Shown here in pieces: positions 1 through 43,803 of a stretch of DNA of 43,803 bases (positions within the stretch are counted from its first letter, which is position 1; each line of letters opens with the position of its first letter). Source of the DNA: an uncultured Candidatus Saccharibacteria bacterium. Its GTDB lineage: Bacteria; Patescibacteriota; Saccharimonadia; Saccharimonadales; SZUA-47. The position numbers and the translations under genes were made by a program. The stretch covers positions 1 through 43,803 of the forward strand of contig CAZHXX010000009.1 in assembly GCA_964536485.1 (NCBI GenBank), in the 5' to 3' direction. Under the pieces are notes generated by a model. It did no database searches. It was not told the origin of the DNA and saw nothing but the letters and a program-made list of their open reading frames with translations.

Positions 1-59
1 TACTAACAGTCTAGAACAACCACCTTTTTGTTGCTAAGGTGCTGAACCATTACGAATTA

Positions 60-88
60 TTGACTTTTTAAAGCATTAGTGCTATAGT
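60..88 (+). promoter_or_regulatory. candidate sigma70-type promoter
   Basis: TTGACT (60-65), 17-nt spacer, TATAGT (83-88), about 40 nt upstream of the ATG at 130. Confidence 0.4.
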
Positions 89-129
89 CGTGTAAGATAC
101 TAAAAAAACAAAAACAAAAGGAACAAAAA

Positions 130-531
130 ATGACGGATACAATAGAAGCTCAGAGTGGCCCCGGGCCTAACCCCCAAAGAGAACACTGGCATGGAGTGTT
201 GATGCGCAAAATTGAGGCAACACCACTTCCTGGTAGTGGTCTCGCCGATGTGCATCAAATTTCTGATAGCCCTGAACCTGCACAATTAGAAGCGGTTCCG
301 TCAACAAGACAGGGGTCAGCAGATGTAGTACAGCAAATTCAAGATGCTCTCGCCTCCATTCAACCTGGATCTCCAGAAGCACAAGAAATTACCGCGAGTC
401 AGACTAAATATCTTGATGATCGTGAAGCGGAAATAGTTGGCGATGTTCCTACAGAGATTGCAACTGAAGCAATTGGAAGCCTAATACAATCTAGAATTGA
501 AGAAAGCCGAGGGAAGACAGGAGAAAAGTAA
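130..531 (+). CDS. hypothetical acidic protein, 133 aa, no recognisable domain
   Basis: Longest ORF in the region, with an AAGGAA purine tract shortly upstream of the ATG. No motif recognised. Confidence 0.45.
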   Translation: MTDTIEAQSGPGPNPQREHWHGVLMRKIEATPLPGSGLADVHQISDSPEPAQLEAVPSTRQGSADVVQQIQDALASIQPGSPEAQEITASQTKYLDDREAEIVGDVPTEIATEAIGSLIQSRIEESRGKTGEK

Positions 532-676
532 ACTTCTAGCGCATCTCCTTGAATGACGCGCTGTAGCGCATACTTGTCCTATAGCCCATCCATAAACTAG
601 AAATAAAAAGTTCTGTAGATTGTAATATAGATTGTTCAAGCGCAAGGCAAGGATAAGAAGAATCTCTAAAATATTA

Positions 677-705
677 TTGACATAAGCGTAACATTATGCT
701 AATAT
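677..705 (+). promoter_or_regulatory. near-consensus sigma70 promoter (TTGACA-17-TAATAT)
   Basis: TTGACA 677-682, exact 17-nt spacer, TAATAT 700-705. It lies about 320 nt upstream of the next + strand ATG at 1025. Confidence 0.55.
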
Positions 706-711
706 TTAAAT

Positions 712-1024
712 AGTTTCGTAAGAAACAAACAAGAAAAAGAGGGTAATGTGGCTCGAAAGAGCCATAAGATGAACCCTCTTTTTCATTTTGTAGCTTACGG
801 ATAGAGACGATGGTGGGAATTTTTATTATCAAAAGCGGAGAGAGGTTGGCTCTGTCCATTAATACGCAAGTCTTTAGTAAGATTGCAATCATATAGAAAG
901 GAAATTCGCCCGTAGCTCTGCGGCCGTAAGGGAAAAGAGTAGCCAGTACGACAGATTTATTCTGGCGTCCTGCGCGTCGAGGAAAACCGCAGGTTGTCCT
1001 CGAGCAGCGAAGCGAAAAAAAACT
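712..1024 (+). ncRNA. candidate structured 5' leader or small RNA upstream of the KGG stress-protein gene; class not recognised
   Basis: About 310 nt between the promoter and the ATG at 1025 with no credible + strand ORF. GNRA-capped hairpins at 713-726 (gtttc-GTAA-gaaac) and 749-764 (tggctc-GAAA-gagcca). Compound hairpin plus T tract at 734-790. Interleaved complementary segments at 969-1003. Confidence 0.35.
734..790 (+). terminator. terminator- or attenuator-like compound hairpin with T tract inside the leader
   Basis: Outer stem aaaaagagggt / accctcttttt encloses the 749-764 GAAA hairpin and is followed by tttttcattttg. It would end a transcript of about 75 nt from the 677-705 promoter. 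Confidence 0.4.
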
Positions 1025-1222
1025 ATGGCAGGAACAAAAGCAGGCGGCCAAAAAGCTGCAGCTCGAAACAAGGCAAAATATGGTGCTGATTTTTATGCAA
1101 AAATTGGTGCAGCTGGTGGCAAAAAAGGCACAACTGGTGGCTTCTTTGCAAACCGTGAACTAGCTCGTGTAGCTGGTGCAAAAGGTGGCCGTATCAGCCG
1201 CCGAACTAAGAAAACCGCTTAA
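1025..1222 (+). CDS. small KGG-repeat general stress protein (YciG/GsiB-like)
   Basis: 65 aa, Gly/Lys/Ala-rich, with repeated GGKKG and AKGGR motifs typical of KGG stress-induced proteins. Confidence 0.55.
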   Translation: MAGTKAGGQKAAARNKAKYGADFYAKIGAAGGKKGTTGGFFANRELARVAGAKGGRISRRTKKTA

Positions 1223-1241
1223 TTTATTTTACAAGCATTTC

Positions 1242-1282
1242 AAATCGGATTTCGTTATTGTGCGACGGAATCCGATTTTTTT
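1242..1282. terminator. bidirectional intrinsic terminator between convergent genes
   Basis: aaatcggatt / aatccgattt 10-bp stem, A-rich on the 5' side and tttttttg on the 3' side. It sits between the stop at 1222 (+) and the stop at 1356 (-). Confidence 0.6.
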
Positions 1283-1355
1283 GCCTTGTAAAGTTCGGTA
1301 AAGATAGGCCTATGAAGGAGCGCTCTTCCCTGTTATTGTTGAACAAAAATAGTAT

Positions 1356-1814
1356 TCAAATTGCTTTACGATAAGGTCGGCAAAATCGCTCAGTTGAGAC
1401 GCGCCATTTCTTCTGGCAGAAAATACACACGTATACCCTGCTCGCTACTTGGACACCACTTAGATGACAGTCAGGGCAGAGGCTTCTTTTGTATAGCCAG
1501 TCTCGATAGCTATCAAGGCAGTCCTGAATGTGATCTTCGTTGATAGTAATTTTGTGGGCTTGCCCGATATCTTTAGCTTTTTCCCAGGCAGAAACCTCCA
1601 TTTGTACGAGCTCCACGTCTGAGTAGTAGTGTGTATGCCCAAGGAGTGCATGGCCAGTTTCGTGCAGTAGCGACCATAACGCCTCTTTGCCTTTTGAAGA
1701 GCTGTCGTAATGTACGGTTTTGTCTGCGGGCGACCAGAAAAAAGTATCACTCGCCGCAAGATGTAAATGAGGATTTTCTCGCTGAAGGATTGTGACAAGT
1801 TCTTGTAAGGTCAT
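1356..1814 (-). CDS. putative zinc metallopeptidase (HExxH) with C-terminal Cys4 zinc ribbon
   Basis: HETGH motif plus downstream E, with CPDC...CIFC near the C-terminus. Its ATG overlaps the stop of the upstream ROK gene (ATGA, 1811-1814). Confidence 0.55.
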   Translation of the reverse strand: MTLQELVTILQRENPHLHLAASDTFFWSPADKTVHYDSSSKGKEALWSLLHETGHALLGHTHYYSDVELVQMEVSAWEKAKDIGQAHKITINEDHIQDCLDSYRDWLYKRSLCPDCHLSGVQVASRVYVCIFCQKKWRVSTERFCRPYRKAI

Positions 1815-2620
1815 TGTTGTTTGCAGAGCAAATACCCACCATACACAACTGCTTCCTCGGGATGTTTTGCTTGAACGATCTGCGGTAAATCACCAAGCAT
1901 TTTACTTCTATAGATCTCTAGCTCTTCGTGTAGCTTCTCATGAAACTTCGGAAGGTGTGACCCGACGCCACCACCAATCACAATGCATTGTGGGCTGAGA
2001 GTTACAATCAAATCAATAAGTCCCACTGCGATGTTGCGTGCAACCATATACCAGTCACTCTCATCGGTAATTTCACTCGCCATTTTGCCTGTCTGCTGGA
2101 CTATAGCTTTGCCACTGGCAAATTCTTCCCAAGCTTTAAGACGGCCATTGTGTTCCATGACAAGCGCCTTTCCGCCTGCATCATGGACAGAATAGTCAAT
2201 TTTTCCGTCCACCACCAGTCCCAGCCCAATGCCCGTGCTTACAGTAACGTACAAAACTCGTGAATAAAAATCTCGTAGCTCATAAGCTTCAGCTAAGCCC
2301 GCTAGTTTTGCATCATTTTCAAGAAGTATAGGACACGACAAAACACTTGATAAATCCTGTCGAACAGCAACATTAGTCCAGAGCAGATTTCCAAAAGATT
2401 CAACTACGCCGGCCTCGCGGTTAATGACACCAGGAAGCCCCATTGCACAGGCTATAACATCTTGACCCTCGGTCATTTTGGCAATAGCACCCCTGAGCTC
2501 ATCCATGAATGTTGGATAAAACATATCGGTAGGAAATTTTTCTCTAGCAACCATCTCACCATCAGGAGAAAAGAGGGCAAGGAGGGTTTTTGTACCGCCA
2601 ACATCAATCGTTAAATACAT
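1811..2620 (-). CDS. ROK-family sugar kinase (glucokinase-like)
   Basis: N-terminal DVGGTK phosphate-1 motif, ENDA..A and GTGIG-like (STGIGLG) motifs of ROK/ASKHA kinases. The Cys-rich zinc motif appears absent. Confidence 0.75.
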   Translation of the reverse strand: MYLTIDVGGTKTLLALFSPDGEMVAREKFPTDMFYPTFMDELRGAIAKMTEGQDVIACAMGLPGVINREAGVVESFGNLLWTNVAVRQDLSSVLSCPILLENDAKLAGLAEAYELRDFYSRVLYVTVSTGIGLGLVVDGKIDYSVHDAGGKALVMEHNGRLKAWEEFASGKAIVQQTGKMASEITDESDWYMVARNIAVGLIDLIVTLSPQCIVIGGGVGSHLPKFHEKLHEELEIYRSKMLGDLPQIVQAKHPEEAVVYGGYLLCKQQ

Positions 2621-2704
2621 GCATCCATGGTACCGGTTTTAGGCATGCGCAAGCAAGCACGTTTCTGCTTTCTTGCCGATACCCAAAGTGCCCTAGGCTA
2701 ACTC

Positions 2705-2733
2705 TTTACTTACAGATGTAAAATCGTTATAAT
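2705..2733 (+). promoter_or_regulatory. candidate rpsA promoter (TTTACT-17-TATAAT)
   Basis: TATAAT at 2728-2733 with TTTACT 17 nt upstream. Confidence 0.35.
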
Positions 2734-2799
2734 TATAGCTAAGTTTGGCGGAACAAACGGTCTACGGGCTGCCGCAAGCCTATAAGGAGGCATTTTTTA

Positions 2800-3858
2800 A
2801 TGTCAAAAGTAACTATGGATGAGCTTTTAGCGAGCTCAGAAATTCAGCAATTAAAGGTTGGTGACGTTGTCGAAGGCAAAGTCATGTCGGTAAAGAAGCA
2901 CGAAGTCTGGATAGACCTCGGTGCGAACGGTATCGGTGTGGTAATGCGTCGAGAAATTGGCCCAGGCCAAGACCTTGAAAAAGGGCAAGAGATCACCGTA
3001 AGTGTTGTCGATCCAGAGATGGAAGAAGGTCACGCACTGCTCAGCATGAAGCGTGCCGTCAAGGACAAGGGCTGGGATGAACTCGAGAGAGTCTTCGAAG
3101 CAAAAGAAACTATCGAAGTATTTGCCTACGACGCAAACCGCGGTGGACTTCTTATCGAACTTGAAGGTATCCGTGGCTTTATGCCGGTTTCACAGCTTTC
3201 TGCAGACCACTACCCACGTGTATCTGGCGCTGACAAAGACGAGATCATGCAGAAGCTTGGTGCGCTTGTAAAGAAGCCACTTTCTGTACGTATTCTTGAT
3301 GTTAGCCGTAAAGACAACAAGCTTATCTTCTCTGAGAAAGAAGCAGCAAAAGACGACATGCAAGAGCGCTTCGCGAAACTTGCTGTTGGTGATGTTGTTG
3401 AAGGAGTTGTTACAGGAGTTATCGACTTCGGAGCTTTTGTGAATGTTGATGGCATTGAAGGGCTTATTCACATCTCAGAAATTTCATGGGAACGTGTAGA
3501 AGATCCAAAGAAGTACGTCAAAACTGGCGACAGCGTGAAAGCAAAAATCATTGCTATCGACAAAGATCGTCTTTCACTCAGTCTCAAGCAAATGAGCGAG
3601 GACCCATGGTTGAACGAAGTAAAACAGTTCGAAAAGGGAAGTCTTGTCGAGGGTCGTGTTACTCGCATCACCCCATTCGGAGCTTTTGTGCAACTTTCTC
3701 CTGCGGTTGAAGCCCTAGTCCACGTCTCAGAAATGAGCAACGACGAAGGTACTGACCCAGAAAAAGTCTTCAAAGTAAACGAAACAAAGCAGTTCAAAGT
3801 ACTAGACGTTGATACGGAATCACGCAAAATTGCGTTGAGTCTTAAAGACGCAAAGTAA
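2800..3858 (+). CDS. rpsA: 30S ribosomal protein S1, short four-domain form
   Basis: Four tandem S1/OB repeats (G.VV.G.V......G..V.L...G..G....SE pattern). AGGAGG lies 11 nt upstream of the ATG. Confidence 0.8.
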   Translation: MSKVTMDELLASSEIQQLKVGDVVEGKVMSVKKHEVWIDLGANGIGVVMRREIGPGQDLEKGQEITVSVVDPEMEEGHALLSMKRAVKDKGWDELERVFEAKETIEVFAYDANRGGLLIELEGIRGFMPVSQLSADHYPRVSGADKDEIMQKLGALVKKPLSVRILDVSRKDNKLIFSEKEAAKDDMQERFAKLAVGDVVEGVVTGVIDFGAFVNVDGIEGLIHISEISWERVEDPKKYVKTGDSVKAKIIAIDKDRLSLSLKQMSEDPWLNEVKQFEKGSLVEGRVTRITPFGAFVQLSPAVEALVHVSEMSNDEGTDPEKVFKVNETKQFKVLDVDTESRKIALSLKDAK

Positions 3859-3870
3859 CTGTAGAGCATC

Positions 3871-3931
3871 GTCTGCGCGTTAGCGCCAAGCTGACGCGCA
3901 GACAAAAGCAAGACTCTGCCTAAGGGGCAGA
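3871..3931 (+). terminator. two stem-loops between rpsA and infB, a possible terminator or processing site
   Basis: gtctgcgcgt / acgcgcagac 10-bp stem (3871-3903) and tctgcc / ggcaga (3915-3931). No clear T tract. Confidence 0.3.
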
Positions 3932-3960
3932 ACGTAACGAGAAAGAAAGGGACAGCTGAA

Positions 3961-5733
3961 ATGGCAAAGCAGATTGAAATCGACAGCATGGTTACCGTAG
4001 GTATGCTTGCCGAAAAGCTTGAAATCCCGGTAACAAAACTTATTGGAGAGCTGTTTAAAAACGGCATGATGGTGACGGTCAATGAAAAAATCGACGTCGA
4101 CACCGCCCAAATTATTATTGATGAACTCGGCCTCGAAGCGGAACTTGTCGCTAAGGTAGACGAGATAGCTTTGCCAAAAAGGCAAAAAACGAGCACCGAT
4201 CCAAACGCCAAGACACGGCCACCAGTCATAGCGGTCATGGGCCATGTTGACCACGGCAAGACAAGTCTTCTCGACAAAATCAGAAGCGCTAATGTTGCAA
4301 AAGGCGAGAGCGGAGGAATCACTCAACATATCTCTGCATACCAGGTCTCGCACCCAACAGCAGAGGGCGCTCGAATTATCACATTTCTAGATACACCGGG
4401 TCATGAGGCCTTTGCGGCTTTGCGCGAACACGGCGCATATTTAACCGACCTCGTTGTGATCGTGGTGGCGGCAGATGACGGTATCAAGCCACAAACACTT
4501 GAAGCTATTCGTTTTGCCCGCAAGGCAGGCGTTAAAATGCTGGTTGCCGCTAACAAAATGGACAAAGAAGGCGCAGACCTCAACCGTCTCAAGCAACAGC
4601 TCGCAGAACACGAACTTCTCCCAGAAGATTGGGGTGGCGACACCGTGATTATGCCGGTTTCGGCAAAGACTGGAGACGGCGTGAAAGAGCTCCTCGATAT
4701 CATCTTGCTTATGGCAGATGTCGAAGACTTAAAAGCAATAGACGACGGCCTCGCTAAAGGGCTGGTTATTGAGGCACATATGGAACAGGGCAAAGGGCCA
4801 ACAGCAGTTGTACTTGTTGAGCAAGGCACATTGAAACAAGGCGATTTCGTGGTAGCAGGTGATGTGTATGCCAAAGTTCGCACGCTAGAAACTCCAGATG
4901 GCCACAGCGTGAAAGAAGCAGGCCCTTCGACACCAGTTGTTGTGAGTGGCTTTAAAGCCTTGCCAGAATTTGGTACACAATTTGATGTTGTGGCTAACGA
5001 AAAGCTTGCTCGCAGTAGAAGCGAAGAATCCGCCGCCAACACACAAGCCCGAGGAAAGCTTTCAGGTGCAAGTGCTGGTGACCTCTTGAAGGCCATGACC
5101 AGGACAACTGAGTTGCAAGAGCTCACCATCATTGTTAAGGCAGACGTCCAAGGCTCACTTACTTCAGTTGTTGACTCGCTCAAAACACTCGATACAGAAG
5201 AAGTCGCCATCAAAGTGGTTGGGTCTGGAGTTGGCGCCTTTACTGACAACGACTTACATCTTGCCTCTACAACAGGAGCAATTCTCTACGGTTTTAACGT
5301 TGAGCTTCCAAGCGCACTTCGACAGCTTGCTGCACGTGACAACTTAAAGATTCGAAGTTATAAAGTAATCTACGAACTACTTGATGATGCGAAGGAAGAG
5401 TTGTCGCAATTGCTCGCGCCAGAAGTTGTCATTACCGATCTGGGACGCTTGAAGATTAAACAAGTCTTCAAAACTTCAAAAACTGAAGTTATCTGCGGTG
5501 GAGAAGTCACTAAAGGAAAAATCGTGGTTGGTGCAACAGTTAAGATCTTCCGAGACAAAGAAGAGATTGGCGAAGTGGAGTGTTCTCGTTTGCAACGTGG
5601 CCCTCAGGAAACAAAAGAAGTCTTAGAGGGTGAACTATGTGGCGTAAGCCTCAAGACCAGTTCAAAACTGCTTCTTGAAGAAGGGGATTCCCTCGAATTC
5701 TTCACTAAAGAATTAAAAGAAAGGACATTGTAG
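3961..5733 (+). CDS. infB: translation initiation factor IF-2, short N-terminus
   Basis: G-domain motifs GHVDHGKTSLLD, DTPGHEAF and NKMD, followed by the IF-2 beta-barrel and C-terminal domains. Confidence 0.95.
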   Translation: MAKQIEIDSMVTVGMLAEKLEIPVTKLIGELFKNGMMVTVNEKIDVDTAQIIIDELGLEAELVAKVDEIALPKRQKTSTDPNAKTRPPVIAVMGHVDHGKTSLLDKIRSANVAKGESGGITQHISAYQVSHPTAEGARIITFLDTPGHEAFAALREHGAYLTDLVVIVVAADDGIKPQTLEAIRFARKAGVKMLVAANKMDKEGADLNRLKQQLAEHELLPEDWGGDTVIMPVSAKTGDGVKELLDIILLMADVEDLKAIDDGLAKGLVIEAHMEQGKGPTAVVLVEQGTLKQGDFVVAGDVYAKVRTLETPDGHSVKEAGPSTPVVVSGFKALPEFGTQFDVVANEKLARSRSEESAANTQARGKLSGASAGDLLKAMTRTTELQELTIIVKADVQGSLTSVVDSLKTLDTEEVAIKVVGSGVGAFTDNDLHLASTTGAILYGFNVELPSALRQLAARDNLKIRSYKVIYELLDDAKEELSQLLAPEVVITDLGRLKIKQVFKTSKTEVICGGEVTKGKIVVGATVKIFRDKEEIGEVECSRLQRGPQETKEVLEGELCGVSLKTSSKLLLEEGDSLEFFTKELKERTL

Positions 5734-5757
5734 TAATTTTTTTGCTACACTAAGCAT

Positions 5758-6453
5758 ATGTTTAAACTCGATGACAACTTTCTCGTAGAACTTGGCTTAG
5801 GGGCATTGCCACCAGCCGAAAAGAATAAAATGCTTGCTCATATTTATGAGACACTTGAAATGCGCGTCGGTATGCGTCTTGCCGAGAAAATGAGCAACGA
5901 GCAACTAGATGAGTTCGAAGCATTCATCAATAAGAATGATGAAGCAGGCGCGTTGAAGTGGCTTGAGACGAACTTTCCTAATTACAAGCAAGTTGTTGCT
6001 GAAGAGCTAGAAAAGCTCAAGTCAGAGATTAAGCAGGTAGCACCACAAATTGTTCAACAGGCGATGGAGCAGGCGAGTCAGCAACCACAGCCGGCCATTT
6101 CTCAACAGCAGTATCCTGCACAGTCACAAGCCGTAGCACCTCAGGCACCACCGTCGCTACAGCCAACTCAGCCACTACAGCCACAACCAGCCTACGCTCA
6201 GGCACCACCCGTACCCCAGCAACAACCTCAATATGGTTCGCCAATACCTCCTGCGCCTCAGGCGATGCCTGCCCAGATGCCACAAAACAACCAGTACGCA
6301 CAGCAACCATATCCTTCGGCGCCGGCGCAACCTGTTTATCAGCAGCAACAACCTCAATACCAACAGCCTCAGCTACAACAACCCCAACAGCCATACGAAC
6401 CACCACAAACTCAGCAGTATACGCCACCAGTTCCACCTCAACAACCAGCTTAG
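5758..6453 (+). CDS. hypothetical protein: about 95-aa helical N-terminal domain plus about 130-aa P/Q-rich tail
   Basis: ORF with no Shine-Dalgarno. TGcTACACT lies 6 nt upstream of the ATG. The C-terminal half is almost only Q, P, A and Y. Confidence 0.6.
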   Translation: MFKLDDNFLVELGLGALPPAEKNKMLAHIYETLEMRVGMRLAEKMSNEQLDEFEAFINKNDEAGALKWLETNFPNYKQVVAEELEKLKSEIKQVAPQIVQQAMEQASQQPQPAISQQQYPAQSQAVAPQAPPSLQPTQPLQPQPAYAQAPPVPQQQPQYGSPIPPAPQAMPAQMPQNNQYAQQPYPSAPAQPVYQQQQPQYQQPQLQQPQQPYEPPQTQQYTPPVPPQQPA

Positions 6454-6478
6454 GTAGTAGAGTAGGAAAAAAAGAAGA

Positions 6479-7408
6479 CTACAGCCTGCTTGCGTAGCCA
6501 GCCAAGAACGCCTCTATAGTCATCTCTTTTTTGCCTGCTGGCTTTAGCTTTGTGATTGAATAGCGTCCTTCTCCACATATTATGACAAGTTGGTGCTTGT
6601 CGCGTATGACTTCATACGTGCCAGGTTGCCCGATGGTTGGTGCCACGTTGCTAGGTATAACGTTTCCTTCAGTAATAACGAGCTCTATACCATTAAGCAC
6701 GGTGTAGCTTTTTGGCCATCCGCTAAAGGCCCGAACTTCTCGCTCAATCTGTATCGCTGGTTTCTTCCAATCAATTTTTCCATCTTCTTTTGATAGCTTT
6801 CGCGTGTAAGTAGGCTTCTGGCTGTAGCCATTTCGTTTTGCCATTTCTTCTTGAGACGTCGGGGTAAGGCCTCCTTCTAGGTATGTTGCTAAGTTTTTTT
6901 GCAAAAGAGAAGTACTCAATTCAATGAGACTCTGGGTAAGTAATGGTGTTGTTTCAGTACCGTTGAGCGGTAGTATCTTCACATCAAGAAGCGCCCCCTC
7001 ATCCATTTTTTCAACCACCAACATAAGGCTTACTCCCGTCTTGTCATGACCCTCGAGGAGAGCAAAGCTAATAGGGTCAGCACCGCGCAAGAGGGGAAGT
7101 AGCGAGAAGTGGCTGTTGATAATACCTTTTGGAAAACTGTTTATAACAAAATTACTCACGATGATACCAAAATCTATAAGAACTCCGCACTGACTCGAAA
7201 AGTGCTCTTCAGCTAAAAGCGTGTCGAGCTCTGCTTTATTTTGAACACAGAATAAAGGAGTACCAGGAGAAGCATCCGACATTTCACGAGCGGTTGTCGG
7301 CTTGGTTATGATAGCTTCAACCTGAAACAACGCTTCAAGTTGGCGTAAGCTTTCAGCTGCTACTGGCCCACTACCAAAGAATACGAAAGATGTCTTTTCG
7401 TTCTTCAT
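6479..7408 (-). CDS. fmt: methionyl-tRNA formyltransferase
   Basis: N-terminal FFGSG fold, NSHFSLLPLLRGADP formyltransferase motif and a C-terminal Fmt domain. Immediately downstream of def. Confidence 0.9.
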   Translation of the reverse strand: MKNEKTSFVFFGSGPVAAESLRQLEALFQVEAIITKPTTAREMSDASPGTPLFCVQNKAELDTLLAEEHFSSQCGVLIDFGIIVSNFVINSFPKGIINSHFSLLPLLRGADPISFALLEGHDKTGVSLMLVVEKMDEGALLDVKILPLNGTETTPLLTQSLIELSTSLLQKNLATYLEGGLTPTSQEEMAKRNGYSQKPTYTRKLSKEDGKIDWKKPAIQIEREVRAFSGWPKSYTVLNGIELVITEGNVIPSNVAPTIGQPGTYEVIRDKHQLVIICGEGRYSITKLKPAGKKEMTIEAFLAGYASRL

Positions 7409-7940
7409 CAGAAAGATCCTCTATCTTGCCATTACTAGCCAGTTTATAGAATGCCTCAGGGGTATCCTTAATTCTGTCTACAAAAAGCATGCCATTAGTA
7501 TGGTCAATTTCATGTTGAAAAACTCGTGCCAAAAAGCCTTCTGCTGTAATTCTTACTTCTTTTCCTTGTAAGTCTTTTGCTTTGACTTTAACTTTTTTAT
7601 AGCGTGGAACTTTTCCGTATACGTTTGCAACGCTTAGACACCCTTCAAATTCTTCCTCTATTTCTCCTGCATATTTCACTATCTCTGGGTTGATAAATAC
7701 TTGAAAAGTACGATCAGCTTTGTTGTCGAAATTATTACGTACTATGACAACTCGCTTGTGAACATTTATCTGTACAGCTGCGAGTGCTACGCCAACTTCG
7801 TGTTCTCTCGTGTCTTCCCAGTCGAGAGTCGCCTTCTCCATAGCTGTAATAAGTTCTTTAATACTGTCATCGACAAAGCCGACTCGTTTGGACCTTTCGC
7901 GCAGACTGGTGTGAGGGAGGGTAATAAGTGTGTTCTTCAT
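7371..7940 (-). CDS. def: peptide deformylase
   Basis: EGCLS and QHEIDH metal-binding motifs. Overlaps the fmt start by 38 nt. Confidence 0.9.
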   Translation of the reverse strand: MKNTLITLPHTSLRERSKRVGFVDDSIKELITAMEKATLDWEDTREHEVGVALAAVQINVHKRVVIVRNNFDNKADRTFQVFINPEIVKYAGEIEEEFEGCLSVANVYGKVPRYKKVKVKAKDLQGKEVRITAEGFLARVFQHEIDHTNGMLFVDRIKDTPEAFYKLASNGKIEDLSDEERKDIFRILW

Positions 7941-7980
7941 TTCACGACATTATATCCATAATTGAGCATAAACTCTAGTC

Positions 7981-9900
7981 CTACAAAAGCGTTATAGGAT
8001 CTAGGTCAAATAGCGCACTATCCGGTGCGTGACGTGTTGCCTGCAACAACACCTTTCGGGATTTTGCCCGAAGATGGAGTTGTACATAGTAAAATCTTCC
8101 ACGTTTATGATGAAACGAAGGAACAGGTCCTTCAATAACTATGCCTGAAACATCACTCAAAAGTTTCTTGTAGGCATTCGCACTATTAATGGCTTTGTTG
8201 TAGGAGCTCTCACGAAATATGACCTTGCCAATAAAACTGTAAGGCGGAAAGCCGTGCTCACGTCTATCGTGATGTTCTTTTTCGCGGAAGCTATGCCAAT
8301 CTCCTGCTATAGCATCTCTCAGAACAGGGTTGTGGGACTGATAGGTTTGGACAATAACACTTCCGTAGGTATGACCTCTGCCGACGCGCCCAATAGCCTG
8401 GGTGACGAGTTGAAAAGTCCTTTCGTCGCTTGAATAGTCGGGAAACCGCAGGGAAAGATCGCTATTCACAAGTCCAATGACGGCAAGTTTTGGCAGATCG
8501 AGACCTTTTATAAGTTGCTGAGTTCCAATCAAGATATCAACCGACCCGTTAACAATAGCCTCATACGATTCATTAAAGGACTCTTCAAAACTCGTGTCAC
8601 TGTCATAGCGAGCTAGGCGTGCACCTGGGAAAAGGTGCGCGACTTCCTCAACAATCGCTTTGCTTCCTAATGATTTAAGCGTTAATGCACTTGAGCAAAC
8701 AGGGCATCCAGTAGGCATGCTAGTTTTGCGCCCACACGTATGACAGACAAGGGTATTCTCGTCGTGATGATAGGTGAGTGCAAGTTCGCATGATGCACAT
8801 TCGGCCACCCATTCACAAGAATCGCTACTGCACATGACGAGCTTGGACGTACCGCGTCGGTTGAGAAACAGAAGTGATTGTTTCTTTTGTTGCAGCGCCT
8901 CAGACACTTCGTTGATAAGGGTGTTAGAAAAAATAGGATGGCGCTTAAATTGCGTTCGGTCTTTCATATCAATGACAGACATCTTTGTTTCGACTATTTC
9001 ACGGATAGCTTTTTCATGGAGACAGACAAGATTCCCCCCGCTTTGCAGCACTCGCTCCGTCTCGCTTATCGGGGGCGTCGCCGATCCCAACACAAGTTTT
9101 GCGTTATGGCTGTTGCTCAAACCGGCTGCAACATAAAGCGCATGGTAGCGGGGATCGTTTTCTTGTTTGTAGGTCGTTTCGTGCGCTTCGTCGATAATAA
9201 TGAGCCCTAAGTTCTTGTGTGGTAAGAAGAGTGCTGACCGAGGCCCAACTACAACATGTGGCTCTTTGCTTTCAAGCACGGTATACCAGAGCTTTGATCG
9301 TTCGGCATCACTTAGTTGCGAGTGAAATACTGCAACTTTGGCGTGTTTGCTCAGTTCGGTAACTATTTGCGAGGTAAGCGCTATTTCGGGGTAGAGCAAC
9401 AAAGCATTCTTCTTCTGTTTGAGTGTCTTCTTAAGTAACTCTAGGTACACGCGTGTTTTTCCTGCGCCAGTTATGCCGTGAAGGACTGATGGTTTTTGTG
9501 TACTATACAGCTCTTTCACTGCTTGTTTTTGTGCCGTAGTAAGCTCTAGAACTGTCGAACTATCAGTCGGGCCAATAAGTTCGGCTACTTTTTTTGTCGC
9601 AGTAAGATAGTCGGGAAAGAGCTGAGCTAGTGCTTGTCCAAGTCCAAGACCGTAATATTGTCGATACCAGTCTAGAAAAGCAACCGTTTCATTGCTTATG
9701 GTAGCGTTGTATCCTGTCACTAGTTCCTTAGTAGCAAAAGGCGGTTTTTTTACAACAGCTGTTACGTAGCCAATCTTTTTTTGCTTTCCAAACGGCACTC
9801 TCACGAGCGTATGTACAGGAATGATTTCATCATGTGCGTAGGTAAACGTCGCCGATTTCCAGTGACGCTTTACTCCCAATGCTACCTCGTAATACCTCAT
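7981..9900 (-). CDS. priA: primosomal protein N' (replication restart helicase PriA)
   Basis: Walker A GITGAGKT, DEAH box (IIIDEAHE), Cys-rich zinc insertion (CSSDSC..C..C....C..CG....CP.C) and a helicase C domain. Confidence 0.9.
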   Translation of the reverse strand: MRYYEVALGVKRHWKSATFTYAHDEIIPVHTLVRVPFGKQKKIGYVTAVVKKPPFATKELVTGYNATISNETVAFLDWYRQYYGLGLGQALAQLFPDYLTATKKVAELIGPTDSSTVLELTTAQKQAVKELYSTQKPSVLHGITGAGKTRVYLELLKKTLKQKKNALLLYPEIALTSQIVTELSKHAKVAVFHSQLSDAERSKLWYTVLESKEPHVVVGPRSALFLPHKNLGLIIIDEAHETTYKQENDPRYHALYVAAGLSNSHNAKLVLGSATPPISETERVLQSGGNLVCLHEKAIREIVETKMSVIDMKDRTQFKRHPIFSNTLINEVSEALQQKKQSLLFLNRRGTSKLVMCSSDSCEWVAECASCELALTYHHDENTLVCHTCGRKTSMPTGCPVCSSALTLKSLGSKAIVEEVAHLFPGARLARYDSDTSFEESFNESYEAIVNGSVDILIGTQQLIKGLDLPKLAVIGLVNSDLSLRFPDYSSDERTFQLVTQAIGRVGRGHTYGSVIVQTYQSHNPVLRDAIAGDWHSFREKEHHDRREHGFPPYSFIGKVIFRESSYNKAINSANAYKKLLSDVSGIVIEGPVPSFHHKRGRFYYVQLHLRAKSRKVLLQATRHAPDSALFDLDPITLL

Positions 9901-9953
9901 ACTATAAGTATCTCACTAGTACAGTACTTGCCAGAAACTTTTTAAAAAATTGG

Positions 9954-9982
9954 TTGCAACTTGAGCCTGTTCGGACTATACT
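9954..9982 (+). promoter_or_regulatory. candidate promoter (TTGCAA-17-TATACT)
   Basis: TTGCAA 9954-9959, 17-nt spacer, TATACT 9977-9982, upstream of the ORF at 10021. Confidence 0.45.
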
Positions 9983-10020
9983 CATGAGTATTACGTTGTT
10001 CGAATAACAATAAGAGGCTT

Positions 10021-10311
10021 ATGTTAGACACATTCATCACATCAAGAGTGCGCAGAAAAATCGTTGTCGTTTACTCCAAGTATCCTGACTTCAAAACGCA
10101 TGTGCGTGGACTCGCTAAACTTATCAAAGAAGACGCTGGTAATATTCAGCGCGAACTTAAGAAGCTTGAAAAAGTTGGGTTCCTTATTTCTGAAAAGCAA
10201 GGAAACACAAAAGTTTATTACACGAACAAGCATTTTCTTATTTTTAAAGAACTGCAAAGCATTGTCCTTAAGTCTCAAAGAGCAGCCCAAAAACGCCAAC
10301 AAGGTCTTTAA
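10021..10311 (+). CDS. small winged-helix DNA-binding protein, putative transcriptional regulator
   Basis: 96 aa. The pattern ...LAKLI..DAGNIQRELKKLEKVGFL.....GN.K.Y resembles an ArsR/MarR-like wHTH. AAGAGG lies 5 nt upstream. Confidence 0.45.
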   Translation: MLDTFITSRVRRKIVVVYSKYPDFKTHVRGLAKLIKEDAGNIQRELKKLEKVGFLISEKQGNTKVYYTNKHFLIFKELQSIVLKSQRAAQKRQQGL

Positions 10312-10372
10312 ATCGGAGCTCACCTGAACGCAGCTGTTGCATAAGAGGTCGTTCTAAGGTAAAATAGGCACC

Positions 10373-10585
10373 ATGATTCAAGTAACTAAAAAAGACCCGA
10401 AAGAGCCCCTCGAAAATTTAATGCGACGTTTTACACGCAAAGTACAGCAATCTGGTGTACTCGCAGAAGCAAAGCAAGCACAGTTTTTTGAAAAGCCTCT
10501 TAGCAAGCGCGACCGCAGAACTAAAGCGATTATCCGTAAGGAGCGCAAGGTTCAGAAGTTCAAAAAAATTCGTCTCGGAAAGTAA
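10373..10585 (+). CDS. rpsU: 30S ribosomal protein S21
   Basis: 70 aa, basic, with the LRRF.RKV...G......R.FEKP..KR.R pattern typical of S21. Confidence 0.85.
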   Translation: MIQVTKKDPKEPLENLMRRFTRKVQQSGVLAEAKQAQFFEKPLSKRDRRTKAIIRKERKVQKFKKIRLGK

Positions 10586-10591
10586 CATCCG

Positions 10592-11056
10592 ATGCTGAAA
10601 GCAACCATTGATAAAGACCTGAAGGCAGCTATGCTCTCGGGAGATAAGCGCTTGGTTGAAGTCCTTCGTGGCTTAAAAAGTGCGATTTTGTACAAAGAAG
10701 TCGCTGATGGTAAACGAGACAGCGGACTATCCGGCGAAGAAATTGTTGCGGTATTTAAGAAGGAGCAGAAATCTCGACGCGACGCTATTGCGTTGTATGA
10801 GCAGGCCAATGAGACCGTTCGTGCAGACGAAGAAAAATATCAGCTCGAAGTTATAAGCGGGTACATGCCAGAAGAATTATCTGAAGAAGCCATAGTTCAT
10901 CTTGTTGATGAAGTACTTAAAGATTTAGGTATTGAAAAAGCTGAGCCAAAAGATATGGGGCGGATAATCGGTGCTATCAAAGCAAGAGCGAGCAATGCCG
11001 ACGGTGCACTTGTCGCGAAGGTTGTAAAAGAACAAGTAAATTCTAAGAACGAATAA
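10592..11056 (+). CDS. GatB/YqeY domain protein
   Basis: I..DLK.AM...D..R...LR.......E pattern and the usual size (154 aa). Sits directly after rpsU, as in many bacteria. Confidence 0.8.
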   Translation: MLKATIDKDLKAAMLSGDKRLVEVLRGLKSAILYKEVADGKRDSGLSGEEIVAVFKKEQKSRRDAIALYEQANETVRADEEKYQLEVISGYMPEELSEEAIVHLVDEVLKDLGIEKAEPKDMGRIIGAIKARASNADGALVAKVVKEQVNSKNE

Positions 11057-11069
11057 AGGGAGTATATTC

Positions 11070-11621
11070 ATGATTTTATTTATCGGTGTAGTCGGTGCTG
11101 GTAAAAGCGTACAAGGAAAGTACCTTTCAGACCTCCTTGGGTTCCCATGGATCTCCACGGGAGAAATACTGCGTCAACATATTTCGGGTGAACTGCGTGA
11201 CAAAATGCTTCGTGGTGACCTTCTTTCCGATGAAGACCTTTACCAAGTTGTAGAACCTATCTTAAGAGAATTGCTTGGTAAGTCAGAGATTATACTCGAC
11301 GGTTTTCCAAGAACTCAAGCACAAGCTGAATGGCTAGAAAAGTTTATTGAAGAAAATGGTACCGAAATATCTTGTATTATTCACCTAGAAGCCGATGAAG
11401 ATGAGGTTGTTGAGCGCTTACTTAAGAGAGGACGACCGGACGATACAAAAGATGTTATCGTAAATCGATTCAATGAATATCGCACAAAGACGCTCCCAAT
11501 CATCTCATTCTTCGAGAAAAATGGTGCAAAAGTGGTTCATGTAGATGGTAATGGTACCGAAGAAGAAGTGCGCCAAAGAGTAACGAAGGCAGTAACGGAC
11601 CTCGGCATTCATCACGTATGA
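11070..11621 (+). CDS. adk: adenylate kinase, short-LID type
   Basis: P-loop GVVGAGKS, DGFPRT motif and RGR.DD LID remnant. Its stop overlaps the map start (ATGA). Confidence 0.8.
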   Translation: MILFIGVVGAGKSVQGKYLSDLLGFPWISTGEILRQHISGELRDKMLRGDLLSDEDLYQVVEPILRELLGKSEIILDGFPRTQAQAEWLEKFIEENGTEISCIIHLEADEDEVVERLLKRGRPDDTKDVIVNRFNEYRTKTLPIISFFEKNGAKVVHVDGNGTEEEVRQRVTKAVTDLGIHHV

Positions 11622-12385
11622 AACCAAAGACTCCTATAGAGATAGAAAATATTAGAAAGAGCGGTGCTATTCTCGCCCAGATTCTTAACGGCATAGAGGA
11701 GCGCTTAGCGCCTGGAATGACCGGCAAGCAAGTAGACGATTATGCGATGGCGGAGCTAAAGCGCCTTGGGGGTAAACCTGTATTTATCGGTGTGCCTGGT
11801 GGGCGTGGCGTACAAGACTTTCCTGCTTGTATATGTATTTCACTAAATGATGCCGTTGTGCACGGTATTCCAGACGATAAAGCTTTCAAAGAGGGCGATA
11901 TCATTGGGTTTGACTTTGGTGTTAACTACAACGGGATGATAACGGATGCAGCGCGAACATTCATAGTTGGTGGTAGTGCTCGAAAAAAGAGAGAAGAGGA
12001 ACTTGTTTTGCTTACTAAGCAATCACTTGATGCTGGTATAAATATCGTCAAGGCTGGTGTGAGGACAGGTGACATCGGTGCTACTGTTCAAGCAGTGCTC
12101 GAAAAAGCTTCACTAGGTGTAGTGAGGGAGTTGGTTGGTCACGGAGTAGGGCATGAACTCCATGAACCACCAGAAGTACCAAACTACGGCTTTAAAGGAA
12201 CTGGCGCTCTGTTAAAAACAGGTATGACTATTGCGATCGAGCCCATGGCGACCCTGGGTGAATGGCGAGTTGTTATTGACCCCGATGGGTGGACCATTCG
12301 TACGCGTGATGGGTCACAAGCAGCCCATTTTGAAGACACTATTCTTATAACAGACGATGGCTGTGATATTTTAACAAGAATTTAA
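11618..12385 (+). CDS. map: methionine aminopeptidase type I
   Basis: Metal ligands in the contexts VVHGIP, D.G....G...D, VGHG.G...HE and IEP. 255 aa. Confidence 0.95.
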   Translation: MKPKTPIEIENIRKSGAILAQILNGIEERLAPGMTGKQVDDYAMAELKRLGGKPVFIGVPGGRGVQDFPACICISLNDAVVHGIPDDKAFKEGDIIGFDFGVNYNGMITDAARTFIVGGSARKKREEELVLLTKQSLDAGINIVKAGVRTGDIGATVQAVLEKASLGVVRELVGHGVGHELHEPPEVPNYGFKGTGALLKTGMTIAIEPMATLGEWRVVIDPDGWTIRTRDGSQAAHFEDTILITDDGCDILTRI

Positions 12386-12495
12386 TGCGCTAGTCCGAGA
12401 GAACTCTTGCTATTACGTAAGCAATAGCGATATACTGCAATAGAGTTTACTCTATAACAACTTTCTAAGGTAAAAAATTAATGATTTGCAGCCGA

Positions 12496-12552
12496 AACAA
12501 AAAAAATTATTTTAATCGCAACTCAAGTTACGGTGAAATAATTTTTTTTGTT
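12496..12552. repeat. perfect 17-bp AT-rich inverted repeat with a 23-nt loop between map and ftsA
   Basis: aacaaaaaaaattattt (12496-12512) and aaataattttttttgtt (12536-12552) are exact reverse complements. Confidence 0.8.
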
Positions 12553-12607
12553 GCAGACGCAAAGGGTGATTTTTTAGCAGAAAGGCTGTTGTAGGGTAAG
12601 CTCTCCA

Positions 12608-13831
12608 ATGCGCGAAACAAACACACAACACTATGTCGGCGTTGATATCGGAACTTCTGCAGTTCGTGTCGTAGTTGGAACCGTTGATGAACAGGGAAGG
12701 CCTGAAATCATCGGGTTTAGTCAGGCAGAAAATACCGGAATGCGTCGTGGCGTTGTTGCTCATGTCGACGAGGTTGCACTCGCGGTCAGTACCGCACTCC
12801 AGGATGCAGAGCGCCTCTCGGGGAGACGACTTTTGAGCGCAACAATTAACATTAATGGTGCGCATGTACAAGGGTTTAACTCGCGTGGTGTTATAGCAAT
12901 TAGCGCAGCTAATAGAGAAATAACAATAGACGACCGCATGCGTGTAGAGGAAGCCGCTGCTGTTATGCAGTTGCCGGCTAACCGAGAAATTATTCAGGTA
13001 TTCCCAAAAGCTTACCGCTTAGATGGCCAAGATAACATAAAAGATCCTATAGGAATGCAAGGGGTGCGTCTCGAAGTTGATACGCATATTGTTACCGCAT
13101 CAACACCGAATATTCGCCTTCTCGAGAATGTAGCAGAAAAAAGTTCGCTCGCAATCAAGCACCGCACTGTTTCGAGTCTCGCTTCTGCCGAAGCCGTCCT
13201 GACGCGACAACAAAAAGAAGCCGGAACAGTTGTCATCGATATAGGGGCAGGCACAACAAATCTTGTAGTGGTAGAGGATGGCGAAGTCCAGCATGTTGCT
13301 ATTATTCCTGTTGGTGGCACACATATAACAAATGATCTTGCCATCGGCCTTAAGACCGACTTAGATATCGCAGAGAGAGTAAAAATTGAGCACGCCTCGC
13401 TTGCAAAGCCAACTCGGGCAACCGTGACTGTTATGATCGACAAACGTCAACACACGTTTGATGCCGATCAAGTACACATGGTGATAGAGGCACGCATAGA
13501 AGAGCTTTTTGAGCTAATTGATAAAGAGCTAAAGCGAATTGGTAAATCACGTAAGCTCCCAGGAGGTATTATCTTCACTGGTGGCACGGCAAATGTCAGA
13601 GATATAGCTGAGTTTGCAAAAGACCGCCTAGAGCTTCCTGCTAGAATTGGCAAAATAAATGAGGTAAGTGGGCTCGCAGACGTCAGCGAGGATATCGCGT
13701 TTGCTACTCCTATAGGCCTCATGCTCCTTGATATGTTACTAGATGGTCAGCACGCTCAGGGCCATGCTAACGATTACGCTGGTGTCGTCGACAATATTAG
13801 TTCGCTCTTCAAAAGGTTTAAAAAGCACTGA
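12608..13831 (+). CDS. ftsA: cell division protein FtsA
   Basis: Actin-fold motifs VGVDIGTS and DIGAGTT and the FtsA 1C/2B layout. Immediately upstream of ftsZ. Confidence 0.9.
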   Translation: MRETNTQHYVGVDIGTSAVRVVVGTVDEQGRPEIIGFSQAENTGMRRGVVAHVDEVALAVSTALQDAERLSGRRLLSATININGAHVQGFNSRGVIAISAANREITIDDRMRVEEAAAVMQLPANREIIQVFPKAYRLDGQDNIKDPIGMQGVRLEVDTHIVTASTPNIRLLENVAEKSSLAIKHRTVSSLASAEAVLTRQQKEAGTVVIDIGAGTTNLVVVEDGEVQHVAIIPVGGTHITNDLAIGLKTDLDIAERVKIEHASLAKPTRATVTVMIDKRQHTFDADQVHMVIEARIEELFELIDKELKRIGKSRKLPGGIIFTGGTANVRDIAEFAKDRLELPARIGKINEVSGLADVSEDIAFATPIGLMLLDMLLDGQHAQGHANDYAGVVDNISSLFKRFKKH

Positions 13832-13872
13832 GTGTTTTTGCTACTCAGCAAAAGAAAGATTTTGTTCACTGG

Positions 13873-13901
13873 TTGCATGATATAGCTCGTATCGCTATAC
13901 T
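13873..13901 (+). promoter_or_regulatory. candidate ftsZ promoter (TTGCAT-17-TATACT)
   Basis: TTGCAT 13873-13878, 17-nt spacer, TATACT 13896-13901. AGGAG lies upstream of the ATG at 13932. Confidence 0.45.
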
Positions 13902-13931
13902 GAGAACATAACGGTAGGAGAAAAAGGTACT

Positions 13932-15317
13932 ATGCCACAAGTTGCACCAGCCATAGAAACATTTGCCCGCATTAAGGTTGTTGGAGTTGGTGGTGCCGGC
14001 GGGGCTGCCATAAACCGGATGGTTGAAGCAGGTGTCGAAGGCGTAGAATTTATTGCTGTTAACACCGATGCGCAGGCGCTTCATTATTCAAAAGCATCAG
14101 TCAAAATTCATATCGGTAAAGATACGACGAAAGGTCTAGGAGCAGGTGCCGACCCATCAGTAGGCGAAAGAGCCGCTGAAGAGTCCCGCGCAGATATCAA
14201 AGCTGCACTTGATGGCGCAGATATGGTCTTTGTAACCCTCGGTGCCGGTGGTGGTACAGGTAGCGGTGCTGGACATATTGTAGCCAGTGTTGCACGTGAA
14301 TGTGGGGCACTCGTTGTTGGGTTTGCTACTCGGCCATTTGCCTTTGAAGGTGAAAAACGAAAGGCAAATGCAGAATCTGCCATTGAGCAACTTGCACATC
14401 AAGTTGATACGCTCATAACTATTCCTAACGACCGACTTCTTCAGACGATTGACCGCAAGACGCCTCTTCTCGAAGCGTTCAAAGTAGCCGATGATGTCCT
14501 TCGTCAGGGTGTACAGGGGATATCAGATCTAATCACTGTTCACGGCCTTATTAACCTAGACTTCGCAGATGTAAAAGCCGTTATGAGTAATGCGGGTAGT
14601 GCGCTTATGGGCATCGGACGTGCGTCCGGAGAGAATCGTGCCGTAGAAGCAGCAAAGCAAGCCATCGAATCACCGCTCCTTGAAGTCTCTATTGATGGTG
14701 CAAGAGGTGTACTCTTTAACGTTATTGGTGGGAGCGACATTTCTATGCATGAAATTAATGCTGCCGCAGAAACTATAACCGCAGCAGCCGATCCAAGTGC
14801 AAACATTATTTTTGGTGCCACTATCAATGACGATGTTCAGGGCGAAGTTATTGTTACTGTGGTCGCAACTGGATTTGATGCATCTTATTTTGCCCGCCCT
14901 GCAAGCTCTCCAACTACAACAGTTTCAGAAGAGCCTGTAGCTTACAGCACAAGCCACTCAGCACTACCTACTGACTCACAGGATATGGATATGCAAGATG
15001 TCGACATGGACCTTGACAATGACCGTCCATCAGACACGCTAGGCTCGCTTAGTAACTCACACGAAGAACAAAAGACCCCAAGCATATGGTCAATGGATAG
15101 CGATCATCAAGAAAGCACTCCTTCTGAGGATGACAATACTGATAAAAGTCAGGAAGATGGTGATGAAAAACGTGAAAACGACAAAACAGGTTTTTTCCGC
15201 TCGGTAAAATCCCCCGACACGCTACACGATGAAGACGAGCTCGAGAAGCCTTCTTTCTTGCGAAGATTTAAACGAAATAAAACCGACAAATCACAAGAAA
15301 AAACAGAGGAAAAGTAA
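13932..15317 (+). CDS. ftsZ: cell division GTPase FtsZ with a long acidic C-terminal linker
   Basis: Tubulin signature GGGTGSG, NTDAQAL, and the C-terminal peptide EKPSFLRRF followed by a K/E-rich end. Confidence 0.95.
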
Positions 15318-15351
15318 CGTAAGCGTTACGAAAATTACAACTAAAATTTGG

Positions 15352-15381
15352 TTGCTAAGGCGCTAGCTATAGCGGTACACT
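15352..15381 (+). promoter_or_regulatory. candidate nrdR promoter (TTGCTA-18-TACACT)
   Basis: TTGCTA 15352-15357, 18-nt spacer, TACACT 15376-15381. Confidence 0.4.
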
Positions 15382-15390
15382 ATAAATGTG
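15377..15390. promoter_or_regulatory. candidate NrdR box overlapping the -10 element
   Basis: acACTATAAATGTg is an imperfect palindrome with CAC...GTG ends and an AT-rich centre, resembling the published NrdR-box consensus acaCwAtATaTwGtgt. Only one copy was seen. Confidence 0.3.
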
Positions 15391-15446
15391 AGCGCTAAAT
15401 GTAGGAAAAGTACCTTACAAAGACAAAAGTAAAGAGGAGAGTAGCA

Positions 15447-15905
15447 GTGCGATGTAATCAATGTCAGGCGACAGATACAAAAGTAATTGAATCACGAGAA
15501 GTAGCAGAAGGTGAATCAATTCGTCGTCGTCGTGAGTGCATACAGTGCCAGAATCGCTTTACAACATATGAACGTATCGAAAAACCACAGCTCATAGTGG
15601 TCAAAAATGATGGTACGCGTCAAATGTACAGCCGAGAAAAACTCCTTGCGGGCTTGTACCGTGCGTGTGAAAAGACGGCCGTGACAAGTGTGCAAATAGA
15701 GAAGCTTGTCAACGATGTAGAGAGAGCACTCTATGCAAGTGGAGACTCGGAGATTCCTTCTCGCAAAATAGGCGAAGAGATTATCGAGCGACTTGTAGCC
15801 ATAGACGAAGTTGCATATGTACGCTTCGCAAGTGTCTATCGTCGTTTCAAAGACCTCGCAAGCTTTGAAAAAGAGCTCTCAAAAATGAAAACACGAAAAG
15901 AATAA
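15447..15905 (+). CDS. nrdR: transcriptional repressor NrdR
   Basis: GTG start with AGAGGAG upstream. N-terminal zinc ribbon C.QC....C..C followed by an ATP-cone. Confidence 0.9.
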   Translation: MRCNQCQATDTKVIESREVAEGESIRRRRECIQCQNRFTTYERIEKPQLIVVKNDGTRQMYSREKLLAGLYRACEKTAVTSVQIEKLVNDVERALYASGDSEIPSRKIGEEIIERLVAIDEVAYVRFASVYRRFKDLASFEKELSKMKTRKE

Positions 15906-16080
15906 TATTAGTTGCCGCTAGCGAGCGAAGAAACACAACTTGCTAACGGGAGCTAGTATAAGCCGCCTCTTTATGAGAGAGAAGAGGATGCTTTGACTGA
16001 CTCTAAATAAAAAACAATTAATAAGTACTGAGTACGCACAACAGCCAGTGGTGTCGCGTACACAGAGTGAGGGTAAAAAC

Positions 16081-18870
16081 ATGTCACAAACAGCAAGTCT
16101 GACGATTGCGCGGCGTTTTACGCAGCCAAACACGAAAGGCTACGACAATATTAAATGGACAAAAAAAGACGCTATCATTGCTAACCCAATGACGGGCAAA
16201 AATGTCTTTGAACAACGTGACGTGGAAGTCCCAGAAGGCTGGTCATTGAACGCAGTCAACATTGTTGCGCAAAAATATTTCACTGGTACTCCAGGTACAT
16301 CTGAGCGAGAAGGATCTCTCAAGCAACTTATCGACCGAGTGGTTGATACGGTCACTCGCCAAGGAGTTCAAGAAGGTTACTTCGAAACTGATTCAGAAGC
16401 GGAAACTTTCCGTGAAGAATTAAAGTTTATCCTTGCGACGCAACGAGCAGCCTTCAACTCTCCGGTATGGTTTAACATTGGCGCAGCAGAGCGTGCACAG
16501 CAGGCAAGCGCATGTTTTATCCTTGGCATCGAAGACACGATGACCTCAATTCTTAACTGGTACACAGAAGAAGGAATGATCTTTAAGGGTGGCTCTGGTT
16601 CTGGTATTAACCTTAGCGTTATCCGCTCTTCTGCCGAAGGTCTTAGCAAGAGTGGCGGAACAGCTTCAGGCCCACTGAGCTTTATGCGCGGTGCGGATAG
16701 CTCAGCAGGTGCAATCAAGAGTGGTGGCAAGACCCGACGCGCCGCTAAAATGGTCATTCTAAACATTGACCACCCAGATGTCGAAGAGTTTATCTGGTGC
16801 AAGGCAAAAGAAGAGCGCAAAGCTCGAGTGTTGCGTGACAATGGTTTTGACATGGACCTCGACGGCAAAGATTCCTTCTCAATCCAGTACCAAAACGCTA
16901 ACAATTCAGTGCGTGTCACAGATGAATTCATGCAAGCAGTTGTAAATGACGAAGATTGGGATTTGCGTGCAGTGACGACAGGGAAGGCGCTGAAGACCAT
17001 GAAAGCTCGACACCTCTGGAGGCAGATTGCAGAAGCCTCATGGGAGTGTGCGGATCCAGGCCTTCAGTTCGACACAACTATTAATAAGTGGCACACAACA
17101 CCAAACGCGGGTCGTATCAATGGCTCAAACCCATGTTCGGAGTACATGCACCTAGATAACTCAGCATGTAACCTTGCAAGCCTCAACTTGCTTAAGTTCT
17201 TGCGCGACGATGGCACATTCGATACTGACGCTTTTAAGCACACGACCGAGCTCATCTTTACCGCACAGGAAATACTTGTGGGTTATTCAGAATACCCAAC
17301 GGTAAGTATTGGCAAGAACGCTAAAGCATATAGAGAGCTTGGTATTGGATACGCTAACCTCGGCGCTCTTCTTATGGCACAAGGGTTACCATACGATTCA
17401 GCTGAAGGCCGTGCACAGGCAGCTGCTATTACAGCTTTACTGACAGGTCATAGCTATGCAACAAGTGCAAAAATTGCTCATAGAGTTGGTCCATTTGCAG
17501 GCTACCAAAAAGACAAAGCAAATATGCAACACGTGCTCGAGATGCATCGTGATGCAGTTGCTCACATTGATGCAACGCTAGTATCAGAAGAACTTCTTAG
17601 TGCAGCTTCAGAGGCCTGGGACAATGCTGTCGAGCTTGCTAAGCGCTATGGGGTACGTAATTCGCAAGCAAGTGTTCTTGCGCCAACGGGGACGATTGGT
17701 CTCATGATGGACTGTGACACGACTGGTATCGAGCCAGATCTTGGGCTCGTAAAGCACAAAAAACTTGTAGGTGGCGGTACGATGAGTATCGTTAACCAGA
17801 CAGTTCCTCGAGCTCTTTCAGTGCTTGGTTACACAAAACAACAGGTAGACGACATTGTAAGCTACATTGATACAGAAAAAACTATTCTTGGAGCACCACA
17901 CCTCAAGCAAGAACACGTAAATGTATTTGCCTGTTCTATGGGAGACAACGCTATTCATTACCTTGGCCATGTCAAAATGATGGGTGCTGTACAGCCGTTC
18001 ATCTCTGGTGCAATCAGCAAGACAGTAAACATGCCAGAGACAGCAACCGTAGAGGATATTGAGCAACTGCATCTTGACTCCTGGAAGCTTGGTCTAAAGG
18101 CAGTCGCAATCTACCGTGATAACTGTAAGGTTGCGCAACCACTTTCTATGGCGAAGAAAGCTGGGTCAGAAGAGAAGGCTGAAGAAGAAGCCCCAGCTAC
18201 ACAGTTAGTTGCCAACCCAGTACTTACTGGCGGAGTAGCTACTCGTCAGCCATTGCCAAAAGTTCGTAACTCAAAGACGTTCTCGTTCACTGTTGCAGAT
18301 TGTCACGGCTATCTAATTGTCGGTGAGTATGAGGACGGTCGCCCAGGGGAGCTATTTATAGATGTTGCCAAAATGGGATCAACTCTTTCAGGGCTTATGG
18401 ACTCATTCGCTCGCTCAGTCAGCTATGGTCTCCAGCACGGAGTGTCGCTTAAGGTGTATGTAAAGGGTATGACAAGCATATCTTTTGCACCATCGGGCAT
18501 CACGGATGACTCAGATATTCGTACAGCAACTTCACTCGTTGACTATATCTTCCGTCGGCTTGCACTAAATTACTTAAGTTTTGATGACAGACTAGAACTA
18601 GGGCTTGCCTCAATCGACGATATGCCCGTTGAACAAACTAGCCTCGTAGAAGTTCCAGTCGTTACGACGACCCCACAAGTACAAGTGCCACTTCCAGTAG
18701 AGTTGCCAAAACAGCAGGCACCAGCTGTCGTGCAGAGCACAGCACCAAAGCCAAGTGCAACGCACTCAGCTTCAAGCGCACCAATGTGCTACAACTGTGG
18801 CAATCAGACGCAAAAGGCAGGGAGTTGTTATGTGTGCACCACCTGCGGTTCAACTACTGGTTGTAGCTGA
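16081..18870 (+). CDS. nrdJ: class II (adenosylcobalamin-dependent) ribonucleotide reductase
   Basis: RNR barrel motifs (NPCSEY, SNLC-like CNLASLNL, PTGTIG) and the C-terminal Cys cluster CYNCG....C..C..CG typical of NrdJ. Start moved to ATG 16081 (GAGGG 8 nt upstream) rather than the track's GTG at 16048. Confidence 0.9.
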   Translation: MSQTASLTIARRFTQPNTKGYDNIKWTKKDAIIANPMTGKNVFEQRDVEVPEGWSLNAVNIVAQKYFTGTPGTSEREGSLKQLIDRVVDTVTRQGVQEGYFETDSEAETFREELKFILATQRAAFNSPVWFNIGAAERAQQASACFILGIEDTMTSILNWYTEEGMIFKGGSGSGINLSVIRSSAEGLSKSGGTASGPLSFMRGADSSAGAIKSGGKTRRAAKMVILNIDHPDVEEFIWCKAKEERKARVLRDNGFDMDLDGKDSFSIQYQNANNSVRVTDEFMQAVVNDEDWDLRAVTTGKALKTMKARHLWRQIAEASWECADPGLQFDTTINKWHTTPNAGRINGSNPCSEYMHLDNSACNLASLNLLKFLRDDGTFDTDAFKHTTELIFTAQEILVGYSEYPTVSIGKNAKAYRELGIGYANLGALLMAQGLPYDSAEGRAQAAAITALLTGHSYATSAKIAHRVGPFAGYQKDKANMQHVLEMHRDAVAHIDATLVSEELLSAASEAWDNAVELAKRYGVRNSQASVLAPTGTIGLMMDCDTTGIEPDLGLVKHKKLVGGGTMSIVNQTVPRALSVLGYTKQQVDDIVSYIDTEKTILGAPHLKQEHVNVFACSMGDNAIHYLGHVKMMGAVQPFISGAISKTVNMPETATVEDIEQLHLDSWKLGLKAVAIYRDNCKVAQPLSMAKKAGSEEKAEEEAPATQLVANPVLTGGVATRQPLPKVRNSKTFSFTVADCHGYLIVGEYEDGRPGELFIDVAKMGSTLSGLMDSFARSVSYGLQHGVSLKVYVKGMTSISFAPSGITDDSDIRTATSLVDYIFRRLALNYLSFDDRLELGLASIDDMPVEQTSLVEVPVVTTTPQVQVPLPVELPKQQAPAVVQSTAPKPSATHSASSAPMCYNCGNQTQKAGSCYVCTTCGSTTGCS

Positions 18871-18877
18871 TGCATAT

Positions 18878-18931
18878 GAGAGGAGGTGACTCCTCCTCTC
18901 ATCGCTCGGGGCACCGGAGTAAATCCGGTGC
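18878..18931 (+). terminator. two stem-loops after nrdJ, possible terminator
   Basis: gagaggagg / cctcctctc (18878-18900) and gcaccgga / tccggtgc (18911-18931). No strong T tract. Confidence 0.35.
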
Positions 18932-19065
18932 TCCGGCTGCTCACCTCCCACTAAACTTGAGAACTAACAAAGGTATGCAATCTTTGCTAGCGCTTAAGTA
19001 GACAGCCTTAAATACATTAGCAGGTTGTTTCTTGTGACCCATTTTCTATATTTCTTCTCTCCATC

Positions 19066-19084
19066 AAAAAGTGTTACACTTTTT
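19066..19084. promoter_or_regulatory. perfect 19-bp palindrome abutting the start codon at 19087
   Basis: AAAAAGTGT-T-ACACTTTTT. It contains TGtTACACT (an extended -10-like element) ending 6 nt before the ATG. Confidence 0.4.
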
Positions 19085-19086
19085 GT

Positions 19087-19371
19087 ATGAGATTGGTGGC
19101 CTTATACCGTACAAATAGCGAACAAGCACGTCCAATGTATGAATTTATAGAAATGTTTAGGCGTCGCTACCCTGATAAAGTTATCCAAGAATTAGATTTA
19201 GACACAAGAGAGGGCGCTGCAGAAGCAAGTCTTTACGGAATTATGAATTATCCAGCGCTCATTGCAACTGGGTTTGATGGACGAGTTTTAGGCCTCTGGG
19301 AAGGGCTTCCTCTTCCGCTCATAGACGAGGTTGCAGGCTCGGTCGTTGAAATACAAGCCACACCAGTGTAA
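19087..19371 (+). CDS. thioredoxin-fold-like protein lacking the CxxC motif
   Basis: 94 aa with no Cys. The beta-alpha-beta start (LVALY) and a cis-Pro-like NYPALI...G loop resemble a Trx fold. No Shine-Dalgarno. Confidence 0.4.
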   Translation: MRLVALYRTNSEQARPMYEFIEMFRRRYPDKVIQELDLDTREGAAEASLYGIMNYPALIATGFDGRVLGLWEGLPLPLIDEVAGSVVEIQATPV

Positions 19372-19399
19372 AATAGCACTATAAGCGCTCTGTAATTAT

Positions 19400-19575
19400 G
19401 CAGAAAAGTGACTATCACTCACCTAGCTTAGAGAAGAAAGTAGCAATAGCTATCAGTAGAACTCTACGGTTCCAGCCGTAATTGGATGAATTAAGTAAAA
19501 GCACGAGATGGTACCGTCTCCCATGTAATGGTTGACTCTCAGCGAACAAAAGCTGAGATTTTTTATTTTTAAAAG
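19400..19575 (+). promoter_or_regulatory. T-box riboswitch leader (Ile specifier AUC) controlling ileS
   Basis: AGAGA element at about 19430. AUC followed by A at 19452-19455. T-box-like GAGAUGGUACCG at 19505-19516 whose UGGU could pair with the tRNA ACCA end. Terminator tctcagc / gctgaga plus T6AT5 at 19537-19570. The 5' half of the terminator can alternatively pair with the T-box (gaga / tctc, accgt / atggt). Confidence 0.55.
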
Positions 19576-19587
19576 GAGTGCATGTAG

Positions 19588-22503
19588 ATGAAATTTACTT
19601 CAGGAAACCGGCGTAAAGCAAGCGAATACGAAAAGGATATTGTTGCATATTGGAAAAAGAACAAAATTTTTGAAGAGTCAGTCTCGCAGAGGTCTGAACA
19701 AAATAAGTATGTTTTTTATGATGGTCCTCCTTTTATAACTGGAGTTCCTCATCACGGAACGTTGCTTAGTTCAGTTGTAAAGGATGTTGTTCCTCGTTTC
19801 TGGACTATGCAAGGCAAAAGAGTTGAACGGGTTTGGGGTTGGGATTGTCATGGCTTGCCAGCCGAAGTCTTTACTGAAAAAAAGCTGGGCATTAAAGACC
19901 GTCGAGACATTGGCACAAAAATAAGTCTAGAGGAGTATATCACCACCTGTCGAGACAACATGGTCCAGACAGGAAATCTCTGGGAAGACACGATAGATAG
20001 AATTGGACGCTGGGTAGATTTTCGTGGTGCATACAAAACCATGGACAAAGAATACATGGAGTCTGTTTGGTGGGCGTTTAAGACGCTCTACGAAAAAGGC
20101 AAAATTTATGAGGGCGAGAAGGTGCTCATGTATTGTACTCGTGATGCGACACCACTTTCAAAGGCCGAGATCGCAATGGATAATAGTTACCAGGATGATA
20201 CCGATCCGAGCATCTATGTAAAATTTAAATTACTAGACGGTTCAGAAAGATATATTGTTGCGTGGACAACAACACCCTGGACACTCCCTTCTAACAGTGC
20301 TATTGCTGTAAATAAGTCAATAAAGTATGTTGAACTAGTGCACAAAAACCAAACACTTATCATGGCAGAGAAACTTGTTGAGAAGGTTATGACAGACGAA
20401 AAGCATCAGCCACTTGAGTACAAGATTTTGAAGACGATCAAGGGTGAGACCCTCGTTGGTCTCTCATATGAACAGCCGTTTAGCTTAGAGCTTAAACACA
20501 AAAATGCCTTTAAGGTTTGGCATGCAGACTTTGTGACAGACGAAGATGGTACGGGGATTGCTCATGAGTCCCCTGCTTATGGCGAAGATGACTATGTGCT
20601 TGCAAAGCAAAATGATATTCCTTGGGTGATGTCGACAGATGAGAATGGCTTCTTTACCTTAGGTGCCTGGAAAGGCCAAAATGTCTGGGAGTCAAACAAG
20701 CAGATAGCAAAGGACATCCTTGCGGATGGCAGGGCGCTCAAGATTGAATATATTAAGCATAGTTACCCTCACTGTTTCAGATGTAATACAAAACTCATGT
20801 ACCGCGCAGTTCCAAGCTGGTTTATGGATATCGACGGACAGAGAGAGGAAATGCTTGAGCAGAATGGAAGTATCAGCTGGCACCCAGAGCACATTAAGCA
20901 CGGTCGCTTTGAAAAGACAGTACAATCAGCTCCAGACTGGAACCTTAGTCGGGATCGTTTTTGGGCTACAGCTATGCCGGTCTGGAAGGGGACTGACAAA
21001 GACGGTAAGGAGCATATACGAGTAGTTGGTAGTTACGCTGAGCTTAAAGAACTCTCAGGAATAGAGTTAGAAGACTACCATCGTCCGTGGATAGATGATG
21101 TGACATTCACAATAAAAAACGTCACTTACAAGAGAATAGATAAGGTAATGGACTGTTGGTTTGAGTCTGGCAGTATGCCGTTTGCACAGTTCCATTATCC
21201 GTTCGAGAACGTGCAAAAATTCGAACAAAACTACCCCGCAGATTTCATTGTCGAGTATATTGCTCAAGCTCGAGCTTGGTTTTACTACATGCATGTAGTA
21301 AGTGTTGGCTTGTTTGGGACTTCTTCGTTTAAAAACGTTATAGCAACAGGTACGATGGCTGGCAATGATGGCCGTAAAATGAGTAAGAGCTTCGGCAACT
21401 ACACCGACCCGAATGAGGTTATGGACACTTACAGTGCTGACGCATTACGCTTCTTATTTGTTAGCTCATCACTCATGAATGGCGAAGACTTTTCACTTAT
21501 CGATAAAGATGTGGCCGATATATCCCGTAAACTTGCCATGGTGTGGAACGTATACGACTTCTTTACTATGTACGCAGAGGTTGATGGCTGGGAGTGGAAT
21601 GGCACGATAGACGATCACAGTGAGCTGTGCGAAAGTGTCCTAGACATATGGATTATGTCTAAAATTCACACACTTATAAATGATGTCGAAACAGCAACAA
21701 AAAGGTATGATTTACAGATGGCAACTCGTGCAATTCTACCCTTTATTGACGAGCTTAGTAATTGGTATGTGCGACGTTCGCGTAAGCGTTTCTGGAAATC
21801 GGATGATGACGAAGATAAACAAAAGGCGTACAAAACGTTGCACTATGTACTGGTACAGCTCGCACATGTGATGGCACCATTCACACCATTTTTGGCAGAA
21901 GAGCTGTACAAAAATCTCACAGGCTTAAAATCAGTGCATTTGAGTGACTGGCCAAAAGTTGGGCACGTGAACGAACGTGTAGTTGTTGAGATGGATGCAG
22001 TAAGACGCGCAGTAAATGAAGGTTTAGCACTACGTTCTCGACATGGGGTTAAGATTCGACAGCCACTTGCAAGTATAAAGGTAAGTGGCGCACCAGATCT
22101 TGGTCCAGAAAAGGAACACTACTTGCACATTATTGAAGAAGAGATCAATGTTAAGCGGGTACTTTGGGACAGCAAAGGCAAGGAGTTATATGAGCTCGAT
22201 ACTAAGATTACAGAAGAACTTAAAGCAGAAGGGCTCGCTCGAGAAGTGGTCCGGGCTGTCCAGCAAGCACGAAAAGATGCTGGCTTGCAAGTCGATGATC
22301 GTATTGATCTCTATCTAAGTACGGACGACGCCACTATGAAGCAGGCAATAAAGGAGTGGGAAGAATACATTTCCTCTCAAACTTTGGCTGCATCTCTTAT
22401 AAGTAGTAGTGAACTAACTGAAAGTAAAAATAAAATGTATGTAGTCGAGAGAACCATCGAAGGAGCTTCGCTAGAGTTGGCATTGAATAAGACTACGATG
22501 TAG
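19588..22503 (+). CDS. ileS: isoleucyl-tRNA synthetase, type 2
   Basis: HIGH-type PHHGT, KMSKS, CP1 editing insertion and a 971-aa architecture without the C-terminal zinc-finger extension. AAGGAG lies upstream. Confidence 0.95.
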   Translation: MKFTSGNRRKASEYEKDIVAYWKKNKIFEESVSQRSEQNKYVFYDGPPFITGVPHHGTLLSSVVKDVVPRFWTMQGKRVERVWGWDCHGLPAEVFTEKKLGIKDRRDIGTKISLEEYITTCRDNMVQTGNLWEDTIDRIGRWVDFRGAYKTMDKEYMESVWWAFKTLYEKGKIYEGEKVLMYCTRDATPLSKAEIAMDNSYQDDTDPSIYVKFKLLDGSERYIVAWTTTPWTLPSNSAIAVNKSIKYVELVHKNQTLIMAEKLVEKVMTDEKHQPLEYKILKTIKGETLVGLSYEQPFSLELKHKNAFKVWHADFVTDEDGTGIAHESPAYGEDDYVLAKQNDIPWVMSTDENGFFTLGAWKGQNVWESNKQIAKDILADGRALKIEYIKHSYPHCFRCNTKLMYRAVPSWFMDIDGQREEMLEQNGSISWHPEHIKHGRFEKTVQSAPDWNLSRDRFWATAMPVWKGTDKDGKEHIRVVGSYAELKELSGIELEDYHRPWIDDVTFTIKNVTYKRIDKVMDCWFESGSMPFAQFHYPFENVQKFEQNYPADFIVEYIAQARAWFYYMHVVSVGLFGTSSFKNVIATGTMAGNDGRKMSKSFGNYTDPNEVMDTYSADALRFLFVSSSLMNGEDFSLIDKDVADISRKLAMVWNVYDFFTMYAEVDGWEWNGTIDDHSELCESVLDIWIMSKIHTLINDVETATKRYDLQMATRAILPFIDELSNWYVRRSRKRFWKSDDDEDKQKAYKTLHYVLVQLAHVMAPFTPFLAEELYKNLTGLKSVHLSDWPKVGHVNERVVVEMDAVRRAVNEGLALRSRHGVKIRQPLASIKVSGAPDLGPEKEHYLHIIEEEINVKRVLWDSKGKELYELDTKITEELKAEGLAREVVRAVQQARKDAGLQVDDRIDLYLSTDDATMKQAIKEWEEYISSQTLAASLISSSELTESKNKMYVVERTIEGASLELALNKTTM

Positions 22504-22519
22504 TAGTCGTAGTGAGTAC

Positions 22520-22548
22520 TTTACAAACAGGGGTCAACATGCTAAAAT
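22520..22548 (+). promoter_or_regulatory. candidate rplU promoter (TTTACA-17-TAAAAT with TGn)
   Basis: TTTACA 22520-22525, 17-nt spacer ending in TGC, TAAAAT 22543-22548. Confidence 0.45.
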
Positions 22549-22581
22549 GGCATGAACTAACTCAATGAAAGAATTTTAAGT

Positions 22582-22884
22582 ATGAAGAAAGCAGTTATTA
22601 TGTGCGGTGGCGTGCAACACCTCGTCGCAGAAGGTGATGAAATCACTGTCAATTCACTTGGCGATGAAAAGAAGGTTGAATTCACACCAGTCATGATTGT
22701 TGATGGTGATAATTCTATCCTCGACGCAAAGAAGCTACAGTCATTAAAAGTCTCCGCACAGGTCCTAGAAAGCCTGCAAGGTGACAAAGTAGTTGCTTTG
22801 CGCTACAAGGCAAAAAAGCGTGTACAGACCCGCCGAGGTCACAGACAGGCACTAAGCAAGATCAAGATTACAGCAATTAAATAA
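22582..22884 (+). CDS. rplU: 50S ribosomal protein L21
   Basis: 100 aa with the ..GG.Q..V..GD.I.V........V.F..V and KKR....RGHRQ pattern of L21. Confidence 0.85.
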   Translation: MKKAVIMCGGVQHLVAEGDEITVNSLGDEKKVEFTPVMIVDGDNSILDAKKLQSLKVSAQVLESLQGDKVVALRYKAKKRVQTRRGHRQALSKIKITAIK

Positions 22885-22906
22885 ACAGTAAAATTACTAA
22901 AAAATT

Positions 22907-22940
22907 AAAAATGCGTCCTCAAGGTGAGGGCGCATTTTTA
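22907..22940 (+). terminator. intrinsic terminator after rplU
   Basis: aaaaatgcgtcctc-aaggt-gagggcgcattttt: a 9-bp GC-rich stem plus T5. Confidence 0.7.
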
Positions 22941-22976
22941 ATTGTGGAAAACTAGTAATTTTTAAGCATTATCTTG

Positions 22977-23006
22977 TTGATATGCTGAACACATTTGTTG
23001 TACACT
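22977..23006 (+). promoter_or_regulatory. candidate promoter of the giant ORF (TTGATA-18-TACACT)
   Basis: TTGATA 22977-22982, 18-nt spacer, TACACT 23001-23006, about 100 nt upstream of ATG 23106. Confidence 0.35.
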
Positions 23007-23078
23007 AATGAAGTCTAAGGTGTAAAAAGCACCAAAGACGGGCGCAGTGTCGGAAAATCTCGCAGTTTTCTGACTTCT

Positions 23079-23105
23079 GTGTTGCTATAAAAAAATAAGC
23101 AACAC
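23079..23105 (+). promoter_or_regulatory. hairpin abutting the annotated ATG of the giant ORF
   Basis: gtgttgct / agcaacac 8-bp stem with an 11-nt A-rich loop, ending 1 nt before ATG 23106. No Shine-Dalgarno is present. Confidence 0.5.
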
Positions 23106-26100
23106 ATGAAAAATAAATTTACAAAAAAACACAAACACGTACTTATTATTAATGGTACGCAAGGGATGGCTATGCTATCCCTTGCTGTCATTTCTGGGAT
23201 TTGTAAGTATTTAAAGAGCTCAGCACCATGCGCCCGGTTGCTGAGCTCTTTTGATACTTACAAGAATTTTACGAACCAGTCTAGTGCCGACTCAGCCTCA
23301 TGCGCCCGAGCGCTGAGTCGGCTTTGGACTGGTTTTTCAGCACGTATAAGACATCGTGCAAGCTCAATCTCATGCGCCCGAGCATTGAGCTTGCTTGGTG
23401 TCTTATTAATGAGCGCATCATTATTTATCGGTACGGTCCAGCTTGGTAACGAGCAAGTCTCCGCCGCCACCTCCAACACCCTCAACTTCCAAGGACGTCT
23501 CCTTACCTCAACAGGTGGCTTAGTACCAGACGGTACCTATAACGTTCAGTTCAATCTCTACTACGTCAGTTCTGGTGGTTCTAGTCTCTGGACAGAAACA
23601 AGAACCAACCAAGGTGGTACTCCAGTTACTATCCAAAATGGTTACTACTCTGTCTATCTTGGTGAAGTGACTACCTTCCCAACAAACATTGACTGGTCAG
23701 AAGATCTCTACCTAGGTATGACAGTACGTGGCACTGGTTCATGTGCCTTTGGTTCTTGTACGCCAGCAGATTCAGAAATGACTCCTCGCTTTAAACTCAC
23801 TGCAGTGCCATATGCTCTCCGTGCATCAAACGTTGCATCAAGTAGCACTAATGCGGCTTCAACTAACTCAGATGGTATTAGTATCACCACAGGAAATGCT
23901 CTTGGAGCTACCAGCAACTCAGGCAGTATCACTATCGATGTGGGGAGTGCTACAGGAACAGCAGGAGGGATAAGTTTGGGTGCTGGCACAAATGCGCCAA
24001 GCTCGATTCTCATAGGGCAGTCAGGCGTAACCACTACGGTCCAGGGGTCTTTGGCTGTCACCGGTGCGGGAACGGCCTTATCGGTGACAAATGATGCGAC
24101 AATAGGCGGAACCCTAGGCGTTACGGGGCTTATTACCGCAAGTGGCGGTCTAACGGTAACAAATGGAGATACACTAACAAACGCCGGTGCGACGCTTAAC
24201 ACAGCAGTTGCAATAAGTAATGTTGCTGGTGGTGGTGCTATTGGCACGGCGGCCGCTACAGTAAACAGCGCAACAACATTTAACGTTAATCAAACAACCG
24301 CTTCTCAAACACTAACGCTTCCAGCGCCTACCACTACTACTGCAGGCCGAATTGTCTACGTCAACAACGTAGGTAGCGCAAGCTTTACTATGTATGGAAG
24401 TGTGATCGCATCTGGCGCAAGCAACGCGTTTATCTGGAACGGATCTTCTTGGGTTACAACAGTTTCTCTAAGCGGAAGTGTCGTGAATGTTGTCGGTACA
24501 CTAGATAGCCAGACAAAGAGTGCCGATGGTGCAGTTATCGCAAGCAATGCAATCTACCTCCAGTCAGCAGATGCAACATACCCAGGACTTGTTAGTACCG
24601 GCTCTCAGACCTTCGCAGGTGCAAAGACATTCGGTAGCACTTTGGCTGTATCCGGAACCTTAACAGCAAATACAAATCTCACAGTTGGGACCGGTGCAGG
24701 GGTTGGGCTCTTTACAAATAATGGTGCGACAGTAAACACAACTCTAGCCCTTGGCAACTTTACCGGCGGTACATCTAGTATTGGTACTGCAGCAACAACG
24801 GTTGACATATACACGAGCATTAGCATAAATCAGAATAGTAATAACCAAACTCTTACAATACCTACTCCTACAGCAAGTTCAACTTATGGAAGAATCCTTT
24901 ATCTATCTAATGTCGGAAGCGCAAGCTTCACTCTTGGTACAACACTTGTTAACCCTGGTACGACAGCGACCCTTATATGGAGCAATACGAGCAGTGGTGA
25001 CAGCTGGCAGTTTGCTGGTGCCGATGCAAATGGTATCATCAACCAAAATGCTTCTGCGCAGACAGCGAACTTCTATATTAGTGGTAGTGGACGTGCAAGC
25101 ACTAGTTTCCTAGCCCCAAGTTTTGACACGGCAACAGCAGCGACACTTAACATTGGGCAGACAAACGCTACAGCTATAGCACTTAACAAAGACACGAGTG
25201 TGACAGGTAATTTAAGTGTTACAAGTACTGGTGCAAATACCTACTCTCTAGCAAATACGGGAACACTTACAGTTAGCTCAAACTTAACTGCAGGTGCGCG
25301 AGCAGCTTACCTTATGACCTTATCTCAAGCCAACGATGCAACAAATAATAACAGTTCAGGACTACTGCAACTAAACAACTCAGATACTGCCTCCACCGCA
25401 GCCGTACTTAACATCACGCAGGCTGCAACCGCGGGAACAGGTATCAGCTTTACGTCTTTGACGGGTGGCAACAGCATCACTTTGGCAACCACAACAGGTA
25501 CTGGACTTAACGCTAATACTGTTACTACAGGTTCGGCGCTTAGCGCAACAGCTTTAACATCTGGAGCTGCGGTTATTGCGGCAATTCCAAACGGCGCCAC
25601 GACGGCATCTGCGTTACGCGTAACGACTGCCGCCACTGCGATTAGTGCTGACTACACAGGAAATATTATAGATATATCACCAACTCGCACCATGACTGCC
25701 GCCGCAACACGAAACGAGTCGGGTCGCTATGTTAACATCGCTCGAAGTTCTGTCACTAATGGTGCGTCATCTATCTACAACATTACTGGTGACCTTGTTA
25801 ATTTCCAGTCAACTTGTACCCAGACACAAGGTACTTGTACGGATAGCTCCAGTATTCTTAATCTCAGTCAGAATTATGCGACCGCTTCAGGTGCAGTATT
25901 AAAGGTCAATGGAGCAGGGACTGGCAACCTAGCAACGCTTGATGCAACAAATTCATCCGCAAACGGTCTCTCGATAGACGTCCAATCATCCAGCTCTAGC
26001 CAATTTGCATTTAAAGTGACAACAGGCAACAATACGACGACAGCATTTCAAGTTACAGGGGATGCAAACGCTACTTTCGGTGGTAACCTGAGCTTTGCAG

Positions 26101-29100
26101 AAGGTGCTTCGCGTGCAGTAAGCGTTGCAACACGTAGCACTAACAGTGCCGGGAACGATTTGTCTATAACTGCCGGTGCTGCTGGTAGTGGAGCATCAGC
26201 ATTCAGTGGAGGTAATCTCTTGTTGCAAGGTGGTGTCGCTGCTGGTACGGGGAATGCAAACGGTGGTAACGTTACACTTAGAGGTGGTAACGGTACAGGA
26301 ACGGGTGTACCGGGCATTGTTGAAATTGACACCCCTGTTTATACTGCAGCCTCTACGCAAACTTTTGCTGTAAACGGTACGATCTCTCAATCGGTAGTTG
26401 ATGGCAATAGTACAATCCCTGTTAATGCAACCGCAGGGAGCCTTACTATCGCCCTTCCGTCTCCTGGCAACACCACGGTTGGTCGCATTATTTATGTAAC
26501 TGCAGTAAGTGGTTCAAATAACTTTACTATCTCTCCGTCTGGCGGAATATCCTTCATTATGGCCGCTAACTCTACTGCTACATTTGTGTGGAATGGTAGC
26601 GCTTGGACAAACGCAGGAGTTGACGGAGGAAGTGCAAGCTACATTCAGAACCAAAGTAGCTCCGATCAATCTGCCGACTTCCGTATTTCCGGAACAGGCC
26701 GTGCTAATACGAGTCTTACAACTCCACTCCTTGACAGTATCAGTGGTACCCTATCAGTGGGTACCTCGACAGCATCAGCTATTACGCTTGGTAAGTCTGG
26801 CATCACCACCACTAACGCAGGTGCATTCACTGTTAGCCAACTTCTGACCGCCAACCTTGGCGCCACCATCTCAGGAGCTACCACTAGCATCAACGCATCA
26901 AGTAACTTTACTACTAACATCAACACCGGTACTTCGACTGGTGCAGTAAACATTGGTAACTCACTTGCTGGTGCTATCGCTCTTCAGAGTGCATCAACTA
27001 TAACTACAACAACCGCAGACAACCTTGCTAATGCCTTTGACCTTCAAGAAGGCACCAACAACTACATCAACGTAAATACTACCAATAGCTCAGAGAACAT
27101 CAGCTTCGGTAATGCTACCACTAACCCAACATATAGCTTCTTAGGTAGTGGTACAGCGACCTTTACTGGGTTGGGTCAGTTTAACGGAAAGCTAGCAGTA
27201 AACACACTAACTACTGCAGATCCTCTTGCACAGGCAACCATCTCAACAGGGGCAACAACAAATAAGGGTCTAGTTATCCAAGCGGTTGCGAGTCAATCAG
27301 CAAATATTCTTGAAGTCCAGAGCAGTGTAGGTGGCAACTATGTTACCGTCTCGAGCCTTGGTACACTTGGGGCTACAAACCTCAACATCTTTAGCGGGAC
27401 TGGCAGCGGTGGTCTCTCTAAGAATTACAGTGTTGGTACTGGTGGCGTAACTCAGTATGACGTAGTTGTCATGGCAAATGATGGAGGCGCGTCAAAGGCA
27501 ATAACAACTACTACCGCTAGGGATACCCGAGTCTTTGGTGTCGCTTCTAGCACGACCGCCTCTGGCTCAACGGCCGCAATTTACATCAGCGGTAACTACC
27601 TGGTAACAGCCACGAGCGCGGCTGTAGCAATTGGTGATCAGCTTGTCACCTCTACGGTCGCTGGTCAGGTTATGACTGACAATGATGCAACAACAGGCAT
27701 TATTGGTATTGCTACAACCGCAAAAGGCGCAGGTGCAAGCGGACAAGTGGGAGTAAATATCCGCCCTGTAAACGGAGTGACTAATCCTAACTTCCAGGCC
27801 GGGAACTTAACTACAACAGGAACTATTACGAGCGGTCTTATTAACGGGCAAACTATTAGTTCAAGCGCTAACTTTACTGGTACGCTTACCACAGCTGGTC
27901 TTCTGACCGCCAACCTTGGCGCCACCATCTCAGGAGCTACCACTAGCATCAACGCATCAAGTAACTTTACTACTAACATCAACACCGGTACTTCGACTGG
28001 TGCAGTAAACATTGGTAACTCACTTGCTGGTGCTATCGCTCTTCAGAGTGCATCAACTATAACTACAACAACCGCAGACAACCTTGCTAATGCCTTTGAC
28101 CTTCAAGAAGGCACCAACAACTACATCAACGTAAATACTACCAATAGCTCAGAGAACATCAGCTTCGGTAATGCTACCACTAACCCAAGCTTTAACTTCC
28201 TTGGTTCTGGTACGCTTGCAGTTGCAGGCAACCAAACAGTTGGTGGCACACTTGACGTCACTGGTGTTGTTACTCTCACTGCTGACCTTACCGTCAACGG
28301 TAACACTGCTATTGGCAATGCTATCACTGACAACCTTACAGTCACTGCTGCTATCCAAGGTGCCTCAGCACTTGTCTTTGATGGTGCAACTAATGACACA
28401 AACGAAACAACCTTCGACATTACGGACCCAACAGCAGATCGAACCATTACTTTCCAGAACAACTCAGGCGTTGTTCCATTGAGCACTGCAGGCAACACTC
28501 TCTTCTTCACGACAACAGGTGCAACAGCACTCACTCTTCCAACCAGTGGTACCCTTACCGTTAATCCTGCATCTGGTGGTTACCTCATGCAAGTTCCTAC
28601 GACAACGGCAGACAACACTATTACTCCTACTGCTAACAGTGTTGTAGGGCTCACTGTCAACGGCACAAGTGGTACCGCTGCAACCGCAGTCAGTATTGTG
28701 CAGGGTGGGGCAGCGACAGCGTTGAATATCAACAGCACTAGCTCGGGGAGCATCCTTAACCTCCAGGATGGCGGCGTCTCAGTTCTTACCGTTGCTGACG
28801 GCGGTAATACTACAATTACTGCAAATGGTGGTACGAATGTCGCGCTCACGGTAAATAACGACGGTTCAACCGGCAACATCCTTAACCTCCAGGATGGCGG
28901 CGTCTCAGTTCTTACCGTTGCTGACGGCGGCAACGTAACTGTAGACACTACTACCTTATTTGTCGATGCCTCCTCAAACGAAGTCGGTATTGGAACGATC
29001 AACCCAGGAACTACCCTAGAAGTAGTCGGAAGCTTTTCAACAAGTGGCGCGGTGAGTGGAGCCGGCTCTGCAAACTATTTTGGTCAGACACTGAGCTCTA

Positions 29101-32100
29101 ACAATACATCCCAGACTGGCTTGAATAACCAGGTTGTATATAATCCTGGAGCCACTACTACTGGCGTCTTTGGTTTCAATAACATTGTCAGCCTCGACAG
29201 CAGTGCGATAAATGTCAATGCAACAGCAGGATACCTACGAGTAAGCACCGCAGCTGGCTATACTGGTACCGTTGGAACTGCAAAAGGTATCGAGATAGCT
29301 GCGCCAACTATCGCTGGAACGAACAAGTTTACGAACTACTATGGTATTCAGATTGCTAACCCAAGCGCTAACAGCGGTAACACATCAGGAACTCTTACAA
29401 ATATTGGCTTGCGAGTTGAATCTATTACGGCTGCAGGTGGGTCTGGGGGAACTGTTTCTAACAGAGGGATTTATCTTGCAGTTCCAGACGGCTCAGGCGC
29501 AGGAACAACTTCTAACCGTGGTTTGTATATTACCAGCGGTTCAGCAGGTGGCTCTAACTATGCTCTCTACAGCGATTCCGCAGCTCAAAGCTATATGGCC
29601 GGTAACTTTGGTCTAGGTGATACTTCACCAGCATCACTTCTCACTGTGGGAAGTGGCGAACTCTTCCAGGTTGCTTCTACTGGTGCTACGACAATAACTC
29701 CTACTGCAAACAGCACCGTAGCGCTTACAGTAAATGGTACATCAGGCACAGCAGCAACGGCACTTAGTGTTGTTCAGGCTGGCGCAGCTACCGCAGCTAC
29801 AATTAGCCAGAGTGCTGTAGCAGATGGCCTTGTTATTACTTCAACAAATGCAAGCCAAGTATCATCAACTGCTCTTAAAGTGACACAATCAGGAACAAGT
29901 ACAGGGTTTACTGGTAACTTCATAGACTTTACAGGGTCTTCTACGACTGGAGCAGGAAACCTTCTAAATCTTACGAGCGTAAACACCAGCGCAGGAAATG
30001 CCTTGAATGTTACTTCAAATTCACTTACAACAGGCAACGCAGTCAATATAAACAGCACCGGCACAGGTCTTACCACGGGGTCACTACTGCGAGTAAGCAC
30101 GGCAACTACTGGTGCGGTGGCAACAAATGGTGCAATTCAATTTAGCGCAACAGGTAACTACACAAGCACTTCAAATGTTGGCCTTCTCAGCGTGCAAGCA
30201 AACAGTACTACCGCTGGAACTATCCAAAATATTAACGGGAACGCACTTACTACAGGTGTAGGTCTCTACCTAGGTTCAACTAGCACGGGCATAACCTCTG
30301 GTTCACTTTTCTATGGCACGACGGCAACCACTGGTGCGGTGGCAACAAATGGTATCTTCTCTCTTAACGCAACAGGTAACTACACAAGTACTTCTAACGT
30401 CGGCCTGCTTAACGTAGCTGCTAACAGTACTGTCGCAGGTACCATCCAGAACATTACTGGTAACGCTCTCACTACGGGTAACGCTCTACGAGTTACCTCA
30501 ACTGGCACTGGTCTCACTTCTGGCTCGCTAATATTTGCAAGTTCCGCTACTACAGGCGCTGTCGCAACAAATGGCGCTATTAGCTTCCAGGCAAGTGGTA
30601 ACTATACAAGTACCTCAAATGTCGGTTTTGTAAGCATCCAAGCTAATTCAACCACGGCTGGTACAGTTCAAAACATTCAGGCTAACGCTCTCACTACAGG
30701 CCAGGCACTCTATGTGTCATCAACTGGCACTGGTCTCACTTCTGGCTCACTCGCATACTTTACCACCGCTACTACAGGCGCTGTCGCAACAAACGGTATC
30801 GTTTCGTTGAATGCAACAGGTAACTACACAAGCACTTCAAATGCGGGTCTTCTCAATGTCGCAGCAAACAGTACCACAGCAGGAACGGTGGCAAACATAT
30901 CTGGCACAGCACTTACTACCGGCACTGCCTTAAATATCACTGCAACCAGCCTCACAACAGGTGCAGCGCTTACATTAAACGCAGGTACGGCAACGGCACT
31001 TTCTTCGGGTGGAAACATTATCTTCCAAGAACTTACTGGTACTCGCACACTGGGCGTTCAGACCCGTACAGCGGCAGCTACAGCTGGAACAAACCTTACT
31101 GTACAGGCTGGCAGTGCATCTGCTACGGGTGTAGGATCAGCTGGTGGCGTACTTACTCTTCAGGGCGGTAGCGCGAATGGTGCAAGTGCAAGTGCAAATG
31201 GTGGAAACGTAGTAATTGCCGGTGGAACGGGGTATAGCACAGGTGTTAAAGGACTCATAGTAATGGATACAACCACATATAGTGCAGCTGCCGTGCAGAA
31301 CTTTACAGCTAATGCCTCCATCACTCAGGCAAATGTGGATACCTACGGCTCAATCTTAATTAGTGGGAATGCTGCAGGATGGGTAGCCACCTTACCAGAT
31401 CCAACGATCACAACTACCGGTCGTGTTATCTATATTACAAACTCAGGAAGTCTTGATATTACTCTCGCTGCGAATACAGTAGGTACGGCATTATCTATCA
31501 CACTAAAGCCTGCCTCAACAGCAACAATGTACTGGAACGGTTCAGATTGGACCGCAGCTGGTGCGTCAAGCTCTACGGACTTACAGGCAGCTTATAACAA
31601 CACCGCAACATCTGCAGGTGGTGCCGAAATAGTGCTATCTTCAACAGGTACCGGTGGCTTGACTATCCGTAACGATGGTACGACAGCAATCACCGGTGGA
31701 TTACTCGAAGTACAGACTTCTATAGGTTCTAACCTATTTACCGTCAATAACAACGCAGCCGAGTATGCAAACAATGGTGGTGCAGAAAGCTCCTCCTTCA
31801 CTATGTGGGCTGCGGCACCTGCCGGAGGTACCGTTAGTCGCTACACAACAGCTGGCGATAACATTGCTACTGGTGCAGGCTCCACATTTGTAGACACTAC
31901 ATCAACTGCAAACACCGGGGCAAAAAATACACTTTCAACTACTTTGACAGCAAATCTTAAGTATAAAGTTTCATATACAGTACGCCATACCTCAAGTACT
32001 GTAGCATTTACAACACTTGACACCATTTACTCTTCTGATGGAACTTCTACAACCGCAACCTGTGCAAGTGGAAGCACTGCTACGTACAGCACTTGGACGC

Positions 32101-33449
32101 GTATTGACTGTAGCTTTACAGCAACCAGCGTGGGTGCGTCTAACGCAATTATTATTCGCCATAGCGATGCTGTTGAGCACGACTTCTATATCGATAACCT
32201 CAGCGTCACTGTGAGCGCAGACGTTAACCATGCAGTCGATGGTGATGTAGACGTAGCACTTGGCACTAACTGGCAAGCGTATGATGCTGACGGTGGTACA
32301 GGTACCTCAGCAGTTGCTCGAGAAACGACAACTATTTACAACACCAGTGGATCTGTTGCTACGACCACAACTAGTGGATCGGGTGGTGCTGGCGAAGGTG
32401 TTCGAAACAATATGTCTATTACGCCATCAGTAAATACCCAGTACCTCGTTAGTTTCTACGCTAAGAGTTCAACAGCCTTTAGTGATATTACCGTTGGGTT
32501 CTTGCCGGCCGGTGGGTCAACGATCCCTTCGGCGGCACAAAGATGTACTGATTACAATACGCAAACCGTATCAACTTCTTCCTGGACAAAGATTACTTGT
32601 ATCATCCTTACCCCAGGCTCTGGTATATCTGATCCTGATCTTGTAATCTATCAAGGATCTGCAAGTGGTCGTGTATTCTACGTTGATGCTTTGTCTATCA
32701 CGCTAAACACCAACAACTCTTCCAACGTACAAGTAGGCGGTGGAAATAAGGGTGGGCCAACTACTTTGTTCACCCTTGACCGTTCTGCAGGAGCACCAAT
32801 CGCAGACAACAACAACGCATATCTTGGTTCAATGTACTTTGACACTACTACAGGGCGTATCCAGTGCTACGAAGCAGACGGCTGGGGAGCTTGTGGTGCT
32901 GCACCAGACAACATTGTTAACCTTAACCCTGAATACGCAGGTGCCGTTTTGAACGGTACTGGTGTTGGTACCATGACCGCGGACTTCTGCTCAAACGATA
33001 CAGCACTATCTGTTAATTCTACCCTATGTTCTACTGGTCAAGCCAAGAACTACTACAAGTGGACAAGCCCACAGGCAACCTCACAAACATATAGTATTTA
33101 CGTCACTTATCAGTTGCCGGCAACCTTTAACGGCTTTTCAAGTGACGATACAGTACAGCTTACCGCTCGCGTTGACAACACCTCTAACGCATCCGTAACT
33201 TACGAAATGTTTAAGAGTACGGGTTCAGCTGTAACACAATGTGGAAGCGGTGAAACAAACGTCATCACAGGCGGTGGCGGGTCTGCTAATACTTGGTACA
33301 CGTACGGAGTTAACGGAAATGAGGCAACTGGCTGTAGCTTCTCAAGCTCAAGCGCAAGTAACTTCGTTATCTTCAAGATAAATCTAAAGGCAAATTCAAA
33401 CGCCAATGCCTATGTTTCAACCCTAAGCTTCACAACAACTGGTAGATAA
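23106..33449 (+). CDS. giant (3447 aa) T/S/A/G/N-rich repeat fibre or adhesin-like surface protein; the start codon is uncertain
   Basis: Uninterrupted 10.3-kb ORF. Signal-peptide-like hydrophobic segment at about aa 95-112. Conserved N-terminal module from VSAATSNTLNFQGRL. Long low-charge beta-strand-like repeats. Two jelly-roll CBM-like modules and a Cys-containing C-terminal domain. Confidence 0.85.
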   Translation: MKNKFTKKHKHVLIINGTQGMAMLSLAVISGICKYLKSSAPCARLLSSFDTYKNFTNQSSADSASCARALSRLWTGFSARIRHRASSISCARALSLLGVLLMSASLFIGTVQLGNEQVSAATSNTLNFQGRLLTSTGGLVPDGTYNVQFNLYYVSSGGSSLWTETRTNQGGTPVTIQNGYYSVYLGEVTTFPTNIDWSEDLYLGMTVRGTGSCAFGSCTPADSEMTPRFKLTAVPYALRASNVASSSTNAASTNSDGISITTGNALGATSNSGSITIDVGSATGTAGGISLGAGTNAPSSILIGQSGVTTTVQGSLAVTGAGTALSVTNDATIGGTLGVTGLITASGGLTVTNGDTLTNAGATLNTAVAISNVAGGGAIGTAAATVNSATTFNVNQTTASQTLTLPAPTTTTAGRIVYVNNVGSASFTMYGSVIASGASNAFIWNGSSWVTTVSLSGSVVNVVGTLDSQTKSADGAVIASNAIYLQSADATYPGLVSTGSQTFAGAKTFGSTLAVSGTLTANTNLTVGTGAGVGLFTNNGATVNTTLALGNFTGGTSSIGTAATTVDIYTSISINQNSNNQTLTIPTPTASSTYGRILYLSNVGSASFTLGTTLVNPGTTATLIWSNTSSGDSWQFAGADANGIINQNASAQTANFYISGSGRASTSFLAPSFDTATAATLNIGQTNATAIALNKDTSVTGNLSVTSTGANTYSLANTGTLTVSSNLTAGARAAYLMTLSQANDATNNNSSGLLQLNNSDTASTAAVLNITQAATAGTGISFTSLTGGNSITLATTTGTGLNANTVTTGSALSATALTSGAAVIAAIPNGATTASALRVTTAATAISADYTGNIIDISPTRTMTAAATRNESGRYVNIARSSVTNGASSIYNITGDLVNFQSTCTQTQGTCTDSSSILNLSQNYATASGAVLKVNGAGTGNLATLDATNSSANGLSIDVQSSSSSQFAFKVTTGNNTTTAFQVTGDANATFGGNLSFAEGASRAVSVATRSTNSAGNDLSITAGAAGSGASAFSGGNLLLQGGVAAGTGNANGGNVTLRGGNGTGTGVPGIVEIDTPVYTAASTQTFAVNGTISQSVVDGNSTIPVNATAGSLTIALPSPGNTTVGRIIYVTAVSGSNNFTISPSGGISFIMAANSTATFVWNGSAWTNAGVDGGSASYIQNQSSSDQSADFRISGTGRANTSLTTPLLDSISGTLSVGTSTASAITLGKSGITTTNAGAFTVSQLLTANLGATISGATTSINASSNFTTNINTGTSTGAVNIGNSLAGAIALQSASTITTTTADNLANAFDLQEGTNNYINVNTTNSSENISFGNATTNPTYSFLGSGTATFTGLGQFNGKLAVNTLTTADPLAQATISTGATTNKGLVIQAVASQSANILEVQSSVGGNYVTVSSLGTLGATNLNIFSGTGSGGLSKNYSVGTGGVTQYDVVVMANDGGASKAITTTTARDTRVFGVASSTTASGSTAAIYISGNYLVTATSAAVAIGDQLVTSTVAGQVMTDNDATTGIIGIATTAKGAGASGQVGVNIRPVNGVTNPNFQAGNLTTTGTITSGLINGQTISSSANFTGTLTTAGLLTANLGATISGATTSINASSNFTTNINTGTSTGAVNIGNSLAGAIALQSASTITTTTADNLANAFDLQEGTNNYINVNTTNSSENISFGNATTNPSFNFLGSGTLAVAGNQTVGGTLDVTGVVTLTADLTVNGNTAIGNAITDNLTVTAAIQGASALVFDGATNDTNETTFDITDPTADRTITFQNNSGVVPLSTAGNTLFFTTTGATALTLPTSGTLTVNPASGGYLMQVPTTTADNTITPTANSVVGLTVNGTSGTAATAVSIVQGGAATALNINSTSSGSILNLQDGGVSVLTVADGGNTTITANGGTNVALTVNNDGSTGNILNLQDGGVSVLTVADGGNVTVDTTTLFVDASSNEVGIGTINPGTTLEVVGSFSTSGAVSGAGSANYFGQTLSSNNTSQTGLNNQVVYNPGATTTGVFGFNNIVSLDSSAINVNATAGYLRVSTAAGYTGTVGTAKGIEIAAPTIAGTNKFTNYYGIQIANPSANSGNTSGTLTNIGLRVESITAAGGSGGTVSNRGIYLAVPDGSGAGTTSNRGLYITSGSAGGSNYALYSDSAAQSYMAGNFGLGDTSPASLLTVGSGELFQVASTGATTITPTANSTVALTVNGTSGTAATALSVVQAGAATAATISQSAVADGLVITSTNASQVSSTALKVTQSGTSTGFTGNFIDFTGSSTTGAGNLLNLTSVNTSAGNALNVTSNSLTTGNAVNINSTGTGLTTGSLLRVSTATTGAVATNGAIQFSATGNYTSTSNVGLLSVQANSTTAGTIQNINGNALTTGVGLYLGSTSTGITSGSLFYGTTATTGAVATNGIFSLNATGNYTSTSNVGLLNVAANSTVAGTIQNITGNALTTGNALRVTSTGTGLTSGSLIFASSATTGAVATNGAISFQASGNYTSTSNVGFVSIQANSTTAGTVQNIQANALTTGQALYVSSTGTGLTSGSLAYFTTATTGAVATNGIVSLNATGNYTSTSNAGLLNVAANSTTAGTVANISGTALTTGTALNITATSLTTGAALTLNAGTATALSSGGNIIFQELTGTRTLGVQTRTAAATAGTNLTVQAGSASATGVGSAGGVLTLQGGSANGASASANGGNVVIAGGTGYSTGVKGLIVMDTTTYSAAAVQNFTANASITQANVDTYGSILISGNAAGWVATLPDPTITTTGRVIYITNSGSLDITLAANTVGTALSITLKPASTATMYWNGSDWTAAGASSSTDLQAAYNNTATSAGGAEIVLSSTGTGGLTIRNDGTTAITGGLLEVQTSIGSNLFTVNNNAAEYANNGGAESSSFTMWAAAPAGGTVSRYTTAGDNIATGAGSTFVDTTSTANTGAKNTLSTTLTANLKYKVSYTVRHTSSTVAFTTLDTIYSSDGTSTTATCASGSTATYSTWTRIDCSFTATSVGASNAIIIRHSDAVEHDFYIDNLSVTVSADVNHAVDGDVDVALGTNWQAYDADGGTGTSAVARETTTIYNTSGSVATTTTSGSGGAGEGVRNNMSITPSVNTQYLVSFYAKSSTAFSDITVGFLPAGGSTIPSAAQRCTDYNTQTVSTSSWTKITCIILTPGSGISDPDLVIYQGSASGRVFYVDALSITLNTNNSSNVQVGGGNKGGPTTLFTLDRSAGAPIADNNNAYLGSMYFDTTTGRIQCYEADGWGACGAAPDNIVNLNPEYAGAVLNGTGVGTMTADFCSNDTALSVNSTLCSTGQAKNYYKWTSPQATSQTYSIYVTYQLPATFNGFSSDDTVQLTARVDNTSNASVTYEMFKSTGSAVTQCGSGETNVITGGGGSANTWYTYGVNGNEATGCSFSSSSASNFVIFKINLKANSNANAYVSTLSFTTTGR
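23214..23394 (+). repeat. three stem-loops at exact 72-nt spacing with covarying stems and an invariant ATGCGCCC loop
   Basis: Hairpins at 23214-23250, 23286-23322 and 23358-23394. The motif catgcgcccg occurs at 23227, 23299 and 23371. Stem arms differ between copies but remain complementary. Confidence 0.8.
23457..23982 (+). repeat. N-terminal fibre module shared with the paralog at 42387-42912
   Basis: Co-linear DNA similarity. The first ~260 bp have scattered, mostly third-position differences. 23715-23982 differs from 42645-42912 at one position. Confidence 0.9.
26841..27129 (+). repeat. 289-bp perfect intragenic direct repeat, copy 1
   Basis: Base-for-base identical to 27900-28188. The offset is 1059 bp, which is 353 codons and therefore in frame. 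Confidence 0.95.
27900..28188 (+). repeat. 289-bp perfect intragenic direct repeat, copy 2
   Basis: Identical to 26841-27129. Confidence 0.95.
28751..28930 (+). repeat. 54-bp perfect direct repeat pair, 126 bp apart
   Basis: 28751-28804 equals 28877-28930 and encodes ILNLQDGGVSVLTVADGG. Confidence 0.9.
30102..30989 (+). repeat. about four tandem 222-bp (74-aa) coding repeats
   Basis: Units begin at 30102, 30324, 30546 and 30768 (ATTGAVATNG...GNYTSTSNVGLL..ANST.AGT..NI.GNALTTG...STGTGLTSGSL). Confidence 0.85.
31800..32706 (+). other. two tandem jelly-roll carbohydrate-binding-module-like domains (CBM4/9 or CenC-like) within the giant ORF
   Basis: Each module ends in the characteristic hydrophobic-D-aliphatic strand (FYIDNLSVTV at about 32185-32212, FYVDALSITL at about 32680-32706) and has the W-containing ..W.(R/K)I.C.(F/I) strand. 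Confidence 0.45.
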
Positions 33450-33513
33450 GGTACATTTCTGGCTTGTAGCCTCTGTTGTTTTGCTTATGTTTTTGCTATA
33501 CTTTTAGCTATCC

Positions 33514-36500
33514 ATGGGGGTAAAAATACACAAGCAGTTGTGGGGTCGTGTAGCGCGCAAAAACATACCAAAGTTGAGCGCGCAAGAAACAGAGAGATTA
33601 AAGAAGTATAGTACCTCTGATTTTTTGCGCACAACGTTGCGAATGGGGTACCTCACTGTCCTTTCTTTCTGGAGGAGACACCGTCTAGCAAGTCGTGTTG
33701 TGGCTTTCGGCCTTGTAATAATTATTTTGTTCAGTATATTCTCTGATGTCTATGATAAAACCAGGACTATTGTAAGCTATGATCTAACGGGAAGCGTCGC
33801 ACCGCTCGTTGATGAGCCAATCCCACTTTATGCGGATAAGCTTGTATTCAATAGCGAAAAAGAAGCTTACATATACAACCAGAGCTATACTCCAGGTGGA
33901 GAAGTAAGTGGTGACAGCTACGCTCCCAAAATAGAAGCTAGCTTTGAAGGCTCTCCCAATTACGCAACCACGGTAACAGATCCCGTTAATAAAGTCTCAA
34001 TAACACTAACGCCCACTTTTGGACTAAAGGATCCTATAAAAGACTCGAACAGAGTAGTTTACCCAATTAATGGCCTTGGCAAAGGTGCTTCAAAAGTTTA
34101 CACTCTCAAAGCGAGCGGTGTAAAAGAAGACATAATTCTTCGAGAAAAACCGTCAAAGGATAGCTTTGATTTTAAGTACGACGTTTCGCTTTCAGATGGG
34201 CTCGAAATGCGTCTTGAAGGTGATGGTTCAGTGGGAGTTTATGGTGTCGACCCAGCATTATTGGGCAATGTAACGACGGGTTCTGAGGCGGACGCAAAAT
34301 TACTCGATACGGCACGTAAGAATTCTAAGAAAACACATTTCTTGTTCAAGATACCTGCACCTTTTGTTGTTGAAAAGTCTATGAAAAATATTTCTCCATC
34401 TGTAAAAGCAAAGTTTAGCGTTGAAGGTAACACACTTACTCTCCATGCATCCGGACTAAAGTCGGGGTCGTACCCATTAAGTATTGACCCAACAATTTAT
34501 GTTGAAACTGCTCGAAAACTTATGCGAGGAAACAACGAAACAAACATCGACTTTGATGTAACAAATGAGCTTATCCAAAAAAGTCAGACAACTGGGGCGC
34601 GAATTGATTCGTGGACAACTACAACAAACTTAACCAGCGCTGTCTACGGGCAAGGCACAGCAGTTGCTGGTGGGTTCATCTATTCTGCTGGAGGTATAGG
34701 CTCAGGGACAACTGCAACAACAACTATAACATCAACAGGTACTTTTTCTGTTCCTGCAGGAGTAAATTACATTACAGTTAAAGCCTGGGGTGGAGGCGGT
34801 GGAGGCGGTGGAGGCACCGGTGGCACCGGAAGCGGTGGTAACGGAGGCGGTGGTGGCTATGCGAAAGGCGTGATTGCAACCACCCCAGGAGAAACACTTG
34901 ATATAACAATCGGGGCAGGTGGAGCCAAGGCCGCAGCAAATGGTAGAGGAGGCAATGGTGGCTCCGCGACTTATGTAAAACGAAGTAGTACGTATCTCAT
35001 TGAGGCTGGAGCCGGTGGTGGCGGTGGCGGAAGACGCGGCAATAGCGGCGGAACAACAGGTAGTGGAGGAGCTGGTGGTGGTGCGACCGGTGACGCGGCG
35101 ACAGCCGGAAGTGCTGGTGGTGCCGGGCAGGGTGGAACTCAAGTTGGCGGTGGTACTGCAGGTACTGCAGGATCTGGTGGAGCAGCTGGGCGTGCAGGTG
35201 TTTCTCAAGGTGGTGGCGGTGGATCACCAATCGCTACATCATGTACCACCGTTGCAGCATCTGGCGACGGAACACTGGGTTCAGGTGGCGGTGGCGGTTC
35301 TTACACGTCAACTTGTGCACCAGGCGGTGGCGGTGGCGGTGGTTATTACGGTGGCGGTGGCGGTGGTTCAACAAGTACTAACGCTCGTACCGGCGGTGGC
35401 GGTGGCGGTGGTAGCTCGTATATTAACCCAACCGGGCTTGTGGCTGGGACGGATGCGAATAATGATGGGAACGGTAGGACGCCAGGCAATAGCTCAGATA
35501 CTGATCGAGCTGGATATGCAGATGGGGGAAGTGGCGCTACGTCAGCCGCAAGCGCATCGAATGGTGATCAAGGTGTTGTCGTCATCTCGTACACCGCTAC
35601 GGGCTCAATATCGAGCAGTGTATATTGGGCACAATTTAACTCATCAACAAACGCTATTGAGAGTCCTAACCCAGGCACCGGTGCATGCTCAGGATGGTGT
35701 ACAAACTCAGCATATAACTTACCTACCGCGCTTACCAATCTAACGCTTGTTGCGTATAACGGGTTCCTATACGCGGTTGGAGGGCAAAATAGTGGAGGCA
35801 CACCCCAAACCACTGTGTATATAGCAAAGCTTGGAGCAAACGGAGAGCCGCAGTTGTGGCACCCCACAGGAGGAACGCCTACATACTGGTACAGCGACAC
35901 AGCCCTTACCGCAGCCCGTAGCCAGTTTGCTGCTGTTGCCTACAACAACCGCATGTATCTCTTTGGCGGTTTAACAACAAGTACAACTGTCTTAAGTAGC
36001 AATACGGTACAGTTTGCTGACATTAAACCTAATGGAACTTTAACAGGTTTCACAGCCTCCGGCTTACCGCAACTCAGTACCACAACTTCAGGCAATCGTT
36101 ATGGGCTGACCGCACAAGTCTACAATGGCTACGTTTATATACTCGGCGGGGACGCGACATTTTCTGGTACACCGGTTGCTAACGTCGATTACGCCAAATT
36201 AAATAGCGACGGAACTATGAATGCTTGGGTTGCCACCGATGCAATGGTGTCCGGAAGGCTGACGGTTGGAGGAAGCTTTAGTACGATAATTGGCGGATAT
36301 GTCTATGTTAATGGTGGGTGTAGTACCGTGAACGCAAGCGGGTATTGTACGGCAATAGCCTCGGATGTACTGCTTACTAGTATTAATTCGGATGGGAGCC
36401 TTGCCAACTGGAACTCAATCAGTACGCTCACCAATGACCGCTTTGCCCATACCATGATTGCGTGGCAAGGGGGGTTGTATAGGTTAGGAGGCTGTCGCTC

Positions 36501-39500
36501 GCAAGATAGTCTTACTGGGGCATGCCTTAACACGGTGCTCGATGTGGACTATGGGGTTATAAATCCTGAAGGCGAGGCAAGTACCGTAGCAACCTCTGTT
36601 ACGAGCGGAACAAGTCCTTGCACAGGAACCCCGGCGCCTTACGGGTGTAGCTTGCCGTCTACCGTTGGAAACATGCTTAATGCAACGGCTATTATCAATG
36701 GGTTCCTGTACATTATGGGAGGTTGTACAAATAACGCCTGTACAACTTTCTCAAGTGGTGTTACCTACCAAGCAATAGGAAGTGACGGAACACTTCAAAA
36801 GCCTAGTTCTTGTGCCGGAACCTATAGCGCTTCATATTGTGTAAGTTACCAATCACTTCCTTTGGCACTAGGCGCTCCTGGTGTAACGGTATTCAACAAT
36901 CGTATTTACATTGTGGGCGGTTTTCCAAGTGTGAGCAATATTTACTATGCAACCGTTAACTACGACGGTAGTTTAGGGAACTGGCAAAATAACGATACCA
37001 ACACGGGCACAACAATGACTGCAGATGCAGTCTCTTATACTTTCGCTTACGCCCGTGCTAATCCTGCTTCCGCTGGAACAAATCCAGGTAATATGTACAT
37101 TATTGGTGGCTGTAGCGGTTCGATTACAGATATTGGTTGTAGTGGCTATTCATCAGCGGTCTATAAGTGTAATATCACCTCTACTGGAACTGTCACTGGA
37201 TGCGACACAACGGGTCAGTTGCAAATAGGTACCGTTACAGGTAATGATGGCGATCCTACTGCGGGGGGTCTTGGTGCATTTGCCTCAGCAGTATATGCAA
37301 ATTATATCTATCTCATGGGTGGTCTTTCCGCATCAGCGCCAAGCACTACAAACGGTACGGACTTAACGCATGTTCGCTATGCAAAATTTGATGATAGTAA
37401 CAATATCGTTGCAGTCAGCGGTAGTGACTGGGTTGAAGGAACCAACGAAATGGTAACTGGTCGTCGTCGCGGGTCTGGATTTGGGTACAATGGCTACCTC
37501 TATGTTATGGGTGGATATGATGGTACAGACGCAATTGCAGATATTGAATTCGCAAAGATAGATGTGAGCGATGGGAGCTGGGATGCTTTTGATCAATCTT
37601 CAGTCACTATTCAGAAGCGTTGGGCCTTAACAAGCGCAGTCTCTAACTCCTACGCTTATGTAATCGGGGGCTGTACTGCTGGACCAGCTCCAGGCGGATG
37701 TACAACACGAACCAGCACTATTCAGACATTCCAAATTTACAACAATGATAGTGGTACTCCAGTAAATTACAGTGCCGGTGCGAATTTATTCGCTACAGAT
37801 CGTATGGGAGCGGGTAGCGCAATATACAACAATTACATCTATGTTGCGGGTGGCTGTATAAGCACCACGAGTGACTGTAGCGATGCAACAGATAATACAC
37901 AGTTTGCTCATCTCGATGCATATGGAAATATAGATACAGCCTGGGCAAATACCACAGATGCGACGCTACCTGGTGAAAGAGCGCACGGCAAGCTTATCGA
38001 GGCAGGTGGGACCCTGTATTGGATTGGCGGTCAGAACGATGCAGGCACGGCACAGTCAGACGTATATTATGCTGTGCCAGACAATTCAACAGGAAATATT
38101 GCCTCTTGGGCTACTGCCTCGAATGGTCTCCCAGCAGCTCGTAGCCAGTTTGGCGCAGCCGAATGGAATGATCGTTTATATGTAGTTGCTGGTATCAACA
38201 GCGGTGGTACCGTGCAAAATACCGTGTATTACAGTCCTACTCTATCAAGCACTTCTAGTGGAGGAAACATTGGTTCAGCTTGGACCTCTTCAACAGCTCC
38301 GGATGTTGCCAGAAGCGGTAACGCAGTCGTGGCCTATGCGAACAATCTCTACACCTTTGGAGGCTTTGACGGTACAAACTACTTAAATGATGCACAATTT
38401 ACACAAATTAATTCAGACGGGAGCGTAGACCCTTGGACCTTTACAACAGCTCTTCCCTCGCGCTTGCGCCAGGCAGAAGGCTTCGCAGCAAATGGGTATT
38501 TGTATCTCGTTGGTGGACGTACAGATGACACCACTTGTGCATCAAAAACCCTCGTAACGCCTATTAGCGCTAACACAACTATTGTCACAGGGAATAATCC
38601 AACTGGTGTCGGTGAGTGGTTTGAGACTAATGTGAAATACTCTGGCCGTCGCTACGCAGGAAGTGTGTCATATGCAAACGGCAAATACTACACTCTAGGG
38701 GGGGTCTGTAGTGGCTTTCCATCGGTAAAAAATCGACTTGTTGAAGAGTTTTCAACAGCAGCAACCTCACACCCAGTGGATATGCCAGCAACTGTTGATG
38801 CCGGTGACTTACTGCTTGTATTGTTTACGAACGATATGGCAGCCGGAGGCACAACAACAACCCCTGCTGGCTGGACTTCAAAGGCAAGTGACGCTCAAAA
38901 CAACGCTGTCCGTGGCGGTGTGTATGTAAAAGTTGCCGACGGGACAGAAGATGCCACAACAGTTGACTTTGTCACATCGGCTGCGGAAGAAGCATCTGCT
39001 CAAGTGTATCGCATACCAAGCGGTGAATGGTCAGGCACTACAGCGGGAGTTGAAGTTTCAGCGGTGAGTGGTGCTTCTACTAATGCCCCAAACCCAGCTT
39101 CATTAAACCCAGGTGCGTGGGGCACCGAGAACACCCTCTGGATAGCCTATACCGGTGCATCAAGCTATACCTCAGTAACAACATACCCAACCTCGTTCAG
39201 TGGTGGCGTCCACAACCTGTCTAACACCGGTACCGGTGGCGCAAGCACGTCGTCTGCTTGGTTCGAATCTGCCGTTGCAAGTGTTGACCCTGGGGCGTTC
39301 GCTGTTGCAAATACAACAGATAGTGTTGCATATACTATTGGCATCCGGCCTTCTGGCTATGCACTGACTGGGTCTAATAGGATTATACAAACCGCAGTTT
39401 ATTCTCAACCTCAGGTTGCGATGTACTCCAGAATGATAGATACAGATACGGATGTTTTTCCAACATCGTGGCTTTTAAACGGTATAGATAACTCCATTGG

Positions 39501-39921
39501 TGCGCGTTGGCAGACTAAATATCGCAGCATGCACGATATCTCGGATGGAGCAAGCCAACAAAATCCTAACGAAGATTGTGGAACTTCTTCGACGATGCCG
39601 GTGATGACAACATGGGGCCAGGAGACAAACTACGGCGATACGACTCTAGGAGATGTTGCCGCCTACACTGCCTATAACGGAAGTGGAGGCAATATAAATT
39701 GTGCACGCTACTTCTACTTTTACGTAAGTATCGATGCCTCTCGCACTTTCGGCTATCCAGAAGATGTTAATCGTGGTCCTACTATTGCCGACCTTTCGCT
39801 CTTCTTTACTTCTGACCCGTCAAAGCGTTTACGACACGGAAAAACATTTACCGGAGGTGAGCAACAACCTCTCGATACTCCATGTAGACAGAGTGTTGAC
39901 GCCCAATGTCCTCTCCCCTGA
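33514..39921 (+). CDS. 2135-aa membrane-anchored protein with a glycine-rich domain, about 17 Kelch-like blades and a C-terminal domain
   Basis: N-terminal basic region plus TM helix VVAFGLVIIILFSIF. Gly-rich domain at 34730-35605. Repeated (Y/F)xxx(L/I/V)Y(V/L/I)xGG blades from 35700 to 38720. Confidence 0.85.
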   Translation: MGVKIHKQLWGRVARKNIPKLSAQETERLKKYSTSDFLRTTLRMGYLTVLSFWRRHRLASRVVAFGLVIIILFSIFSDVYDKTRTIVSYDLTGSVAPLVDEPIPLYADKLVFNSEKEAYIYNQSYTPGGEVSGDSYAPKIEASFEGSPNYATTVTDPVNKVSITLTPTFGLKDPIKDSNRVVYPINGLGKGASKVYTLKASGVKEDIILREKPSKDSFDFKYDVSLSDGLEMRLEGDGSVGVYGVDPALLGNVTTGSEADAKLLDTARKNSKKTHFLFKIPAPFVVEKSMKNISPSVKAKFSVEGNTLTLHASGLKSGSYPLSIDPTIYVETARKLMRGNNETNIDFDVTNELIQKSQTTGARIDSWTTTTNLTSAVYGQGTAVAGGFIYSAGGIGSGTTATTTITSTGTFSVPAGVNYITVKAWGGGGGGGGGTGGTGSGGNGGGGGYAKGVIATTPGETLDITIGAGGAKAAANGRGGNGGSATYVKRSSTYLIEAGAGGGGGGRRGNSGGTTGSGGAGGGATGDAATAGSAGGAGQGGTQVGGGTAGTAGSGGAAGRAGVSQGGGGGSPIATSCTTVAASGDGTLGSGGGGGSYTSTCAPGGGGGGGYYGGGGGGSTSTNARTGGGGGGGSSYINPTGLVAGTDANNDGNGRTPGNSSDTDRAGYADGGSGATSAASASNGDQGVVVISYTATGSISSSVYWAQFNSSTNAIESPNPGTGACSGWCTNSAYNLPTALTNLTLVAYNGFLYAVGGQNSGGTPQTTVYIAKLGANGEPQLWHPTGGTPTYWYSDTALTAARSQFAAVAYNNRMYLFGGLTTSTTVLSSNTVQFADIKPNGTLTGFTASGLPQLSTTTSGNRYGLTAQVYNGYVYILGGDATFSGTPVANVDYAKLNSDGTMNAWVATDAMVSGRLTVGGSFSTIIGGYVYVNGGCSTVNASGYCTAIASDVLLTSINSDGSLANWNSISTLTNDRFAHTMIAWQGGLYRLGGCRSQDSLTGACLNTVLDVDYGVINPEGEASTVATSVTSGTSPCTGTPAPYGCSLPSTVGNMLNATAIINGFLYIMGGCTNNACTTFSSGVTYQAIGSDGTLQKPSSCAGTYSASYCVSYQSLPLALGAPGVTVFNNRIYIVGGFPSVSNIYYATVNYDGSLGNWQNNDTNTGTTMTADAVSYTFAYARANPASAGTNPGNMYIIGGCSGSITDIGCSGYSSAVYKCNITSTGTVTGCDTTGQLQIGTVTGNDGDPTAGGLGAFASAVYANYIYLMGGLSASAPSTTNGTDLTHVRYAKFDDSNNIVAVSGSDWVEGTNEMVTGRRRGSGFGYNGYLYVMGGYDGTDAIADIEFAKIDVSDGSWDAFDQSSVTIQKRWALTSAVSNSYAYVIGGCTAGPAPGGCTTRTSTIQTFQIYNNDSGTPVNYSAGANLFATDRMGAGSAIYNNYIYVAGGCISTTSDCSDATDNTQFAHLDAYGNIDTAWANTTDATLPGERAHGKLIEAGGTLYWIGGQNDAGTAQSDVYYAVPDNSTGNIASWATASNGLPAARSQFGAAEWNDRLYVVAGINSGGTVQNTVYYSPTLSSTSSGGNIGSAWTSSTAPDVARSGNAVVAYANNLYTFGGFDGTNYLNDAQFTQINSDGSVDPWTFTTALPSRLRQAEGFAANGYLYLVGGRTDDTTCASKTLVTPISANTTIVTGNNPTGVGEWFETNVKYSGRRYAGSVSYANGKYYTLGGVCSGFPSVKNRLVEEFSTAATSHPVDMPATVDAGDLLLVLFTNDMAAGGTTTTPAGWTSKASDAQNNAVRGGVYVKVADGTEDATTVDFVTSAAEEASAQVYRIPSGEWSGTTAGVEVSAVSGASTNAPNPASLNPGAWGTENTLWIAYTGASSYTSVTTYPTSFSGGVHNLSNTGTGGASTSSAWFESAVASVDPGAFAVANTTDSVAYTIGIRPSGYALTGSNRIIQTAVYSQPQVAMYSRMIDTDTDVFPTSWLLNGIDNSIGARWQTKYRSMHDISDGASQQNPNEDCGTSSTMPVMTTWGQETNYGDTTLGDVAAYTAYNGSGGNINCARYFYFYVSIDASRTFGYPEDVNRGPTIADLSLFFTSDPSKRLRHGKTFTGGEQQPLDTPCRQSVDAQCPLP
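34730..35605 (+). other. glycine-rich domain resembling the bacterial/ALK-type 'glycine rich protein' family
   Basis: It opens with FSVPAGVNYITVKAWGGGGGGGGG and GGGGGYAKG, continues through several poly-Gly runs and ends in GDQGVVVISY. The family assignment is from memory of the PF12810-like pattern. Confidence 0.45.
35700..38720 (+). other. array of about 17 Kelch-type beta-propeller blades
   Basis: Blade motifs include AYNGFLYAVGGQN, YNNRMYLFGG, VYNGYVYILGG, GYNGYLYVMGGYDG and AYANNLYTFGGFDG. Seventeen were counted by eye. Confidence 0.6.
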
Positions 39922-39927
39922 CACTAG

Positions 39928-40866
39928 TTATTTGTAAGAAGCAACATAGTCATAAGCAAGCTTTGAAAGCGCAGCGATTTTTCTACTTGTCTCAGGGTTA
40001 TCAGGGCCATCAAGCATAACGCAGATAACGTAGTTTCGCTTTGGTATATAAACAATGCCACAGTCACTCTGTACTTGATCAAAGTAGTTGCCTACCTTAT
40101 GGGCTACCGTAGTGGTACCGGATATACCGGCAGGAAGACGGTCCTTTATATGTGACTCTGCGAGCTTAGTAAGTATCTCCTGCGAGCTATCTTTATTTAG
40201 ATAACAACTAAAGTACAGACATTTTAGGAACGAGCTGTAAGCACGCGGAGTTAACGAAACGGTGTAGTCTTCGTTCTGGACAAACTCAGCATCCAAAAAG
40301 TTAAATACTCCATTTTCAGGCGACACCACTCCCTCAACCTGGCTTGTTACTACGTTGAGAGCGGTATTATCTGAATCTTTAAGCATAAGATCAAGCGCAT
40401 CGCCGAGACTTATTTGTGCTCCAGCTCCACGTTTGTAGAGCTCCCCAAAGTTTGAATCAAGCATCTCGTTTGTAATGGTGACTTGGGTGTCAAAAGAGAT
40501 AAGGGAGTTGTCTCTTGCATAATAAGCCTCCATTGCGAAAGGCAGTTTAATGAGTGAGGCAGCCACCCTCTTTTGGTCAGTCCCTATTCTTATCGAAGTT
40601 CCTGTTGGAAGATACTCAAAATAAAGAGATCCAGATAGACTGTTGGTAGTGAAGTAGTCGTTCAGCTGGGTACGTAAACGGCTAAAAGCCACGATTGGCT
40701 CGTTAGGGTCTTCTATAAATAGTCTTTTTGCAAGAAGAGGGTAGTGCGAGCTGTCTTGTCCCATGGATGTGATAGTTGATGGAGTGCCCTCTCGATGAGG
40801 TGACACAAAAATACCAACTAAAAAAGCAAAGCAGATAATTAAGAACAGAATTAGCTTTGTCTTCAT
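39928..40866 (-). CDS. secreted or anchored serine hydrolase of the class A beta-lactamase fold
   Basis: N-terminal hydrophobic signal or anchor. S-x-x-K (ASLIK), S-D-N (KDSDNTA) and a K-[TV]-G-like HKVG in the canonical order. Confidence 0.6.
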   Translation of the reverse strand: MKTKLILFLIICFAFLVGIFVSPHREGTPSTITSMGQDSSHYPLLAKRLFIEDPNEPIVAFSRLRTQLNDYFTTNSLSGSLYFEYLPTGTSIRIGTDQKRVAASLIKLPFAMEAYYARDNSLISFDTQVTITNEMLDSNFGELYKRGAGAQISLGDALDLMLKDSDNTALNVVTSQVEGVVSPENGVFNFLDAEFVQNEDYTVSLTPRAYSSFLKCLYFSCYLNKDSSQEILTKLAESHIKDRLPAGISGTTTVAHKVGNYFDQVQSDCGIVYIPKRNYVICVMLDGPDNPETSRKIAALSKLAYDYVASYK

Positions 40867-40975
40867 AAAACTAATTGTACATGCAAAAGGGAGGCTACAT
40901 ACCTGTAATTAGGTAAATAAAAGAGAGTATTTCTCCTCCAACTGGGGTAGAATAAAAGGGAAGAAGAGTAATAGT

Positions 40976-41788
40976 ATGAATAACGAAAGACGGAAAGCTC
41001 CAAGCTTGAATAGCGACTCTATCAGGCGTCGACTTGCGACAGCCCCTCCTGAACGTCGTTCAGACATTGGGCATATTTGGCGAAATCAAAAAAGAGTGGC
41101 ACCAGAGAAATGGGAGCTTGCACCAGATGAATCACCGCTCTTAGCTGAACTAAAAGAAATTATTTCTAAATCATTCGTCAAAATACGGAAATCTACTCTT
41201 CTTAGAAATCTTTTACAGAAAGCTTTGTACTACAAGCACGCGCTACGGAGTCAGATAGCCAGACAGCCTAAAAAATATGTCGCTATAGCCTTGGGTGCAT
41301 TTTTAATTACTCCATTAGCTCTTGCTATGATTAATCAAAACCATCATCACGAACAAAAAGATACTTTAGGTGCCAGTACGGATACCTCGTCGCTCCCAGA
41401 AGACGGTGCTACTGACGAAAAGCCTGTTTTTTCTATTCTCTACCCTTCAGGGAAACAGAATCTTGAAGCAGTGACGAGAAAAACACCGTCCGGCGAGCTC
41501 ATCCATACCTACCGCGACACAATAGACAGCGTCGAGATAGAGGTGACAGAGCAAGCACTTCCGTCATCATTTAAGGATACTCAAGCAAGTGAGCTCGAAA
41601 AAATGGCAAAAAACTTCCAGGCTACAAATGTAATACAGATTGATGAGATGAAGGTTTTTCATGGGCTAAATGAAAAAACACAAGTGCAATCGCTTTTCAC
41701 AATAAAGAACCAAGTGCTCATCTCTATTCGCTCAAGCGCCAAATTGAGTGATGATACATGGGCAGGCTATATCCTGGGCCTACAATAA
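40976..41788 (+). CDS. hypothetical single-pass membrane protein
   Basis: 270 aa. Basic N-terminal region, one TM helix (YVAIALGAFLITPLALAMI) and an extracytoplasmic C-terminal domain of about 140 aa. No motif recognised. Confidence 0.5.
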   Translation: MNNERRKAPSLNSDSIRRRLATAPPERRSDIGHIWRNQKRVAPEKWELAPDESPLLAELKEIISKSFVKIRKSTLLRNLLQKALYYKHALRSQIARQPKKYVAIALGAFLITPLALAMINQNHHHEQKDTLGASTDTSSLPEDGATDEKPVFSILYPSGKQNLEAVTRKTPSGELIHTYRDTIDSVEIEVTEQALPSSFKDTQASELEKMAKNFQATNVIQIDEMKVFHGLNEKTQVQSLFTIKNQVLISIRSSAKLSDDTWAGYILGLQ

Positions 41789-42047
41789 CTACACGCAAAA
41801 ACCTCTGTTAGTGACACTTTCGGTGTTTGAGACGAGCGGAATACCACTATAACCAGAATAAAACTGTGGATAACTGAATAGCTTTATAAACCAATGTTGT
41901 AATAAATATACTAGTATATCTCTCCATAGTAATTAAGTAACTACGTCTATTCTTTAGTGTTTTATATAATAATTACAACGATAACAATCTATTTATATTA
42001 ATTGACAAATATGATTTAAGTTGAATAAAAAAAGTACTCACATTCTA

Positions 42048-42076
42048 TTGACCTCTGTTAGCAATTACTGCAAAAT
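42048..42076 (+). promoter_or_regulatory. weak candidate promoter of the fibre paralog (TTGACC-17-CAAAAT)
   Basis: TTGACC 42048-42053, 17-nt spacer ending in TG, CAAAAT 42071-42076, in a ~370-bp AT-rich spacer. Confidence 0.3.
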
Positions 42077-42155
42077 AAAGCTTGTCTTTAGCAATACAAA
42101 AAAGACAAAACAAAAGTCATTCAAAGTTTTAGAGGCAAAAAGCCTTTAAGCAAGA

Positions 42156-43803
42156 ATGAAAATAAAAACAGGTAAAAAAATGCTACAAACGGGAAGGGAC
42201 GCCCGAAAAGAGCGATCCAGATATGCAACAGCGTATACCTCCACTCATTGCAGTGGAGCTCTGTACGCTGTTTTTCGTTTGTTCAAATTAGATAAAAGTG
42301 CACTGTTCTGCAAAGGGGTCGTGCTCGCATTGCTCTCTTTGCTCGTCCCGTTCAGTGTGCTTTTATCTAGTTTGAACGTACGTCTTGTCTCCGCCGCCAC
42401 CTCCAACACCCTCAACTTCCAAGGGCGTCTCCTTACCTCAACCGGTGGCTTAGTACCAGACGGTACCTACAACGTACAGTTCAATCTCTACTATGTAAGC
42501 TCAGGTGGTTCTAGCCAATGGACAGAAACAAGAACTAATCAGGGCGGTACTCCTGTTACTATCCAAAATGGTTACTACTCTGTCTATCTTGGAGAGGTCA
42601 CTGCCTTCCCATCAAACATAGACTGGTCAGAAGATCTCTATCTTGGTATGACAGTACGTGGCACTGGTTCATGTGCCTTCGGTTCTTGTACGCCAGCAGA
42701 TTCAGAAATGACTCCTCGCTTTAAACTCACTGCAGTGCCATATGCTCTCCGTGCATCAAACGTTGCATCAAGTAGCACTAATGCGGCTTCAACTAACTCA
42801 GATGGTATTAGTATCACCACAGGAAATGCTCTTGGAGCTACCAGCAACTCAGGCAGTATCACTATCGATGTGGGGAGTGCTACAGGAACAGCAGGAGGGA
42901 TAAGTTTGGGTGGAGCAAATGCTTCGTCGATAACCCTTGGAAGTGGAAGCGGAACTTTTGTACTTCAAACAAGTAACATAGACATATCCTCAGCTGGAGT
43001 TATAAGTGGCGCTACAGGAATAACGAGCTCAGGAACAATAACCTTTAGTGGTCTTAACTGTACGGGTAATGCCAATGGAGGTGCACTTACCGCTAACGCT
43101 TTCGGTGTTATTAGCTGTAGCGACGATGACAGTGGAAGTGGCGGAAGTTCTCTTTTCACTGATTCTGGTACATTTACTTACTTAACGGCAACTTCGGACG
43201 ATCTTGTTATTGGGGACTCAACCGTTGCTGGCGCAAGTCTATTTGTCGATGAATCTGCTGGTTCGACTACTTTCGGTAATACCTCACTGGCAGGCTCACT
43301 ACTTATCGCTGACGGAAGCTCGAACTTTGGCACTATAGTAACTACTTCGCTTTCGTCTGACAGAACATATACATTGCCAGATGCAACCGGAACAATATGT
43401 TTGAGCAGTGGTAACTGTGTCGGCTCAGGTGGGGCAGGTGACATATTAAACAACGGCCAAAACGGCACAGTACGCATTGGTTCAAACGATGCTAACTCAA
43501 CCATACTAGAAAGCAATAATATAGACAGATTGACTATCGACAGCTCTGGCAACAGCACATTTTCTGGCGCTATTACCGCAAATGCTGGCCTCAGCGTCGC
43601 TGCAGCTCAGACCATCACCATTGGTGGTGATGCCATCGATGAGTTTGTTGGTACAGGACTTACTCTCGTCTCTGGTGATCTCCAGACTACCCTGGGTACT
43701 AGTGTTGATCTTACCAGTGAAGTTACTGGCACCTTGCCAGCAAACGCTGGTGGCACTGGCCAAAGCACGACGACGGTTGGTGACCTCCTTGTTGGTGCAG
43801 CTG
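42156..43803 (+). CDS. fibre or adhesin paralog of the giant ORF, 3'-truncated by the window end
   Basis: The frame is open from ATG 42156 (alternative ATG at 42180) to the last base. It is absent from the supplied track, presumably because no stop is reached. Hydrophobic segment VVLALLSLLVPFSVLL, then the same VSAATSNTLNFQGRL module. It diverges after 42912 into a different T/S/G-rich repeat region. Confidence 0.8.
   Translation, partial: MKIKTGKKMLQTGRDARKERSRYATAYTSTHCSGALYAVFRLFKLDKSALFCKGVVLALLSLLVPFSVLLSSLNVRLVSAATSNTLNFQGRLLTSTGGLVPDGTYNVQFNLYYVSSGGSSQWTETRTNQGGTPVTIQNGYYSVYLGEVTAFPSNIDWSEDLYLGMTVRGTGSCAFGSCTPADSEMTPRFKLTAVPYALRASNVASSSTNAASTNSDGISITTGNALGATSNSGSITIDVGSATGTAGGISLGGANASSITLGSGSGTFVLQTSNIDISSAGVISGATGITSSGTITFSGLNCTGNANGGALTANAFGVISCSDDDSGSGGSSLFTDSGTFTYLTATSDDLVIGDSTVAGASLFVDESAGSTTFGNTSLAGSLLIADGSSNFGTIVTTSLSSDRTYTLPDATGTICLSSGNCVGSGGAGDILNNGQNGTVRIGSNDANSTILESNNIDRLTIDSSGNSTFSGAITANAGLSVAAAQTITIGGDAIDEFVGTGLTLVSGDLQTTLGTSVDLTSEVTGTLPANAGGTGQSTTTVGDLLVGAA
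42227..42276 (+). terminator. terminator-like hairpin plus T5 inside the 5' end of the paralog ORF
   Basis: Outer stem aacagcgta / tacgctgtt and inner stem ctccact / agtggag, followed by tttttcgtttgtt. Confidence 0.45.

Follow-up and report, generated by a model that had tools for sequence, protein, structure and literature searches.

The tandem stem-loops at the beginning of the giant open reading frame (ORF) described here are very probably a lineage-specific, cis-acting RNA structure of the sense strand, carried in the mRNA of a giant secreted surface protein of Saccharibacteria. The window, the whole stretch of DNA that was analysed (43,803 nucleotides, from an uncultured Candidatus Saccharibacteria bacterium), contains three of these hairpins, and the ORF that carries them is the largest gene of this 43.8-kb stretch. 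An earlier note on this DNA had proposed that the compensatory changes in the stems reflect selection on nucleic-acid structure and not only on the encoded peptide. This proposal is now strongly supported by 92 distinct hairpins from 33 loci. According to the same note, a by-product of a peptide repeat should keep its peptide and lose its pairing in orthologous genes; the opposite was seen, with the stems remaining paired and the peptide drifting.

The three copies in the window (A, B, and C) begin at 23214, 23286, and 23358, with a period of exactly 72 nt, and each contains the loop ATGCGCCC (at 23228, 23300, and 23372) and a CTCA/TGAG core. These sequence observations, including the 24-aa period of the encoded peptide, had been made in the earlier note and were all confirmed. 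The inverted repeats noted there are also real, with arms of 23-25 nt that are longer than had been described (Table 1). The window held three exact matches to the core pattern, compared with a mean of 0.28 in shuffled sequence even with 3 mismatches permitted, and 4 matches were reached in none of 100 shuffles. The folding z score of the 381-nt leader was -15.6 on the plus strand and -13.3 on the minus strand. The repeat copies are 67-81% identical, and the flanks of each repeat are complementary to each other. In the signal peptide, the basic n-region (RIRHR) and the beginning of the h-region are encoded by hairpin C. The hydrophobic segment that had been placed downstream of the hairpins is present, although its beginning overlaps with the 3' arm of hairpin C.

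Table 1. Features of the giant gene and its leader, with positions counted from the first letter of the window. Folding energies are predicted values, the arms of A, B, and C come from an inverted-repeat search, and bit scores refer to the covariance model.
Feature	Position	Strand	Details
Predicted sigma-70-type promoter	22977-23006	+	TTGATA, 18-nt spacer, TACACT; consensus scan
P0 hairpin at the predicted transcript 5' end	23013-23039	+	-9.8 kcal/mol
GGGCGCAG linker	23040-23047	+	GGGCGC at 23040-23045 invariant; complements the hairpin loops
P1 hairpin	23049-23074	+	conserved loop CUCGCAG; 5 pairs with double changes (RNAalifold)
P2 hairpin	23079-23105	+	last base adjoins the start codon; -8.9 kcal/mol; conserved in 16 loci
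Start codon of the giant ORF	23106-23108	+	ORF 23106-33449, 3447 aa; ATG here, GTG in one clade
P3a and P3 hairpins	23138-23159, 23159-23185	+	within codons 11-27; conserved; P3 -19.7 kcal/mol
Hairpin A	23201-23263	+	arms of 25 nt, 23201-23225/23239-23263; loop AUGCGCCC at 23228-23235; codes for ...KYLKSSAPCARLLSSFDTYK; -36.8 kcal/mol; 70.3 bits
Hairpin B	23274-23334	+	arms of 23 nt, 23274-23296/23312-23334; loop 23300-23307; U5 run at 23335-23339 directly after the 3' arm; -43.1 kcal/mol; 76.1 bits
Hairpin C	23346-23406	+	arms of 23 nt, 23346-23368/23384-23406; loop 23372-23379; -34.4 kcal/mol; 78.9 bits
Signal-peptide h-region and putative cleavage site	23382-23465	+	h-region aa 93-111 (23382-23438) by hydropathy; putative cleavage between VSA and ATSN, near 23465/23466

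Hairpin-pattern scans of public genomes, metagenome contigs, and a viral collection, with a tolerance of up to one mismatch in the loop, yielded 32 further arrays, from public Saccharibacteria genomes (one locus each) and metagenome contigs. Each locus has 1-5 scored copies, with a weak sixth copy in one of them (L012). All 92 scored loops read AUGCGCCC or ACGCGCCC, that is AYGCGCCC, and the loop type (AU or AC) is uniform within any one array. In each hairpin this 8-nt loop is closed by a C-G pair, the upper stem is conserved, one pyrimidine is bulged out, and the lower stem varies in sequence yet is always paired. The stems are 23-33 bp long except in two truncated copies. Imperfect pairs (U.U, G.U, U.G) recur at 15-18 bp from the loop, in a zone that also holds a conserved Arg codon and the codons of a Leu/Phe-Gly pair. 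The outer stems of the copies within one array are unrelated in sequence, indicating that the copies are not recent insertions or duplications. Wherever a contig extends into the mature coding region, the same conserved domain follows the array; several contigs stop inside or just past the array. Many further copies therefore exist. The covariance model that the earlier note had recommended matched array members only in the 217 kb searched, and with the filters off A, B, and C were its sole matches in the window. Several candidates were set aside. Eight single matches in genomes (at most 24 bits with the model) and 18 in metagenomes (which failed the stem check) came from non-Saccharibacteria or lacked an array, and they fit the estimated number of chance matches. 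Of the matches to the leader peptide as a protein query, P0093 is frameshifted, and ileS on the same contig is split into three ORFs, so it was taken as an assembly error; P0097 appears chimeric. Loci L001 and L002 are the same strain with identical sequence and are uninformative.

The stems covary strongly. In an ungapped alignment of 54 hairpins, double compensatory changes were found at 26 of the 28 stem pairs. Pairing in these hairpins was 89.4%, compared with 65.3% in shuffled controls (the observed value was reached in 0 of 500) and 28-44% when the partners were slid. The covariation score was 0.716, against 0.243 after shuffling (again 0 of 500) and 0.10-0.17 after sliding. Covariation above both the shuffled and the slid controls, and across independent lineages, is the generic signature of a conserved structured RNA under selection, and the hairpins show it. 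In addition, G.U pairs outnumbered A.C pairs by 177 to 32 across the 92 hairpins, and by 80 to 28 once the three recurrent imperfect positions were removed. This excess of G.U over A.C indicates that the fold is selected on the sense strand, in the mRNA.

The array is also translated. All 65 spacings between hairpins are divisible by 3, and the 2271 leader codons contain no in-frame stop, compared with 178 and 135 stops in the other two frames, indicating that the array is read as an N-terminal extension before the signal peptide. The start codon lies at the same position in all loci where the start motif was found, and the N-terminal residues are MKNKFTKKHKH, or VK... in the clade that uses GTG. 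The absence of a Shine-Dalgarno sequence before the ATG, pointed out in the earlier note, is real but not special, as about half of the genes in the window likewise have none. After the putative signal-peptidase site comes the conserved mature domain (LNFQGRLL...); the mature part of the homologues starts at A-A-T-S-x-x-L-N-F-Q-G-R-L. The product of the giant ORF is likely to be a host-contact or surface-layer protein. At least one deposited homologue (P0036) apparently begins downstream of the extension, and the leader peptide used as a protein query gave only 5 matches.

The constraint on this extension is chiefly on the nucleotides, the peptide being mostly a passenger. The window peptide reads x-S-x-x-C-A-R-x-L-S every 24 aa (aa 38-47, 62-71, and 86-95). 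The loop codons are non-preferred synonyms with a genome-wide usage of only 16-26%, and the synonymous loop sites never vary; among orthologues a Cys/Arg swap in the repeat peptide is tolerated, and the residues of the outer arms are unconserved though the arm pairing is retained. Between close relatives, the hairpins are 89-100% identical, the sole ungapped linker (10 nt) is 30% identical, and the sequence coding for the h-region is 47-55% identical. The array very probably codes for a disposable N-terminal extension that ends in a signal peptide. Three roles for the loop were considered and rejected. An AUG inside the loop would be out of frame as a start codon and is missing from the ACG-type loops; the loop codons are non-preferred and not rare, which argues against rare-codon pausing; and TadA-type editing requires UACG within a 7-nt loop, while the loop here has 8 nt with CACG or CAUG.

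Upstream of the array, the 5' part of the mRNA is an unbroken chain of conserved hairpins, in the order P0, a single-stranded GGGCGCRG linker, P1, P2, P3a, P3, and the array itself. A TTGAAA...TACACT arrangement is recognisable in most of the orthologous upstream regions. In the window, the position of the predicted promoter suggests that transcription starts near 23013, and P0 begins 7 nt past the predicted -10 box. Orthologues retain a hairpin at the position of P0 with differing sequences (for example, GGUG/CACC, GGAGU/ACUCC, and GUCUAC/GUAGAC, read by eye). P2 and P3, the hairpins that the earlier note had seen abutting the ATG and shortly after it, are real and conserved. GGGCGC is present in all 16 genome loci and all 13 metagenome loci that include the untranslated region (UTR) (29/29). 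In the consensus fold, GGGCG is unpaired, and the following C and AG take part in a weak 4-bp helix without double changes. The start of a second giant gene (33514) showed no excess structure (z = 0.2), so structured gene starts are not universal in the window. The neighbours of the locus are ileS, rplU, and giant paralogues. A complement of the loop, GGGCGCAT, had been reported in the rplU terminator; it is present at 22928-22935 but not conserved, as it was found in the window only among the upstream regions examined. It was therefore read as a coincidence and rejected as the partner of the loops.

The complementarity between the loops and the UTR linker leads us to favour, tentatively, the reading that the array is a domain that docks onto the UTR and thereby stabilises or gates the giant mRNA; a slightly less than even chance seems right for it. 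The (C)GGGCGC(R) linker, which separates P0 from P1 and is mostly unpaired, would dock on the array loops in a sequence-specific manner. The predicted loop/linker duplex has 7-8 G+C-rich base pairs and an energy of -16 to -19 kcal/mol, and only 3 of 1000 shuffled loops matched the computed binding of the real loop to the linker. The variable neighbour of the linker and loop position 2 form the combinations (A,U) at 13 loci, (G,C) at 11, (A,C), an A.C mismatch between UTR and loop in one clade, at 5, and (G,U) at none. This covariation amounts to about two or three clade-level events and is suggestive, being not significant once phylogeny is considered. The complementarity was noticed after a search for one, and with about 60 nt of conserved unpaired leader available, a given 6-mer complement would turn up by chance with a probability of a few per cent. 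In duplex DNA, the UTR site amounts to the motif YGCGCCC in inverted orientation, and a DNA-binding factor would yield the same covariation.

Under the docking model, any hairpin not being unwound by a ribosome could anchor the array to the 5' end. The 5' domain would thereby be closed and, with P0 at its terminus, may then protect both the 5' end and the region of initiation on the 10-kb message, which would have to outlast ordinary bacterial mRNA for even one full-length protein to be made. With several abutting and very stable hairpins, at least one loop would always be folded as ribosomes cross the array, and docking may also relay the ribosome occupancy of the leader to initiation. A single linker is unable to fill several loops simultaneously. 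The docking model alone leaves unexplained the conserved bulge, the U.U/G.U imperfection 15-18 bp from the loop, and the U-runs after the first hairpin. We also consider it possible, if rather doubtful, that the array acts as an mRNA device of a new kind, coupled to translation. In this reading, it would serve as an 'RNA-first' extension of the signal peptide whose sole job is to place self-refolding hairpins in the path of the ribosome, and ribosome-free hairpins would dock on the UTR linker, report occupancy to the 5' end, and so set initiation rate, ribosome spacing, and decay of the giant message. Seen in this way, the second, unrelated structured leader of a paralogous gene in the window suggests that a folded signal-peptide-coding region is a general strategy for such proteins.

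Other explanations have to be weighed against docking. The hairpins could be repeated sites for a sequence- and structure-specific RNA-binding protein. Such a protein would read the loop, its closing C-G pair, and the bulged pyrimidine, and would repress, localise, or protect the giant mRNA, binding cooperatively across the array. The combination of a fixed loop, a conserved upper stem, and a bulge with lower stems that vary has the classic look of a protein-binding hairpin, the tandem copies would suit cooperative binding, and a single loop type per array is expected under co-evolution with one partner. However, no candidate protein was seen near the locus, about 10-15 bp would be enough for a protein site while the stems have 25-33 bp, and the invariant loop complement in the 5' UTR would be left unaccounted for; we therefore regard this explanation as no better than a possibility to be kept in mind. 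It is unlikely that the hairpins, the first above all, are intrinsic terminators within the ORF that form a translation-gated attenuator, in which a closely trailing ribosome stops folding and the 10-kb gene is transcribed only while its leader is translated. Such an attenuator would account for the array staying open and in frame. A run of at least five T follows the stem in 10 of 17 first hairpins compared with 3 of 37 later ones, many of these first hairpins resemble textbook terminators (for example, AAAAAGCUCAGCUCC-loop-GGAUGCUGAGCUUUUUU), and a U5 run follows hairpin B in the window. However, most later hairpins have no U-tract and are equally conserved, hairpin A in the window has only U4, and the U-runs are possibly a by-product of Lys-rich 5' arms, in which AAA pairs with UUU. 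Intrinsic termination is also indifferent to the invariance of the loop. In a terminator consensus scan, none of A, B, and C was called as a whole hairpin, and the only match within the array was a 7-bp sub-stem in C (23378-23398).

With stems of 23-33 bp, all but two truncated copies of the array are in the size class of RNase III substrates. Double-stranded stems of about two to three helical turns might be processing sites for an RNase III-type enzyme, which would remove messages that are not being translated or trim the 5' end to its mature form. The imperfect zone 15-18 bp from the loop could position the cut. Such an enzyme requires no specific loop, however, a cut within the ORF would destroy the message, and the imperfect zone, which overlaps the conserved Arg codon and Leu/Phe-Gly pair, may reflect a peptide constraint, so that this role seems improbable. 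The earlier note had also listed DNA-level functions. Single-strand or cruciform hairpins could serve recombination, copy-number (phase) variation, or a DNA-binding protein, or the array could be an in-frame mobile palindromic repeat like the Rickettsia palindromic elements (RPEs). Variation in copy number among genomes (1 to 5 scored copies), the homogeneous loop type within arrays, which fits gene conversion, and the UTR site, an inverted loop motif in duplex DNA, agree with this idea, and single-stranded DNA hairpins are also stabilised by G.T pairs. However, a need for duplex or cruciform DNA is ruled out by the surplus of G.U over A.C in the sense strand, so cruciform or recombination sites are unlikely, and the stems covary among orthologues. 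A small mobile repeat is contradicted by the single locus in each matching genome, with constant gene context where the contig shows it, by the absence of copies elsewhere in the 217 kb searched with the model, and by zero matches in the viral collection. Taken together, a DNA-level function is highly improbable. Almost no weight can be given to the explanation that the peptide repeat (S-S-T-S-C/R-A-R-A-L-S...) is under protein-level selection and the hairpins are incidental. The reading frame is retained, each unit has the look of a basic patch with a short hydrophobic one after it, and a few mismatches fall where Arg and Leu/Phe-Gly recur. However, selection on a protein is unable to make 25-30 unrelated nucleotide pairs complementary in 92 copies, it does not account for invariant synonymous loop sites beside a tolerated radical Cys/Arg replacement, outer-arm residues drift while pairing stays, and the covariation counts contradict it.

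The earlier note had not recognised the element as any described RNA, which agrees with Rfam and the literature. No match at the gathering threshold was found in the whole window with Rfam (release 15), and a permissive scan of 22900-23500 gave generic long-hairpin miRNA models as its best matches (17-25 bits, against thresholds of 84-211). ARAGORN found no tRNA or tmRNA gene in the window. Full-text literature searches on stem-loops or RNA motifs in Saccharibacteria, in-frame palindromes in signal peptides, structured S-layer mRNA leaders, and RPEs returned nothing comparable; a paper on repeat genes in Gracilibacteria has a different subject (PMC6851277). Like RPEs and intragenic MITEs or REP-like repeats (PMC10969869), the array is a palindrome in frame in a protein gene, tolerated as extra peptide. 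However, RPEs occur in tens of copies scattered over unrelated genes, whereas the array occupies one gene per matching genome in tandem, and its orthologues covary under purifying selection. Dispersed repeats of the REP/BIME, MITE, or RPE type were rejected because each of the 15 matching Saccharibacteria assemblies has one locus and only array members occur in the 217 kb. No transposase, integrase, or Y1 family was found among the window ORFs scanned (15447-41788), and no direct-repeat flanks were seen around the array copies. The likeness to CRISPR (a partly palindromic repeat of 27-29 nt with a period of 63-96 nt) is superficial, as CRISPR repeats are identical, with unrelated spacers, and non-coding, whereas the array copies are 67-81% identical, their 'spacers' pair across the repeat, the ORF is open, and the window has no cas genes. 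Integron attC sites and IS200/IS605-type single-stranded DNA hairpins have a conserved foot and a variable centre, and were rejected since the array has an invariant centre (loop and upper stem) and a variable foot.

There are further parallels among known mRNA elements. The E. coli ompA leader and structured S-layer mRNA leaders are 5'-terminal stem-loop stabilisers of mRNA. The giant gene shares with them a hairpin at the predicted first nucleotides, a structured leader, a long and probably abundant surface-protein mRNA, and a plausible need for a long half-life; those stabilisers are short and untranslated, whereas the array domain extends 300-600 nt into the ORF, is translated and repeated, and has an invariant loop and a complementary UTR site. 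In the hok mRNA of plasmid R1, a long-range 5'-3' fold-back pairing keeps the mRNA stable and inert, and kissing loops act in antisense control. The proposed docking likewise relies on short G+C-rich pairing within one RNA, in which an unpaired stretch close to the 5' end contacts a remote element, but this partner would be any of several hairpin loops in the coding region, and no processing step or antisense RNA is known here. As in trp/his leader-peptide attenuators and intrinsic terminators, the array has early hairpins with U-runs, and translation would decide the folding; unlike them, it has no separate leader peptide, antiterminator pairing, or regulatory codon run, its leader is fused in frame, most hairpins lack a U-tract, and the loop is invariant. 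Repeated protein-binding mRNA hairpins include the iron-responsive elements of the transferrin receptor, the She2p zip-codes in the yeast ASH1 ORF, phage boxB, and MS2 operators. These resemble the array in having a conserved loop and bulge, variable stems, and several copies per mRNA, the ASH1 hairpins also lying in a coding region, but they are eukaryotic or phage elements, the array stems are much longer, and no binding protein is known here.

Our results describe a clear case of dual coding, as some 100-200 codons of a bacterial gene are set by RNA structure and not by the protein. Support for this is unusually strong, with 92 copies, invariant loops, and covariation at nearly all stem positions, and the conserved mRNA element probably controls or protects a 10-kb message. 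Annotators should be aware that an N-terminal extension of this kind can be missed, as apparently in P0036. Saccharibacteria have tiny genomes and few cultured members, and to our knowledge almost no regulators are known in them. The array is a candidate class of cis-regulatory RNA for Saccharibacteria, and it offers a testable idea of how bacteria may keep 10-kb mRNAs alive and evenly loaded with ribosomes.

A repeat search of the window placed a 27-nt core at 23219, 23291, and 23363, with a period of 72 nt, near the start of the giant ORF (gene 1). The earlier note had described three stem-loops with this spacing; their sequence was as it stated, and an inverted-repeat search recovered each of them (hairpins A, B, and C), with arms longer than that note had seen. 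The core pattern CTCA-N5-ATGCGCCC-N6-TGAG had three exact matches in the window against a mean of 0.28 in shuffled sequences, even at 3 mismatches, and the hairpin triplet is not due to chance. Folding of the leader (23040-23420) gave -177.8 kcal/mol, with z = -15.6 on the plus strand and -13.3 on the minus strand, and the single hairpins reached -36.8 (A), -43.1 (B), and -34.4 kcal/mol (C). The window has four copies of the loop sequence ATGCGCCC: the three hairpin loops and a minus-strand copy in the rplU terminator. Within this terminator, GGGCGCAU complements the hairpin loop exactly, and among the upstream regions examined only that of the window has such a copy.

Coordinates of the giant gene, its leader elements and nearby features in the window
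Feature	Position	Strand	Details
94-aa ORF	19087-19371		between the ribonucleotide reductase gene and ileS; without Pfam match
rplU terminator	22903-22943		19-nt arms, 95% complementary; U5 tail
Promoter-like site TTGATA-18-TACACT	22977-23006	+	visible in most orthologous upstream regions
P0 hairpin	23013-23039		first base is the predicted transcription start; orthologues keep a hairpin with other sequences (by eye)
Linker GGGCGCAG	23040-23047		directly after P0
P1 hairpin	23049-23074		double changes in five pairs
P2 hairpin	23079-23105		adjoins the ATG
Giant ORF	23106-33449		3447 aa; one CBM_4_9 match
P3a and P3 hairpins	23138-23185		between P2 and the array
Hairpin A	23201-23225 / 23239-23263		inverted repeat, arms 25 nt
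Hairpin B	23274-23296 / 23312-23334		inverted repeat, arms 23 nt
Hairpin C	23346-23368 / 23384-23406		inverted repeat, arms 23 nt
Hydrophobic segment	23382-23438		aa 93-111

In an ungapped alignment of 54 hairpins from the genome set (65 columns, pairs counted on a 28-bp structure), 89.4% of the cells formed a standard pair, compared with 65.3% after shuffling (0 of 500 shuffles reached the observed value) and 28-44% with slid partners; the covariation score was 0.716, compared with 0.243 and 0.10-0.17, respectively. Both sides had changed in 26 of the 28 stem pairs. The closing C-G, loop positions 1 and 3-8, and most of CUCA/UGAG were invariant, while the lower 15-20 bp were free in sequence with their pairing kept. 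The hairpins had been selected by at least 10 of 13 inner pairs, and most of the covariation sits in the outer pairs, which were outside this selection. A covariance model built from the alignment had no matches other than array members (61-82 bits) across 217 kb of loci; the chance loci scored 24 bits or less. On the window with filters off it returned A, B, and C only (70-79 bits), the best non-array match being the rplU terminator at 18.5 bits.

In a JGI metagenome contig (L003), the orthologous locus 3' of rplU carries two like hairpins, 78 nt apart, with the loop ACGCGCCC; relative to hairpin C, AAT/ATT has become AGT/ACT and CTC/GAG has become TCC/GGA, both compensatory. Scanning 185,579 species genomes with the pattern RCTCA-N4-CAYGCGCCCG-N5-TGAGY gave 23 loci. 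Fifteen are in Saccharibacteria or unclassified assemblies, one locus each with 1-5 strict matches and a leader as in the window, and 8 are lone matches in unrelated phyla, for which the rough chance expectation is about 9. The same pattern yielded 16 further arrays on metagenome contigs, together with 18 lone matches, none of which passed the stem check, and no match in a viral collection. A relaxed scan of the array loci counted 92 distinct hairpins in 33 loci including the window; the arrays are from metagenome assemblies, and some contigs stop inside the array. The loop was ACGCGCCC in 57 and ATGCGCCC in 35, with no other type among them, and the two types never occur together within one array. 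The first hairpin of the arrays differs from later ones (e.g., L025 257-321, L014 6150-6214 on the minus strand, and L003 5698-5762): its core, GCUCAGCUCC...GGAUGCUGAGC, codes for SSAPCAR(M/L)LS or SSTPRARALS and is bordered by A- and U-runs, resembling a bidirectional intrinsic terminator. Later hairpins have the common core GCUCAACCUC...GAGCGUUGAGC.

The deposited homologue P0036 (KC960_02075, partial), whose contig has the same length (36516) as that of L010 (JAGQMY010000019.1), begins MQAVNTT... and so appears to start 3' of the extension and array in the L010 ORF, and contigs L001, L002, L019, and L009, among others, end within or just past the array; annotation and assembly thus tend to lose it. 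In L032 (3001-3462, protein P0093), the array ORF changes frame between hairpins 2 and 3, likely through indel errors, because ileS on the same contig is also split, into three ORFs. Protein P0097, in which the MKNKF leader and first hairpin are fused to a CdsA-like C-terminus, comes from a 962-nt contig and is probably a chimeric assembly.

With 25 bp counted per hairpin, there were 1979 Watson-Crick pairs, 177 G.U on the sense strand, 32 A.C (G.U if the antisense strand were read), and 112 other pairs; omitting three recurrent imperfect positions left 80 G.U vs. 28 A.C. The simplest reading is that sense-strand RNA is the functional molecule, sense-strand single-stranded DNA being formally possible. 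This bias would not arise from an antisense RNA or from a function in duplex DNA or as a cruciform, and DNA-level roles are among the less likely explanations. Each of the 65 distances from one copy to the next (63 to 153 nt) is divisible by 3, and the 2271 codons from the conserved start to the mature motif in 16 loci contain no stop in frame 0, compared with 178 and 135 in the other two frames. The position of the start codon (ATG, or GTG in one clade) is conserved at the foot of P2, with no consistent internal start ahead of the hydrophobic segment. These comparisons argue that the array is translated. A pure peptide repeat is nevertheless a less likely account. The loop codons UCA-YGC-GCC-CGA, whose shares in the window's genome are 24%, 26%, 16%, and 20%, are invariant at synonymous sites; the sole variable loop base exchanges Cys and Arg, and outer-arm residues are unrelated among copies with pairing retained. 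Between the window and its close relatives L032 and L006, identity is 91-97% in the 5' UTR and 89-100% in the hairpins, 30% in one ungapped linker (10 nt), and 47-55% in the signal-peptide h-region coding, suggesting that the constraint is carried by nucleotides rather than the peptide. Pairing is recurrently imperfect (U.U/G.U/U.G) at 15-18 bp from the loop, where the 5' arm has a recurring Arg codon and the 3' arm a Leu/Phe-Gly pair, and the peptide may have some residual influence.

In this Saccharibacteria (TM7) genome, the giant ORF follows nrdR, class II ribonucleotide reductase, ileS, and rplU, and its 3' neighbor codes for a Kelch-repeat protein of 2135 aa. The 94-aa ORF upstream is conserved, with an unchanged location in L001-L003. 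Among homologues of the giant protein, the mature N-terminus A-A-T-S-x-x-L-N-F-Q-G-R-L-L is shared and a hydrophobic segment precedes it; in the window a signal-peptidase site is likely between VSA and ATSN. Hairpin C therefore codes for the basic n-region (RIRHR) and the first signal-peptide residues, and all upstream of it is an N-terminal extension.

A third large paralogue (gene 3) starts at 42181 (MLQTGRDAR...), and its ORF (42181-43803) runs past the window end. Its leader is structured in a different way from the array, by inverted repeats at 42276-42305/42353-42382 and 42186-42216/42329-42359 (fold z = -7.7): the 47 nt coding for the signal-peptide h-region are flanked by a 30-nt inverted repeat, while h-region coding 112 nt further on is a possible pairing partner of the first codons. 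The h-region-enclosing repeat is kept, with differing sequences, in four further loci (L004, L028, L030, and L031). The mature N-terminus DNA of genes 1 and 3 (23457-23956 vs. 42388-42887) is about 95% identical over 500 nt, with 200 identical bases (23757-23956) before identity drops to 40-60%, with unrelated leaders. The pattern resembles recent gene conversion stopping at the leader boundary. Another Saccharibacteria contig has a gene for an IS200/IS605-type Y1 transposase (L028 4809-5504, L029 4875-5504) some 0.6-0.7 kb 3' of a paralogous surface-protein gene, and no link with the hairpins was seen.

Transcription is predicted to start near 23013. In the 5' UTR, GGGCGC is invariant in 29 of the 29 loci that include it; the consensus fold leaves GGGCG unpaired and places the final C and the following AG in a weak 4-bp helix with no double changes. 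This hexamer complements the invariant GCGCCC of the loop base for base. If the flanking C and R are included, the linker-loop duplex has 7-8 bp (-15.8 to -18.6 kcal/mol), and 3 of 1000 shuffled loops bound the linker equally well. The variable linker flank tracks loop position 2 (UTR A with loop U in 13 loci, G with C in 11, A with C in 5, and G with U in none); these states follow clades and thus represent few independent events.

Any explanation would have to cover jointly a sequence-specific loop, long stems needing pairing alone, several abutting copies, obligatory translation, and restriction to one giant gene. Our preferred but tentative reading is that folded hairpins dock via a loop onto the 5' linker and, with the 5'-terminal P0, would bring the 5' domain of the mRNA into a closed form, which would protect the mRNA and possibly gate initiation; multiple fast-refolding hairpins would guarantee a free loop as ribosomes move through the array. 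This docking idea is post hoc, and phylogenetically its support from covariation is thin. It is doubtful that a loop-binding protein recognizes the hairpins instead: this would cover the loop and bulge as well as docking does but leaves the conserved complement unexplained. A translation-gated attenuator, which we consider improbable, could account for the open frame and is supported by the terminator-like first hairpins (T5+ in 10 of 17 first vs. 3 of 37 later hairpins), but neither the loop nor the later hairpins would be explained by it. RNase III sites are likewise less likely than docking. These models are not mutually exclusive.

The array would work most like structured 5' mRNA stabilizers or attenuators and repeated protein-binding hairpins, but does not clearly fit the definition of any of these. 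REP, MITE, and RPE repeats are defined by dispersal, whereas the array is not dispersed, and it lacks the defining features of CRISPR, of attC or IS200-type hairpins, and of tRNA-like elements. An Rfam search did not match it, and literature searches found no description of such an array. Based on sequence comparison, on which all conclusions about the array rest, we rate it as a cis-acting structured mRNA leader by kind, with a real chance that it may be a categorically new device, a translated hairpin array that would sense ribosome occupancy.
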